Assembly (NCBI GenBank): GCA_900088475.1
Contig: FLMG01004535.1
Coordinates: 1-64,000, forward strand
Direction of reading: 5' to 3'
Source: Hyphochytrium catenoides
Lineage: Eukaryota; Protista; Hyphochytriomycota
DNA length: 64,000 nt
The first letter of the stretch is position 1. Each line of letters opens with the position of its first letter. Positions 1 to 64,000 of this stretch are shown here, piece by piece. Under the pieces are notes generated by a model that was given only the letters and a program-made list of their open reading frames with translations, was not told the DNA's origin and did no database searches. Made by a program: the position numbers and the translations under genes.

Positions 1-3000
1 GGGTTTTGAGTAGGTTTTCGCAATTTCTGAGTGGAGTTACCCGTTTACAGTGATGGCGATACCACTCAACAAGCAAGCTGAAGTGGTGGAGGAACCCAAG
101 ATAGTAGTAGCGGCCGCGCGCGAGGAACATAAGAACCTGATGCCAGGGGAAGAAGAAGAAGGATAGAAGAGCAAATTTTTGAAAATCTTGTGCAGTGCAA
201 ACTGCTCTGGAATAACAGTGGACCAGCAGCCAGAAGTTGATACTGTACCAGTGCCCATTGATGCCGTAATGCCTTAGTTGTCCTCGTGGTGGGGCCACTC
301 CTGGTGAACTACTCCATAGAAAGCTCTGTACTTCTTGTTCGTCAGCAGTCCCTACGACCTACGAGTATAAGACTCCGTCCTGCTGTCAGTAAGAGACAAG
401 AAGCGAGTAGTAAAGGCTATTGGTACTGTGACAAGTAGGGGCCTGTTGCCAATGAGTCTCTTCTTGTCCTCCTCTTATTATGGCACTGCGATTTATCGAT
501 CCGCAAACTTCCAAAAGCTATCATAACAACGTCGCTCCTAATCAATGCAACCCACAATTAGAAATGCCATGATCACTCAAGCCATTATTATTAGCGGGAC
601 GTCTTCTCGATCGGGTGCAATGCAAAAAAGTATTCGTCCTTATTTCGAAGTCCTACTACTACCGACTGAACAAAATAGATCATGCTCTGCTGGTAGTAGA
701 TATACAAGAGAACGAAGCGTGCGTGGTAGTAGAAAGATAACAACTACTGCCACCCTCCTCCTCCGTGGACATAGGAACTATCAAATGTACTTCTGTCGGT
801 CGGTCCTGAGGTCAAAAAGAAGAGTGATTATAATTGTACCTGGTGCTTTCTTCTTGTTGGCTCCTGCTTTCTAGTCTCTACTAGTAGAACTGCTAGTCTG
901 CTAATAAAGTTGGATACAGTCAAGTCGTCATGGCATGGCAAAGAAGATTTACACCCGCCGCTTCTGAGGAGGCTGTAGATACAGATCAGCAACATAATGC
1001 TTGACGACGTGTCAGGTAGCAAACCGCCGCCCACACCATCAAGAGCAGCGGCATTCTGTCCTTCTTCTCTCATTGTCACAAGGTGTGTGATGAATTATAG
1101 AGTTCAGGAACATGGCAGTCAAAAGAGGGCCATGTAAGGCCAAAAAGGCCAAGAGTATCTGGAGAAGTGAGACCAGGTGAGAAGAGCTTTTCTACCTTCT
1201 ACTATTAACAAGCAATCAAGGAATTGAGTGAGGTGGGATGATGATGCCCGTACAAGCAGCGGCCTTGAGCGTATTATGTCCGCTCCTCCTGTTCGGACTG
1301 ATGCGCACACCAGGTCCAACTTTTGTGCACACTCGCACATCACCTGGGCATTGGACCAAGCTGCTAGGGAGAGGAGGACAAAATCTTCATCATCATCGGT
1401 TCCTCGAGCCTAGGGAAGGGTGAGCCTCGCCGGAAAATGGGAAGCTCCCAGGAGCATGTGCATCAGTGACCACCCCACCACCAGAACAAGCCTTTCTGTC
1501 ATCACCATCACGGCAAAGCAGCAACATGAACCACATTATTATTGCTACTTTCTTACAGAACCCAACAAGCATTTTGATTAGTGGGTGTGATTCCTTGGCA
1601 CTCGAGCTGCTGTTCTCCGACAAAAAACGACAGACAGGGAGGAGGTTATTATTATGAGTCGGAACCATATTTTTGTGACGCAGCAGGTGCAGAAGCAACC
1701 AAGTTCTCTTTCATCTGCTTTTCTTGTTTTGCCGTGTTATCCTCCATGATAAATAAACACAGGCGGAATGATGACACCACTCTAAAACTCCTTGAAGGGT
1801 TTGGGGTTCTTATCTGTGGTTGCTTTTCCGTCTCTATTTATCAGGTACAAGTACAGTACAGGAGAAGCGGGGACGCAAACGGCTAGCTTGAAGAAGCATT
1901 GCCATCCGCCATTTTCCAATAGCATGCTCTTTCTACTGTACAGCCCCATCCCTGCTCACAGGATACAGGTCTAGGAGGAGTTCTACGCAAGAAAGACCTG
2001 TCAATCATCGTGAAGTAACAACAGTCAAAGCAGAAAGATACGGCAGGGTCAATCTTGGGAAACCGAACGTAGAGATCCTCACTACAGCACCAGAAGAGTA
2101 ATAAAATGGTAAAAACTACGAAAGCACAGAAGTACAAAGAAACAGAGACAGTGATGAGGCTAGAGAGAGACTGGATCAGACAGAATACCAAGATATACCT
2201 CAAAGCCCCTCTCTCAATACTTTTCACGACGAAAAAGATCGTGAGAAGATACGGGTCTATCTCAGTCAGGCACTAGAAGGACCCAAACAGCAAAGTACTG
2301 TGTTTGACATTCGATGCCTAAGTTTCCTTGTTTGTCGCCTATGCTTTCACTCCTAAGAGTGATAGACAGAGAGAGAGCACGTTGGTTGTGAGGTCGATCG
2401 ACTGTCTTCGTGACGCTGTGTCCGCCACCTTGACCGAAGATAGATTTCTCACAGGAAGGATCCCTGAAATGTTCGTTAGAACTGACGGGGTAGAATAACC
2501 ACAGCTTCCAAACTTTCCACATTTTTTGTTTTCTACGGCGCGAAACAAACCATCGAAGATAAAAAATAAAGTCCCCAGCCCCTAAATGCCCATCAACCCA
2601 TCCACCCCAAATTTCCGGTGAGTACCTTCTACCCCATGGCTGCAGAGATACCATCCATGATAGACATCAGTCTTAGACGAAGAGAGCAGTAGCCCCACAA
2701 CCCCTGTTGCGGTCCTCCCTAAGAAATGCTCAACCATATAGAGCGGACGTTCTTCAGTCTTAATATTCGTGGGAACTGCAGATCGCTTTGAAAGCCATGT
2801 GTCTGGTAAGACATCGAATGAGAGGAGTTGATAGATTTAACTTGGGTTAGACAGAGTAGTGGTTATACACACCGTAGATCGAACGAGAACGACCCATATC
2901 GAACGACATCGAGTGAGGAAGAGATATTTGTGAAGGGTGGCCATCGGTCGATAAGATGAGAGAAAAATGAGAGAAAAAGCCAAGGAGAAAAAGACAGGAA

Positions 3001-3508
3001 AACATGGCTTTTGCAAAAGGCGGGAACGTGGAGGGCAAGAGAGAGAGAGAGGGGAGGAAGCCATACATAATGACAGCGCGATGGGGGCGGCAGCTGCATT
3101 CTGAGGTTAGAGGTGCAGCCAAAGAGCTCGAGCAATAAGAGGTCAAGATTGAAGCTTTGTTATCTGAAGACAAGTGCTTGATCATCAGTTTCTCATTGCC
3201 GAGAAAGAGAGAGAGACAGATCTACGAGCAGACGGGCACCGCCTGCCAAACGTTTTGGGGAGAGAGAGAGAGAAAGAGAGAGAGAGAGAAGAAGAGCCAG
3301 GGGCATTCAAAGTTTGGAACCATCGTCTGTTGGGATAAGCATAGGGCCGGCACAGCTGAGAGATCACTGGCGGGAGAGAAAGGTGCAACCTCAAAGGTTC
3401 GGGTCTGAAACTCTCTGTTGCGCTGGCCATTGCCATTTGCGCCTGCTCCGTCTTGATGCAATCCATAGAGCTTTGATTAGATCCAGACTTTACCCCCGGC
3501 GGATCGTG

Positions 3509-4336
3509 ATGTTCAAGCAGGAAGCAGAGTATGAAATTGCAGTTAGGGTGCTAAGTGCCCGTAATCTTCGTATTCTACAAGGAAGCTCTGGGGATTATAG
3601 TCCGTATGTGAAGCTGACAATCGGCCCCAATAGCGAAACCTATTGCACTCGAGTTGATGAGCATGGCGGCCGAAATCCATGCTGGAATGAGAAGTTCATA
3701 GCTCCAGTCGTCAACCCCAATGATGTCATACAGGTGCAGATAGTTGATCAGTCCCGCAGTAACAGCAATAACAGTGAAGACAATGAAAGCGCGACCCTTC
3801 TCATCGGAGAAAGCGTTGTCCCAATGCGACAATTTTGCTGCGGTCAGCTAGTGACTGGGTGGTATCCTTTGTCCAGCAAGACTGGAGCTTGCGGAGAGAT
3901 TAACCTTAGGATCCAGATGGCGCCATGCAACAAGAAGAATGACTCCAGCATGGGGTTAGGTTCTCCTGAGGTTGAGTCTTTGCCTACATCCGCTGTATCG
4001 CCGGTGCATAGAGTCTCTTCAGCGCTGGCGCCAGAGCTCCCGACAATATCACCCAGCCCATTTATCTCTGCTCTCGCTAAAGCAGGCGAATCTGCAGCAG
4101 CTAGGGAGCTTTCGCTCTCTTCTCCGGTTATTGAAATGTCACCTGCACCACTAGAATATCATACTGGCCAGCGGCGGCGCTCTGCAAACGGTGACGCCGA
4201 CGAGGAAAACGAAGTAAGGGAATCAATCTTGCGGTCAAAACGACCTTGTACCAGTATGCAGACGTTGCACCTTCATGCACCAATGGCGTCAGGAGGGGAC
4301 GGTTCTCTTATGCAAGAGAACAAGTTTCTTCTCTAA
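3509..4336 (+). CDS. C2 domain-containing protein (SRC2-like, single exon)
   Basis: From ATG 3509: MFKQEAEYEIAVRVLSARNL...YSPYVKLTIG...YCTRVDEHGGRNPCWNEKF...IQVQIVD...LIGESVVPM...GWYPL...GEINLRIQM is a complete C2 domain. A Ser/Pro-rich disordered tail follows. Confidence 0.85.
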   Translation: MFKQEAEYEIAVRVLSARNLRILQGSSGDYSPYVKLTIGPNSETYCTRVDEHGGRNPCWNEKFIAPVVNPNDVIQVQIVDQSRSNSNNSEDNESATLLIGESVVPMRQFCCGQLVTGWYPLSSKTGACGEINLRIQMAPCNKKNDSSMGLGSPEVESLPTSAVSPVHRVSSALAPELPTISPSPFISALAKAGESAAARELSLSSPVIEMSPAPLEYHTGQRRRSANGDADEENEVRESILRSKRPCTSMQTLHLHAPMASGGDGSLMQENKFLL

Positions 4337-5582
4337 GTACCGCGGCGTCGGTGCCCGTGAGAAAGGAGATCCCAAGGCTCCTCACAGTCACAAAGCAGGA
4401 GACGTCTTTAACTTATTTATGGAGCCTTCGCCCCTTCCGTCCGTGCCAATGCTAGGACTAAAGACGTGAAGGTCTTGCCTCTTTCTCGTTCTTTAATATC
4501 TCTATGTATTTGCTGCATCGACAGCCTCCTCCTACCATACAAGCATCTCTCTGTCTTGGATGGGGGACCGACCGGAAGCTCTCCATCAACTCTCTGGATA
4601 CATTCATGGAGCAATCATTTACTATTGCATCGCTGGAGAAGGCTAACAAAAAGAAACAGAAAAAGCTATAGCATAGGGTAGGTACCGTCATAGGAGACAA
4701 TAGAGACACGACCACATTCGTATTAGTCGTAGGTGTATAGGGAGGGACTCTGGTCAGCTCGGAAAGGTTAGGATAGGTTAGCGTAAGGTAGCGCAGCTTG
4801 CAGCAGGTTATTTAGCACTTGGTATTATAGCAAGAGGACAGATGTCCGCACTCATAACAGTCTAAACAGAGCAAAAAAAAGTAGGAGTAAGAAAGATCAG
4901 TCTTCGGTGTTTTTTCTGCGCTCAGAGGTGCTACCACTCGCGAACCAAAGGGAAAAGCTCTGTACCAAGGAAAAGCAATGCTAGGAGAGGTCCTTGGTGA
5001 GCGAGCTGCTTGGAATTTCTATCCCTTTCTAGGGCTAAACCTTCTGATGTTGCCACAAAGATATATCAACAACGAGAACACAAGCTAAAGATCTGGACAG
5101 CGCGCATCAAGGAGAAGGTGCGGATGACCTAGCACCTGCCAAGAAAGAGTAAGTGGGTGCAGCGCAAGAACCAAGCGGTTCTATACAGGGCTGCAGCCCC
5201 ACCTTGAGCACTGTTGCCCCTGCTGCGGGCCTTTCAATGTCAGCTATCAGGACGTATGCTCAGATGAAGCATGATACCTGGCCATTACTCTCATAAATAG
5301 CATTAGAGGGCATTGCAGAGTGTCTCTCAACTACCCTGAAGCGCTGCCAAACGAGTGGCCTATGGTCTTGACGAAAAGCATCGTCTATTCCACCTTAGCA
5401 AGGCTCTGTACAAGGGAGATCCTCCTCCACCTTACGTCCACACCAACAGCAAACTTTAGACCATAAGTTCACCTTCGGTACTAGGTGGAGTCGCTGTACA
5501 CTTAAATAAGCAATGGGAAGCTGGCAGAGGCCATGCCCTAAACAGATTGGAGTCCGTCGCTTCTCTCTAAAGCGCGGAACTT

Positions 5583-6111
5583 TTACTCCTTCTTTGCACC
5601 TTGGGCCCCCGCTTTTTCGGCCTCTTCCTTCTCCTTTAGCTGTCTAGCAAGCTCTAGAGCTTCTTGTGCCCGATAAATCTTGGACTGAAGATAGAATGAG
5701 CCTCCTTTAGCCGGATCATTCGCCTTAAAATAGCGCTCGTATCGCTGTAGTCAGCGCACAATATCAGTCACTTAGGTCTGCGCCACATATATCTTCCCTT
5801 TCACCGGCAACATACCTCTTTGACATTATTCGACGGAGGTAGTCGCTCCATAGAGCCTTCCAAGTTCAAAATCTGCAAGGCCTCCTCCACTTGCATTTTT
5901 CCTCTTCGAGCAACAGCTTGACTGGCCGCCGCTGTCCTTCCTGACTTTGCATCTGTGCCAACCAGTGAGTACATGCAGGCTGTCAAGAACCGAGGACTGG
6001 ATATCACTTACTAACGATCGCCTGTTGGTATGCCTGGACAAAGGCCTTTGAAGCAACCCCAAAACCGGCTACGACAATCTGTGCTATAAGCCTCCCGAGT
6101 GGCCCCGACAT
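5583..6111 (-). CDS. PAM16: Mitochondrial import motor subunit Pam16/Tim16 (J-like protein)
   Basis: Three exons (6111-6012, 5952-5816, 5744-5583) with GT-AG introns give MSGPLGRLIAQIVVAGFGVASKAFVQAYQQAIVNAKSG...MQVEEALQILNL...RYERYFKANDPAKGGSFYLQSKIYRAQEAL. The GGSFYLQSK motif is diagnostic. Confidence 0.95.
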
Positions 6112-7231
6112 TGTGCCTGAGATAGAGAATGATGTACTTCAAGATTTGGGTCTCTTCTTGCCCAGAGCTCTTCGGAAGCCCCAGATCAGTCTCGGATGTA
6201 ACAAGGCTAGCAATACTCTCAGAGCCTCAGGATGCGAAGGACAAGTGGTGCTGCAGCTCCCTGTCTATCTTGAACCAACACCCTACAAAGCTTCCGCCGT
6301 TCACCTGATGCGCTGGACTGACGAGCTCCTCAAGCTTTAGCTGTTCAGTCAGTCTCTTTCCCAGGTCATCCACCACACAGTGCGACATCCTTCGAGCTTC
6401 TCAATGCCTTCCAGGCACAGGCCACGCCCAACCACAATCACCCCAGTTTATGATGAATATTACTCATATACCATAACGTTTACCTCAATTTGGATAGCCG
6501 TTATTCCGGATCTGGAGGTATGTGATGAGAACGGTCGTGGTCGGAGGTGAAGCAGCAGCAGCATCACCACCGAGCAGAAACTTCGTGAAGCTTCAGCTTG
6601 TCTCCAAAGAGTTTCTTGCTGGCTTGCCATTGAGGCCTTGATTGTCCTTGATGTGACGCATAACCAAGTTCTTGACAGAGTGTCAACACTCTTATTGTTA
6701 GCACCAAGTGGCACGCCACGGCTTCGTTGTGAGTTTTAGGAGTGCCGCCACTGCTGTTGCTCTTGTTGGCAGAATAGGCATCTGATGAAGTGGATGAAGC
6801 TCTGGTGACTGTTAGGAGCTACAACCCTTGCTGGCTTTCTGATCCGCACCAGCTTCAACTGCATTTATACGGGCGGAAGGGCTATGACGGGAAAAGGAGG
6901 CTTAAGCGCGCGAAATATGCATAACTATTTTCTACTTCCCTTTATAAGATGCACGCGGCGCGGCCGAGATGAAGTAGGGTGACGATAGAACGGAGTAGAG
7001 AAGGGATAGTCTATCTTGTACCGAATGAAATAAATTTTATCCTCATTAGGGTGTCCCCACCATAGATGTGGCAGACTGGGAGCTGAGAATGCGCTCCAAT
7101 TAGCCAAAATAGCCAATAACAATGCACACACTGGAGGCTTAGAAGAGTGAGGACGGGCATGCCAAACAGAACCAAACCGAGCTTGCCTTGTTGGACGGGG
7201 TCGCGAGCATAGCAACCAGAGCTCATGCTGG

Positions 7232-10200
7232 TTAGGGAGCACGGGAACATACTGCTCGGATGGAAGAGACAACTTGAACAAAAAGAACGAGAAGGAGGAC
7301 GACCAGAGCTGCTGCTGCTGCGATTGAATAGACCAGACGATCTTCCTGTGCGGTGCTCCCATACCATTCCTGCTTGTTAACATAAAAATTATTGAGAAAG
7401 GGCAGAACTGAGAGAGACAGAGTGATGGGTAAAGTACAGAAGGAAGCCGGTCAAAGGGCGTGAACGAGAGATATGTTTGAAGAGCGTAGGTATCGGGGCC
7501 CGAGAGTCACTCACCTCGACAAACTTCCTGATCTCTGCAGCAAACACGGCGCCTGCGGACACTGCGGACAACACGGCCAGCCCGAAAAGAGCGAGGAAAA
7601 GTCGAGGTCCAAGAAGGAAGTCCAGGACGTAGAAAATGTTCCAAAGATTACTCTGCAAACAAGAGGGGCATGAGTTGTCGTCTCACTAGCGTCTGGTAAG
7701 TCTTGATTGGGCACTCTCACACTCCGCGCCCTAGCTGTGGTCTTACTCTATCTTTCTCTGCCTCTTGCCGTACACAGTCATCTCACTTCAGTCACTTTAA
7801 CTGAGCAATATCGGCCAACTCCGCAGTCTCCGTCACCCTTGTTATGCCCCATTGTTCTCACCTTCTTCACTCTGGCCTCGGGTGGTGGGAGTTGAGGATT
7901 GCTATTTGGGTATCCTCGGCCCCAGCCACAGGGCTTAGATTTTGCGATAGCTTGAGGAAGGAGCTCGATGGAAACCAGGACTTCGCCAGCCTTCTCCTGG
8001 AGATGGTAGCAAGTGAAGAGAAGTGGTGGTGAGACGGGTTGGAGAGAGGGTTGGGAGGGAGAGGTTCATGAGGAGGATTGGTAAGTGATTGAGGACAAAT
8101 AACTATATGGACCAGGGCAGTTCCCGTCACACAGATAAAGCTGGCGACGAGACAAGAGATGGCTTCCCGCAAGACGAACTTGTTTACGCAAAAAAGCATC
8201 AGAAGGATCAATGGCTTCCTACCCTCTTCGCTCGCGTTTTGTCCTTTCCCTTGCCGTACTTCCATAAAGGAAGCCACACCGAGTCTTCACGCGACTTGTC
8301 GTCAATATTTAGGGCCAGCACGTCCTGCAGGGCCTTTATACGCCGTGCAGGAGGACCAACCAGGGTGCTCTATGAGTAAGAAAGAAGTAAGAAAGAAAGT
8401 AAAGATCACATGCCGAGTATGGGGGGCAGACCACATCAGAGGAATGAATAAAGTAATGCAGACAATCAATAACGACTTGACAACTAGATCTCCGCTGGAC
8501 GATAGCGTGCGACCAGAATCAGCGCCATACCGACTTAGTCATCAAGGAGGTCGTCTCGCTCGCCTCTTCCTCTCGCTCTCTGCCCTCTCTAGGTCGAGGA
8601 GGCTCCAAGCCGTAGCGAGAGAAGCTTCCGTAGTTACTTAGAGGCTCGGAGACGTCACTAGGAGTCCCCTCACCGGGGTTGGTTTCTGAGATCTGCTCCA
8701 GCACCTGCACGGTGTTCTTGGTCCGGAAAACCTTACTTAGGTATGGAGTGAGGTCTAGCCATGTGTCGCCTAGACAAGTGTCATAAAAAAGGTTGCGATC
8801 CCATGCCTACAAAAGCGATGGCAACCACAAGGGGAGCCAACACCGGGTGAGATGTCGATGGACGGGATAGAGCCAAGAGAAAGAATGAGAGAACCGTTAT
8901 GGCAGTAAGGACTACCTGAAGGTATAGATAGTGGTCTCCGTCGATGGTAGAATGAAGTGGAAGAGAAAGAGGAAACTTCATTCTCCAGTTGTAGCTTCCA
9001 ACTCCCTCTCTGCATCGCCAGTGGGTATCTGAGCATTGCGGCAGTTGGCGTCCCATCCTGCCAATGAGAAGCACGATTAGATTCTCTTTCTGTCAGTCTC
9101 TCGCGCAGGGGCAGAGACTTCGTTTGAGAGTAGCAGCAAGTCTGCTTACCAAGCCTTGATGTACAAATCCGAAAGCCTAGTAAGAGTGTCACAGGGAACA
9201 ACCTTTCTCGTCTTCCAGACTACCATCCGTAACTCAAAGGCCTAAGCGCAAGGAATTAGAGACATGAGTAGGCCTCCTCTGAAGCCGCTTTCAAGGAGTC
9301 CCAAGAAAAATTAGAAAAAGGAAAGAGACACAGCGAACGCAGACAGGATGTCTCCACTGCGGAGTGACTGGGTGAGTGTTGGATGTTGACGGCATAAAGA
9401 TGACAAAGTCACCGCAGGGACAGGTGGAGGTCAACAGTTTACAGCGATGGGAAGGAACCCCGGCCAAGCTATTGAGGAAGGTGACAATTCCTTTTGGGTA
9501 AATGAGGAGAGAAGGGAGGATTCTCGAGAGTCAGCACGACGTACTTGAGCCTTTCCAGGCCCAATGTTGCAGGCCTCATACTTCGCCACTTCGTGGGGAG
9601 TCAAAATGTCCACCCAGAGGGACAACGAACCCCGCGGGGCCTGCGAGTGAGGACTCCAGAGGGAGCGCTAAGTCGTTGGATTAGGGACGTTTACAAGTTC
9701 TAAGCAGGCGGTTAGACCAATACTCAGAGTGTTGCAGTAGAGGACAGGAGGTGAGTCCACCGCCAACGAGGAGAAATATGAGGGAGAGACAGTAAGGGAA
9801 ACATCTGCGGAGAGAAGCTAAAACCTGTTCCACGGGCTTTGGAGGGTATCTCCTTAGTGAAGCTGCCTCCTGGCCCAACGCGTGCCAGCGGTGATCGAGC
9901 CAACGCTCCTCGAGGTCGATCGAGGTCTCTCCAATCAGCTCCTCACATAAGCCGTCTCTATCCCATACCTGAGATAGTAAGTCTTTAGGTACTAGAAGCA
10001 TCACTGACGGACCCCGTCCGGTGTTAACTCTTGACCCTTCCCTTTCAACTCAAGAGCTACCTCCACTCTCCTTTCAGTCAACAGCCAATAAGAGTCTTCC
10101 TATCACAAAAGCCACTTTTCTCCTACTGGTCGTGCAAGCATATAGTGACTTCTACTGCCACGTCCTCTTCTATGAGGCATTTCACATTTCAGTCTTACCT

Positions 10201-13200
10201 GTATCCTAATAAGGCCTTCTCCCGGCAGTACAACAGAGAGCTCAAAAAGACTATAGAAGCCAGGTTCTGTCGTATCCTTAAGAACAGCCTCGCGTTTATC
10301 TACAATCGTCTCCCCAAGGCAGATCCTGATGTACGGATTGCAGGCCTTCTTCCCGGGTCGTGATGGTGAGCAAGTGCCTTGGAGAATGTACAAGCGGACC
10401 TGACGCGATACAAAGCTTATCGTCAGGACAAAGGATGACAAGTCTAAGACATCCCACTTTCGGGTCGGACAGATGGGAACCCGAGAGCCCTCTTGAGAGA
10501 GAGAGTCAAGCTGAGAGGGGTTTGCATTTTCCGCCCTTCGAAAAAGTATGGATAAGTACGATCTTGAGATAAGCGGGGGAAAGATAGAGAAGGATCCTAC
10601 AGAAGCTCCGACCCAAACGAAATTCACCAAGCTGAGAGCAAAGGAGAAAGCTACAGAGGCAAGAAGAGTGGAGTTGGTATCTGGCTTACCTGGCAGGGTT
10701 GGGGTACAAGCGTGTATTGAAGATTACTTAACGTGCCATCCTCGACATCCTCAGTGATCCGAATCATTGACTTCAGCAGACCCACCTGCCGCCTAGCATT
10801 ATAAGGGTAAGTACTGGGCACAATTGAGCAGAGTGGAGAAGAACTGTAGACTTGCTCTGAGCTAGGGCTGTCCTCGTCGGAAGGAGGACAAGAATTAAAT
10901 GATAACCTGATGGCCTAGGATCTTTCTTCTTACCTGACAAGAGATGTGTCGCTCCGTCCACCTACAGGAGAAGGAGGAGATAACGCACGCAAATAGATAT
11001 GAGAAACGGGGAGGGCCATGCTTCAAGAGATGACAAGGGGCTTTCAAGGGCCTCGCTATAATAAGGCTCAGTAGGGTAAGAAGCGAGCTGCAAGCGCTCT
11101 CTCTTTTGTCTACTTTTGTCTAACATTTGAAGTCATTTCCTTGAGATCATACCTGCTCTTTGGTACCCATCTACTATCGGGACGGACGTGAAGAGGGCTT
11201 CTTCTGGAGGTAGGATCTCTTCAAGTGGACAATGGAGTAGCTGTCTACCTAGCATATAGCTAGGTGCCTCATCATCTTCTCCTTCTCCACCCTCCAGCTG
11301 CTGATAGTACTCGCTAAACCTCGACTTCACTTTAAGAGCATCTAGGGAAAAGCTTCCATTAATATGCCCATTTTTCTCTTCAAAACTGAGCTCTGTGTCG
11401 CTTCTCTCCCTCTGACCCTGACCAGCGAAAGTTGGGGTGTTCAGAAGCTGGAGCAGAGAATTCTCGGAGAGCCGGAAGAGAGGAACGGATGCAACACCTG
11501 CAGGTTGTGGTTAAGAGTTGCGGCAGGTTGCACAGTGCTTGGTAAGTGTACTATCCGCAGGTGCCAGGTGCTATCTCTACTAGTGGGAAAATACACAGCT
11601 TGACTGTTAGCCGCAAGTTATCAACACTGCAACATCTCTCAGTGCCTCGAATGTGTTTCTCTTTGGAACTCTCTCTCTCTCTCTGCTTGCCGCCTCCGAG
11701 AAGCCCTATGCTTTTACTTGTGCAGGAGCGGCAGAACATAGAAGTTGACAGGAAGACCGCGCGTACCTATACATTTGCCTGGAGACGAGAGAGAGAAGAA
11801 GCTCCTCTCAAGCACTCGGACACTTAGTGGCTGCATAAAGGTTGGCTCCTCTGGCACTTCGACAGGAATCAGCACTCTCTCAATATAATTGAAACTTCTC
11901 TTCCTTCCGCCATCAGAGGAAAAGGAGAATGTAGACAGAAAGCTGGAGGACTCTGCATTTCCAGCGACCGCATGACCCGGCTGAGAGTTGTAGATATTGT
12001 CCACCTTAAACTCTATAAGAGGACGAGAGGCGCCGGAAGAGGAGGAAGAGGATAGCGCTCTTCTCTTACTAATTCGTCGTAAACCCAAAACAATGACCTC
12101 AATATACTTCTTGGACGCTTTTGGTACAATAGAAAGAGGGACCGAAGTGGTCAAATCTTGTTCTCCTTCCTCTTCACAGTCCCTTGGCATCAGGGTGGAG
12201 CTCACTAGAATCTGTGCATCATAGTCCTCCACTAGATATTCCATGGGTTCTAGACTGTGCCACGTGGGGGTGGGGATCTGGGGATTGTAAGATGAATCGT
12301 TAAGGATAGCGTATCAAAAAAAGTAAGGAACGAGAACAAGACCGTAAGAAGGAGCTCTTAAATAGCAAGGAGTAGATAGAATGCATGGACACGATGCAAA
12401 GAAACACAACGACAGGTCGGCGGACGAGGTGCGATCAAAAGTAACAGAGGACGGGGATAGCTTAAAAGATAGAAGCAACACTTGTAAACGCAAAGAGGGT
12501 AACTTTACTTGCTTCCCTGCTTACATTGAGAGGATCCTTCCTGTTCCTTATGAAGCTTTGATTAATAGGCAGCCGCACAGTCCCAAGAAGACGGTTCTTG
12601 CCCCAGCCCTGTTCGTCATAGACCTGTCGGGAAACAACGCCGAGATTGAGGAGCTTGTTTTCGACCGCTGTCCAGGTCTTCCAGTGTCCCTCAGTGAGAA
12701 ATACCGTTTACCACATGAACTATTACTTTTACCCCTAAGGTTAGCTTTTGATCCTGGTCTCCTCTCCTGTCGTTGTCTCTGTTTGAACCTTATGGGCCTC
12801 ACCTGCAGCACAATCATGGGCATGAACTCGGTGTCTGGCAGAGTTACATCCATCGTTATCGTCTCATAAACAAGAGGATGGCAGGAAGGAGGTCTCCCAC
12901 TTCTCACTTTCAACGTCTCTTCACCACACATCACGGTTATGCGAGAAGAAGGAGGTGAGCCGTCTTCTCTAAGAGGAAGGCCTCGTAGCTGAAAGATGTG
13001 GACCTGAAGCTATAATGGGTGGAGGGTCGGTAGAGTTATGTAGAGCGAGAATCATTTGACTTGAGTAGAACATCCAGACGGGGATCAAGAAGAGGAGAGT
13101 GTCGAAAACAAAGACGAAGGAGGAAGAAGAAGGTTCTAGATTACAAGCGCCCTGCCACCTAGACAGCAGAAGACCTAGAAGTGGACTAAAGGTGGATCAT

Positions 13201-16200
13201 ATGCAGAGGTCTATCCTTAGTGATTAAGACAAATGCAGGCACATGGAGCTTTATGAACCAGAACCCAAGTGCGGTTACAAGTTGTCAGGCAAGCAGATAG
13301 AGGCAACGATAATGGTTATCTGAGACGGAGGTGGCATTACAAGGGGAAAGGGGAAAGTGACGAACGGTCAAAAGCTAAGGGAGACGCAACGGCACTCCAC
13401 GAGAATGGTGACGGTAGGTCAAATCGCTTTTACCTGGTACAGTCCCCTCTCATCCTTCAGACCAAAACGCCACGGGGTTGCCATCATGGCATCAGAACTG
13501 AGGCCAAATCCCAACCTATCGAACGAAAACGCAAATCCAGTGCACACGCAGGGGGTTAAGATGACAGCCAAGTGTGAGACAGACGGAGTATAATGCCATG
13601 ACAAGACCTGGAATAGTGTGCCCCGGCGAGAAGAGTAAGCTGCTGGCGTTGGAAGGGAGGATAATGGAGGCAAGACATGCGACGCCTCAAAAGCATGACA
13701 GGAGAAAGATTCTAGAATAGACATCACAGTGAGATAGGAAAATAGCCAGCTAGGAGAGTCCCTGCATTGCAGAAGAGAAAGAAAGAAGTGAATTTGAGGG
13801 CACGCTTTACCGCAGAAGCAACTGGACGGGTTCCTTTCCCTCCTTTGTGCTTTGTAAGGATAACCATTCAGCTTTACTGTTGAAGCCATACTGGTACACC
13901 TTGAGAATATTCAAACGGCACCATCCGACAGTCTCCCCAAGACCATTCAAGAGAAAGAGAAAGACATCTGGAATCTGTCGTGGAAAATGAGCCAAAATTG
14001 TTAGAAAAGCTGCCCTCACTGGAAAGGTCGTGGAGCGGAGCAGTATGATGGAGAGATGGGGAGAGAGAGAGATGGAGGGTGGAAAGAGAGAAAGAGAGAG
14101 AGAGTGAAACAGAGAGATGGGGACACAGAAATAGAAGGACAGAAAGAGAGCAAAGAGAGATAGAGTGAGAAAAAGAAAGGAGAGAGGGAGGAGAGAGGGG
14201 AAGAGAGAGATGAGAAGAGAGGCGAAGGAGAGTCTCAAATGTCTGTATCTCACCTGTGCCAGATCTGCGGGCAGTTTGAGAGAGACAAGGTGTAGCATCT
14301 GTTTCCACGCGCACACACCGGAAGGCGCTTCTGTGAATCGACTTACAGCACATCTCCGGCCAAGACAAATCTGTCATTGTGGGCACAGTTAACGCGACAC
14401 ATTGACCAGAGTCAGGAAGATATCCATAGGTAGAAAGTGTGGAGAAGGCGGAGATGTGCGGTACAGGATGTGAGTGAAGATAAAGTTGAGATTAAAGGAG
14501 TGGCCAGATGAATCGAATGACAGGATAAAGATCAATGAACTAAGCTTGAGCCAACCCAGCACGAGTTGGAGAAGAATGCCCAAGGGAGTGGCAGGTCAAA
14601 TAGGGAACGAGAGACATTTCAGTAGGGAGACCTTGACGGCATAGATTCCTGCTTTGGGAGAGAGTACAGCTAAGCCCTTCGGATGCGGAATCTTGGAGGC
14701 GGAATAAACAAGAGCACGCAGAACGTATTCGCTCTCAGTTGGCCCTTCTGGGACTAGAATCCTAAAAGGTGAGCAGATTAGACGGCAAAAGACGAGAGAG
14801 AGGGAGGCAGGTTTCCGTGATAACAATAACATATTTTGGCGGGCGAGGCTTATGGAAGATGATGACCCAAAGAGGCTCCGAAGTCAGAGAGGCTGAAATG
14901 AAAGTGGTAGGAGGAGAAAGAGCTGAATGTCCGATCCTCACAGTCTAGTGAAAGATCCTTTTCGCTTTTCTGGGCTCTTTGTTTCTTCCCTGGCTGAGAG
15001 CATCAGCCTTCCAAAGTACTCCGTCGGTATATTCCTTGCGCCGCGTCTCTGGTCTAGATAGAGGTTGTACCAAACTTTCTGAAACAACCTGAGACATTAG
15101 AAGGACAGAGAGGAGGGGCGATAAGAAGCCACCAAAGAAAAATTGAGGCCAAGACTGCTAGTGCAATATGTTAAGAAGTCGACCCTGAAGAAATACGGAG
15201 GAAGACCAACTCTAGAAGTCATGCCTGGATTTGCCAGAGGTTGGAAACAAAGCCATGAAGAAGCGAAGACAAGGCAGCTTAAGACCTTTCCAGCACTGTT
15301 GTACCTCGGGTGCTGCCTCACTTGTGCCCTGCTTATCCTTATGGGGCTGCAAGTCTTCTCTCCTTCGCCCTTTTCTATTGTAAAGGTTGGGTTAAGAGGG
15401 CCAAAGGCTGATGATGAGGGAGGCGGCGGGCCCTGAAGAAGCTCTATAGTGATGATATCCGACAATGAAGGTAGGAAGAAAGGGATCCATAACTCCTGTT
15501 GATACTCCACGGCGTGCCAGCCTTCTGGCCGCATTATCGTTCGTCCCGGAGCCGACAGGACGCTCTCTCCTATCAACGTTACCGACGGTATTCATTAAGT
15601 AGAAGAAAGTAGAACTCAATGGATTAGTCGTATGCAAGTCTAGGTGATGGCGCTATGACTGCCTGAATATAGTCAGAAGACCCAAGTAAAACCCGCACTA
15701 GATCAAAAGCAGGGCAATTCGACAATATTGACATGGATTATTTCCAGAGAACAGGCAAGAACACTCCAACAGAGAAGTGAAGAGCCCGGAGAGAGAAGAG
15801 ACTTCACTGATAGATAACAACGCTGGTCTGATACCTCCAAAGGTACAATGGACTCGGACAGAGTTGTCTTTGAAAAGGCCCCAAAAGTTGCTCTGATGAA
15901 CAAGATCTTCTACCTAACGTAGCGGGAAGGGCTAAGTATAGGGATATAGGGCGAATTGGAGGTCCAGTAAAGTCACAAAAAGAGAGCGGAATGTGGCAGG
16001 TACGGAGACACTCTTACCATGTGGACAGTAATTACAAGAAACCTTGCTGCTAATGTGGTCTCAGGTAAGGGCAGAGACAGCGGACGTAAAGAAAGGTCCA
16101 CTGATGGTACGCGAGGTTTTGGAGGGCTCAGTGCCTCCTGGATGGAAAGAGAATTAGCAGGCCGAGTTGATAACGGACGATTAGGAAGACAACGCCTATA

Positions 16201-18962
16201 ACACTTCCCGATAGGGTCATTTCAACACATTTCTATGTTTCTGGAAGGATCACAAGAGAGGGCAAAGAAGGGTGCTATTGACCAAATGAGTGGATAGATT
16301 GTGTCTTGGTAATGGGATGGGGAGCCCAAAAAGCTATGAAGGATAATTAAGGTAAAACCAGGTTAATCAATCGTTCTCGTACCGTTAGCAATCCACCGTG
16401 CTCATCTCCTGGACCAACCACAGCCACAGACAGCAGAAGGTAGCCTCGCAGTTCTGCCTCCTCATCGCCCAAGAGCGGCAGCCACTGGCGAGTAACTGAG
16501 TGTTGCGGATTGCTGTACAGGAAAGGGACGTCCATCTAGTAGGAGTAACAATGACAGCACGATATGACAGATGAGTCAGTAAAGACAAGACCAGGCAGCA
16601 TCACAGAGATGAGGATAAAATACTGCAGAAGATATGTTGGAAAGAAGGCACTGTCGGAGCCTGAGAAGAGAACTGTGCGTCCTTTGCAAGGGGTCACTTG
16701 CTTAGCCTTCCCTTCGTACGGAATTGTGGGATATACGAAAGAAATGGCGGGATGGAAGAGATGGTCCCTTTTAGGTGTAGAATTGTGTACCTCCAAAGAG
16801 CCAATTAGCTCGTTCTTGAGCCCTGGGAGACCCAGAATATCATCCGTACCCTCCGCATTCAGTACTTGTAGGAGTATCTTGGCGTTGGAGATCGTTGAGG
16901 AATCCAGGTCCTAAAGACACATGCCACGGCTGAGCAGTGCTATTGCAGGTCAACCGCTAAGACCGCCTTCCCCTAGTCATTACTCTTCGAATCACGTCTC
17001 TCAGAAACTACTTGTTCCTCCTTCGCTCAATTGTTGAACTACCACCTCCGCCTAGTCTGATGTCGTTACTGCTGATGGCGCCGAACATGCGTCAACGCCA
17101 AAAGTGTTCCAGCGGCCAGAGCTTACCTTGAAGTTCATCACTATCTTTTCATCGAATACAACGGATCTCACTCGTCTCCTAATTGTTGAGTGCTGGTGCT
17201 GGCCTAGGGCTGTCACATGGACTACTGGATCCACAGTCCCAGTCACACGATTAGGGTGCAAGTCTCTTGCCTCAACAATGTGGATCTACGATATTGACGC
17301 CAAATACACGAGAAGGAAGAAGATAGAGAGAGCTTAGAAGGAGAACAAGGAAGAAGTGGGATGTTCGGCTCTCGAAAAGCGATCACAGCCACCTCACCAC
17401 AGAGGACGACAGGAGACAAAGTGCCAGATAGATAAGCCTGCACTGACTAAAGCCATGAGCAAAGATGGAGGCTATGAAGCAGGGCCGCCGGTAGCAGGCG
17501 AAAACGGGACTAGAGTAACAAGCAGGCCCGCTATTGCTACCTGGATCTGATAGTCTCCCGATCTCATGTCCCTTTTCCTCCATTCAGCATTAAGAGCCTC
17601 ACGCTCTCGTTGAATCTACGGTCATGAAAGAGGTAAACAACCAGAATAAGTGAGCAAAGGGTCTGATAGGTATAGCAGGGGAGGGGCGTCATTTCAAGCA
17701 AAAAGTTTCAGCAGTGATTAGTGACGCGCTAGACAGAGTGAGTCGGTGGAGGAACAAGAAGCATGAAAGTTATGGCAGTGTAGCAGTGGGGTAAGGGAGC
17801 AATGGAGGAGAAAATTCTGCATACCTGGTTTAGCAGCTCTTTATTCTTTGCATTGTGCCTACTAAGCGTGTCATAGGACTCGCAAAGCGAGGATCGGATG
17901 CTCTCGAGGCCGCCCAGACTCTGCTGATCCGTGGGCACCCAGCGGTCCAACTTGATGGAGAGCTTGATCCGAGGTGCGCTGGCCTATAAAAAGGGCATGG
18001 GATGATCATATGTAACTCAAGGACAGCTGACTAAGGATTGTAGAAAGAGATCAGGGAAAGCGTCTAAGCAAAGGAAGAAGGAGAGTTTCCAGGGAGCAGG
18101 AAGTTCCCAATAGAGCACAGACACAGGCGGGTAAGTACAAGGTAACGGACTGAAAGAGAGATGTTGAATCTGTGAGTCAGGCAGATGGAGGAAGGGTAAG
18201 GCAGCTGCAGTGTACCTCCGATCTAGATCCCCTGTCGTGAAGCCAGTACCACATCACCACCTCATGCGAGGGGATTAGGTCGTCAAAGTCAATTTTGACA
18301 CTTCCTAGGCAGCGCTCTTGCAGTCCGCCTGTCTGCCCCTCCTCACTTGGTGCCCCAAGTGAACGCTTCAGCATCAGACCTGCAGTCATAAACTCTTGGA
18401 CCCCGTCCACCTGACGAAAAGCGGTTAGGAGTCGCACAACTGCCATGACATGAGCTCGGAGAGGGATTGTGGTGGAAGGAGCTAACGAGGACGGAAGGAG
18501 CGAGATAGGAAACTGTGATATACAGCTAGGCAGAAGAACATTTGTGGAGGACAGCGTGAATAGTAACGCTAAAAAGCTGTAAAGAGGACGGATGGTTAGC
18601 TGGACAAATTAAGAGCTTATACACCGCAAAGCCACAGGGCAATAGAAGGCAAGAGCACTGAACAAAGCACGAGACAGGAAAGAGTACTAAATCCCATGAC
18701 ACTTTACCGTCCCAAACACTAAGCATTCATCCCACTCCAATGCTTCACCCGCTGAAATTGCGCGAGTCTTTAGCAGCTCATCGCCACACTGAACAAAACA
18801 GTCTGATGGCCAGGGAATCAGTAGTTGCTCCTCGGGCAACTAGGGGTAAGGGACTACTTGAGACTTACAGACACTGCCATCTTCTGGGACGTCGACGCTT
18901 GCGGCAGCGATCACCTCAACTCTCAAGGTGATGCTGCCTGTCTTGGGTTTGCCCAGGACCAT
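7232..18962 (-). CDS. Ferlin family multi-C2 membrane protein (otoferlin/myoferlin-like), many exons
   Basis: Start ATG 18962 (MVLGKPKTGSITLRVEVIAA..YCFVQCGDELLKTR..WDECLVF). Recognisable exons: GDYQIQ/IHIVEARDL..VDPVVHV..VFDEK; RQWLPLL..LRGYLLLSVAVVGPGDE; VRLYILQG..NPYIRICLG..EPGFYSLFEL; VWDRD..LIGETSIDLEERW; LSLWVDIL; FELRMVVWKT..SDLYIKAW; SDTHWRCREGVGSYNWRMKF; GEVLVSIELLP..PCGWGRGYPNSNPQLPPP. A C-terminal hydrophobic anchor follows. Internal exon boundaries are not all resolved. Confidence 0.93.
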
Positions 18963-19883
18963 ATTATCCTTCACCAGGTGCGAACTTCAACTTCAGTAGT
19001 TCAGCTCACACGCAGGAGTCAATGGACCTGCAACGTCTTGAACGTAGTCTTTAAGCGACGATATTCGCGGTTGACAGAGGCAATATACCTTGTTCTCCTT
19101 GGAGACTGCGCCAAAGAAGGATGTTCCCACACAGCTACCAGCGAGAGATCATCTCAAGAACGCCGAAGTGCTCCGCCATGTAGAAAGCAACTAAAGATAT
19201 TGATACGGTATTGTGTGAGGGTGCCTCATCTTAAGGTTCGGATGCTTCAGATGATGGGCCCATGTGCTGCATAGCGCTTCTAAGCCAGGAAGCTAGGAGC
19301 TCATGTCCCCTGAACGTTCGAGTGATGTGAGAGATCAGATGAAGCGGTGGTGCTTGGTAGTGGTGCCGCTGCTGCTGCTGCTGCTGCTGCTCCGCCTTCC
19401 TCTTCGATCTCGCATCCTTTCCTCCCCTTTGTCTTTCCCTTGTCGTCCCCCTTCTTATCAAAAAATCCGAAGCAATCCATTCCGATAGATCGTTTGGGAG
19501 GTTATCAGTTATCTGATTATTTACGTTAGTCTTAATTGGTTTTTCAATCAGTTTTCTCTCTTTAGTTCTACAATTTGCAGCAATTGTCAGTTCTATTATT
19601 GATACTTCCTTCTTCCTTTGCCTTGTTGTGCAGGCAGCATCAGATGTCAGCCGATCTGATTGATCTCTTTGATCTATTTATTGGTTGCCGATAGCACCTG
19701 CAGTAACAACTCACCCGCACGCCGTCGTACTCGTAGGAGATTTGTTCAAGGTTGATAGCCTGACATTAGCCTGACTATAGCTTGAAGGCCACTTCCTTAC
19801 GAAGAAGGGCTCGAGGAGACGAAGGTTCACTCGAATTCTGACACAGGCACGACGTACTAAGGGGAACCGGGATACGTTTGAAG

Positions 19884-20224
19884 ATGGTCCAGGAAACAGA
19901 AGAATTGCGTCTGGCGGACCACTTCCCAAGCGTTGCGAAGCCTTGCACGGCAGTAGCCAAACCCTTCTTTGACTGCTTCTACGAGCAGGGCAAGCAACCA
20001 GAGGATGGGGTAAGGAGCTAACTCCAACGTTCTGAAACGCGTGAGACTAAGCTAGAACTATTCCGCAGGACAAGGATGCAGGCATGAAGGGCCTGTCAAG
20101 CTGCATGCAAGAGATGAAAGCCTATGATGAATGCATGCATGGATATTTGAAGGACCATCCAAGAGAAGCCTTCAGGGTACAAGAAGAGTACAGGCGGAAA
20201 AGAAAGCCAGCTGACGCGGCATAG
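19884..20224 (+). CDS. Small twin-CX9C (CHCH-type) protein, 93 aa, probable mitochondrial intermembrane space protein
   Basis: Exons 19884-20009 and 20069-20224, intron GTAAGG...CCGCAG in phase 0: MVQETEELRLADHFPSVAKPCTAVAKPFFDCFYEQGKQPEDG|DKDAGMKGLSSCMQEMKAYDECMHGYLKDHPREAFRVQEEYRRKRKPADAA*. It has two exact C-X9-C motifs. Absent from the ORF track because each exon is under 60 aa. Confidence 0.85.
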
Positions 20225-21862
20225 CACAACCTATAGGTCACTGTAACCAGCACATCTTGTCAATCGGCTTCAGCATTGAAGGTAAACCTTCAGGGGATCA
20301 ACGAGGATGCTAGTGTTTCTAGATGAAGGCGACAGATTGGGAGGACGAGGCTTCTATGTGACGATGTAGAAGAACAAGTGCGGTCACCTCTCCAAAGCAT
20401 TTATCCTCTAGTTTTGTTTGGACAGTATTCAGGCTCTGCGGTGGTCAGGGGGAGGAGGACCGTACGAGTCGACAGGTCGGGCGGGTTGGCACCTTTACCA
20501 AGAGTGCACCTTTCAGTTGGCGGCCGCCATAGCTCAAGTTGCCCCCAAACAAAAACTGGGAGGTGAAGCGCTAGTCTCTCAGGGTAACTCTGAATAACCG
20601 TAACAGAAGAATGGGCTTCCTATTGAGTAAATATGTCCTCGACCAGCGCTTCAATGGGATCCGCACTCCTTCTACTTTCGCTAATATGGCATGAGGATTA
20701 AACATCCAGGTGACTCTCCATGCTCCCGAGGATAGAATGGCCTAGGCAGAGTATAAAGGAAGGTTTGTTGCCTAACGACACTCGGATGCTGTAAGTTCCC
20801 TCAGCCTAGTGGAGGCAGTTTTGGAGAAAGAAATCCTCAGCTCTCCTTATCAATGAGTGAGAATTGTAGGAAGCTTGCAAAGTAGGCGGCGGTGAGATTA
20901 TAAAAAAAAGACATGTTGGGCCTAGAAAGACGATCGAACATAGCATGTCCTTTGAAGGTTGCAAGACAAAATATTGAAGGAGACTCAACGCTTCCCTTGC
21001 TTTGGCAACAACTATCAACAAAAGCGAAGGGCCGTCCTCCTTCAAACCACCTCGGTGTCTTACAGTACAATGCAACAGAAGAAGTCGTATCAACGGAAGC
21101 GAAGCTTGGGACTACTACTCGTAAGGTTATTATCTATGGGCTAGCTAGCGATGAATGAACATCTCGGTTTAGCTCTTTTTCTTCATCAGATCCTGGCTGG
21201 TAGCTGCGCGTCTAGCACTTGGTACACCGCAGTTCTCACAGTTTAAAAATGAAAAATACAGTTTGCGTTGGACAGAACCAGAACTTCAGATGTCGGCGTT
21301 TGTTCGACAGCTTTCCACCGCCCACCCACTCCATCAAAATCCCTGCAACAACCTATTTGCGGGTAGAGTCACGAAGGCGGGTGGGAGGATATGTCTCTTC
21401 GGCCTTCTTCCCCTTCCTCCAGGCTTTTTCTCATGGATGACGAACCCAAGAGAGTCATCAATCCACCAGAGGTCAGGCGAAGGTTCTGATGTCCCTTGAT
21501 GGCACTCAGTGACCACCTACTGCTGATGCCCTTCCTTTCCTTCCTTCCTTCCTTCAACTGCCCGATTAGCTTGGCGGCCGGCCTGACGTCCTTTGATCAA
21601 CTGGCGGTCATTGCGGAAGAAGAGATCAGTAGAGAAAAAAAGATGATTACTTGCGCATAGAGATAGCGCTGCCTCGGGAAGAATAGTGGAGACTTGTGTG
21701 GGCGATGGAGGTTTTGAGCCGGTGGTGTTGACACCAGGGGCTCAAAGAAACTTCAAGGCGAGTGTGCTACATTGTTGCTGAGTGTCCCAGCCTGGCAGAC
21801 GCTCATCGGCGTCCACATCTACCTATTTAGCGTTTGGTACCTGGCCAGAGGCTTAGCAGACC

Positions 21863-24800
21863 ATGGCTAGTGACTCGGGGCATGCATCTAAGGAGCGGAC
21901 AAAGATGCAGAGTCTAAACCTGTCTGCTTTGCATCCTCGTAATGATGGAGATGATGAACAAGCTGCTAACTTGAGAAGTCCAAATTCCGATTTCATGCTA
22001 GCTCCGGACTACGCTATACACGTCCCCTCCTTCCATGCAGCCACCTATAGAGATTCGTCTACGTCCTCAACGACTCTGAACGCCAATCATGAAGGTATGA
22101 GTTTCTCATAAGTCCGTCTCTACTTCTTCGAACTAAGCGTTCTCCCGCGTGACGCTTTTGGTGCGCAGGAGGCAAAAGCAAACAGCATGAGAAGCTATTG
22201 AAAGGAGATAATCTCATTATCTTGAGCTGCGTCTCCCTCACAGTATTTCTGATGTACTTCGGCATCTCTTTACCTATATCGTTCCTTCCAAGTAAGTATA
22301 TGCCGTCGCTTGCCGAGGCTCTGCTCATTTCCATGAGTTTTCTTCGCTGCAGCTGATATGCAATTGCTGCTGACCTATTTCTTATTGTGGCTTTCTCTTT
22401 TGCCTACGCTTTGGCTAGCGTGTGCTTGGTTCTTTACCTCTCCAAATGTGTGTTACCGCTGCTTGCTTAGTTTGTTAACCGGAGCTCCTCTTTTTAGGCA
22501 CCGTAACGGACCTAGGTGCAAGTTTGATTGAAGTTGGTATCCTATTTGGCGTCTTTCCCTTCGCCTCTACCATCTTCGTGCCTGCTGCAGGTTGGCTCTG
22601 CATGAGGTGAGTACAGGATAGCTTTTGGAGTTTAGGAACGTAGGGACGCGGAAAGAGGAGGGGACGGAGTCTAATGATATGGGCCAAGGAGACGTAGCAG
22701 ACTACCGCGGGAGAACACAGCTTCAGCTTAATGCGACAACTACTTGTGTAGAAGTAGAGTAGGTCGTTAGGAGCCGCGACGACAAAACGTAAGACACCAA
22801 AGACGCCAAAGGAAGAGATGGGCATTTTTGGATGCAAATCTAAGATCTCTCCTACTTGTCGTAGGTTTGGGCGCCTGCCTGTACTGTTCGTTGGGTTGAA
22901 CGTTATGGGTATCTCGATGGTGCTCTTTGGGCTTATGGAGGAAAATTTGGCTCTCCTCTTCATTATGCGGGCCTGCCAGGGTATAGGTGGCGCGCTAGCA
23001 GGTACGGAATCCCTTCCGGACGGCTTTCTACTTGTGGAGTCGATCATGAGCCGCTTCTGTCCGTCTAGAAGCCAAATGGCTATATATCTGTTGCTATTGC
23101 ACTTACCTCATCCAATCTCCACTTCTCTGTGGCGAGCCCTAGTGTCCTACTTTTCGTCTTTATTACCTTAACGTACCAGGGCTCATTTCTTTATTGTTTA
23201 TCACTTTTAGTACTATCTTGTAGTCATGACTTTGGCTCACAATCTCTCTCTTCAACAGCTGTGGCGGCGACTTCTGTTCTCACTAATGAGTTCAGAGATC
23301 ACATGGGAGAGGCAATGGGAATCCGTGAAATGTTTGCAGGTATGCCGAAGGACTGAGATCAAAAGGGCTCTTGTGCACCAGTAGGAGAGTGAAAGCGGAG
23401 CGGTGTCTTCATCCTTGTCTCGTAGCTCCTTCCTTCCTTCTTGAAGAACACCTTACTGGTTCTTGCTGTGGCAATAACCGCTTGTGCCGTCCTGACAGGA
23501 GTGGCATTTGTTCTTGGGCCTACCTTCGGCGGCATTTTGTATGAGGCTGGGGGTTTTAAGCTCCCATTCTTCCTCATCGGGAGCATCAAGATTCTCTGCA
23601 GCTTCCCATTCACATGGGCGATCAAGCACGCAATTAGGCGTAATCGAGCACGAAGATGTAATCAAGAGAGAGACGGGCAAGCCCAGCTGGACGAGGACAG
23701 TGCAGAGAAAGCTGAGGCCGCGGGGCTCACTTTTGGGGATGTTGTCAGCTTGACGACCGTCGTGGCAGCAGGTTAGCGACGAGCAAGATCGATGATTGAC
23801 AAATAGACCTTTTCATCAGCTCATATACCTACTTCTGCTGAGGACTCCTTGTTGTGAAGCGCTGCCACGTTACACTCCCAAGACATGGACTCCCCTGGAA
23901 GTTTTTCCCGACCCTGATTTACCTGTTCCCTCTTTTTCTCAGCCCACATTGACGCTGTGTTGCTCTTGTTGGTCTTATTCTCTTGTTCCACCGATAGTGT
24001 GCAGGTTAAACTCCGTCTTTTCTTCATCTGTGCCACTTCAACCCTACGTTGCGCCTAACACTCCTGTTATCTAGTGGTCCTGTGTCTGCCCTACGTGGGC
24101 TTCAGCTTCACCGAGCCACAACTAGAGGAGCATCTGGACCGAGTGCTGGCTCTCTCTGCTGGAGAAGTTGGGGGTCTATATGCTATTATGGCCTTTTTCT
24201 ACTCTATTACTGCCATTTGGGCAGGCCGCGCAGTACGACGATATGACGCGAAGGCCATCCTGATGCTTGGGATATTGTTGGGCGTGATCGCTTTGCTAAT
24301 ACTGGGGCCCGTCCCGGGCGTTCAGGTTCCGAGCGTCGGTGTAATGTGGTTTATTCAAGTCCTTTTTATGGTCACCCTGGGGCTGAGTAAGTTAACAAGA
24401 ATCCATATGCTCTTACCTCGTCTGGCTTCGCTTCTGGTTACATGCCACAGAGATTGCTCTCTACTCCACTCTAATGCAGCCTCCTCTGTCCTTAGGCGGC
24501 GGTCTGTTGATCACTACCAGCTACGTGGTACTCGAGCATACCATCCCGAAGAAGCCAGGGCAACCAGAAATGTGCAGCTCCATTCTACAAGTGGCTGAAG
24601 GTAAGCAAAGGAGCTCATAGAGGTCACAGGTCTTAAAGTATCAGAGGGAGATGATGGCCTCCTGAGGCCCAAGCCGCTATCCAGAAATCTCATGTCCTTC
24701 CCTTCGATGTTTCACAGGACTCACATCGAGTATCATCCCGGTAATTGGCGGGGCTTTGGTAGCTGGTCTTCCTCACGTGACAGACAACTGCTATGCAAAA

Positions 24801-25085
24801 AGGGAGGAAGGCCAAGATACTCAGGAAAGTTCAGAAGAATGCGCCTCAGGAGTACCTTGGGCGGCCACCTTTTGGGCCATCATCTACTTCACATTATTCC
24901 TTTTGGTTGTCTTCTTTCTTCCGAGTCAGAAGCATATCATGTCTCCGACTGAAATGCCGCCCACTGGACATAAGGGAGACGAAGCAGAAGGAACGGCTAA
25001 GGTGGCAAGAGGTGGAGGAGACGACGGCCATTCGGCCTCTCCTACGCCTCAACTTAGGCTGCGGGAAGCAGAAGACGCAGCATAG
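21863..25085 (+). CDS. MFS transporter, SLC18B1/vesicular amine transporter-like, multi-exon
   Basis: Hydrophobic exons with MFS motifs: RFGRLPVLFVG, LFIMRACQGIGGALA, EFRDHMGEAMGIREMFAG, AFVLGPTFGGILYEAGGFKLPFFLIG, GFSFTEPQLEEHL, VGGLYAIMAFFYSITAIWAG. Confidence 0.9.
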
Positions 25086-25536
25086 GGACTTATGGCTGAA
25101 GAGAGACGAGAAGATGAGATAAGCCACAAGGCTAAGAAAGGAAAGAGAGGGAAGAGAGGGTCATGGGTCGGCCAACATAGATAACTCTTGCTCTCTCCTC
25201 TGTTCTTGTCAGCATGTCAGACTGTCCAGAATAGGCTGATTAGAAGCCCGAAGAAAGTAATCTCTTTAGCGCTATTTATTAGTAGCTTAGCTGATCTCGT
25301 AACGAGAATTAAGCATCAGGTTCCACGCGCGAAGGTGATCATCCTGTAGGACCAGCGCAAGACACGAATGTGTCTGGACGCAGGGAATACAGGCAGCGTT
25401 GCAAACGGATGTAGAATTGAGATGGAGGCCCAGCTTATCATAGGTGTAGATAAGAAGTGGAAAAAAGTAGGACAAGCAAGAGCGTTCGATGGTTCCATCC
25501 TCCGTCTTTCTCTTCTTTAGCTGCTCTGTTGCTTGT

Positions 25537-26774
25537 TTAGCTGCTCTTCTGCTTGTCTGAGTGGCCCAAATGCTTCTCTGGGGCTATGACATCACGAACG
25601 AGCTGCTTTAACTCCTTCGAGTCAGGGAACCTTCCTGCAGCCTTCCTGCTCCAAAGGACCCGCTTTTCTGCTTGCTTGACGTTTTCTGATTTGAACTCTG
25701 CGGTGCTTTCTGCAGGGCCTCCGTCCCCTCCAGCTTTGTCGCTGGATATGGCGCGGACCTCAAAGGTGCCTCCCACAATGTTATTCGGGAGAAGTGTAAC
25801 TACAAAGACGAAAGAAGGTCAAAGTGAAGCAGAAAAAGTGTAAATGGAAAGTGGGAAGCGATAACGGAGAGACATGGGAAGAGCGGAACGCCTAGAGAGA
25901 AGTGCAAGAGAGGGAGAGCAGCTAAGAGATCTTTGCTTAGCATCGACAGGGAAGACTGGCCAGGAAACGGACACGAGAAAAACGAAGGCAACGATAAAGA
26001 CCTCCGTGCGTTGCTGGCAGCCAAGACAAGAGAGCGAATGAGAGGGAAGTCTAGCGAGAGAGAAAAGTAGATTGGGACAAGACGTGGCAAGAAACAGCAA
26101 CTTGAACGCTATAGGTCACTTCATCACTGACCTCCAGTAAGCTCGTCCTGGAAGGTTGTTAGGAGCTCTTGAGCGAGCCAGGCGGCTCTCAGCATCCACC
26201 TGCAGCCCGTGCAGTACTCGATCTCAATAACAACAGGGCTACGGCGAGGCTGTAGAGAAATGATGAAGGATGAGACAAATGCATCCATCAGGCCCAGTCA
26301 TCGTGGGCAAGACAAATAATGATAATGCATATTGACGGGGCCAACAAAGCAGAGGAGAAAGAGGAGGATAGAGGGCCGAAGATAGGAGACGCAGCGCAGT
26401 GGGAACATGAACATGGGTGGAGGATAAAGAGAGGCTGTAGTTCGGGGAAGGGAGAGGTGCGGCGAGAAGAATCAGGGCTTCAGGGAATGATATAAGGACA
26501 TGCGTGGGGCACAGAGGTCAGAGGTACGACGCTAAGAAGGAGAAGCGCAATGCACTCGGACAGCAAAAGCAGAAGAAAGCTTCAAGGCAAGGCCTACAGT
26601 CAGAGCGTCGACTGCCCCTCCCAGTGCTGAATTTTTCTTCTGCTGCTGCTTCTCTCGATCAGCCTTGGCTAGCTTCTCTTGACGCAAGCGCTGTAAGACC
26701 ATCAGGGTACTGGCAATGCAGAGCAAGCCCACGACGGCGAGGATAGATCCTCCTTCCCCAGGCTTGACCTTCAT
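25537..26774 (-). CDS. Rdx family (SelW/SelT/SelH-like) thioredoxin-fold protein, CxxC form
   Basis: Exon starting at 26249 reads PRRSPVVIEIEYCTGCRWMLRAAWLAQELLTTFQDELTG. The last exon reads VTLLPNNIVGGTFEVR...LWSRKAAGRFPDSKELKQLVRDVIAPEKHLGHSD. A putative first exon 26774-26598 joins in phase 0 and is less certain. Confidence 0.9.
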
Positions 26775-26975
26775 AATCGTAGACAGGTGGGCGAGCAAGA
26801 GGGAACGAACGATAGGGTTCTCTTTGCTTGTCTTTATTAGCTCATACAAGCGCTCCCGATATATCCTATTAACGGCTTGATGTTTGAAGTTCCTCTCTAG
26901 AGCTTCTTCTCTCCTGATGTCCGTCAACCTCTCTCTTTCTATGATCTCTCTCTCTCTTCCCTGGGTCTCTCTCCC

Positions 26976-27060
26976 NNNNNNNNNNNNNNNNNNNNNNNNN
27001 NNNNNNNNNNNNNNNNNNNNNNNNNNNNNNNNNNNNNNNNNNNNNNNNNNNNNNNNNNNN
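26976..27060. other. Assembly gap (N run)
   Basis: Run of n flanked by CT repeats. Confidence 1.
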
Positions 27061-27331
27061 GCGGGAATTCTTGAGATCAGAAGGAAACGGATTCGCGCGG
27101 CACCAGCTTGATGTCGATTGTGGCAAAGTCCAGAATCTGAATAAGATTATTTCTTAATATTGCAATGCAAAAAGAGCGAATTTGGTATCTGACCCTCTTG
27201 CCATCATGGCCCACATTTCCTTTCCTTCTTTCAGGATTCAGAAGCACTACCAGCGGACGAGGCTGTGCTGCTGATGAGCGGCAGGAGCCTGGCAGAGGTG
27301 AAGAGTCCGTCTTCAGAGGAGGTAGAGCGGT

Positions 27332-27410
27332 CCTCTCTCTCTCTCTCTCTCTCTCACTCTTGCCGCTCTCTCTCTCTCTCTTTGCCTTTCTCTCTCTCTC
27401 TCTCTCTTGC
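27332..27410. repeat. (CT)n microsatellite upstream of XPG
   Basis: Interrupted CTCTCT runs. Confidence 0.9.
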
Positions 27411-27610
27411 TCCTTCCTGTCTTCTAAGGCTTTGTGTTGATTGCTCCTCACTCGTCCGCCCCACCGTCTTGGCTCCACTCTGCAGTTCTCTCCTCCTTCA
27501 GAGAGCAGTAGTGTCCCACAGAGACATTATCCGCCCTGGTAGTTGTCTCTCTTTGATTTTGAACCCATGTGGTGAGGTGTGGCCTAGGGTGGAGGTTCTG
27601 GCGGTGTAGG

Positions 27611-30600
27611 ATGGGCGTCAATAATCTCTGGCAGCTCCTGGCGCCGGTGGGACGCAGGATCAATATTGAGACACTAGAGAATAAGGTCTGGCTGTCCCTT
27701 GGCTTCTAGATACTCTTAAACATTGATCTCGCTTACTAAGTATTATTATTATAAAAGAAGAGCTTCTTCGCTGACTACCGATGGCTTGGCGTTTCTGCAG
27801 GTTCTGGCCGTGGATGCCAGCATCTGGCTGACTCAGTTTGTAAAGGTGAACTGCCGGCCATGAACGTGCCGTCTCAGCATTTCACACTTCTCACCCTCCG
27901 GCTCTTCTTCTCCTCTCTCCCTTCTCGTACTACGGCTGCTCCCCATAGGCCATGCGGGACGATGAAGGCCGGATGATTAGGCACGCGCACCTCATTGGTA
28001 CTTTCCGTAGAGTGGCGAAGGTGGGGTGCATCGTTCTGTCTTCGTTCTGTCTTTGCCTATCTTTCCTTCCTTCGCATCCGCCTACCTCTGGGGCCCTGCT
28101 GCCGTGTCGCTGGTTGCCTTCTCAATCCGTGACCTCTGGATGCTCCTCCGCTCAGTCAATTGCTTACTGCTTCTTTATCTAGCGCGCCCCCTTCCCCTTT
28201 ACTTCTCTCTCTCTCTCTCTGTCTCTGTCCTCCTGTCTCGTCTCGCTCTGTCTGTCTCTCTCGCTTGGTGGCTCGGCTCTGCCTTTCATTGGCTTTGTTT
28301 GACTCCCTTTTAGCTTCTCTTCCACCGCATCCGACCTGTGTTTGTCTTCGACGGTGTAACTCCTGCGCTGAAGAAGCGAACAGTGATGGCTCGACGGATG
28401 CAGAGAGAACGGCAGGTCAGCCTACCAAGATATGGATAGGAAAAAGGGTATTGGCCAAGAAAGGGAGGGTTAGAAACGACAAAGAAAGTGGAGATAAACA
28501 GCAGCCAAAGATGGAAGGGGAGGCGGACAATTTTGTAAGAGAGAAGGGTAGGACTTTTAGCCTTTCTAAAAAGGGATGGGCAACAAAGACAAAGGGTGCC
28601 AAGAGGCCATTGAGAAAAGAGGTTGCAAAGACCACGAAGTGCTGTCGCGCTCTGCGCAGAGTTTCAATAGCTTAGAGCGCCAAGTGAGGCGAAGAGAAGC
28701 CGTCAAGAAGACGAGTAAGGGCAGCAAATACCGCGGAATGACTCTCCTGACGTACTGGTTGTTTCTCCTTAGAATGTGAGCTTGAAGAGGACGGCACAGA
28801 AGCTTCTCCTCAACCAGCTCAGACTGAAGGCGCTTAAGCAGAAAAAAAAGGAACTTGGAAATGATAAGACGCAGGCTTCGCTCTCCAGTGCTGGGACTTC
28901 TCGGCCAAAGGCGACTCTTGCTTCATTTAGGGGCCTGACAACAACCAACGGAGGAGGAGATGGCAGTCCTGAGAAAGAGAGGAAGGAGGGGAAATACTTG
29001 GGAGATGGGGAGAAAGAAGCCGGGGGAAATGCTGTTGAGCTTCGGTCTCCCACTTCTTTCGACCTGACGAAGGACAGTGATGTCGAATGGGAAGATGAAG
29101 AGGAGGCAGAAGTGCAACCGCGTTCTGCTCAAAAGGCTCCTCTTCCCAAATCTCTTCCGTTCTCCCTGCCTCCTCAACACGGCACCGCACCATCTCCTGC
29201 TCGTCCACGAAGGACGCCCCCTCGACCGTACCAATATCGTCTGCGGTAAGTCTGGCTATACCTTTTGCCAATCTCAAACACGCCACGCGAGACCTTAGGA
29301 CTTCCCTTGACTCTTCGGGTTCCGCCCGTACACTTTCATCACGACGTAGTGACGCTTAGATCGCGCTTCTTACGATCTGGCCTCTCATTGGGTACGCCTC
29401 CCCTCGCTGTCTCTCAGGGGCCGACAGCAACCACGAAAGCCTTCTTCTGCCTCGTCTTCCTCTGCACTCTTGGCAAACGACGGCGAAGGAGGGCTTGTGG
29501 AAACGGAAGCTGGCCTGGACTCCATTGATTTGGATGCCATGGCAGCGCTACCTCCAGATCTGCAGAAGGACGCAATAGGTCTCGCTTCACTGTCACCCAA
29601 TATCCCTTTCCTCTCTCTTTTTGTCGTCTCTCTCAATGTCACCTTATTGCCTGTTGCCTCGGAACCTTGTTCTTTGTAATCTTGACATTTATTGTTAGAG
29701 ATCTTCTATCAGGCTGACACATTTTTGACCCTGACACATCGTCTAACCGTCTCCTTTATAAAGTGTAAGGTCAATATTAGTATTTAGTCATTTTTCTTGC
29801 CGCTTTGTTATCCCTCTCCCAGACAAAGTGCTCAGGAATCAGAGACAGAAGGCTCGCCAAATGTTTCTTCCACTGGCCGGAAACCCTGCGGCATACTCCA
29901 ACGCCCAATTGAGTCAATTTCTTAAGAGCAGTGCCTTCAACAAGCAGGTAGACAGAATAAGGAAACGAGGAGGAGAAGAGCGAGAAGAGGGCCAAAGGAT
30001 TGCATCCGACTCCACCAGGAAATTTATCTTTGCTAAGCTTAAGGACAAGACGAAACAAGAGCAGGAAGACGAAGCGCAATCTCAGACGGTCTCGTCGATC
30101 CTTTCTGTCTCTTCTCAAGCTGCTACAGTGCAGTTGGTAGCTTCAGCAGCCCCTAGCATGAACAAGCAGGGAGAAGTGTTTGACATTGACGATGAGAGTC
30201 AGGAGAGAGAGGACGAGGAAGGCTTCTTTACGCCTCCCTCTTCCCCGCCATCGCCAGCAAACGTAGCCCCTCCATCATCTCAGTCATCAGAAAATGAATT
30301 ACCTCTGGCTCTATCAGAAGATGAGAGTGCAAGGTCAAAGCCAGAACATTCTAAGAAGTCGAGTCCAATTGAGAAGGACAGCGCCACGGATGCTAAGGGA
30401 GAGCGTCAACAGGAAGAGGAGCAGGACGAGAAGGAGTACTTTGAGATAGAGATTAACCCGCGAGACATTCAGGAAGGCAACCTGCTGGATCCGTCGCTCT
30501 TCCGAGACTCGAATGGGAACAGGTTGGAGGTAAGGAGAGAAGAAGGTGCTCCTCTTGCGATTTGCAAATCTTCTCTCATTATGTTAGCGAAGAAGAGTAT

Positions 30601-33600
30601 GCCTACCTCTTTGCCACTGAAATGGCGCTAATGTTTCTTCCTGACCATACAGGAAAGAGTGGAGACCGTTCGCAGTGAGAGCGAGATTGAATGGGAAGAG
30701 GAAGAGCTCCCGGTAGAGCCAGAACCATTAGAGGATAGAGGGGATAAGAAGAGTGAAAATTCCATACTTCCCGTTAACGTTGTGCGGGAGGAGCTACCGG
30801 CTCCAATACCCAGTGAAGAAACGCGCGCCGAAGTTATCTGCGAGGAACGAGAACGGGGATCCTTAGTAACTCAATCCCCGTCTGCATCTCCGGCTGCATT
30901 GTCATTAGAAGCGAGGGATCAGGAGGATGGAGACAGACACTCCGTATCTGCAGTTCCTGTCTCCGATACCTCGGACGCCATTCTTGTCTCCAGTTCGGAG
31001 GAGGAAGAAGAAAAAGGAGGAGGAAAGGGCAAGGCAGAGAGTGCCATCGATTTGTATATTACTGGCGGCTACAAAGATAAAGCCAAGGCTGCAAGTGCAG
31101 GTCTGTCTCTTGGAGTCCAGGCCTCCACATCGCTTTTTCATCTCTAAGTGGAGCTCTATTGTTTCCCTCCAAAAGACACATCTCCCTAGAGAGCCCTACG
31201 ACTGCTTCTCCCTTCATCTCACTCACTCTGATGTACTTCTGCAGCTGATCCGCTGGAGAGTGCTCTCAGCACTGCTCAGCACTTGCCTCAGTGGGCAGGG
31301 TTTGCTGTGAAGCGTACCATAGAAATGTACAAGAGAACGGTGAAGGCTGAGACAGACACTGAAGGTGATGTCCGTTCAGATCCGTCGTGATCCTTGAGAT
31401 TCCGCCAAATGGTTCTAATGCTTCAGTGTCTTGTTCGCTCGTTGTTGCCATCTGTTATAATCTTTGGGATGGCGCCTAATGATACCTTCCTCTCACGTGA
31501 TGAGAATAGAGCTCTCAGCAGTGTCCGTAGAAAGAACAGCGTCTTTAACTATCGGGACTGAGGAGACGCCTCAAGTGGTGGAAGAAAGTCAAGAGCTAAT
31601 CGGTACTGCTGCCCGTCTACTTTCCCTCACTGAACTGCCAACTTAACTTTGCTTCACGGTCTCTCAAAGAGCCTTACGTTATTTGCGCACCTTTCTGTGG
31701 TATCTGCAGAGTCAGAGGATCCAAATGAAGAGGAGCTGCGCCGGGCGATCGCTTTGTCCTTAGCAACCACAGAAGTCGAGGCCAACCAGGAAGCGAAAGA
31801 AGAGGCAGAGGAAAGCAAAGAAGACCGAGAAACAAGTGAGGCACTGCTGGGCAATATCGATGATTTGAATGAGGAGGATTTGCAGCAAGAACAGAGAGAG
31901 TTGAAGGAGAACTGGAGACAACAACAGAGAGATACGGATGGAGTCACAGAAGATATGACTGCGGAGGTAATGGAGCTGCTAGGTAAGCTGATGACTGTAG
32001 CCATACCTTCCTTGACCTCCATTTGTCTAATAGGTATGCCCTAGATCTCTTTTCTCTTCCTTACATGGTGGCCCCAGCTGAGGCAGAGGCTCAGTGTGCC
32101 ACTCTTGAGCGCCTGGGCCTCGTGGACGGTGTGATTACGGAGGATTCGGATTGCTTACTTTTTGGCGCTGGTAAAGTCTACAAGAACATCTTCGACGACA
32201 AGAAGTACGTGGAGGCGTACCTGATACAGGTTAGGGACGTCACATAGTGGTTTAGAGTTGGAAAGTGGATCCTTGGGGCAAGCCATCAGGGAGGAAGTGC
32301 TAGTTGCTCACGTGTATAACGAGAGCGGAGTGGTGATAAATGGTAAAGGGCAGAAGGCCACCTCAGTTGACCCAAAAAGGAGAGTTCATGGAGGAGGATT
32401 GATTTTCCTATGCGATGGATCTTAGAGGAGTTGATAAGCAGACGATAGGAGTAAAGAGTTGCGATGACGCTTGTTGCTCCCCTGTTGCTCCAGGATATAC
32501 AACGTGAGCTGGGTCTTGATCGGATGAAGCTGATAAATTTGGCTCTACTGTTGGGCAGTGACTACACCGATGGAGTTAAGGTGGGGGCATGACCCGTTAG
32601 TACCTGTGCGACGAGTATCAATCCGTGTGAAAGTGGATCTAATATAAGAGCTCTGGCTGTGTAGGGCGTTGGCATTGTCAACGCGACTGAAATTGTTGAT
32701 GCATTCGAAGGGGAGCAAGGACTGGTGGACTTCAAGGTAAGAAGGATTAGGGGGCAAAAGAGGCATTGGGCTGGAGAGGGGAAGCATGATAAAGAAAGAG
32801 GCAAGGCGTGTCGCTTTGGTGCATAGAGAGCTCTCTCTGCTTTTGCCAAGCTCGTCTCCCTTCCTCTCTCCTAATTACTCAAGAGTTGGTTGCTCTTTGA
32901 TCTTTTAGAGATGGCTCCACTCTCTTGATCCTCAAGAAGACATTTACGAGGCCAATAAGAAGCTCTCAGAGTTTGAACTGTCAAAGCTGAGCAAGCTACA
33001 GCGCTTCAGATACAAGCATCGCAGTTACAAGCGGCGCTGGGATGTCAACGAAAGATTTCCAGATCAGATGGTGATCAGAGCCTACCTGCAGCCAGAGGTA
33101 CCTGCTTCGTGGATCCGTTATATTACCGCGATTCCTTTTGCTAGCTTCCCATCTAGATGACTGCTAGCCCACTCTTCTCATTTTATGCATCCGTATCCTT
33201 CTTCCTGTTGACTAACTCACAGCGGGTGTGACCACACTTCTGGGATAGGTGGATGAGTCTTCTGAGCGGTTCTCCTGGGCGTTGCCGGACTTGGCTGGCA
33301 TTCGAGACTACTGCCGTCGGATGTTTGGATGGGAGGAGTCAGTGACGAATGGGACCATGCTGCCATTGCTAAAGCAGTAAGTTAGCGCGCGCCTATGTAA
33401 TTGAAGAAGAGAAAGAGAGAGAACGATTGTGCTTGCAAGAAGAGCAAACGTTTGGTGAATTCTAGGCTTTGTACCGACGGGAGTAGAAAGAACATGGTTG
33501 CACTCTTCTGCGCTACTCCTCTCTCCCTCGAGCATTAGTCATCTGTCCATTCTGACGCGGCGTTGCACACAGGCTCAACAGCAATCACAGACAGACACGA

Positions 33601-33948
33601 CTAGATTCCTTCTTTATAAAGTACGACGACCATGTGAAATTTGCAAGGATCAAGAGCAAGAGACTTCGAAGCGCAGTGGAGGAGCTTGCGATGGCCAAAA
33701 GATCGAAAACTGCTCAGGGGCGGGGAAAAGCGAAAAGAGAAGAGAAAGAAGACAACCAAAATGCGCAGCCATCTAGATCCCCTTCTGCTCGTAAGAAAGA
33801 AGCAAAGAAGAGGGCAAGTGGTGCTAAGAGGCCAAGAGGAGAGGCATCTAACGGCAAAGACAACGACTTCGCCATAGGACAGAAAAAGAAGCGAGCGGCG
33901 GGGAATGTCAGCAAAGCTGTAGGAAAGCGTAAGATAATACAACGCTAA
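27611..33948 (+). CDS. ERCC5: XPG/Rad2 nucleotide-excision-repair endonuclease, multi-exon
   Basis: N domain: [25 protein letters not shown]|[15 protein letters not shown]|[17 protein letters not shown]|..[10 protein letters not shown] domain: [34 protein letters not shown]3TH: [21 protein letters not shown] long acidic spacer, the C-terminal PIP box QTRLDSFF and a basic NLS-like tail distinguish XPG from FEN1/GEN1. Confidence 0.95.
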
Positions 33949-34481
33949 CTCGTGGCCTGCTAGAACCAATTTTGCTCGATATACACGCAAGTTGCACAGA
34001 GGACAGATAGGTAAGGTTAGGGGCGATGGCTTAAAGAAGAGGCCAACTGAGAGTCAGGTGAGGGAGAGACCCACGAGGAAGAGGAGAAAGCACAAAGGCT
34101 AACGATGCGTAGGTGGGTGAGAACGCCCGTTCATGCGACTTGCTCCCAGTGTCAGCGCTCATGAGGAGTAGGGATAGGGACTATGGAAGAAGATTAAGAT
34201 ACAGGTTCATGGATAACTATCCTCAGCAGTAACTCAACTACTATCGTACATTTGGGCTTTATGAGACAATATAGAGCTTATTATTTAACAGCCAATGCAA
34301 GGGTGCGCTAAGAGTGCCTTTCGCCAGGGTACGTTCTAGAGACCGAATCAGATGGCTAACCACTGGGCACTTCATGCCACTCTCTAAGGCAATTTGCACA
34401 GATGACAAGGGCACCGCCAAAAGATGAGATTGCCGACAGATGAAGAACTGGAGGAGACGTGCTTTGAATAGCTTCTCATCA

Positions 34482-36563
34482 CTACCTTTTGTGTTTCTTG
34501 AATCCTAGCGAAACGTGATCAGCGTTAGGTATGTATAGGATAGCAGTTAACTATAACAGGAGCTGAAGTATCGAGGTAAGGATGGCACCCAGAAAGGCTA
34601 AGCAGACGCAAACTAGGTGGACAGGTGGATTAGCAGACCAAACAAGTAGTATAGCTCAATGTTACCTTTCTGGCCTTGACCTCTAAAGGAGGCGAGAGAG
34701 ACAGTGAGAGGAGGCATTCCGGCTGCCACGCTTAGCTTCCCATCCGCACCATAAATGGCCCGCTGTGCGTGCTCTGCTAACGCCATGGTGACAAGCCCAC
34801 AGCCTTTGCTTTCCCCCGTGGGTCTTCTAATAATCTCAGCGTTCAGTACTTTGCCATAGATAGAAAAGAGCGACGTGAGCTCTTTTGCAGAGTAGAGCGG
34901 AGGAAGACCGCCAATGAAGATCTGCCATTCTTTTTCAGAGAATGGTCCTGAGCTTTGTGGCTCAATAGGACGCTTCTTAGAGAGATGAGAACTCGCTCCA
35001 CCTCTTTCTGTCTGAGGTACAAAGGTCTCTGATCGAGCAGAGAGAGAAAAACCTCTGGACACTTTCAATGGACGTCGGGTCTCTGCGCAGTGATAGGCCC
35101 ATCAGTACGCTATTCGCATCGGATGAGAAAAGAAGCCATCCAAGGCAAGGCAAGTATATTCAACTTCCAAAGGCAAACTCAGAAGGTGTTAGCATAGCAC
35201 TCACCATCGTTGACATTACCGTTCCCCTTCTGCACAGGGTCCGAGGAATGACATACGATCGAATGGGGAAGGTGTAGAGCACCATCAGCATCCGCTAGCT
35301 TTATCTGTGAAATAAGTTATACTGGCTCTCAGTGCCTGCTCTTGGTTGCCCCACAATTCCTTTGTCCTTACCGAAAGGGTGCTGGTGGAGTTGTGCATCA
35401 CCATGCCGTCGGCTCCCACGACGGCAGCCTCAGCATCGTCAATGTTCTCATAAGTAATGAAGGCTGACCCTTTCGATTGCCCAGTAAAGCGGTCCTTTAC
35501 AATGTGGACCTTTGACACTGGACCATACCAGCTAAAGATCTAGACAGATGCGGATAAATACAAGGCTTAGCGACATGAAAAGGAGACAGCCAGGAGAAGA
35601 CATATGAAGAAAGAAATATTGGGGGCTAGTAGGCTTGAAAAGCCCAATACACAGAGTGACAGTGGCACCATAAGACCGTCTAATCTCTTCTTTGGTCTTT
35701 ATCCTTGTCCTTTCTTCTTTACCTCTTCCAACGCATCGCACCTTCTTGAGCTCGGCCTCAGAGCAGGAGGACGGAATACCTCTAACAAACAGCCTTCCTT
35801 CTTCTTTTAGGGACCGCCCACCATCATTTTGTACATCAGAGTTTGGAGCTCTTAAGCCACTGACTCCAGATGAAGTAGCTCTACTCGTTGGGACTAGGAA
35901 AGGCCGCGGCTGCATAAAGCGGATGGGTGGCGGATGAATATCCTTGGAAGAGTAAGCAGGTGATAACACTCCCTCAGGACTGAGCCCGAAAGGTTGCAAG
36001 CCCCACGACCGCACAGGTGGAGTCTGTACAACAAAGCTTGCTCCCCAGCTTCGCCAGTTTCGTGGGCCTCCCAGCGAGCCATCTCTCCGACCGGAGTCAA
36101 GCTCCGCCAAGCTCACTCTTAGGGGCGGATATCCTGACTGTTGTCAGGTTAGCTTCTGCTTGTAAAGCATGAGAAGCGGGAAAGGACTTGTAGCAGAACG
36201 GGACCACAAACAAAGGAGAGATTAACAAGGAGAGAGAGGAAGAACTTGAGAAAAGGTATCAACCCTTTTTAGCTTACCGCCAGACTGTGCTTCTTATGGA
36301 GAGCCGTTATTGAGCGCTCACAAGCTAGCCGACTGCCCATTCGGACAACGGCGCACCCTGCGTGTTGTCCATGCCCACGTCAGTACTCCTTTGGCTTATA
36401 ACAAGCTTCAGACGGTAGCAAGACACATACCATTGTGCCTGAGGTTGGACTGTCTTGTCAGGCAGACGTCCAGAACTGGACCAAAGCCTGCAAAAAGGCG
36501 TCTAATAGTAAGTTCCTCTTTATCAGGTGGAATGCCTTCGACATACAGCGTGCACTCTGCCAT
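34482..36563 (-). CDS. Three-RRM RNA-binding protein (CELF/Bruno- or ELAV-like)
   Basis: RRM1: TLYVEGIPP..LFAGFGPVLDV..GCAVVRM. RRM2: RLFVRGIP..IFSWYGPVSKVHIVKDRFTGQSKGSAFITY. RRM3: QIFIGGLP..LFSIYGKVLNAEIIRRPTGESKGCGLVTM. The start codon and last exon are uncertain. Confidence 0.85.
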
Positions 36564-37337
36564 GTCATCCTAGACAGGTTCACATGGGACCACCCATAAG
36601 ATCCTGGGCGATGAAGGCTTACTAGCCCACTTGGTGGTCTCAGCAAGAGGAAGATGCTTCTATTGCCCGAATGGAGGAGTAGAAACTGGTGCTCGAAGAA
36701 AAGCGAGAGGCGCACAGAGAGGTTCAGAGAGGGGTGCTGCCAGCCAGCACTTCATAAAGACAATCCACAAACGCAAAGTCTGGTGAAGCTTTCAGTGGGC
36801 GCTAGTATACTTCCTACTCATAGGAGATGCTCGATAGCTCGCGGCCACCATCCGCGTGACGCGTGCGGTAGTTCTCTCATGAGTAGCTTTGCTGACGCGG
36901 AGAGTCTGCATCTTCTGGTACAATGCACATCGATCTTATCGCGCAAGTTGCGTCAAAATTGACCTTGCCGCTGTTCATAGAGGCCGAAAAAGTCCAGGTA
37001 GGTGTGTCTTGCTCAGGCAGTGCCTCAAGATGGGCTTCAATCGTTCACTGGGCAGTCAGCAAGGGCCGTCAATCTGGATATCTCTGCCTCTTGGCGGCGA
37101 TGCAGATTCTCTGTTGTGAAGACTGAAGCTCTACAAGTCTGGCAGATGGAGATCTCTGTCATGATAACTACAGAGCCTGTTCCCATATAGTTTGTAGGCT
37201 TGAGCGAAAACAGATCATAGGTATTGGTAACTGTACATAATATTGATCTGATTATTAGAGAGGCAGGGTTCTGACTTCAGAATGCTTTCTTCGACTGGAC
37301 TGTGCAAGCCGTTTTCTTCTTTCCATGTCTCTTTCAT

Positions 37338-37418
37338 NNNNNNNNNNNNNNNNNNNNNNNNNNNNNNNNNNNNNNNNNNNNNNNNNNNNNNNNNNNNNNN
37401 NNNNNNNNNNNNNNNNNN
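37338..37418. other. Assembly gap (N run)
   Basis: Run of n flanked by CT-rich sequence. Confidence 1.
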
Positions 37419-37851
37419 CTGCTTCTCTCTCTCTGTCTCTGACTCTTATCTCTCTCTCTCTCCCTGTGACGTCTACCTCGACACAGTCTCTCGCCATGTC
37501 CTCCTTCTAGTCTCGATGGTCAGCACCACTAATGCTGATGTTCGAAGAGTGCTGCTAGGATTCCTGCGTCAACTTCACGCTCTCCCTCCCTTCATGCTGC
37601 GGCCCGGGACAGTCATAGCGAAAGGTTTGACTAGGAGCACAATTCGCCGCTCGAACGCTCATCTACCTCGCATCGTAGGCCTTGCTCTTCAGCAAAACGG
37701 GACCAAGACATCTCAAAAGCAACCTCGACTCGTAGTCAATCTGCGAAGACAGAAGGTAAGGGACAATCTACCTTTTAAAAAGACAAGCCTGGCTAGCTGG
37801 TCTCCACTGACTGAGGCCATCCTGCAGTCTACTAATCCTAAAAGTTGGACC

Positions 37852-39632
37852 ATGTCTGAAGACCTTTCGCCAATTGAAAGAGCCAAGAGGCAGGTTAGAG
37901 ACTTCTTTCAGCGGATAGAGTAACTGCGCCTGGCCCGGGTGCTAATGAATCCATGCAGGCGGCGCGTCAGGCCGTAGATGAGTTCGTGAAGGATGGGATG
38001 GTCGTCGGAGTAGGGAGCGGTAAGTGACGCGAGAAGAGGAAGAGAGAGTTGAGGTTAACTTCTAAGCCTTCCCCTTTCCTAGGCTCCACTGTGGTGTATG
38101 CGGTGGAGCGGTTGGCAGAGAGAGTGAGAGAGGAGAAGATGAACATTACGTGCCTTCCATCCAGCTTTCAGGCAAACCAGGTGAGAAGAGAAGGTGGTTG
38201 AGAGAGTGAGAAGCACGGGCTAGGAGAACTGATCTATCTAGTGACATCTCTATCTTTCTCTCTCTCTCTGTTTCTGCCTTCTCCTGTTCGTTTTTGTTTT
38301 TTTGCCTGGCAGCGGCTTACCCAGCCCGTTACCCCGTTTTGGCTTGCACTGACTGCCACCTCTCTCTCCCTTGTCGGGGCTGCCAGCTCATCATTGAGGG
38401 TAATCTGACACTGGGAGATCTCTCTCGGACGCCAGAGGTTGATGTGACCATAGACGGTGCCGATGAGGTTGACGCTCAGCTGAGCTGCATCAAAGGTGAT
38501 CGGCACTGTGCCTTATGTTTTCGCTCTTTTGTCTCTCTCTCCTCTACGCGCTTTACTTATACCTCTCTATTTCCTACAAAAATGAACTGCTCGTCCCTCT
38601 CGTCAGCCTTCTGCCGCCTTTTAGTACTATCAGCTCTGCTCGCCTTGCCTCTAAGTCATCAATGTCTATCTCTCTCTGCCACCTTTTGGGCTATCAGGTG
38701 GTGGAGGCTGTCATGTGCAGGAGAAGATTCTCATCTCCTGCTCAAAGCTTTGGGTCGTGGTGGCCGACTATCGTAAGGACTCTAAGACCCTGGGACAGAA
38801 CTGGAGGAAAGGCGTGCCAGTTGAGGTCTGTTGGGCCGACACGCCAATCATCTGAAACTAATCCCCCATGTCCTCTTTCTCTTTTACCTTCTGTCATGGC
38901 GTCTGAGAGAACACTGTCATCTGTCCTCCAGGTTGTTCCAATGGCGTACGTGCCTATCAAGAAGAAGCTAGAAGGGCTGGGAGGAAAGACAATCCTTCGA
39001 ATGGCAAAGGTCAACCCCCATATCCTATGCTGTCTCTACCCTCGCAGTCAAGCGCACACTCCCATGTAGCCTCCTTTTGCTGGACTTTCGTATCTCCTTG
39101 CAACCCCTTCTTGTCTCTCTCTGCAGAAGCTTTGTCTCTCTTCCTGTTCTCTTCGGCTCACCGTCTCTCTCTCTCTTTCTTCATCTGGAAAATCTCTCAA
39201 CTTATAGGCTAAGGCAGGACCCTGCGTCACGGACAATGGCAACTTCATTTTGGACGCAGATGTGAGTTCACCATCGCTTTGTCCTCCCTTCTTTGTGAAC
39301 TCTAACTTTTTAGTGTCTCCTCTCAAGTACTGGTCTCAACCCTCTTGATCAATCGCTTTCTACTTCCTTCTCATTCTTTAGCATTAGCTCTCTATTCATC
39401 TTTATCTCTCACCTTTGACTTATCTCCCGGGCCGCACGGCTTCGTCTAATGGTCCTCGCCTGGCTGGGTGTCGTCCCTGCAAATCTAGTTTGGGGAAATA
39501 CCGGACCCAGTTGCCCTTGAGAAGACCTTACTTCTGATCCCCGGTGTCGTGGAGGTTGGGATCTTCAATGGAATGGCCTGCAAAGCTTTCTTTGGACAGG
39601 AAGATGGGACTGTTACCACCAGAACTGCGTAG
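37852..39632 (+). CDS. RPIA: Ribose-5-phosphate isomerase A
   Basis: Spliced exons: [14 protein letters not shown]|[20 protein letters not shown]|[17 protein letters not shown]; [12 protein letters not shown]|[18 protein letters not shown]; VPVE|VVPMA; LRMAK|[16 protein letters not shown]; [10 protein letters not shown]. The gene may extend upstream to ATG 37594 or 37516. Confidence 0.96.
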
Positions 39633-40166
39633 GCAAAGAGCTGGGTTGCATGGAAGGGAGGGAACTTGAGGACAGACGAAGCGAGCAGAGTATCAGCCCA
39701 ACGATCGTCAGCTAAGAGTAATGTCTCGTCGAAGCAGAGACTCAAGAATAGACATAAGGAAGATTTCTAGAATACAGAGAGAGACAAAGGAGGTTAGGCC
39801 ATGTCGACACTCATCCTCCCGACAGAGAGGGAGACTTTGATAGCGGGAGGGAAGTTGGAGAGGTAGTATCAAGGAGGAGAGTTCATTATGGAGAACGAGT
39901 CAGAACTGAATTTTTCTTTACTAACAGGAATAAATAGCAGCCACTTGAGGGAAGTGCAACTAGACAAACCACCAGTTCTGCCTTCTGCTCTAGGTTGAAC
40001 GCTAGTTATCGTACACATATGAGTCAGGATAGAGGAAGCTGCTGCTGAGAGTATTGACAACAGAGAAATAAACGGACCTTGCTGCAAGCCTCCCTCGAGA
40101 AAGTACCCTGAGACAAAGGAAGGCACGAGCGGAAGCGAAATGGATGGGACAGAAAATACTGAAGTC

Positions 40167-43100
40167 TCAGAAATCTCGTGTCATCGAGGTTCTTCTGGAA
40201 AGAACTCTTTGCCGAGCAGATGCCCTGCTAGACCTTCTCGAGTCTGTAGAGAGGGCTCTCTGCATTCGTGGTGATATCCTAGGCGAGCTTCGCGGACTAA
40301 AATGTATAACATAGAGGTCTGGGTCGAAGTCATGTGGTCGAGGGAGCTTATTGGGATACACTTCCTCGTTAGCGTCATCTTCATGAGCCACTCTGTGTGC
40401 GAAGATATCAGCAACGTAGGTGGCGGCATGGGAGAAGTCAATGCGGTGGAAGTTGATGATATTCCTGCTATAATGGCGCTTGGAGCGGAAGACACGGAAG
40501 TCTTCTTCTTCTTCTCTTTCTCCTTCTATGACCTCCACTTCAGCTCGAGGGTCATCCCACGCTAGACGAGAAAGATAAACTGCATCATCATCTTCTGCTA
40601 GAGCAATGTTGGTCACGACGTGTGAGAGTGTGACCTCTGGTTGCACTACAAGCACTCCTAACTGGTCCAACTCCGTTGCAACGTTAGCATCTTCTACCAC
40701 GGCGATGATCCTTCTGGGCAATTGAATACTATCGACAAGATGCTTGCAACAACGCGTTGTTCTTTCCGTGTCATCATCAAAGCATACAACGACGACGTCT
40801 GTAAGCTGGTCAATGGCGTACGTCTTCTGTCTTCCCGAGTCTTGGCCACTTCTGCTCTCCTTAACTCCCACGTCGATGTGGGATAAGAGCTTCGCTTTGT
40901 CCAACTCACACGCTGGGGCGGGCTCTTGGCCCTCTCCAGTGGACGACGTGTCCGTTGTCCTCTCGTCTTCCCTTTTCTCTTCGGGCTTCTGCCCCTCCGT
41001 GTCTGGCTCCGCTGGCTTTCGCTTCAAAATATCTGGCGCAATCACTTCATCAACAAACTCGAACTCAAAAGGGTTTGCGCCTTCCCCGTGGGCCTTCATC
41101 GCCGTGTCCATTACAGGCTCGTCCTCCTCAGCTATGGTTCCCTCCTCAGCGGTAGCTGGCAGCACCGGGACACGGACGTGGATGCCTAAGGAGCTCATGT
41201 GAAGGGCGAGAGAGAATGAGAACCTCCCTTTTCCTAGAATGGCCACGTTGTCTACCAGCCGCATCCCGTGAACACTCCTTCCTCTTCCCAGAGATCTTCC
41301 TCTCCGGAGAGGAAGCGATTTGCTGCTCACGCTACTCGCTCTCTCCCTGCCTGTGACAGTAATGTCGACTGTGGCCTCTCCACTATTCTTCACCCCTATG
41401 GAGGAAAGAATAGGGCCAATCATCTGGTTTATCACAACCGCGGAGATGATTGTGGCGGAAAATTCAGAGACCCAAGTGTCAGAGCTTATACTTAGCACTT
41501 CCTGTGCCAGCCCTAATGCCACGCCTGCCTGTGGAGTGAAACAGAGCCATAGGTTGTTATACATAACAGGAGGAAGAGAGAGAAGGAAGCGACAGGAGAT
41601 GTATGCGCCGAGAAAGATGGAGACAAAGCGCACTCCGATAAAGACGCTCATCAGAGGAATTGCCTTGACAACTGCACTCAGATTGAGCGCGGCACCTGGA
41701 GGAGTTCAACGTGAGGGAGACGTCAGTGCTTACCTCAATAAAAAGAGAGGAAAGAGAAAACGACTCGTCTAGAGAACCAAACCAATCAACGGACTGACAA
41801 AAGTCTTTCTTTTTTCGAAAGCCAGTAGAGTCTGTAGAAGTGGTTGGACAAAGGGAGAAGCTAGCAAGAGCAGCCTCTTTGCACATAGAGGCGGGAGAAG
41901 TCCTAGGCAGAGAACCCACAGCCTAGCTCATGAGAGATCGAGGCTAGAGAGAGTCCTACAGTACAGGGAAGAGAGAGCGAGACAGAGAGAAAGAGCGTAC
42001 AAACGAAGAAAGTACTATATGACAGACAGGCATCGGCAACAGATCTAGGACGGTGACAATTATCGGGGCAACGACCAGAAGGTAGGTCCTCTGGGGCTTT
42101 TGTCTCTCACCTGTCATGGTAAAGAAGGGCAGATACATCAGCATCGCCGCGGCGTCCAATATGTCGTGCATCTTTCCTCTCAAGCTCGTTATGTGTCCTG
42201 CAGCACAGGCTGCCACCATGCAGACCAGCAATGGTTCAAACTTTATGTGCCAGTAGGGGCCCCAGGCCGAATGAGAGCCCTCGGCAATGTAATCTGAACC
42301 GATGAAAAAGCCAAAGCCCACGCCCATCCACAGAGTACCTTGACGACAAGCATAAAATGACCGCGTAAGCCACAAATCAAATTATAGGCAAGAGTTCAAA
42401 AGTGGAGAGTAAGCCTGGATGTCTATGACGTGCAGGGTCAGAAACAAAACCAGAAGAGAGTTCTTTCTCTCCACATGGAAAGTTAGCGCGAACAGAGAGG
42501 GAGAGATAGAGACTAACCTCTGAGAAACAATGCCCACCTCCGCCTTCTAACCTCAAACTCTCCGAGAGGACACCAAAGAATAAAGGCGACCACCGTTCCA
42601 AGTATGAGCCCAACCAAGAGATTAGAGAAAACAATGCCCAGGCCAAATGCCACGTGTTCGCCTCCCAGCTCCAGCGTGGAGCAGTAAATGGTAGAGAGAA
42701 TGCGAGAGACAGAGAAGGAGAGAAGGACGAGGAGTTCCGCTATAGAGGTAACACCAAGCATCAAATTAGTGAAGGGACCCTTGGTGCGAAACTCCACGTG
42801 CAGCGCCAGGGCAGTTGCAGGTGAGCCCAAGACTGCAATTGAAGAGAACATGAGAGAAATCGCTAGCTGGCAGGAGGAAGAAAGATCCCCGTAGAAGAAT
42901 GGATCCGCAGCGAGATAAAGGGTGACCGTCATCAGGAGCATCGTCGCTACATAAATCCCGGCTAGAATGACTAAAATATCCCGCAGCTGTCCCCGTAACA
43001 CTGGGAAGAAGACCTCATAACCTGCCTGAAAGGAGATGAAAGATAGCGCAAGAGATGTAACAAGCTTCTGTAGGCGTGAAATGAGGTCATCTGAGAGCAG

Positions 43101-43977
43101 CGCAGAGACGTAGGGCCCTGCTAATATTCCTACGATAAGGTATCCGGTGATAAGCGGAAGCTTCAAATATGTCGGGAAGAGAAGTCCCAGTGGATACGCA
43201 GCAATGGAGACGATAAAGAATCCCAGCAAATATCTTATGGACTGCCACACTTCTGACCAACTGGACCACGCTCCAGGCTCGTCGCTCTCTTTTTGCTGTG
43301 CCTCCGCTGACGCAGAATCGGTAGCTTGGGGAGCTGCTAGGCAGATAATAGAAGAAATTTAGAGAGTCGAGGAGTGAAAGGGAGCGAACCAGGAGAAATA
43401 GAAAGGAAAAGACATAACCAGAGCGCGAGGTGAACACAGACGGCGGTAGGTGGAGCCGCGGGCGGGAAAAGAAAGGAGAGAGAGAGAGAGAAGAAGAAGA
43501 AGTAGGGAGACCGAGAAGAAGCAAAGTGGGGAGGATTGTACGTTAGTTATCAGTCTTCAACTGGGACAGACAGATGGAAGCACAGTAGCCGAGAGAAGGA
43601 TGAGCGGCATCGAGAGGATGCAGCTCTTGCGAAAGTCTTCAAGGCAGAAAGGTTGAGAGTAGGATGCCCTTGGGGAGAAACGTAGAGAGAATGGAATGAA
43701 CACGCGGCAATCTCGGACCACAGAAGAGAGACACTGAGCCGTTTGGCACACCTTCTGTCACTGCTTCCACTCGCCTCAGAGCTGTTAGCCCCGGCTTCCA
43801 AAGATCAACGCTCTTTGAAGATGAGAAATATGACGCAGTAGTAGAAGGGAGAAACGAAGAGCTAGAAGGACGCCCCGTCGCAGAGCCGAGGCCAAGGGAG
43901 AGAGAGAAGAGACCAACTATGCCAAGTAAGAGAGAAGAAGCTCTCCGGCACACACTCCTTCGGCCAGCATGCTTCAT
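40167..43977 (-). CDS. Cation/proton antiporter (CPA2 / Na_H_exchanger family) with C-terminal RCK_N (TrkA-N)-like domain
   Basis: N-terminal hydrophobic leader. TM exons: LKLPLITGYLIVGILAGPYV, ALSFISFQAG, GSPATALAL..KGPFT, FEPLLVCMVA, LPFFTMTGAAL, QAGVALGLA, VVINQMIGP. Cytosolic tail: VAILGKGRF...TDVVVVCFDDD...RIIAVVED...LDQLGVLVVQPE. Confidence 0.9.
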
Positions 43978-44249
43978 CTCGGAAGCCACCCTCTCTTGAG
44001 GGCCAAGACGGCAGCAAGTATAATTTTCTGCTGCTATGAGCTTGACCGATTAGAATGAGAAAGAGACGAGAGAAGGGTGGAAGTTGAATAATAAAAGGAG
44101 AAAGCGAGGAAAGAGAAGGATGAAAGAGAGAAGCGCGGTGCTGGGTCTCTTTCTCCAATCAGCAACACGCCGCCAGGGCCGATGACCTTCTTCTATCGAG
44201 TTTTGCAGTCCCAACGGCGCCAGCAGCAGCTCCCAGACCAATTTACAGA

Positions 44250-44370
44250 ATGCAAAGAGAGACAGAGCGAGAATCGAGAGAGAGAGAGAGAGTGAGAGAG
44301 AGAGAGAGAAGAGAGCGAGAGGGAGAGAAAGAGAGAGAGAGACACACACACACAGAGGACGAGACAGAGG

Positions 44371-44409
<39 letters not shown>

Positions 44410-44462
44410 GGATAGAAAGAAAGAGAGAGAGACACACACACACACACAGAGGGCGAGACAGA

Positions 44463-44508
<46 letters not shown>

Positions 44509-44512
44509 AAGA
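44250..44512. repeat. Compound (GA)n/(CA)n microsatellite
   Basis: About 260 bp of interrupted GAGAGA runs with CACACA inserts. Confidence 0.95.
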
Positions 44513-47500
44513 ACGTGAGTCTCAGTACGTGAATGAGCCGTTGGTCCGTTAGTCCAACAGAAACTTCGGCTCGAGACAGGATGATGCGGAATTGCGTGAA
44601 TGTGATGGCTTCCGTGTCTCTCACTCACTATGTCTTCATCTATGGCTCCTGGAAAAAGACCAGATTCAAAGTCATTTCTCTTACTCTTTCTCTCCGAATA
44701 GGGAAGTCTGTCTCGATGTCGACGGCAAGGTATTCATTCGTAAGTAGCAAGACTTGTGATGGATGACCAGCGTCAAACGACCATAGATATGATTGGTCCC
44801 TTTCTTGAAGGGACACCGGCCAATTGTATGGTAATGCGTAAGCAGTTTCTCCATTAGGGACAAAGCTCCTGGAGGTCATCCGGAGACGATACTTGCTTCT
44901 TATAAATAAGTAGAATTACATCTGCCCACAACAGTACTTGCTTAACTTGCCAAAACTTGGGCACCTCTAATAACTCTGTCGGCCCGCTTCTTCGCACTTT
45001 CGCTCAAAATCGAAGCTTCGTCTCCGTCTGCACCACCATCTTCCGGCCTCCTCCCAGACGCCCGTCCGCTGCTGCAGAGGAAGTCCTCTTCAGAGGCCTG
45101 GGAGGTACCTGAGAATGATATTCTAAGCTCGCGTTCATAGACCCAGGTTGCTTCTTTAAGCGCGTTCGCCGATCAACCATGTTCTGCTCTTGTCGTCGGC
45201 CAGTCTCCTTCTCCCGTGCTTCTGGGCTTACTTCTAACGCCACAATTGCAAAGGTGCCATGCAGCTACGAAAGCTGTGCCCCGTCTTTTCTCTGTTCATC
45301 TTGCTTCTCGGGGCCGGTGGATGCAACTGAATAGTCTGCAGAGGACGCGGCCTCCCACATCAGACAAGCGATCGATTACGGGAGGGTGATAAGACGATTG
45401 TTAGATTGTGAGGTGCGCCTTCTAAGAGATAAGGAAGGGCAGGAGTCTTTCTCCTAGCATTATCATCATCATTCATTGTTCTTTTAGTTGACTATTGGAG
45501 AGTGGAGCAATCAGAAAGAGAGGAGTTTCTACCGTCAGAGAGTAGTCAACCGTGGCTCCTTGGCAGTGATAAGAACCACATTTTCTTCGTAATTTCACTG
45601 CTCTGATAAGCTAAGTAGAGTAAGGAATACGGCGAGCCCTCTTGAAGGCTAGCTCACGATTGTTGAATAGATTGGCAAGGCAGACCAAGGATGATAATGG
45701 TGAGGGACTTGTCGGAGGGCAAGGGAACAGAGAAAGCACGGCGGTAGCAAGGGGTAGCCCCGGGGGGGAGGGTTGCCGAACCTCATCAAGCCGAACGCTG
45801 GCAAGAGAGTTTGTTCCCATACAGATCCGGTAAAGAGGGAGGTGGGCGGAGAGAGGACAAATGTGCGTTGAGGAAGAGTAAGAGTTTGGAGTTGAGAAAA
45901 GGGTTAAGGGAGGCCGCTGACGCCGGGGATTAGAAGGCTTGCACACCCTGTAATAGGGTCCTGCTGAGCAGCCGCCGGAGGAGGAGGCCCTCGAGGTTAG
46001 AGATGAAGGGTACTTGACATTATTGCCAGCTGCTGGAGGATGCCCATCGCTATTACTCGCAATCAATCGACCTTATGCAACAGTTCACGTCATTGAAAGG
46101 ACGACCGTTCCACTCTATTCTTCTTCACTTCTCGAGGAAGGCGCCTCGCACCAGCCGTTTAACGTTACATAAAAACAGCACAAGCAATAACTTCAGTTGC
46201 CTTCTTCTGCGCTCACGAAAGTGCCGGAGTTCCTTATTGTCACCCGCCGTTCTAGCCTCGGTGGCAACACCTCTACATATAAATACCAGTCAGGCAATCC
46301 ATCAGCAGCAAATCCAGTCTGCACACCGATACAATGCAAGGACAAGCAGGTGCAATCTATAGCTGAAGCCGCCAGGGCTAGAAAGAAGCATAGTTGGTGG
46401 TGACGGAGGAGGAACGTTGGTGGCAGAAGAATAGGCCCGGATGGCGCTATGGATGACATGGACGACAAAGTGGTGCTACCTAGTTCCATTCCTCTATAGT
46501 GACTCATTTGAAGCTTAGATTAATTTCTTGACAGCGGTGCTGCAGCTCCACGTAATAGTTTGTCAACCTTCTCGTTGCGCTCATGATACGGAAGCCACGC
46601 CCGTGACAGCATGTCTTACACCAGGGATGTTCTCCCATGTTTCGAGCATGGGTTCTCGCGGTGCAAGATGATAGTTTTTTTAGGGCAGCAACGGCCGGCC
46701 AACACTCTTAGCTGCACCTTAACGTCACCAAATGGTGCACTCCTCCGTAGCATACTAATCATCAGCCGGATTAGGATAACCGTCGTGAGCGCTGCGCTGA
46801 TGAGCTCTACACTTACACCTGTAATCTTCTCTTCTTGATGCGGAAGCAGTACTACCCTGCGGTCATTATTGCTTGCTCAGCCCCATCCGAGAACAGTAGT
46901 AAGAGGTTACAACGTTTCCTAGTTAGAGGAGGAGATTGCCTCGTATATGGACATTGTAGAATAGTTGCCCAGCGCAGTGAATGCGCGCCATCGCACTGAG
47001 TGACCAATCAGACAGGAACACTACTGTCGTCCTAAGAAGCTTTTCATCTGCCGTTCACGATGTATCTTCCTCACGTGCAATGGCTGGTATGTGTTCTTAC
47101 TATATGGAGCAACGTACTGTCTCTCCTCGTCTCGCTGCTGATCACTGCATCATCCCCGATATTGTCTTCCAACCTCTTTGTTCTTACACTTCAGAGGAGC
47201 TCGGTGTGTGGAGAAGGTTGATACGAACTCTATCTTCTAAGTGCAAGGACTCTTGCCCTATGTTGCCATAACCCGAGTGTCACTCTCAGTTCACTCTCTC
47301 CTCTCTCTTTGGTCACGTTACCTCCCGTTTCGGTCGGCCTCCACCAACAGAGCAGCCCACACGTCAACAAGCAGTGGTCGCTTCTCCAACCTAGGCATGA
47401 CAGGATGGGAAGGCAGAAGCAAAGGAGAACGGAACTCCTTACTTTTGACGGTGGTTGCCCATCATGGTGCTCATAGAATAGCAGCAAGAAGGACATCAGA

Positions 47501-48019
47501 GAAGGGTGATCATGATGACGATTAAAGCAAAGATAATAATAACGAACTATAGTTCCTTTCTGAATGTTATTCTTAGGGCAATCGAACAAAGTAAAGGGCT
47601 ATCGCGCTGTAGTAGACCGAACAAAGGTTAGTGTTGTTCGTCCTCAGCCTTTCTATCGCTAATAGTGTTCTTTAGATTAGAAAAGGATATCCTCCAGTTC
47701 GTCGTTGCGGCTGACTGTCGACTCCGCGTCGTCGTCATCGGTCAGTAGAACTAATTAAGGGTACCTTGCACCATAAGCTCCCGTCGACTTTGGCCAGAGG
47801 TTTATAGAAAGTAGGTCCTTTCCTATGTGCAGCAGCCCTAACAAAAAGTCGGAAACCGTATGCACCCAGAAGTGGTGGCAGGTCCGTATACTGCTGCTGA
47901 CACGGCTCTCTTTCCTGTCGCAGAAGCGTCTGTTAGAACGACTGCAATCCTCTCATATCTACAGCCTTTGTCTTATCCGGTAAGAGTCAACAGGTCCGGC
48001 CACACGGTGGTGAGAGCCT

Positions 48020-48102
48020 CCTCTTTTTCCCTCTCTTCCTCTCTTTCTCTCTCTCTCTTTCCCTCTCTCTTCTCTCTCTCTCTCTCTCTTTCTCTCTCTT
48101 CT
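48020..48102. repeat. (CT)n-rich low-complexity tract
   Basis: Near-continuous pyrimidine tract. Confidence 0.85.
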
Positions 48103-48616
48103 TCCACTTCCCAAAGGCAGTTGTGTACACATTGCCAACAGCCGGACCTAAGGTAAACCAGGGGATGTCGCCCTGATCGGACAGTGAAGAGGAATGCGGT
48201 GTCCTCCCGTACGAGGTCTGCACTCGGGTGAGGCGTGTCCTCTGTACCCTGTGCCCTTTATTATCACAGCACTTGGTACTTGTACACCTCTACCACGACT
48301 ACTGTAAAACAGTACTGTTCTCTACTGTTAATGGACGGTACAATTACAATTACAAGTACAAGTCGGCGTTCAAATCCAAGTCCACGTAGAATCCCACCTT
48401 GTGTACTTGTAGCAGACCGACACTACTTATTTATTTGTTGTACATAAGTACGTGTACGAGGTTAGGTAGGACTTGTAACTCTCCCTACTTGGACGCACAA
48501 GTACTTACTCTACTGACGAACAGTAGTCACGGCCAAGATAGAGACTTCTTACGGGAAAGAAGAGAAAGGATCATAACCGGTTGTGAGGAGGGAGAGGGGA
48601 GGCCGAAAAACGAAGG

Positions 48617-48619
<3 letters not shown>

Positions 48620-48661
<42 letters not shown>

Positions 48662-48747
48662 NNNNNNNNNNNNNGAGAGAGAGAGAGAGAGAGGAAGAGG
48701 AGAGAGAGAGAGGAAGAGGAGAGAGAGAGAGGAAGAGGAGAGAGAGT
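48620..48747. repeat. (GA)n microsatellite containing an assembly gap (N 48662-48674)
   Basis: GA runs plus about 3 copies of GAGAGAGAGAGGAAGAGGA. Confidence 0.9.
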
Positions 48748-51092
48748 AAGCAGTAATAGTTCGAGGGAGCAACATGAAGAAACACTGGTATCTGTAGGAA
48801 AGAGAGCAAGAGAACAGGTAACCAAAAGGAAGAGAGGCAGTTACAGGGAATAGTCTCTCATCATAATAGTAAGACTCAACTTTTCAATAAACAGTAAAAA
48901 CCACCAGCAGCTCAACGATCACTTCGTACCTCGTGGCCCGATAGACCAGCGAGTGAGTCGGCCTAGGGTAGTAGAACTAAGTGAGACCGAGAAGAGAGAA
49001 GCACACAGCGATGAGGTTCTTCTCCCAGGTCGCTCTACCTGTACGTCTCACAGTCGGGTTTTTAGAGGTCAAGCCGGCAGACACCTCATCAAGGAGGTAC
49101 ATCTGCAAGCCGGGCGAGTGAGGGGAGAACAGCAAAGGGACCCTTGGCAGAGATGTAACTCCTATCCCGGACTAGAATGGCTTCGCTTGTCAAGCGTCGA
49201 CCTTGCAAAAACCATTAAACGGAGGCCACGAGGTGGCACGGTGTCGGATCGTTCCCTTCTCCTTCAGGATGTTAGGGATAGGGTGGTCTGTTCTGTCTTC
49301 TCCACTTGCCTTCCCCTCTTCTTGAACGGACTGACGTGTGAGTTATCTCACGGGCACCTCTTAGGTCGCTGTCGTCCTGCTGTCAACCTCTTGGCTGGCG
49401 CTTCCTCAATGGGCTGGAGGGGGTGGAGAGATCGTGGCTGCTTTGATAATAGTAGTAATGGACGGTAATGCGACAGGCGGATGCTGGCCCGTAGATCTAC
49501 TGTGTGACTCGCTTCAGTTAGCGTTCTATTCTTAGAGTCTGAAGGAGTCTGGTCGACATACCGACCGACCAATTAGCAGCCGGAGTTTTATGCTAAGGCG
49601 TTTCTGCACTCGCTTCTCTGGACCTCAACCTTCCATGCCCTACATCTTGCTGTCTATCCTCTCTCTCCTCTGTCTCTTTCTCTTCTCTGTCTCTCCCTTT
49701 CACCTTCCCTTCTCTCCTTGTCCTCCTCGGCCGCGTTCCAAATACTCTTCTGCCTCTGTTCACTATCTACGCTCTTCCATCCTGGTCGTTTCCTTGCTGT
49801 CTCTTGCTGGAATTTTCTGTTACCATTTCCCACCTCACCCGTCAACTTTACTTACCTTAACACAGCTTAGAGGCTGCTCTGTCTCGCTAACGCAAGGACT
49901 AGTTGGTCTATATCTCTCTTTTGCTCTGTCTCTCTTTCCTCCTCAGTCATGATGGAGCTGACTTCTCTTTGTTCCCAGTAGCCACCGCTACACTTCCCCT
50001 CTTGTCATCTCTGTCTTCTTTTGCCTTTCTCTATTCATCTGTTCTGCGTCTAACCCTGAGAGTCATGGAAAGCGGGTCCTTGCTATAAATAGCCTCGTCC
50101 TTGAGGTAGAATGGCGAGGCAAGGAACAGAGAATAGGCTTCCTTTGGCTGCTACCAGTCGGACCCTCCTTTCTTGATCTTCTGTATCAGTCTTCCTCTGT
50201 TTCCATCACAATTGAAAGGTATATTCTGCATGCTTCATGACGACGGCTCCAAAGCTCCAGCTGCTTGTGGCTGGCGAGCCACATCCTGCCTCCTCCCATG
50301 GAACGTGCTATGCGTTCTTTGTTTCTGTTTGAATGTGCTCCCCTTAGCTTGCCCTTTCCTCTTCCCATCCTCTTTTCTTCTCCTCAGTTCCGTCCCTGCT
50401 CTCCTTCCTCTTTTGACTACCCATCCACATCGGCTGCTGCTCGTCTTTCATTCTCTCCTTCTTCTCCTTGGGTGCATTTTGGCTCTTGCTGCCCCACGTG
50501 GTCGTTGCGCTTGTTCCTCTTCTAGTACTAGACTTTCGCTGGCTCCTCCTCTTCCGTAAGCCGCTGGCACACTCTTTCTCCCTCTCGGTTCTCTAGTTCT
50601 ACTATCTGGACTCTTCTCTCTCTCTCTCTCCGGTATGCTTCTGTTCATGAGGTGTTACCGAGCCTTCCTCCTCAGTAGCCAAGCATACCCTCCGTTCCTC
50701 CATCAACGTTGTGGATGATCTACAGTTTCCCCTGTCTTTCATTACTCGCAGCACCCTTACGCGTCTCAGCTCCATTGGTGGACTTCTGACTGTTGTCTGT
50801 CATCCTTCTCTGTGCTGCCGACCTCGTATGGCCGCAGAGGGAGGAAGTTTGGGAGAGGAGAGACGAAAGGGATCCGATGATTAGGATGAACCGATGTGTT
50901 CAAGCAGAAGTGGTAAAAGACCACGGCTCTCTCCCGCTGTGATCGACTCTTCTTCCTTTTTAAGGTGAGCTATCAGAGAGAAGAAAGAGCATCAAGCCAG
51001 AGGCAGAGAAGGTTGAAAGACGAGAACAAGCTTAGTCCGCAGTCTAACTCTTTCCTCTCGGATATTGACCGGTAAAGTAAGTGATACTTCCT

Positions 51093-54000
51093 ATGGCTGC
51101 CGCGGAGGAGAGAAACGCAAGCGGAACAGGGGAAAGCATGTCTCTTTCGCCCTCTCCTTCTCCTGCCTTCACTTTCCTCCTCATCCACGAGGATGCGGCA
51201 GTACGGCACGAGCTGGAAGATCGTCTATCGTCTCTTCAGGGCGGAACAGGTAACACCATTGACGAGATTGCCCGTTGCGTGGTTGCAACCTTTCTTTCTC
51301 AGTTACATTATCTCCCTGCCCTGCTTTCAGTTCATTTGTTCCACTCCGGGCGAGAGGCTGTGGTCTATCTACTGGGCTCTGGCACCAAGGAAAGAGAGAG
51401 CCAAGCGGAGGAGGAGGTGCTGAGAACTGTCCTCTTCATCTCTCCAAGCATCAGTAAACTGGACGCCCTCACCACGCTTAGGGCCTTGCAGGACTCGCTC
51501 AAGCCTCTTGTTGACTATGTGGCTGGTAAGGCTCCCCTCAACCTTATCTCTCCTCTATCTCTCTCCCATTCTCTCTCCTACTCCTCTCTTACACCCTTTC
51601 CGCTTGTTTCTCTCTTTTCCTGTCTCTCTCGCCCTCTCTGTCTGACTCGGTCTCTCAATCTCGACGCTGCCTTTTGTCTCTGTTCTCCTCATCCGTTCTC
51701 TCTATTACCTACTGTTTCTCTTCTTCTTCCTTGATGGCTCTATGTAGCTCTGGTCCTGGTGTCTCTCTCAACTTCCCTACCCCTTTGTGGGCCTCTTGGT
51801 CTTCTCGATACCTCGTCTCTCTCTACCCATTTCCTCCTTCCGTTCTTGGTGCTCTGAGTCCTTATACTCTTACCCTCCCATNNNNNNNNNNNNNNNNNNN
51901 NNNNNNNNNNNNNNNNNNNNNNNNNNNNNNNNNNNNNNNNNNNNNNNNNNNNNNNNNCTCTCTCCTCACTCTCTCACACGCCCTCTCTCTCTCTCCCTCT
52001 GTCTTCTCTTCCCCATCATCTATCTCCATCGCTGTCTTTCTATCTCTTCGGTTGTTAGTGCTCGCTGATCAGCCTGTGCCACGGATCTTCATGCAATGTC
52101 TGAGCGAGAGACTGCTTATCGTTCCTGCCAGACCCTCAGTAGAAGACCTTCGCCGGCTTCTCTCTTCGTTTTCGTCTCGACCTCTACCCTCTTCATCTCC
52201 AAACTCTCCTCGCCAGAGTCGTGAGAAAGAAAGCAAGAAAGAGAAGAGTCTTTCGGGTGACGAGCCAGTAACAGACAAGGGCGGTGGGGATGGAATAGCT
52301 GAGTCCACAGCAGAGGAGAAGCCAAGAGGGGAGAGAAGGGAGAAGGAGAGAGAAAAAGCTTTTACCTCTTCTCCTTCCCTTTCTCCCGTCGTACGTTTGG
52401 ATCAGATGGAGCTCTTCGCTTCGATGATGAGCAAGACTGTTACCTTCTCTTGGAGGTCTGACCTTGATCGCCTAGGGATCGGAGGAGACTTGGCCGGCCT
52501 GCTAGGGTATCAATCAGTAGGAGAGAGAAGGCAAGGACAAAGAGGAGAGAGAGACAGTCATACCTCAGGACTGGTTCCTCTTTCTCCTGCCCAAAATACG
52601 GATGGCACTATTATGAGGACAGAAAGCAGAGGAGATCGGAGTCTCACATTGGAGGCATGGTTATCCCTAGTAGGGCCGGGAGACAGAGAGAGCGTGCGAA
52701 GAACTTTTCACTCCTTTGCCTCGCTCTGTTCCGCTGAGAAAGATCGCGATGAGGAAATGGGAAGGACAAACGGAGTAACACTGCAGAGAAAGCGAAAGGA
52801 GCTTCTTCTGTACTATCAGATGCAGTGCAGAGACGGCTCTTGGATAGATGTGCGGCACACCTGCCAAGCCGGTTACTTCCAAGAGGGAGAGGAGGAAGGA
52901 GAGACAAAAGAGAGCGATAAGCATCGGGCTCCTTTCCTTTTTGGACTGGTCACGCACTATTCTGCAGGTTTCACGGTCGTGAGCCCCTTCTCTCCTCCTC
53001 TTCCAGGAGGCGAGATGCCTGGGTTGGAAGTAGCGGAGGAGAAAGGCTCAGTCAACTCTCTCAGCTCCCGGCATCTTCCATCTCTTCCTCCTCCTACTGC
53101 GGTGACTGGAAGAGAAACAGAGACACCCGAGACAAGAGGAGGAGAGGGATATGGCACTCTCTCCCTGAAGCTGCATGAGATGATTGTCCCTCGCCTAGAG
53201 TCTACCCTCCTCCTGCTCTCTTCCCCTGATGGGGCGATCCTAGAGATCGTAGCCAACAATGTAAGGGCGGTCGCGTTGTACTTCTCTTTGGGAAAGCTTT
53301 TGCACAGAAGTTCTCTGCTTTTCGCTGTCCTTTGTCTTCCCTAGCCCAGCCGCTTTGTTTCGCGAGTGCTTCTTATACCGCTTTCTCGCCTCATCTCTCA
53401 CTATTTTCTCTTCTGTTTTCTCTCTCTCTCCTCCGAATCCGTGTCCTATTTTCTCCCTTTTCTTTCTTTGTCACTCTCCTTCTTTCTTATCTGTTTCTCT
53501 CTTCCTCTCACATATACACATACTCTGTCTCTCTTACGCACACTCTCACTTTTCTCTCTCTCTGTCTGTCTCGCTCTCTCTATGTTTCCCGACAGATGAG
53601 TCCATTGCCTCGCTTTTCCCTCCGCACTCCATTGCAGTCCCACGCCTTCTGGCAGGGATTCCGAAGCACCTGCGAGGAAGCTGTCAGAGAAGCCAGCAGA
53701 GGTATCTCCGCTAAGTTCACCGTCCCCATCGACCCTGCAGCCAAAGCAGCCGCAGACAGCGGAGTGAAAGAAGAAGCGCAACAGCCTCCTGGCGTCTCCT
53801 CATCTTCTACTTTCTCTCAGATGGAGTCTCCGTCGCCCCATGGTGTTGCCCAAGAGAACCCCGTGTCCTATATAACCTGCGTGATAAAGCCACTGCTGCA
53901 TGATCAGTGGGACACTGTCCGCGTCCTTCTCGCAGAGATGAAGGACGTGACAGATGTTGCCCTTTCAGGCCCGTCATTCTCTCTTCAGTCCACCACTTAC

Positions 54001-57000
54001 GATGCCCGAGGGCATATGAGAGGTGGAGGCGACAGTGAGAGAGAAGAAGCAAGAGAGAGAGATGAGCTGATGAACAGTGAGAGTGGACAGAGCCTCTTGA
54101 CAAGCAGCTTTTCTTCGTCTTACTCCTCGCCCTCTTCCTTCTCTTCTCCTTCCATCTTGGGCTCTCACGTACTCCCTCGGGCAAGCTCGAGAGAGAGAGA
54201 GCGGAGCACTCTTCCTCTTCTCCCTCCGTCCAGCAGAAGCCCAGTGCGCCTCCTGGGAAAGAGAAAGATTGCCAGTAAAGAGCCAGAGGGAGAGGGTCGA
54301 AAGAAAGTCACAGAGGACAAGGTAAGGCGCCATCTCTTCCTCTTCATCCCTCTCTTCTTGTCCAATCCTGCTCAGGGCCAATGGTTTCCTTATTCACAGA
54401 TTCTCTCCGGGCTTCTTCGGTACTTCTTTCTATCTTTTTCTTCTTCCTGTCCTTGACTGACCAACCCTTTGTGCTGATCATAGAATGGCTCGCTCTGTCT
54501 GCCTCTCTATTACACTCTTTCTCTACAGCATCCACCCAGTGCCGCAAGCAACGAAGCTCCTTCAAGTCTTCCGTCCGAGCGGCATCAGTCTCTGCCTGGC
54601 ATTATCTGTCTAGAGCAGCTTCTCTCCTCAGTTCCGCCAGATGTCTCTCTTCATTTCCTGTCTTTCCTCCCTGCAGCCTCCCTTTGTGCCCTATCTCAGA
54701 CATGCAGCCGATGGAGAGTCATGCCCGACAGTCTATGGGCTTCTCTTCTGATCAAAAGATGGCGACCACCCGCTTCTTCTCTCTCTCTATGGTCAGCTGA
54801 TATTCCCACGTCGCCACCAAGAGAAAGAAGTGAAGAGAGAAGTAACTCTTCATCTTCATCTTCGGTGTGGAGTGGCGCAAGAGATGAGCCTGATGGAGAA
54901 GGAAGAAGAGACCGAGGACGAGGACGGCCTCCTGTCCATACTATGGTGGGAGGAGAACGAGTGAATGGAGGGGCAAAGAGGCTTCTCCCCGTAGTCAGAG
55001 AGAGAAGAGACAAGCGCTGGAAGCTCCTCTCTGGACTGCACGATAGCCTCCTTCCCCGTGCAAAACTGCGGTATAAAATGTTAGCATCGTCGGAGGCAAA
55101 TTGGCGCAAGGGCAAAGTATCAATCAAGCATTTAGTAGAGGGCAGCCACACGCGGGCTGTCCTTAATGTGCATCTTATAGAGCGGGGAGAAGGAGAGGGA
55201 GAGCTACTTTTAGGAGAGAGAAGGGGTAGGGAAAGGAGAGGCTGGACGCAGAGAGTACTTAGCGCAGGACTGGATGGCTGTGTAAAGCTATGGGACATGT
55301 CATCGGGCTCTCTCCTCCGTACCTTATGGCCCAACGGTCCAGTGATGGACGTGGAAGACGGATCTCAGGGCCTTCTATCTTCTCTCATCATTCCTGGGCT
55401 CCAGGGAGAACATAGGCTGCTGGGCCAGGGTGTATACCTCTTGACAGGTGAGATGTAGGGCTCATTGTTGAGAGTTCTCTCTCTCTCTCTCTGTGTGTAT
55501 GGCTGCCTCTGTCTTCCTTTGCGTCGTTTCTGACTCCTTTCTCCTTTCGCCTATAGTTTGATACATTTGCCTACCTTTCGTCCATGGATCTTGGCTTGCC
55601 CATCTTTCCCCGTTGTCTCTGCCTTACGTTCGTCGCTGTTTTCCCCGCGTAAGGCAACCGTCAAGGCATCCTAAGTGTCATGAACTTATGGACGGGCTCC
55701 TCTGTGGATGGCCGCCTGCCAGCATGGGCAGGAGACCGACGGCGCTCCAACTTGTGGCTGGGTCTTGAGCCTACTCTCTCAGGAGACAGGGTGCTTGCTT
55801 ACTCTGCGGATGGGCCAGCAGGACCGGGAGACGGCCAGCTCGTGTTGGAGTTCCAGCTGAGCTACGGCGAAGAGGAGGAACCTTTCCAACAAAGAGCAGC
55901 TGGAGGAAGAAGAGGCAGAGTGGGCAATGGAAGAGTTCTCTCGTCATTTTCTCCTCGCCATCCCGAGAGAGAGGATCAGGAGAGAGAAGTCACGCCCTCC
56001 CGCTTGATCTCTACCCCTCCACCGTCTTTCTCTCGTGGGACAGGGACTGCAACGGCCTCTTCTTCCTCCTCCAGCGCATCTTCTGCTGCGTCTTTCGCTT
56101 CCTCTTCCTCTTCAATCTCTTCCACCTCAACCAATAATGGGTTGGGAATCCGTCTCGCTCGCGTCTACGAAGTCGCCGATGAAGCTTCATCTGTCTCTTC
56201 CGCTATTTATAACCCTCAGGGTTCTCTCATGGCTGCTGTTACTAGTGACGGTGCAGTGATGCTTTGGGACTGTGACTTGGGAGGAAGACCAGGCACCTCT
56301 CCTACCTCTGTCTTCTTTTCGGGCTCCTCTCCTCTCCCTTCTCAGGGGCCACTAAGGACTCTTAGACCCCCTACGCCTCTTGTCCGACATCCTCTCCTTC
56401 TCACAGAAGATGAAGACGCCGCTGCAATTCCTGGAGGCAGGAGGAGGCATGGCCATTGGGCTGTTCACTTCCAGCGTTCCGAGCCTTCTTGTCTTCTGTT
56501 CTCTGGTGGCGAAGATCGAATCGTTCGCATGTGGGATCTGCGCTCTTCCTCGGGTGAGGCTATGAGGCTTAGTCATGGCCATGCAGATGGCATCACCAGC
56601 ATAAGCAGCTACGGCTGTGCACAGGTAATGAGCGGCCTCTATCTCTTTATCACTCTCGCCGCTTATCCAGTTCATCTAGTGCGCAGGATCTTAGTCTTGG
56701 TTCCTCTCTCCGCTCTCTTCCTTCTGTGGCTCTATCTTCCTGGCTGTATCTTCATCAATATTCCAATATCTGATGCTCCTTGTAAGTTGGCAAACTTTGC
56801 CTTCCTACCCCTCCTCTTGGTATAACGCGTTATCTTCCTTTGTCACTTACACTCTTCTTTCTCTCAGTTGATGACAGGAGATGCCAGTGGTGCAATTGTC
56901 CATTGGGATCTTCGCGTCGGAGGCACCAAACTGCATAGGAACAGAGACCATGGAGGAGGAGCAATTAGAGCTCTGGACGCCAATGGCACCTCAGTGGTTA

Positions 57001-57041
57001 GTGGAACTGACAGAGGAGGAGTGAGAGTGTGGAGCTATTAG
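51093..57041 (+). CDS. Pseudo-receiver / PAS / PAS / F-box / WD40 multidomain protein (about 1447 aa)
   Basis: Exons 51093-51249, 51331-51525, 52059-53260, 53596-54321, 54529-55447, 55654-56624 and 56868-57041 are all GT-AG and phase-compatible (4344 nt). F-box: LLSSVPPDVSLHFLSFLPAASLCALSQTCSRWRVMPDSLW. WD repeats: VLSAGLDGCVKLWD, AAVTSDGAVMLWD, LFSGGEDRIVRMWDLR, LMTGDASGAIVHWDLR, VVSGTDRGGVRVW. PAS motifs: WLSLVGPGDRESV, YQMQCRDGSWIDV, IKPLLHDQWDTVRVLLAEMKDVT. Confidence 0.85.
51882..51957. other. Assembly gap (N run) inside intron 2 of the PAS/F-box gene
   Basis: Run of n within a CT-rich intron. Confidence 1.
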
Positions 57042-58824
57042 CAAACAGAGTGCAGGAGAGACATGAGCAATGGTTCGTCTGGTACAGATTATGGGTAGGG
57101 CACCTCTGGCAGTCAGCCTTATTAGCACGAACTTGCGACTGGAATGGTTGCTCTCACTCTTCTTCCTTCGCTCGGCTTCTAGAGGCATTACTTCCTCTCT
57201 TCTTCAAAACCTACGTTCCCTTGCTCATCTGGTAATAGTTCTTTTCTGTCCTTTCTTCTTCTTCTTTGCTTGCTTTCCTCTCTCTCTCTCTCTTCGTCTC
57301 CCAGAGAGTCCTACCTATGCTGATGCATCTTCAGATGCCACTAAATATCCGCTACACATAAACCTGAATCCTTCCTAAGAGACCACGACGACGGCGTGAG
57401 CAATAGCAAGAATAGAACAAGGAAGAAGATCCATTACCCTGGGGAAAGAAGGATGGGAGAATAGAGAGACTCGGTAGGAGGGTTGACGGAAGGAGGCAAT
57501 AGGAAAGGAGAAGATGGCGAAGGGAGGGGATAAGTACGACTAGGGAGGTGGCCCAGAGCTGGTGCTTTGGGAAGAGCAAAGGCTATGGAGGAGAACATAA
57601 GCCCTCTCAGAAATGGCCGCGGTACTCACGGATTAGGGAACAAAACAATGTCGGGCCTGAGTCCTTGCATTCAGCCGTTCGCCTCCCTGACAAACAAAAC
57701 TGAGACCAAGAATTGCGTCTGGCGAGAGATCGATTCGCCATATGACTTAGATGTAGGTTGTGAGCAAGTACATTGAAGAAAGAGATCAAGAATATATTTG
57801 GTTTGTTGGGCAGTGCCGCCTTCCTTCTGCTTTTGTCCTGCACACGGTTGTTTTTGCATTCTACTTCTGGATCCTTTCTTGCCTAGCCCTAGTCATATGT
57901 CGGGCAACTTGTGAGCTATATAGTACCGCCTTCTCTCTTTCTTAAGCAGAATAAGCAGGCTTGATGGCTTTTAGAGATGGGATGGACGTCGAGAGTCCGA
58001 ATAAGCTGGAAGATCGAACTAATGATATGAGTTCCTAAGCCCAGAAACTCGCCTTAGCTTCTCCCTCATCGCGATACAGTAACTTATCTTCCCTCTGATA
58101 GTCAAAGACAGCGTCTTTCACTTTAACTCCGCTTTGCCCCTGGCCTGACCTGCACTGAAGATACCGCTCATGGCGCTGATCAACGACACCAGACGCCGCA
58201 CTCTAGACGATTTTTGAAGACTCGATGAAGACTCGACGAAGATGCAGATGAAGCTTGAGACTTGAGATGAAGATTTTTTTGCTTCTTTGCGTTGTTGTCT
58301 GTAGGATGGTGTACAACGTAAAGCGCAATGTGTACTGCACAATACAACAACATCGAACAGAGTTCGTCTATTGTTCCTCTGTGCGTAGTACATGTTACAG
58401 TATGTGCGTTCTATCTAAAAGTGTGCTCTAAATACAGGTCGTTAGCGGAAGCTGCGGGTTTCTTTGACTGTCTTACTACTTACAGCTGCTCGCTTTGTGC
58501 AATACTAAAAAAAGGGATTTTGTGGGCGAAAGAGCACAAGCCGGCGAAGGTATTATTACAGCCCATAGAGTCTCTGTGCTAAGGCGGAATATCTTCAGAT
58601 CATTGGAAGTGAAAGGAGGGCAGGCGGCGCTGGCATGACGATGACCAGCCAGGCTCTCAGCCCGATCTCAAGCTCCGTCCACGCATCTGAAGCTGCGGAT
58701 TCATCTTGTTTCGGACCCCAGAGCACCACGGAGTCTTAAAAATTGATTCAAGGTAAGGAAGGCTGTGATTGGATTGTTATGTTTTGGGGTCGGGTGCTGA
58801 TGCCATAGCTGTCGCTTCCCGTAG

Positions 58825-59242
58825 ATGCGTCACGTAGCTGCTTATATGCTCGCCGTCCTTGCTGGCAACGCCCAGCCCAGCCAGAAGGATGTCAAGAAGA
58901 TCTTGGGATCTGTAGGCATCGATGCTGATGATGAGGCTCTCGAGAGACTTTTCGCTGAGCTTTCTGAGAAGGTGGGTGATTGATATCTCTTTGTAAGTTA
59001 TTACCAGGGAACTGATCAAGCGTGCTCGCTTGCAGAGCGTAGATGAACTCATTGCTGCCGGCTCCAAGAAGCTGGCTTCTTTCGGAGCTGGAGGAGGTGG
59101 TGCTGCTGCTGCTGGCGGTGCTGCTGCTGCTGGTGGTGAGGCTGCCCCTGCTGCAAAGGAGGACAAGAAGGAGGAAGAAGAGGAGGAAGCCGATCTTGGC
59201 GGCGGTATGGATATGTTCGGTGGCGGAGGCGATGATTACTAA
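58825..59242 (+). CDS. RPLP2: 60S acidic ribosomal protein P2
   Basis: Exons 58825-58971 and 59036-59242: MRHVAAYMLAVLAGNAQPSQKDVKKILGSVGIDADDEALERLFAELSEK|SVDELIAAGSKKLAS, then an Ala/Gly hinge and KKEEEEEEADLGGGMDMFGGGGDDY. A 5'UTR intron 58753-58824 abuts the ATG. Confidence 0.97.
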
Positions 59243-60151
59243 GCTGTGGCGCTCTACCGGACTCTATTATCTAAGGCACTCATTGCCATTTAATGATGCT
59301 CTCCTTCCTCGTCTCTCTGCTCCACGAGTCGTTAATGACCGCTGATCTTTGCTATTTAAGGTAAACAGCTCATGCCAAAAGTTCCAGGACGTCACATCCT
59401 CCCGTCCTCTTTACCTTGGGGGAAGGTCGTTTAGCATGTATCGAAGCCGAGATAGCCCTCATATTATGGCTCTTCTCGGTCAAAATTCATGCAACATTAC
59501 CTGTGTATTCACTTTTGTGAGTGAAACGCAGTCCACGGGTGCCAGGAGTTCATATTTTTGGTTGGCTTTCTGGCAATCAGTGTACGTACATGTCATTCCA
59601 CTTCCCCGTTTCGTGCGTCTGCTGGCGTATTGCACCGGAAGTACTTGATCTTTCCAGCACTTGGCTCAGCGGGAGTGTGGTTAGCTAGCTTGCTTCATGA
59701 TAACACGACGCGGAGAGGTTATCCATTCCTTGACGACTGGTTTGCACAGGCGCAAGCGTGACAGCTTGGTGAGATTGTAATCGGGCCTAATCCTTGTAAT
59801 AGAATCACTTGAAAGCTAAAATCGATGACCTTCCATGCCTCTCTCTTCGAAGCTGTCTCACGTGCAAACGTGGCAAGAGCTCGTTAAAGTACAGCTCCAT
59901 AGCCTCATTAGTTAAAACCAGTACTATCTAGCTGCCATGCATCTATGGGGCTAAGGGCTTGGATGGTGGCATAATTCGACAGCAAGATGTCATGGTATTG
60001 AGAAGGGATAGCTCTAAGGACCTTCTCTGACCAGCGGCTGGAGCTAATGATGATAGACAAAATACTACGTCAAAGAACACCAAATCTTTTTTTAGTTGAG
60101 AATAGTAATGCCGAACTGAGGCTAACGAGCCTCTGTAGAGGCAGCTAAGGC

Positions 60152-61972
60152 TTATGGATTGATGATACGGTACCCGCGAGAACGTGCCAGCAGCTCACGG
60201 CCGCGAGTTGCCATCAGGGCCGCAACTCCAGCGACAGCAGCAAGGAAAGAGAAGTTCAAGAAGGAGGAGGAGGTCTTCTCGACGCTTGAAGACAGGAGCA
60301 GTTGCTGCTCAGCTGCAGGACCTCGGAGCGAGGCAGAAGTGCCTTCAGCCTTGTTCTCCTTCCCTGCAGAATCAACACCCTCCACCATCTTGTCTGCTTT
60401 GGTAGCATCAGAGATTTGAGCTTCGTTCTCGGACTTCACTGCCTTGGAAACTTCAGCACCTTTGCTAGATGCCAAAGACTTTGCAACCTCAGCCTTATTT
60501 ATGTTTGCCGAAACGTCCGCTACCTCAGCCTTCTTTTCTGCGTTAACCTCATTGGACTTGTCAGCCTTTTGATTGGCGTTGGCAATCTCCTTGGAGGCAT
60601 CGACCTGATCCTTAGCATTAACAGCTTGCTCTACTTGGGCTTCGTCATTGACCTCATCGGTCACCTTAGCTTTCTTGTTCGTCTTGGCACCCTTGGCGAC
60701 GTCAGCCACCTTGTTAGCCTTGACAGCTCCTGTCAAGTCAGCCTTGTCCTCAGCCTCGACAGCCTTTGAGGCTCCCGCCGCTTCCTTGTCAACCTTGGCA
60801 GCACTATTCATCTCAGCCTTCTTTTCATTCTTGAGAGACTCCGAGACCTGAGCCTTCTCACCAGCCTCTGCCTCAGCTTTATTACCTGCCACAGCAGCAT
60901 CGGAAGCCTCATTGTCCTTATTCGCCATCCGCTCCTGGGTGAGTTCAGCCTTGTCCTGAACTCCAGACTTCGTAGTTAAGGTAGACTGCTTCTTAGCCTG
61001 GCTATCCTGCACCTCCTCAGCCTTGTTCTCCTTTTGTCCAGCAGCAATTGTATCGGCCTTCTTGTCGGCCTTGGCTGCATCGGCAATTTTGGCATCCTTG
61101 CTAAGCTCCACCGCTTCAGCTTTGTTCTCGGTGGAGGTAGCCTCGGAAAGGTTCGTCTTCTTATTGGTCTTGGCAGCTTCCACAGCTTCTACGTTGTCTT
61201 CACTCTTGACCTCGTTGGTAACGTCAGCGGTCTTGTCAGACTTGACAACATCAGCAACCTCAGCCTTGTTCTCAGCCTTCACAGCCTTAGGGACCGCAAC
61301 CTTGTCCTCTGCGGCTGCCTTGTTCTCTGTGGCTGCCTTGCCTTCAACCTTAGCTTCAGAAACATCGCTCTTGTCTTTAGCTTGAGTTTTCTTCTGTGTC
61401 CTTGCGGCACGAACGGCTCCTTCCTTATCAGCTCCTTTCTCTTCGGTGACACCGTCACCGCCTTGTGCCTTGGACGGGTCCCGCTTGGCTGGTTCAGGGC
61501 CTAGAGGGGTGTGTTCCGGCGTCTCAGTGGGCTGCGGTTCAGCTACTGGCTCTGGCTCTTCAGCAGGCTCCTCTGGCCGTTCCTCTGGCTCATGTCCCTC
61601 CACACCCAGATCATGCAGGAGCTTGTCAACGGCCTTATCCTGCTCCTCCTCACTCAGTTTGCCGCTCGTTATTTGCTCGATGAGCCTATCAATCTCAGAG
61701 TCCTTCTCTTTATGGTGGTGTGCCTTCCTCTCTTTCTTCTTGTGAGAATAGTGTCCATGGGACTTGCCTTTTGAACGTAGGTTGCTCGTATCTTTGTCAG
61801 AGAGTCCGAAGCTGGAAAGCAGATTGTTTATCTGGCTATCAAACTCTTCAGAGCTCAGATCACCGCTGATAAGGTTGTTCAGAATCTCATCAGTCTTCTG
61901 AGACGCCTTCATCTCCGCCACTGCACAAGCAGCAGTGGCAAGAAGCCCCGCAACAATGAAGTTGAGCTTCAT
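60152..61972 (-). CDS. Secreted/surface-anchored Ala-Lys-Glu-rich repeat protein (single exon, 606 aa)
   Basis: Signal peptide MKLNFIVAGLLATAACAVA and a long open frame with degenerate 12-residue repeats. A C-terminal hydrophobic segment FLNFSFLAAVAGVAALMA is followed by the short basic tail RSRGYRIINP. Confidence 0.88.
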   Translation of the reverse strand: MKLNFIVAGLLATAACAVAEMKASQKTDEILNNLISGDLSSEEFDSQINNLLSSFGLSDKDTSNLRSKGKSHGHYSHKKKERKAHHHKEKDSEIDRLIEQITSGKLSEEEQDKAVDKLLHDLGVEGHEPEERPEEPAEEPEPVAEPQPTETPEHTPLGPEPAKRDPSKAQGGDGVTEEKGADKEGAVRAARTQKKTQAKDKSDVSEAKVEGKAATENKAAAEDKVAVPKAVKAENKAEVADVVKSDKTADVTNEVKSEDNVEAVEAAKTNKKTNLSEATSTENKAEAVELSKDAKIADAAKADKKADTIAAGQKENKAEEVQDSQAKKQSTLTTKSGVQDKAELTQERMANKDNEASDAAVAGNKAEAEAGEKAQVSESLKNEKKAEMNSAAKVDKEAAGASKAVEAEDKADLTGAVKANKVADVAKGAKTNKKAKVTDEVNDEAQVEQAVNAKDQVDASKEIANANQKADKSNEVNAEKKAEVADVSANINKAEVAKSLASSKGAEVSKAVKSENEAQISDATKADKMVEGVDSAGKENKAEGTSASLRGPAAEQQLLLSSSVEKTSSSFLNFSFLAAVAGVAALMATRGRELLARSRGYRIINP

Positions 61973-63267
61973 CACAGCTCAACGTTCCTTACCCTCTGGC
62001 AGGAAATACGTACGAAACTCGAGGTTGAAGGGAGGCTGTTACTACCTTTCTGAAGCTTGCTCTTCTGAACAATGAAGGCACCTGCGCACTAAGGTCTCTG
62101 AGGCTCTGATGCGGTTGAGCAAGGACGCTGGGAACCTTGGGATGAGACGAGGAAAGAAAGAAAGATCGCCGCTGCTTCGCACTTCCGCCGTCTGTCTTCC
62201 CTTCTCAGCGCTTCTGACAGAAGAGAAAAAAGGCTGGCGGTGGTGCGGGTTACCGGTATTAGTTTAGGAAAAATGCTGACTATTACGCTATATGAAAGTA
62301 AGTTGGAGGAATATCTTTGGGCAACGGGGAAGGTTTTGGACACAAGAGGCAGCAACCATGTCATCCTGTCACACACAGCACTAACACAAGTAGCAAAGTC
62401 AAACACAGGCCTCTGTTTTGAGACGGCTTTACCGTTTCTATTCTCTGAAAACACATGATTAGACGAGCTATCCCCAAACTCATATATAATATTTGGGGTC
62501 GTGTTTGAGAATGACATCTATGCACAACTTCCAGGATCAGAATTGCGAGGGCTTTAAGTGTTGGGTTCAAATTCTAACCTTCTTTCAGCTGTTGGGCGAT
62601 AAAGGCCTTGCACGGGCGTATCTTTGGCCTGGTTTTGCTGGTTGAAGTGGCTTCTTCACCAGACAAAGTGCCTGTTGCTGTTGCCAGGCATCATGGCATC
62701 GTCATCTCCCATCAGCTCAATGATGATCTTCATGTTCTCTTCTGCTATTGCAGTCAACTCTTCAGCGGCTCATCGACAGAGTGATAAGGACGGCATGTCC
62801 CCTCCTTCGAATCTTTGAACGCCGCTCTATGGTCCTGGTGACGATCTCGGTGTAGGCGAGAAGGAACAAGGAAGATCCATTCGCCTTCATGCAATAGCAC
62901 TGGCAAGAGAGCGTCTCGGCTATGTGCTGCTGGAGGATGGTCAGCCTAGCTTATGATAGAACTGTGTTTTGAGGGGAGCCCACAGGGCACGTGAAGGATC
63001 CCAAGAATTGGTGATGAGAAAGTGTCAAGGACTATCAGATGATGGTAGATTTGGTAAAAGACTCGGTTCAGGAGAGTGCTGATAAAACGATATAAAGAAT
63101 TAAAAATCACTAGTCATAGCGTTACCCCTGGAGACATTTGTTAGAAGAGATAAAGAAGATTGTGGGCGGAGCCTTGAGAGAATCGTAGTATAGAGCTATT
63201 GCGGGGGGGCCCGTAGAGCTGCACTGGAAAGCTGCTATCTCGGAAGCTTACAAGGGAGAAACGCCAC

Positions 63268-64000
63268 TTATTGCTCGGGAGCAATTGACAGAAGGATCTT
63301 TCCTGTGGTTCGTCGCTCCTCCAATAGATTGTGAGCCTCTCGCGCATCTTGAAGGGGAAGGATCGTAGGATCGCCGATCTTTAGCTTCTGTTCTTTCATC
63401 AGGCCGAAGACCGCTTTAGCCCTATCCGTCAGCTCCTTTCTCTCCGCAATGTAGTGGAACAAGTTTGGCCGAGTCAAGAACAGAGATCCTTTCTCCTGCA
63501 ACAGAGCAGGATCAATAGGGTCCGGAGTGCCGGAGGAAGCCCCAAACAACACCATCAACCCACGTGGCCGAAGACAGTCAAATCCTTTCAGAAAGGTTGC
63601 TCTGCCTACGCCATCGTACACGACATCCACTCCTCTCCCGCCTGTTATTTCCTTCACTTCCTTCACGAAGTCCTTCCTTGTATAAACAACCACCTCGTCA
63701 CAGCCCACAGCTTTTGCCTCTTCCGCTTTTTCCTCAGAGCTGCATGTTCCAATGATGAACGCGCCCGCATTGCGCGCTAGTTGAGCAATCAGCCGGCCAG
63801 TGCCACCTGCAGCTGCATGCAGAAGGACAACTGTACCTTCCCTCAAAGGGTAGGTGCTGTGCGTGAGATAGTGTGCTGTCATGCCCTGGATCATACAGGC
63901 CGTCGCGTCTTTTAGCGTCAAAGCGTCAGGCACGGGGACAGCCATCGACTGGGAAACGGTCGTGAACTCCGCGTAGGAGCCAGAGAGACACTTCGGATAC
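63268..64000 (-). CDS. NADPH:quinone oxidoreductase (zeta-crystallin/Qor-type MDR), 5' partial
   Basis: GSYAEF...AVPVPD..ATACMIQGMTAHYL..VLLHAAAGGTG..GRGVDVVYDGVG..GLMVLFGASSG..KGSLFLTRP..AREAHNLLEERRTTGKILL. The frame stays open to the window edge. Confidence 0.95.
   Translation of the reverse strand, partial: YPKCLSGSYAEFTTVSQSMAVPVPDALTLKDATACMIQGMTAHYLTHSTYPLREGTVVLLHAAAGGTGRLIAQLARNAGAFIIGTCSSEEKAEEAKAVGCDEVVVYTRKDFVKEVKEITGGRGVDVVYDGVGRATFLKGFDCLRPRGLMVLFGASSGTPDPIDPALLQEKGSLFLTRPNLFHYIAERKELTDRAKAVFGLMKEQKLKIGDPTILPLQDAREAHNLLEERRTTGKILLSIAPEQ

Follow-up and report, generated by a model that had tools for sequence, protein, structure and literature searches.

Within the window (the whole stretch of DNA that was analyzed, 64,000 nucleotides long), we predict an unannotated gene whose single product would carry a putative receiver-like region, one probable and one candidate PAS domain, an F-box, and a WD40 propeller, in that order (Table 1). 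In silico splicing at five junctions with matching phases gave a single open frame that starts with the ATG at 51093 and ends with the TAG at 57039 to 57041. An earlier note on this DNA had joined seven exons into a frame of 4344 nt. The three junctions that it named (51525/52059, 53260/53596, and 54321/54529) were recovered exactly at the sequence level, with GTAAGG donors and YAG acceptors, and junctions 55447/55654 and 56624/56868 complete the frame. Thus, its GT-AG introns and matching phases stood, but its exon count and length did not: we obtained six exons and 4425 nt, and a search for additional in-frame GT..AG segments yielded none with a credible donor. Use of the acceptor at 55734/55735 instead would give exactly 4344 nt; this choice is disfavored, as it would remove a WD-type strand. 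Rfam searches revealed no RNA family within the window.

Table 1. Predicted gene, exons, and protein domains, with positions in the window
Feature	Position	Strand	Details
Predicted gene	51093-57041	+	Six GT-AG exons, 4425 nt, 1474 aa; unannotated
Exon 1	51093-51525	+	aa 1-145, ends in phase 1; in-frame TAA just 5' of the ATG
Intron 1	51526-52058	+	GTAAGG...TTAG, ~80% pyrimidine; holds the assembly gap
Exon 2	52059-53260	+	aa 145-545; 400 codons without a stop
Exon 3	53596-54321	+	aa 546-787; 242 codons without a stop
Exon 4	54529-55447	+	aa 788-1094; F-box, linker, WD40 blade 1, and start of blade 2
Exon 5	55654-56624	+	aa 1094-1417; remainder of blade 2 to first half of blade 6
Exon 6	56868-57041	+	aa 1418-1474 and TAG; second half of blade 6, blade 7
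Receiver-like alpha/beta region	51171-52168	+	Putative; aa 27-181, interrupted by intron 1
Probable PAS A, PAS_3 type	52403-52966	+	aa 260-447; Pfam-matched core at 52652-52891
Putative PAS B	53168-53955	+	aa 515-665; resembles a PAS domain in pattern only; intron 2 and an insert of ~40 aa interrupt it
F-box	54625-54753	+	PF12937, 37.2 bits (cut-off, 24.3); PF00646, 27.3 bits (cut-off, 20.5)
WD40 propeller	55144-57038	+	Six W[DTS] blade ends and one degenerate blade; cut by introns 4 and 5

Gene model and genomic setting

Base composition changed exactly at the splice sites: all five introns contained 70 to 80% pyrimidine, and the exons were balanced. When a codon model was trained on exons backed by homology, exons 1 to 3 scored highest in the predicted frame, at +0.17 bits per codon, and all introns scored negatively; for exon 1, this frame was the best of all six. 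The frame of exon 4 contains no ATG, GTG, or TTG upstream of the F-box, and the first start, at 54721, lies inside the F-box; exon 4 therefore needs splicing to an upstream exon. The 207 nt that separate it from exon 3 begin with a GTAAGG donor, end with a CTACAG acceptor, are in phase 0 on both sides, and match the other four introns in composition. Farther downstream, blades 2 and 6 of the propeller stay in register across introns 4 and 5. When two isolates were compared, 13 of the 25 differences listed for the N-terminal half were synonymous, whereas 28 to 32% would be expected (P = 0.009 to 0.03); the other 12 were nonsynonymous. In exon 1, 6 of the 12 listed differences alter a residue, and the nonsynonymous differences listed for exon 2 fall in linkers and inserts and not in the PAS core. 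From the phases, composition, codon usage, synonymous excess, and missing start in the F-box exon, we infer that exons 1 to 6 are probably joined in one transcript.

Intron 1 contains a run of Ns (51882 to 51957) that lies 356 nt past the donor and 101 nt short of the acceptor, and both of its flanks are intron-like, with ~80% C+T. The run listings consisted of DNA runs only. The contigs of three DNA runs (X1 to X3) end at the edges of this gap, leaving it unbridged, and they show no spliced forms. Since no DNA contig spans the gap, intron 1 could hide an exon, and the only links between exon 1 and the remainder of the gene are the splice signals, the phase match, and the scaffold. Within exon 1, a second version of the sequence from 51274 to 51372 was present at ~28% of the depth in run X1.

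At this locus, pyrimidine-rich DNA is not confined to introns and is also found, for example, 5' of 51000. Pyrimidine-rich repeats have been described for Physarum (PMC4758236). In our window, the best matches of an adjacent exon of a cation/H+ exchanger were in Phytophthora and Pythium (50 to 54% identity), and because that exon is closest to these genera, a stramenopile origin is supported and Physarum is ruled out. The look-up of a neighboring ORF returned no exact record.

The C-terminal half resembles FBXW7

Pfam, structure prediction, and homology searches were carried out with single exon pieces. With the exon 4 piece, Pfam placed an F-box at residues 33 to 75, above the curated threshold (Table 1), within the segment of about 54619 to 54763 proposed earlier; the F-box-like family scored 37.2 bits against a cut-off of 24.3. 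The same exon matched human FBXW7 (E = 6.5e-11), and its F-box, NWRxG linker, and blade 1 follow one another as they do in FBXW7: query residues 31 to 68, 188 to 207, and 241 to 267 aligned with residues 18 to 55, 99 to 118, and 130 to 156 of the FBXW7 chain. Matches of the F-box region to FBXW11 and FBXW1A were weaker (E = 5e-7 to 2e-6).

The propeller was evident from Pfam WD40 and beta-propeller matches in exons 4, 5, and 6 and from phmmer matches to WD40 proteins in the PDB (E = 1e-28 to 1e-13). W[DTS] blade ends occur at residues 1042, 1106, 1298, 1387, 1430, and 1472, and a degenerate blade lies at about residues 1111 to 1165; exon 5 additionally carries a low-complexity insert of ~95 residues. 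Six clear blades and one degenerate blade, at about 55144 to 57038, agree with the at least six WD40 repeats previously assigned to 55129 to 57041. ESM Atlas neighbors included F-box/WD40 proteins as well. Together, the Pfam F-box and WD40 matches and the match to FBXW7 support the proposal that the protein is an F-box/WD40-class SCF adaptor, and the reading of the predicted C-terminal half as an F-box/WD40 receptor resembling FBXW7 is solid.

The N-terminal half: probable and candidate PAS domains and a receiver-like region

Residues S, E, R, G, and P abound in the N-terminal half, and long inserts interrupt its supposed domains. Exon 2 had no phmmer match among 1.84 billion representative proteins, and a PDB sequence search with exons 1, 2, and 3 gave nothing meaningful. 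Exon 4, from the other half, likewise had no match in a word-based search among proteins of similar length, and among metagenome contigs we found no homologue, only one contig with a generic WD40 match (L012).

PAS A, which holds two low-complexity insertions, was matched by the Pfam PAS_3 family (PF08447): exon 2 scored 17.1 bits (E = 0.0069), and a trimmed piece scored 19.6 bits (E = 0.0011), the latter still under the curated cut-off of 25.6 bits; NCBIfam gave no match for this region. Its named ESM Atlas neighbors (score, 0.96 to 0.97) were all PAS_3. In a Foldseek search, 49 of the 50 best PDB matches of the PAS A model were PAS domains (ARNT PAS-B and others; best E = 7e-3, probability of 0.98), with TM scores of only 0.2 to 0.3 and a query model, predicted by AlphaFold from the single sequence, with a pLDDT of 41. 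The first PAS domain of the earlier note (52406 to 52966) is accordingly made probable by profile E value, neighbors, and fold matches, although it misses the Pfam threshold, and we consider PAS A to be probably a PAS domain of the PAS_3 type.

PAS B is perhaps a second PAS domain and is best treated as a candidate. Intron 2 splits it, and its exon pieces had no Pfam or NCBIfam match. It is weakly similar to PAS A, with 12 of 500 shuffled sequences reaching the observed score. Local PAS and receiver profiles were built from Escherichia coli genes; the seven-sequence PAS profile missed even PAS A and is therefore uninformative on PAS B, and a search intended to broaden it returned AtoS fragments only.

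For the receiver-like region, the profile methods were uniformly negative: Response_reg (PF00072) had no Pfam match on exon 1 or on the start of exon 2, a local 13-sequence receiver hidden Markov model (HMM) scored -0.6 bits on the spliced N-terminus, hhalign aligned 20 columns only with a receiver profile (P = 0.039), and hmmalign placed nothing on the receiver HMM. A custom block-chain test, on the other hand, gave the N-terminus 27.8 bits, above the values of 1,000 shuffles (at most 15.7), 28 nonreceiver proteins (at most 21.0), and other windows of the same protein (at most 0.8), but far below those of true receivers (62 to 114). Because of that distance from real receivers, the region may have another flavodoxin-like fold or none. 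Taken as a probe of the gap, the block score across the exon 1/exon 2 junction was not significant, and unspliced read-through scored equally high. Response_reg was the sole named family among 100 ESM Atlas neighbors (41 matches; score, 0.90), and a single-sequence AlphaFold model of exon 1 (pLDDT, 59.8) gave no meaningful match in fold searches. In the block alignment, Ser117 occupies the column of the acceptor Asp, and Leu or Ala takes the place of the Thr. At the Lys position, Ala168 or Arg169 is found, according to whether the alignment is moved by one residue. The acceptor Asp, the conserved Thr/Ser, and the Lys are therefore all absent from this alignment. Of the receiver-like fold that had been placed at 51168 to 52171, what survives is the block score and the language-model neighbors, but not recognition by Pfam, HMMER, or hhalign; the region may at best be a pseudoreceiver.

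A possible sensor joined to an SCF receptor

We favor, with moderate confidence, a model in which this ~6-kb stramenopile gene encodes a 1474-aa SCF receptor with a PAS module that mediates regulated association. The C-terminal 690 residues would form a receptor of the FBXW7/Cdc4 kind; as read from the sequence, its F-box would dock on Skp1-Cul1-Rbx1 and its seven-bladed propeller would hold the degron of the substrate. The lineage-specific extension of ~790 residues would contribute the probable PAS_3-type domain, perhaps the second PAS domain, and the divergent receiver-like region that lacks the acceptor Asp. The PAS module may act in regulated protein-protein association, by dimerization of the receptor or by capture of partners through PAS-PAS contacts, possibly in a ligand-dependent way, and this association could decide both which proteins are offered by the propeller for ubiquitination and at what time. 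Signal gating and a role in a clock or nutrient pathway, both raised in the earlier note, are purely inferential.

Formally, the same single FBXW gene could have an N-terminal extension that senses nothing. The extension would then be a fast-evolving, mostly low-complexity arm, its PAS-like fold would be a fixed dimerization or scaffold element in place of the D-domain of FBXW7/Cdc4, and the receiver-like region and the second PAS domain would be remnants or products of chance. FBXW receptors such as FBXW7 and Cdc4 dimerize through a segment directly upstream of the F-box, which is consistent with such an arm, as are the failure to find homologues of the N-terminal half, its S, E, R, G, and P richness with long inserts in the supposed domains, its frequent nonsynonymous differences (12 of the 25 listed), the absence of a cofactor motif such as the LOV cysteine, and a receiver-like region without an acceptor Asp. 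However, the synonymous excess persists in this half, the nonsynonymous differences listed for exon 2 avoid the PAS core, and ligand binding or partner switching is common among PAS domains. We consider the nonsensing arm unlikely, though it is the foremost of the alternatives.

A stronger version of the sensor model, which we hold to be doubtful, is that a pseudoreceiver and two non-LOV PAS domains gate the FBXW7-like degron receptor, coupling a small-molecule, redox, or phosphorelay-related input to SCF proteolysis. The protein would then be a lineage-specific single-chain sensor-ligase and a convergent counterpart of plant ZEITLUPE, made of other parts and without described relatives.

If the two halves were separate genes lying side by side on one strand, exons 1 to 3 would encode a PAS protein that ends at a stop at 54454 to 54456 after read-through of the exon 3 donor, and an F-box/WD40 gene would begin with an unrecognized, start-bearing first exon. 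The exon 3 frame does continue for 45 codons to the stop ending at 54456, pyrimidine-rich DNA is found outside introns too (e.g., upstream of 51000), and conservation differs between the halves. Nevertheless, the exon 4 frame offers no start before the one inside the F-box, the 207-nt spacer has the splice signals, phases, and composition of an intron, and only those 207 nt would be available for a 3' end, a promoter, and a first exon, which makes two genes improbable. It is very improbable that the N-terminal frames are unexpressed or decaying, or that the scaffold misjoined exon 1, and that the F-box/WD40 part alone is a working gene: the unbridged gap between exons 1 and 2, the second version of part of exon 1 in run X1, and the missing homologues of the N-terminal half would fit, but the stop-free runs of exons 2 and 3 lie in DNA that is not pyrimidine rich, codon usage agrees with the predicted frame, synonymous differences are in excess, and the F-box exon requires an upstream exon.

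Significance

The mark that F-box/WD40 receptors usually recognize on a substrate, often a phosphate, has been set by other enzymes. To our knowledge, the plant LOV-F-box-Kelch proteins are the sole SCF receptors with an integral sensor domain that have been studied in depth. If our favored model of a PAS-regulated receptor holds, a sensor has been joined to an SCF receptor more than once in evolution, from other parts, and one fusion protein ties sensing directly to protein degradation. It would also give simple experimental entry to signal-controlled proteolysis in a poorly studied group, through a single protein, its interaction with Skp1, and an N-terminal module that can be taken away. 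For now, this value is limited, with the transcript, two domains of the three in the N-terminal half, and any conservation beyond this organism still putative. A limited literature search found no description of a PAS-F-box-WD40 protein; this agrees with the earlier note, which knew of no family with this architecture, and is not proof of novelty.

Comparison with known systems

The closest likeness is to FBXW7, Cdc4, and SEL-10, F-box/WD40 substrate receptors of SCF ligases represented by structures 2OVP, 2OVQ, 2OVR, 5V4B, and 7T1Y. The predicted protein shares with FBXW7 the order of F-box, NWRxG linker, and blade 1, followed by an approximately seven-bladed propeller, a resemblance that falls short of showing orthology. 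It differs in the PAS-bearing extension of ~790 residues before the F-box, in the distance from the F-box to the linker motif (~120 residues, compared to ~45 in FBXW7), and in the long low-complexity inserts within its propeller. The fusion of PAS and FBXW7-like F-box/WD40 parts is probably a variant of the FBXW kind. Beta-TrCP, FBXW11, Slimb, and FWD-1 belong to the same receptor class but are weaker matches than FBXW7 and lack a PAS module. Proteins of the beta-TrCP class in animals and fungi degrade clock proteins that are provided in trans, such as FRQ and the PAS-bearing PER, whereas here the PAS domain would sit within the receptor itself.

As for pseudoreceivers, which have a receiver fold but lack the acceptor Asp, such as the plant pseudo-response regulators, the likeness of the N-terminus consists of a (beta-alpha)5-type hydrophobic pattern, a Ser in the acceptor column, and a Glu-Asp acidic pair after the first strand; unlike pseudoreceivers, this region is recognized by no profile method. 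Dictyostelium FbxwD has an unusual RING-like N-terminal domain (PMC10539598). Compared by description only, FbxwD and FbxwA are likewise long protist FBXW receptors with extra N-terminal parts, but they belong to a different lineage, and the domain gained is of a different type.

The plant proteins ZEITLUPE, FKF1, and LKP2 (LOV-F-box-Kelch) show the same layout of a PAS-superfamily domain, an F-box, and a beta-propeller and, it would seem, the same logic of a sensor domain joined to an SCF receptor. In contrast with ZEITLUPE, the probable PAS domain here is of the PAS_3 type, the propeller is WD40 and not Kelch, and there may be two PAS domains and a receiver-like region. No relationship in sequence to the three plant proteins was found. 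The LOV cysteine motif (NCRFL) is missing, as neither NC[RK]F nor C[RK]FL occurs at any point of the sequence, and the only repeat matches after the F-box were of the WD40 type, with no Kelch repeats. The ZEITLUPE-like logic suggested earlier is therefore upheld only as an analogy of layout, and the predicted protein is an analogue, not a member, of the ZEITLUPE/FKF1/LKP2 family.

Gene model

In the ORF list, the open frames between 51081 and 57041 (+) appear separately. Joined as the six exons in the table, they have compatible phases and give a predicted frame of 4,425 nt (1,474 residues) whose sole stop lies at the terminus. The three junctions named by the earlier note have GTAAGG donors and acceptors consisting of a pyrimidine tract plus AG, and adding junctions 55447/55654 and 56624/56868 completed the frame, so that the previously proposed seven exons and 4,344 nt gave way to the present model. 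A scan of the gene for more in-frame GT..AG segments with intron-like composition, which would supply a seventh exon, found a credible donor in none. Use of an acceptor 81 nt downstream (55734/55735) would restore 4,344 nt but delete a WD-type strand. Introns 1 to 5 are 70 to 80% pyrimidine and about 10 to 15% A, the exons are balanced, and composition changes at the GT and the AG. Propeller blades 2 and 6 stay in register over introns 4 and 5.

Coordinates of the predicted gene and of other features in the window
Feature	Coordinates	Strand	Basis
Exon 1	51093-51525	+	phase-matched GT-AG model
Exon 2	52059-53260	+	phase-matched GT-AG model
Exon 3	53596-54321	+	phase-matched GT-AG model
Exon 4	54529-55447	+	phase-matched GT-AG model
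Exon 5	55654-56624	+	phase-matched GT-AG model
Exon 6	56868-57041	+	phase-matched GT-AG model
F-box	54625-54753	+	Pfam
Assembly gap (N run)	51882-51957		
C2-domain open frame	3314-4336	+	Pfam, E 4e-15
Cation/H+ exchanger gene (PF00999)	42133-43289; homology-backed segments 43289-42558, 42342-42133; exon 42516-43250	-	homology

The assembly gap lies inside intron 1, 356 nt past the donor and 101 nt ahead of the acceptor. Its flanks are both about 80% C+T, and DNA contigs from three sequencing runs of the same organism end at its edges. Only scaffolding, well-formed splice signals, and phase agreement link exon 1 to the rest of the gene. Contig depth reaches about 162,000 at 53480-53679 (intron 2) and about 2,300 at 51480-51679 (intron 1), compared to about 300 elsewhere. 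These (TC)n-like stretches are genome-wide repeats, which account for the numerous spurious joints in the read table and probably underlie the gap as well. Within exon 1, ten differences are crowded into 100 nt (51274-51372); the alternative version carrying them makes up about 28% of the depth in run X1 (90.8/329) and is the sole version in runs X2 and X3 of the same organism, and several of its differences alter the residue. It may represent another allele or haplotype, or else a nearly identical duplicate of exon 1.

F-box/WD40 half

The F-box scored above the cut-offs of two Pfam families (F-box-like, 37.2 bits against 24.3; F-box, 27.3 bits against 20.5), and exons 4, 5, and 6 contain WD40 and beta-propeller Pfam matches. 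Compared with solved structures, exon 4 matched human FBXW7 (E 6.5e-11), with the F-box, the NWRxG linker motif, and blade 1 in the same order, and FBXW11 and FBXW1A more weakly. Its neighbors in the ESM Atlas are F-box/WD40 proteins, and the end of exon 5 matched WD40 proteins at 1e-28 to 1e-13. Six W[DTS] blade ends (aa 1042, 1106, 1298, 1387, 1430, and 1472) and a degenerate blade between those at aa 1106 and aa 1298 make seven blades in total, bearing out the F-box and at least six WD40 repeats proposed previously. Judged by sequence, the C-terminal half is an FBXW-class SCF receptor; in the sequence-based checks of membership, the predicted protein passed as both an F-box and an FBXW protein. 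A 237-nt contig of run X4, labeled as another organism, matches 56417-56653 (blades 5 and 6) with 4 differences and its source is a closely related organism or, at low coverage, this same species.

Putative sensor domains

Against Pfam PAS_3 (cut-off, 25.6 bits), the first PAS region (PAS A; aa 260 to 447) fell short, at 17.1 bits when searched as exon 2 and at 19.6 bits (E 0.0011) when searched as a trimmed piece. All of its named ESM Atlas neighbors at 0.96 to 0.97 were PAS_3. The single-sequence AlphaFold model was poor (pLDDT 41); in a Foldseek comparison of this model with the PDB, 49 of the 50 best matches were PAS domains, chiefly ARNT PAS-B, with best values of E 7e-3 and probability 0.98 and a TM of only 0.2 to 0.3. 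Because these three weak lines agree, PAS A is probably a PAS domain, as the earlier note proposed. The putative second PAS (PAS B; aa 515 to 665) looks PAS-like by eye, with a strand pair ahead of intron 2 and a “DVTD” end. Profile searches with only the unspliced pieces on either side of intron 2 gave no match, and a local PAS profile was powerless here, failing even on PAS A. Similarity between the two regions was marginal (12/500 shuffles scored at least as high).

For the receiver-like region (aa 27 to 181), Pfam, a local 13-sequence HMM, hhalign, and hmmalign found no receiver family match, and the predicted model of exon 1 had no fold match. Among the 100 nearest ESM Atlas clusters, Response_reg was the sole named family (41 matches), at 0.90, a level that chance sometimes reaches. 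In a block test, in which five ungapped core blocks of receivers were linked by free loops, the spliced N terminus scored 27.8 bits, compared to at most 15.7 for 1,000 shuffles, at most 0.8 for other windows of the same protein, at most 21.0 for 28 non-receiver E. coli proteins, and 62 to 114 for true receivers held out of the training set. Exon 1 contributes most of this score. The best protein-wide placements put the strand 1/helix 1 block at aa 27 and the strand 3/helix 3 block at aa 112, the latter placing Ser117 in the acceptor-Asp column. Continuation of the pattern over the exon 1/2 junction was not significant (126/2,000 shuffles scored at least as high, and unspliced read-through scored just as well). 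The receiver-like fold proposed earlier is favored by the Response_reg neighbors and by a block score above the controls, with the family searches empty; the region fits, short of proof, a pseudo-receiver that has diverged strongly or a different flavodoxin-like fold.

Proposed function and alternatives

In the FBXW7/Cdc4 family, the F-box docks on Skp1-Cul1-Rbx1 and the propeller holds the degron-bearing substrate. The F-box of the predicted protein would dock likewise, and its propeller would present a substrate in the same fashion. The PAS module most likely would mediate regulated association, through receptor dimerization or PAS-PAS binding of a partner, and this association would control ubiquitination. 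The main rival to regulated association is that the PAS module serves as a fixed scaffold. Less likely, the two halves are separate genes or the N-terminal half is an artefact. A separate F-box/WD40 gene is opposed by exon 4, in whose frame the first ATG, GTG, or TTG is at 54721, inside the F-box; translation through the F-box therefore requires splicing to an exon further upstream, of which exon 3, with a phase-0 donor, is the closest. Against an artefact, the predicted frame outscored the other five in exons 1, 2, and 3 (+0.17 bits per codon) under a codon model trained on 1,112 homology-backed codons (exons 4 to 6, the exchanger gene, and the C2-domain frame), and all introns scored -0.2 to -1.0. 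Moreover, run X2 is a second isolate differing at about 1% of positions, and among the best-supported differences listed, a sample, 19/36 in exons were synonymous; for the N-terminal half, the figure in this sample was 13/25, compared to 28 to 32% expected (P 0.009 to 0.03).

Neighboring features

The best matches of the exchanger segments were partial Phytophthora and Pythium proteins (48 to 54% identity; 50 to 54% for the exon at 42516-43250), supporting a stramenopile source that is not close to Peronosporales and refuting Physarum, an early candidate. The C2-domain frame is probably a single exon of another gene. A second short N run, read as X on translation, lies inside a (GA)n-rich stretch (48399-48749), where the purine-rich + strand suggests an intron or repeat of a - strand gene upstream of 51093-57041. 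Long open frames at 40167-41651 and 60152-61975 (-; 494 and 607 aa) had no Pfam match.

Comparison with known families

With E 0.001 as the limit, a search of 1.84 billion representative proteins found no homologue of exon 2; exon 4 likewise had none among proteins of similar length, and a metagenome scan returned only a generic WD40 contig. A limited literature search, including surveys of Dictyostelium and Toxoplasma F-box proteins, yielded no account of any PAS-F-box-WD40 protein. The ZEITLUPE-like logic suggested by the earlier note extends to the domain order (sensor, then F-box, then propeller), which is all that the predicted protein shares with the ZTL family. Since it has neither the LOV cysteine motif nor Kelch repeats, the predicted protein is not a ZTL-family member. 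By family likeness, it would instead work in the same way as FBXW receptors.

Follow-up and report, generated by a model that had tools for sequence, protein, structure and literature searches.

The locus examined here raises the question whether the N-terminus of a large multi-exon gene of the stramenopile protist Hyphochytrium catenoides is a two-component receiver domain that has lost its phospho-acceptor aspartate. The gene lies in the first 64,000 nucleotides of contig FLMG01004535.1; this whole stretch is called the window below, and its sequence is eukaryotic. The preliminary description had placed such a domain at positions 51168-52171, visible only after splicing. A receiver likeness of the first ~165 residues is faintly discernible and is confined to their first half, and so far the gene is an orphan and the assignment of the domain weakly supported.

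The gene occupies approximately positions 51093-57040 of the plus strand and has CT-rich introns. Its start codon is the ATG at 51093, with an in-frame TAA upstream at 51078-80. The features of its 5' part are as follows.

51093-51249, plus strand: exon 1, encoding a 25-residue Ser/Pro-rich leader followed by putative strand 1 and helix 1.
51250-51330, plus strand: 81-nt segment, GTAACA...TTTCAG, a short in-frame intron or else 27 coded residues inserted between helix 1 and strand 2.
51331-51525, plus strand: exon 2, encoding putative strand 2 and helix 2 and, beyond an acidic loop of 14 residues, putative strand 3, helix 3 and the first part of strand 4.
51526-52058, plus strand: intron 2, GTAAGG...TTAG, which includes the assembly gap 51882-51957.
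52059-53260, plus strand: exon 3, whose first part (52059-52171) encodes the putative remainder of strand 4, helix 4, strand 5 and helix 5.
53261-53595, plus strand: intron 3, beginning with GTAAGG and ending with ACAG.
53596-54321, plus strand: exon 4, encoding a PAS-like region with low-complexity inserts.

The region 5' of the start codon (50400-51060) consists of a CT-rich and then a purine-rich stretch; it is a possible 5' leader or leader intron, and no open frame links it to exon 1. The other assembly gaps within the window are at 26976-27060, 37338-37418 and 48662-48674. The mean intron length given in the genome paper of H. catenoides is 208 bp (PMC5795050).

The codon statistics used here contrast seven long, unrelated open frames from this genome, on which they were trained, with the gene's own introns. 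By this measure exon 1 scores +0.57 and exon 2 +0.62 bits per codon in frame, values similar to those of exons 3-5, and the introns of the gene score -0.5 to -1.35 bits per codon. The first two exons are thus coding-like, and their phase agrees with that of exon 3: the codon G|TG split by intron 2 yields Val in the string Y-V-A-V-L-A-D. The peptides quoted in the preliminary description were reproduced exactly, and its exon boundaries and splice signals were confirmed from the sequence.

Intron 2 contains letters that were not read. The gap lies 356 nt 3' of the GTAAGG donor and 101 nt 5' of the acceptor. Pyrimidines make up 79-83% of the sequence on either side, which scores as non-coding in every frame (-1.0 to -1.35 bits per codon). 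The read part of the intron contains only four AG dinucleotides (51529, 51746, 51857, 52057), and among the read letters only AG 52057-58 brings exon 2 into phase with the open frame of exon 3. It is also the first AG after ~100 AG-free, pyrimidine-rich bases. The GTAAGG donor hexamer also opens introns 3 and 4. If the frame of exons 1 and 2 is read on unspliced, it runs into a low-complexity tail and ends at a stop (51732) that precedes the gap. The predicted splice of 51525 to 52059, as proposed in the preliminary description, is thus well supported by the letters read.

One possibility is that the model is nevertheless wrong at the 5' end, exons 1 and 2 being a separate short gene or an untranslated leader, or an exon hidden in the gap or another splice altering the domain. 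The gap length is only an estimate, the frame of exon 3 is open upstream across the gap, and the donor of the 81-nt segment is atypical. On the other hand, exons 1 and 2 carry the same coding signal as the downstream exons, the GTAAGG donor recurs in two other introns of the gene, the unspliced frame ends as described above, and the sole in-frame acceptor among the read letters comes first after a long AG-free tract. We consider this explanation unlikely.

The 81-nt segment is ambiguous. It begins with GT and ends with AG, the latter preceded by a run of pyrimidines, and introns of 66-130 nt do occur in the genome of H. catenoides. However, it is in frame and contains no stop codon, and its donor GTAACA has no G at positions +5 and +6, whereas all 11 other introns examined (five of the same gene and six that split bona fide receivers) have one. 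Its coding score of +0.24 bits per codon, best in the frame of the gene, and its pyrimidine content of 0.64 both lie between the exon and the intron values. In favour of an intron, dropping the segment restores the canonical receiver spacing exactly, with zero offset to the profile. The segment may thus be an intron or a coded 27-residue loop insertion, and both isoforms may exist. A coded insertion would not be out of character, because insertions of 30-70 residues that keep the frame are found in other loops of true receivers from this genome. The statement that the domain is visible only after splicing was too strong for this mildly coding-like segment.

Standard homology searches did not detect a receiver in the N-terminus. 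No exon piece matched a receiver family in Pfam or NCBIfam (in Pfam nothing was found at E <= 10), and none gave a significant match to the Response_reg profile (PF00072). The single NCBIfam match, of 12.7 bits, is irrelevant. In a six-frame search of the assembly (4,759 contigs, 61 Mb) with PF00072, the locus 51093-52171 is absent at E <= 10. Comparison by hhalign with eight, and then with 21, receivers of the same genome gave a probability <1%, and HMMER gave ~0 bits against the profile of these receivers. For the exon 3 piece the hhalign P against the receiver profile is 0.33. The profile comparison with Response_reg that had been suggested as a check of the domain therefore came out negative, both in hhalign and in Pfam.

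Searches for relatives were equally unproductive. A search with the 148-residue N-terminus against 1.84 billion representative sequences (phmmer of the HMMER package) returned two matches, both to repeat proteins with many partial stretches, which were judged spurious. The only match in a PDB sequence search, a designed protein with E = 0.02, was disregarded. The genome yielded no paralogue of the N-terminus, of the PAS exon or of the F-box exon, and a metagenome scan yielded no relatives of the N-terminus. The same scan with the F-box exon retrieved one generic WD40 contig, which is not an orthologue. Word-index searches with the PAS exon gave no match within a length window that would miss long relatives. 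The proposed comparison of orthologues at the Asp and Lys positions accordingly had no relatives to align.

A targeted test was based on collinearity. An HMM was built from 21 receivers of the same genome, the exon peptides were scored separately, and the local alignments were chained in the order of the profile. With three pieces the chained score is 32.3, against 24.6 +/- 2.3 for shuffled peptides; three of 1000 shuffles and one of 141 natural decoy triplets, taken from other proteins of the genome, scored as high. With four pieces the score is 39.1 against 29.9 +/- 2.3, reached by one shuffle in 1000 and by 0 of 276 decoys; here exon 2 was divided post hoc at the acidic loop. The resulting P of ~0.001-0.007 is not strong, because the region had been chosen by eye from 64 kb.

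The strongest local matches are those of L-L-I-H-E-D... to profile positions 1-13 and of V-H-L-F-H-S-G-R-E-A... to positions 25-38. The same two spots are picked independently by hhalign, which sets G-R-E-A against the conserved G-x-E-A. Without the 81 nt, the two matches are 11 residues apart in the protein and 11 positions apart in the profile, so that strand 1/helix 1 and strand 2/helix 2 stand in canonical register. The stretch assigned to helix 3 matches weakly to profile positions 54-71 or 55-68, in two registers three residues apart. The half encoded by exon 3 scores -8.4 bits in the proposed gapless register; the spacing there is canonical, with Arg-Pro falling on Lys-Pro and Q-C-L on Q-C-L, and this half has no independent sequence support. 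Thus standard tools detect no likeness beyond chance, and the targeted collinear test weakly suggests one for the first half only. The claim that the spliced peptide tracks the CheY consensus holds up as far as the collinear strand 1/helix 1 and strand 2/helix 2; it does not extend to the exon 3 half with its negative score, and the profiles are blank throughout.

The nearest named clusters in the ESM-Atlas are Response_reg, hybrid kinase/response regulator and OKR_DC_1_N, the last belonging to the CheY clan, with scores of 0.86-0.90. The ten best hits that carry a family all belong to the family or clan of the best one. The hits share ~120 of 256 features with the query, which is typical of chance hits or of distant relatives, and the tool rates them as a lead. 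According to its guidance, a third of shuffled proteins also give ten of ten hits in one clan, and 4-10% of shuffles reach 0.9.

These data bear on an alternative without any receiver descent, in which the N-terminus is a lineage-specific region, either a different kind of alpha/beta domain or a leader that is in part disordered. The alternation of hydrophobic strands and amphipathic helices, and the E-D, G-x-E-A and R-P look-alikes, would then be generic or chance features. All standard homology tools are blank, the second half of the region scores negative, no relatives were found, and the Atlas pattern is also seen in many shuffled proteins. However, only 0.1-0.3% of shuffles and no more than one natural decoy match the collinear score, two independently found matches would rarely fall into zero-offset register by chance, and the language-model neighbours name one superfamily only. 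We regard this alternative as possible, at clearly less than even probability. That the N-terminal ~140-165 residues derive from an Asp-less two-component receiver seems to us, from the same sequence comparisons, to fall just short of an even chance.

Fold prediction does not decide between the two. An AlphaFold model of exons 1 and 2 as read, made without an alignment, has a pLDDT of 59.8. This low confidence says nothing either way, because a true receiver of the same genome, cut at the same point, reached only 60.2. The order of elements in the model is strand, helix, helix, strand, strand, strand, helix, with a strand where helix 2 is expected. Foldseek found no match for this low-confidence model. 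Complex prediction with exons 1-2 and the exon 3 part as two separate chains scored 0.01, which speaks neither for nor against their packing into one domain.

If the N-terminus is receiver-derived, its putative active site is incomplete. An acidic pair, E33-D34 (51189-51194), follows putative strand 1 in F-T-F-L-L-I-H-E-D and aligns with profile positions 5-6. The end of strand 3 reads R-T-V-L-F-I-S-P-S-I-S and contains no Asp or Glu in either plausible register. The position of the phospho-Asp is taken by Ser (51441-51443) in the structurally natural register, or by Leu in the other. In the gapless register, Ala (52064-66) stands at the end of strand 4 in the position of the switch Thr/Ser, and Arg-Pro (52130-52135) after strand 5 in the position of Lys-Pro; these two placements rest on the exon 3 half, which lacks score support. 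The missing acceptor would be a robust conclusion if the fold holds. Of the substitutions that had been proposed, Asp to Ser stands as far as the loss of an acidic residue at the end of strand 3 is concerned, but the replacing residue is Ser or Leu depending on a register that is ambiguous by three residues. Lys to Arg likewise agrees with the gapless register, but falls in the half that scores -8.4 bits.

The Ser at the acceptor position would also allow a receiver fold that is regulated by a Ser/Thr kinase phosphorylating this residue, rather than by His-Asp transfer. The structurally natural register and the retained acidic pair would fit such a mechanism. Against it, the idea is purely inferential and the three-residue ambiguity of the register applies to the same Ser, and we hold it to be highly improbable. 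A non-phosphorylatable receiver-like module is the single best reading, on weak evidence. The proposed regulatory domain that cannot be phosphorylated is consistent with the absence of Asp and Glu, the collinear match and the language-model neighbours; the blank profiles and the negative score of the exon 3 half speak against it.

Receivers are frequent elsewhere in the H. catenoides genome. The six-frame search with PF00072 gave 53 Response_reg matches outside this locus, many of them interrupted by introns or lengthened by in-frame insertions in loops, so that receiver domains are abundant raw material in this organism. Six bona fide receivers (L031-L036, contigs C2181, C2155, C1570, C1673, C2975, C2531) contain stop-free, in-frame, acidic or Ser-rich inserts of 30-70 residues. 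Most of these inserts lie between helix 3 and strand 4; that of L032 lies between helix 2 and strand 3. In six other receiver genes (L037-L042, contigs C1044, C1391, C942, C1115, C778) an intron is located just after the phospho-Asp. Five of these introns are near profile positions 50-54 and that of L040 (C1115) is a few residues further on; their lengths range from ~66 to 370 nt. This suggests an intron position shared within a paralogue family.

The domains downstream of the N-terminus are recognised with different degrees of certainty.

52382-54321, plus strand: PAS-like region or regions in exons 3 and 4 (PAS_3, E = 0.007, 17 bits, below the cut-off).
54622-54753, plus strand: F-box, residues 32-75 of the product of 54529-55449.
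55250-57040, plus strand: WD40 repeats in the last three exons (WD40/beta-propeller families, E from ~4e-6 to 1e-5).

The F-box is above the cut-offs of both families concerned (F-box-like PF12937, 37.2 bits against 24.3; F-box PF00646, 27.3 bits against 20.5). The WD40 family itself scores 25.9 bits, just under its 27-bit cut-off, and several propeller families reach E ~4e-6. The F-box motif (L-P-x-I-I-C-L-E-Q-L-L ... C-S-R-W-R; 54529-54800) has its own exon, which follows an intron of ~200 nt, and ~150 low-complexity residues separate it from the first WD40 repeat. The order of an F-box that passes its family thresholds and a WD40 propeller downstream makes the gene a predicted SCF-type substrate adaptor.

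The following model of the protein can be suggested, in which we infer the fold, the receiver descent, the splicing and every functional step. The protein would act as an SCF-type adaptor through its F-box and WD40 parts, preceded by PAS-like sensor regions. Its first ~140-165 residues would be a very diverged domain with five-fold strand-helix (flavodoxin-like) order, derived from a receiver and retaining Glu-Asp after strand 1 and a basic residue with Pro (Arg-Pro) after strand 5. With the acceptor Asp replaced by Ser and the switch Thr/Ser by Ala, this domain would take no part in His-Asp phosphotransfer. Its role may rather be that of a fixed module for protein binding or dimerisation, as judged from pseudo-receivers elsewhere (PMC6378743, PMC12827874). 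Like other pseudo-receivers, such a module would set or gate the action of the PAS regions and of the F-box/WD40 part. No published description was found of a protein in which a pseudo-receiver is fused to an SCF adaptor. Should the fold be confirmed, a receiver-rich protist would be seen to reuse dead two-component parts in ubiquitin signalling.

Three known systems can be compared with this architecture. With the Response_reg (PF00072) receivers, including those of the organism's own hybrid kinases, the N-terminus shares the putative five-fold strand-helix order, the acidic pair, G-x-E-A at the start of helix 2, the canonical spacing from strand 1 to helix 2, a basic residue and Pro after strand 5, and the N-terminal placement before sensor and output domains. 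It differs from them by Ser for Asp, Ala for Thr/Ser and Arg for Lys, by the 14-residue acidic loop before strand 3 and possibly by a 27-residue insert after helix 1, and it falls below every profile threshold.

The pseudo-receivers of clock proteins (plant PRR/TOC1, cyanobacterial CikA and KaiA) are similar in that a putative receiver-like fold without phosphotransfer would serve as a protein-binding module. CikA has been proposed to work via its PsR domain (PMC6378743), and OsFKF1, an F-box protein, is bound at its LOV domain by the N-terminal, PR-containing part of OsPRR37 (PMC12827874). In the present protein the partner domains within the chain are PAS, F-box and WD40, and not CCT or a histidine kinase. 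The likeness is an analogy only, and nothing ties the gene to a clock.

Finally, ZEITLUPE, FKF1 and LKP2 (LOV, F-box, Kelch) are SCF adaptors that also place a PAS-type sensor ahead of an F-box and a beta-propeller (PMC6378743). The H. catenoides protein has WD40 repeats instead of Kelch, PAS-like regions with weak matches, and an additional putative alpha/beta domain at the N-terminus; no homology to these proteins was detected in the word-index searches with the PAS exon. By analogy, a single polypeptide might unite a dead receiver, PAS sensors and an F-box/WD40 adaptor, the pseudo-receiver acting as a built-in pseudo-substrate or as a gate on the PAS regions. It would then be a cis-fused counterpart of the plant pair of LOV/F-box protein and PRR substrate pseudo-receiver. 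This reading is quite unlikely; if true, it would couple a two-component relic directly to ubiquitin-dependent degradation, in a lineage without detectable relatives of the protein.
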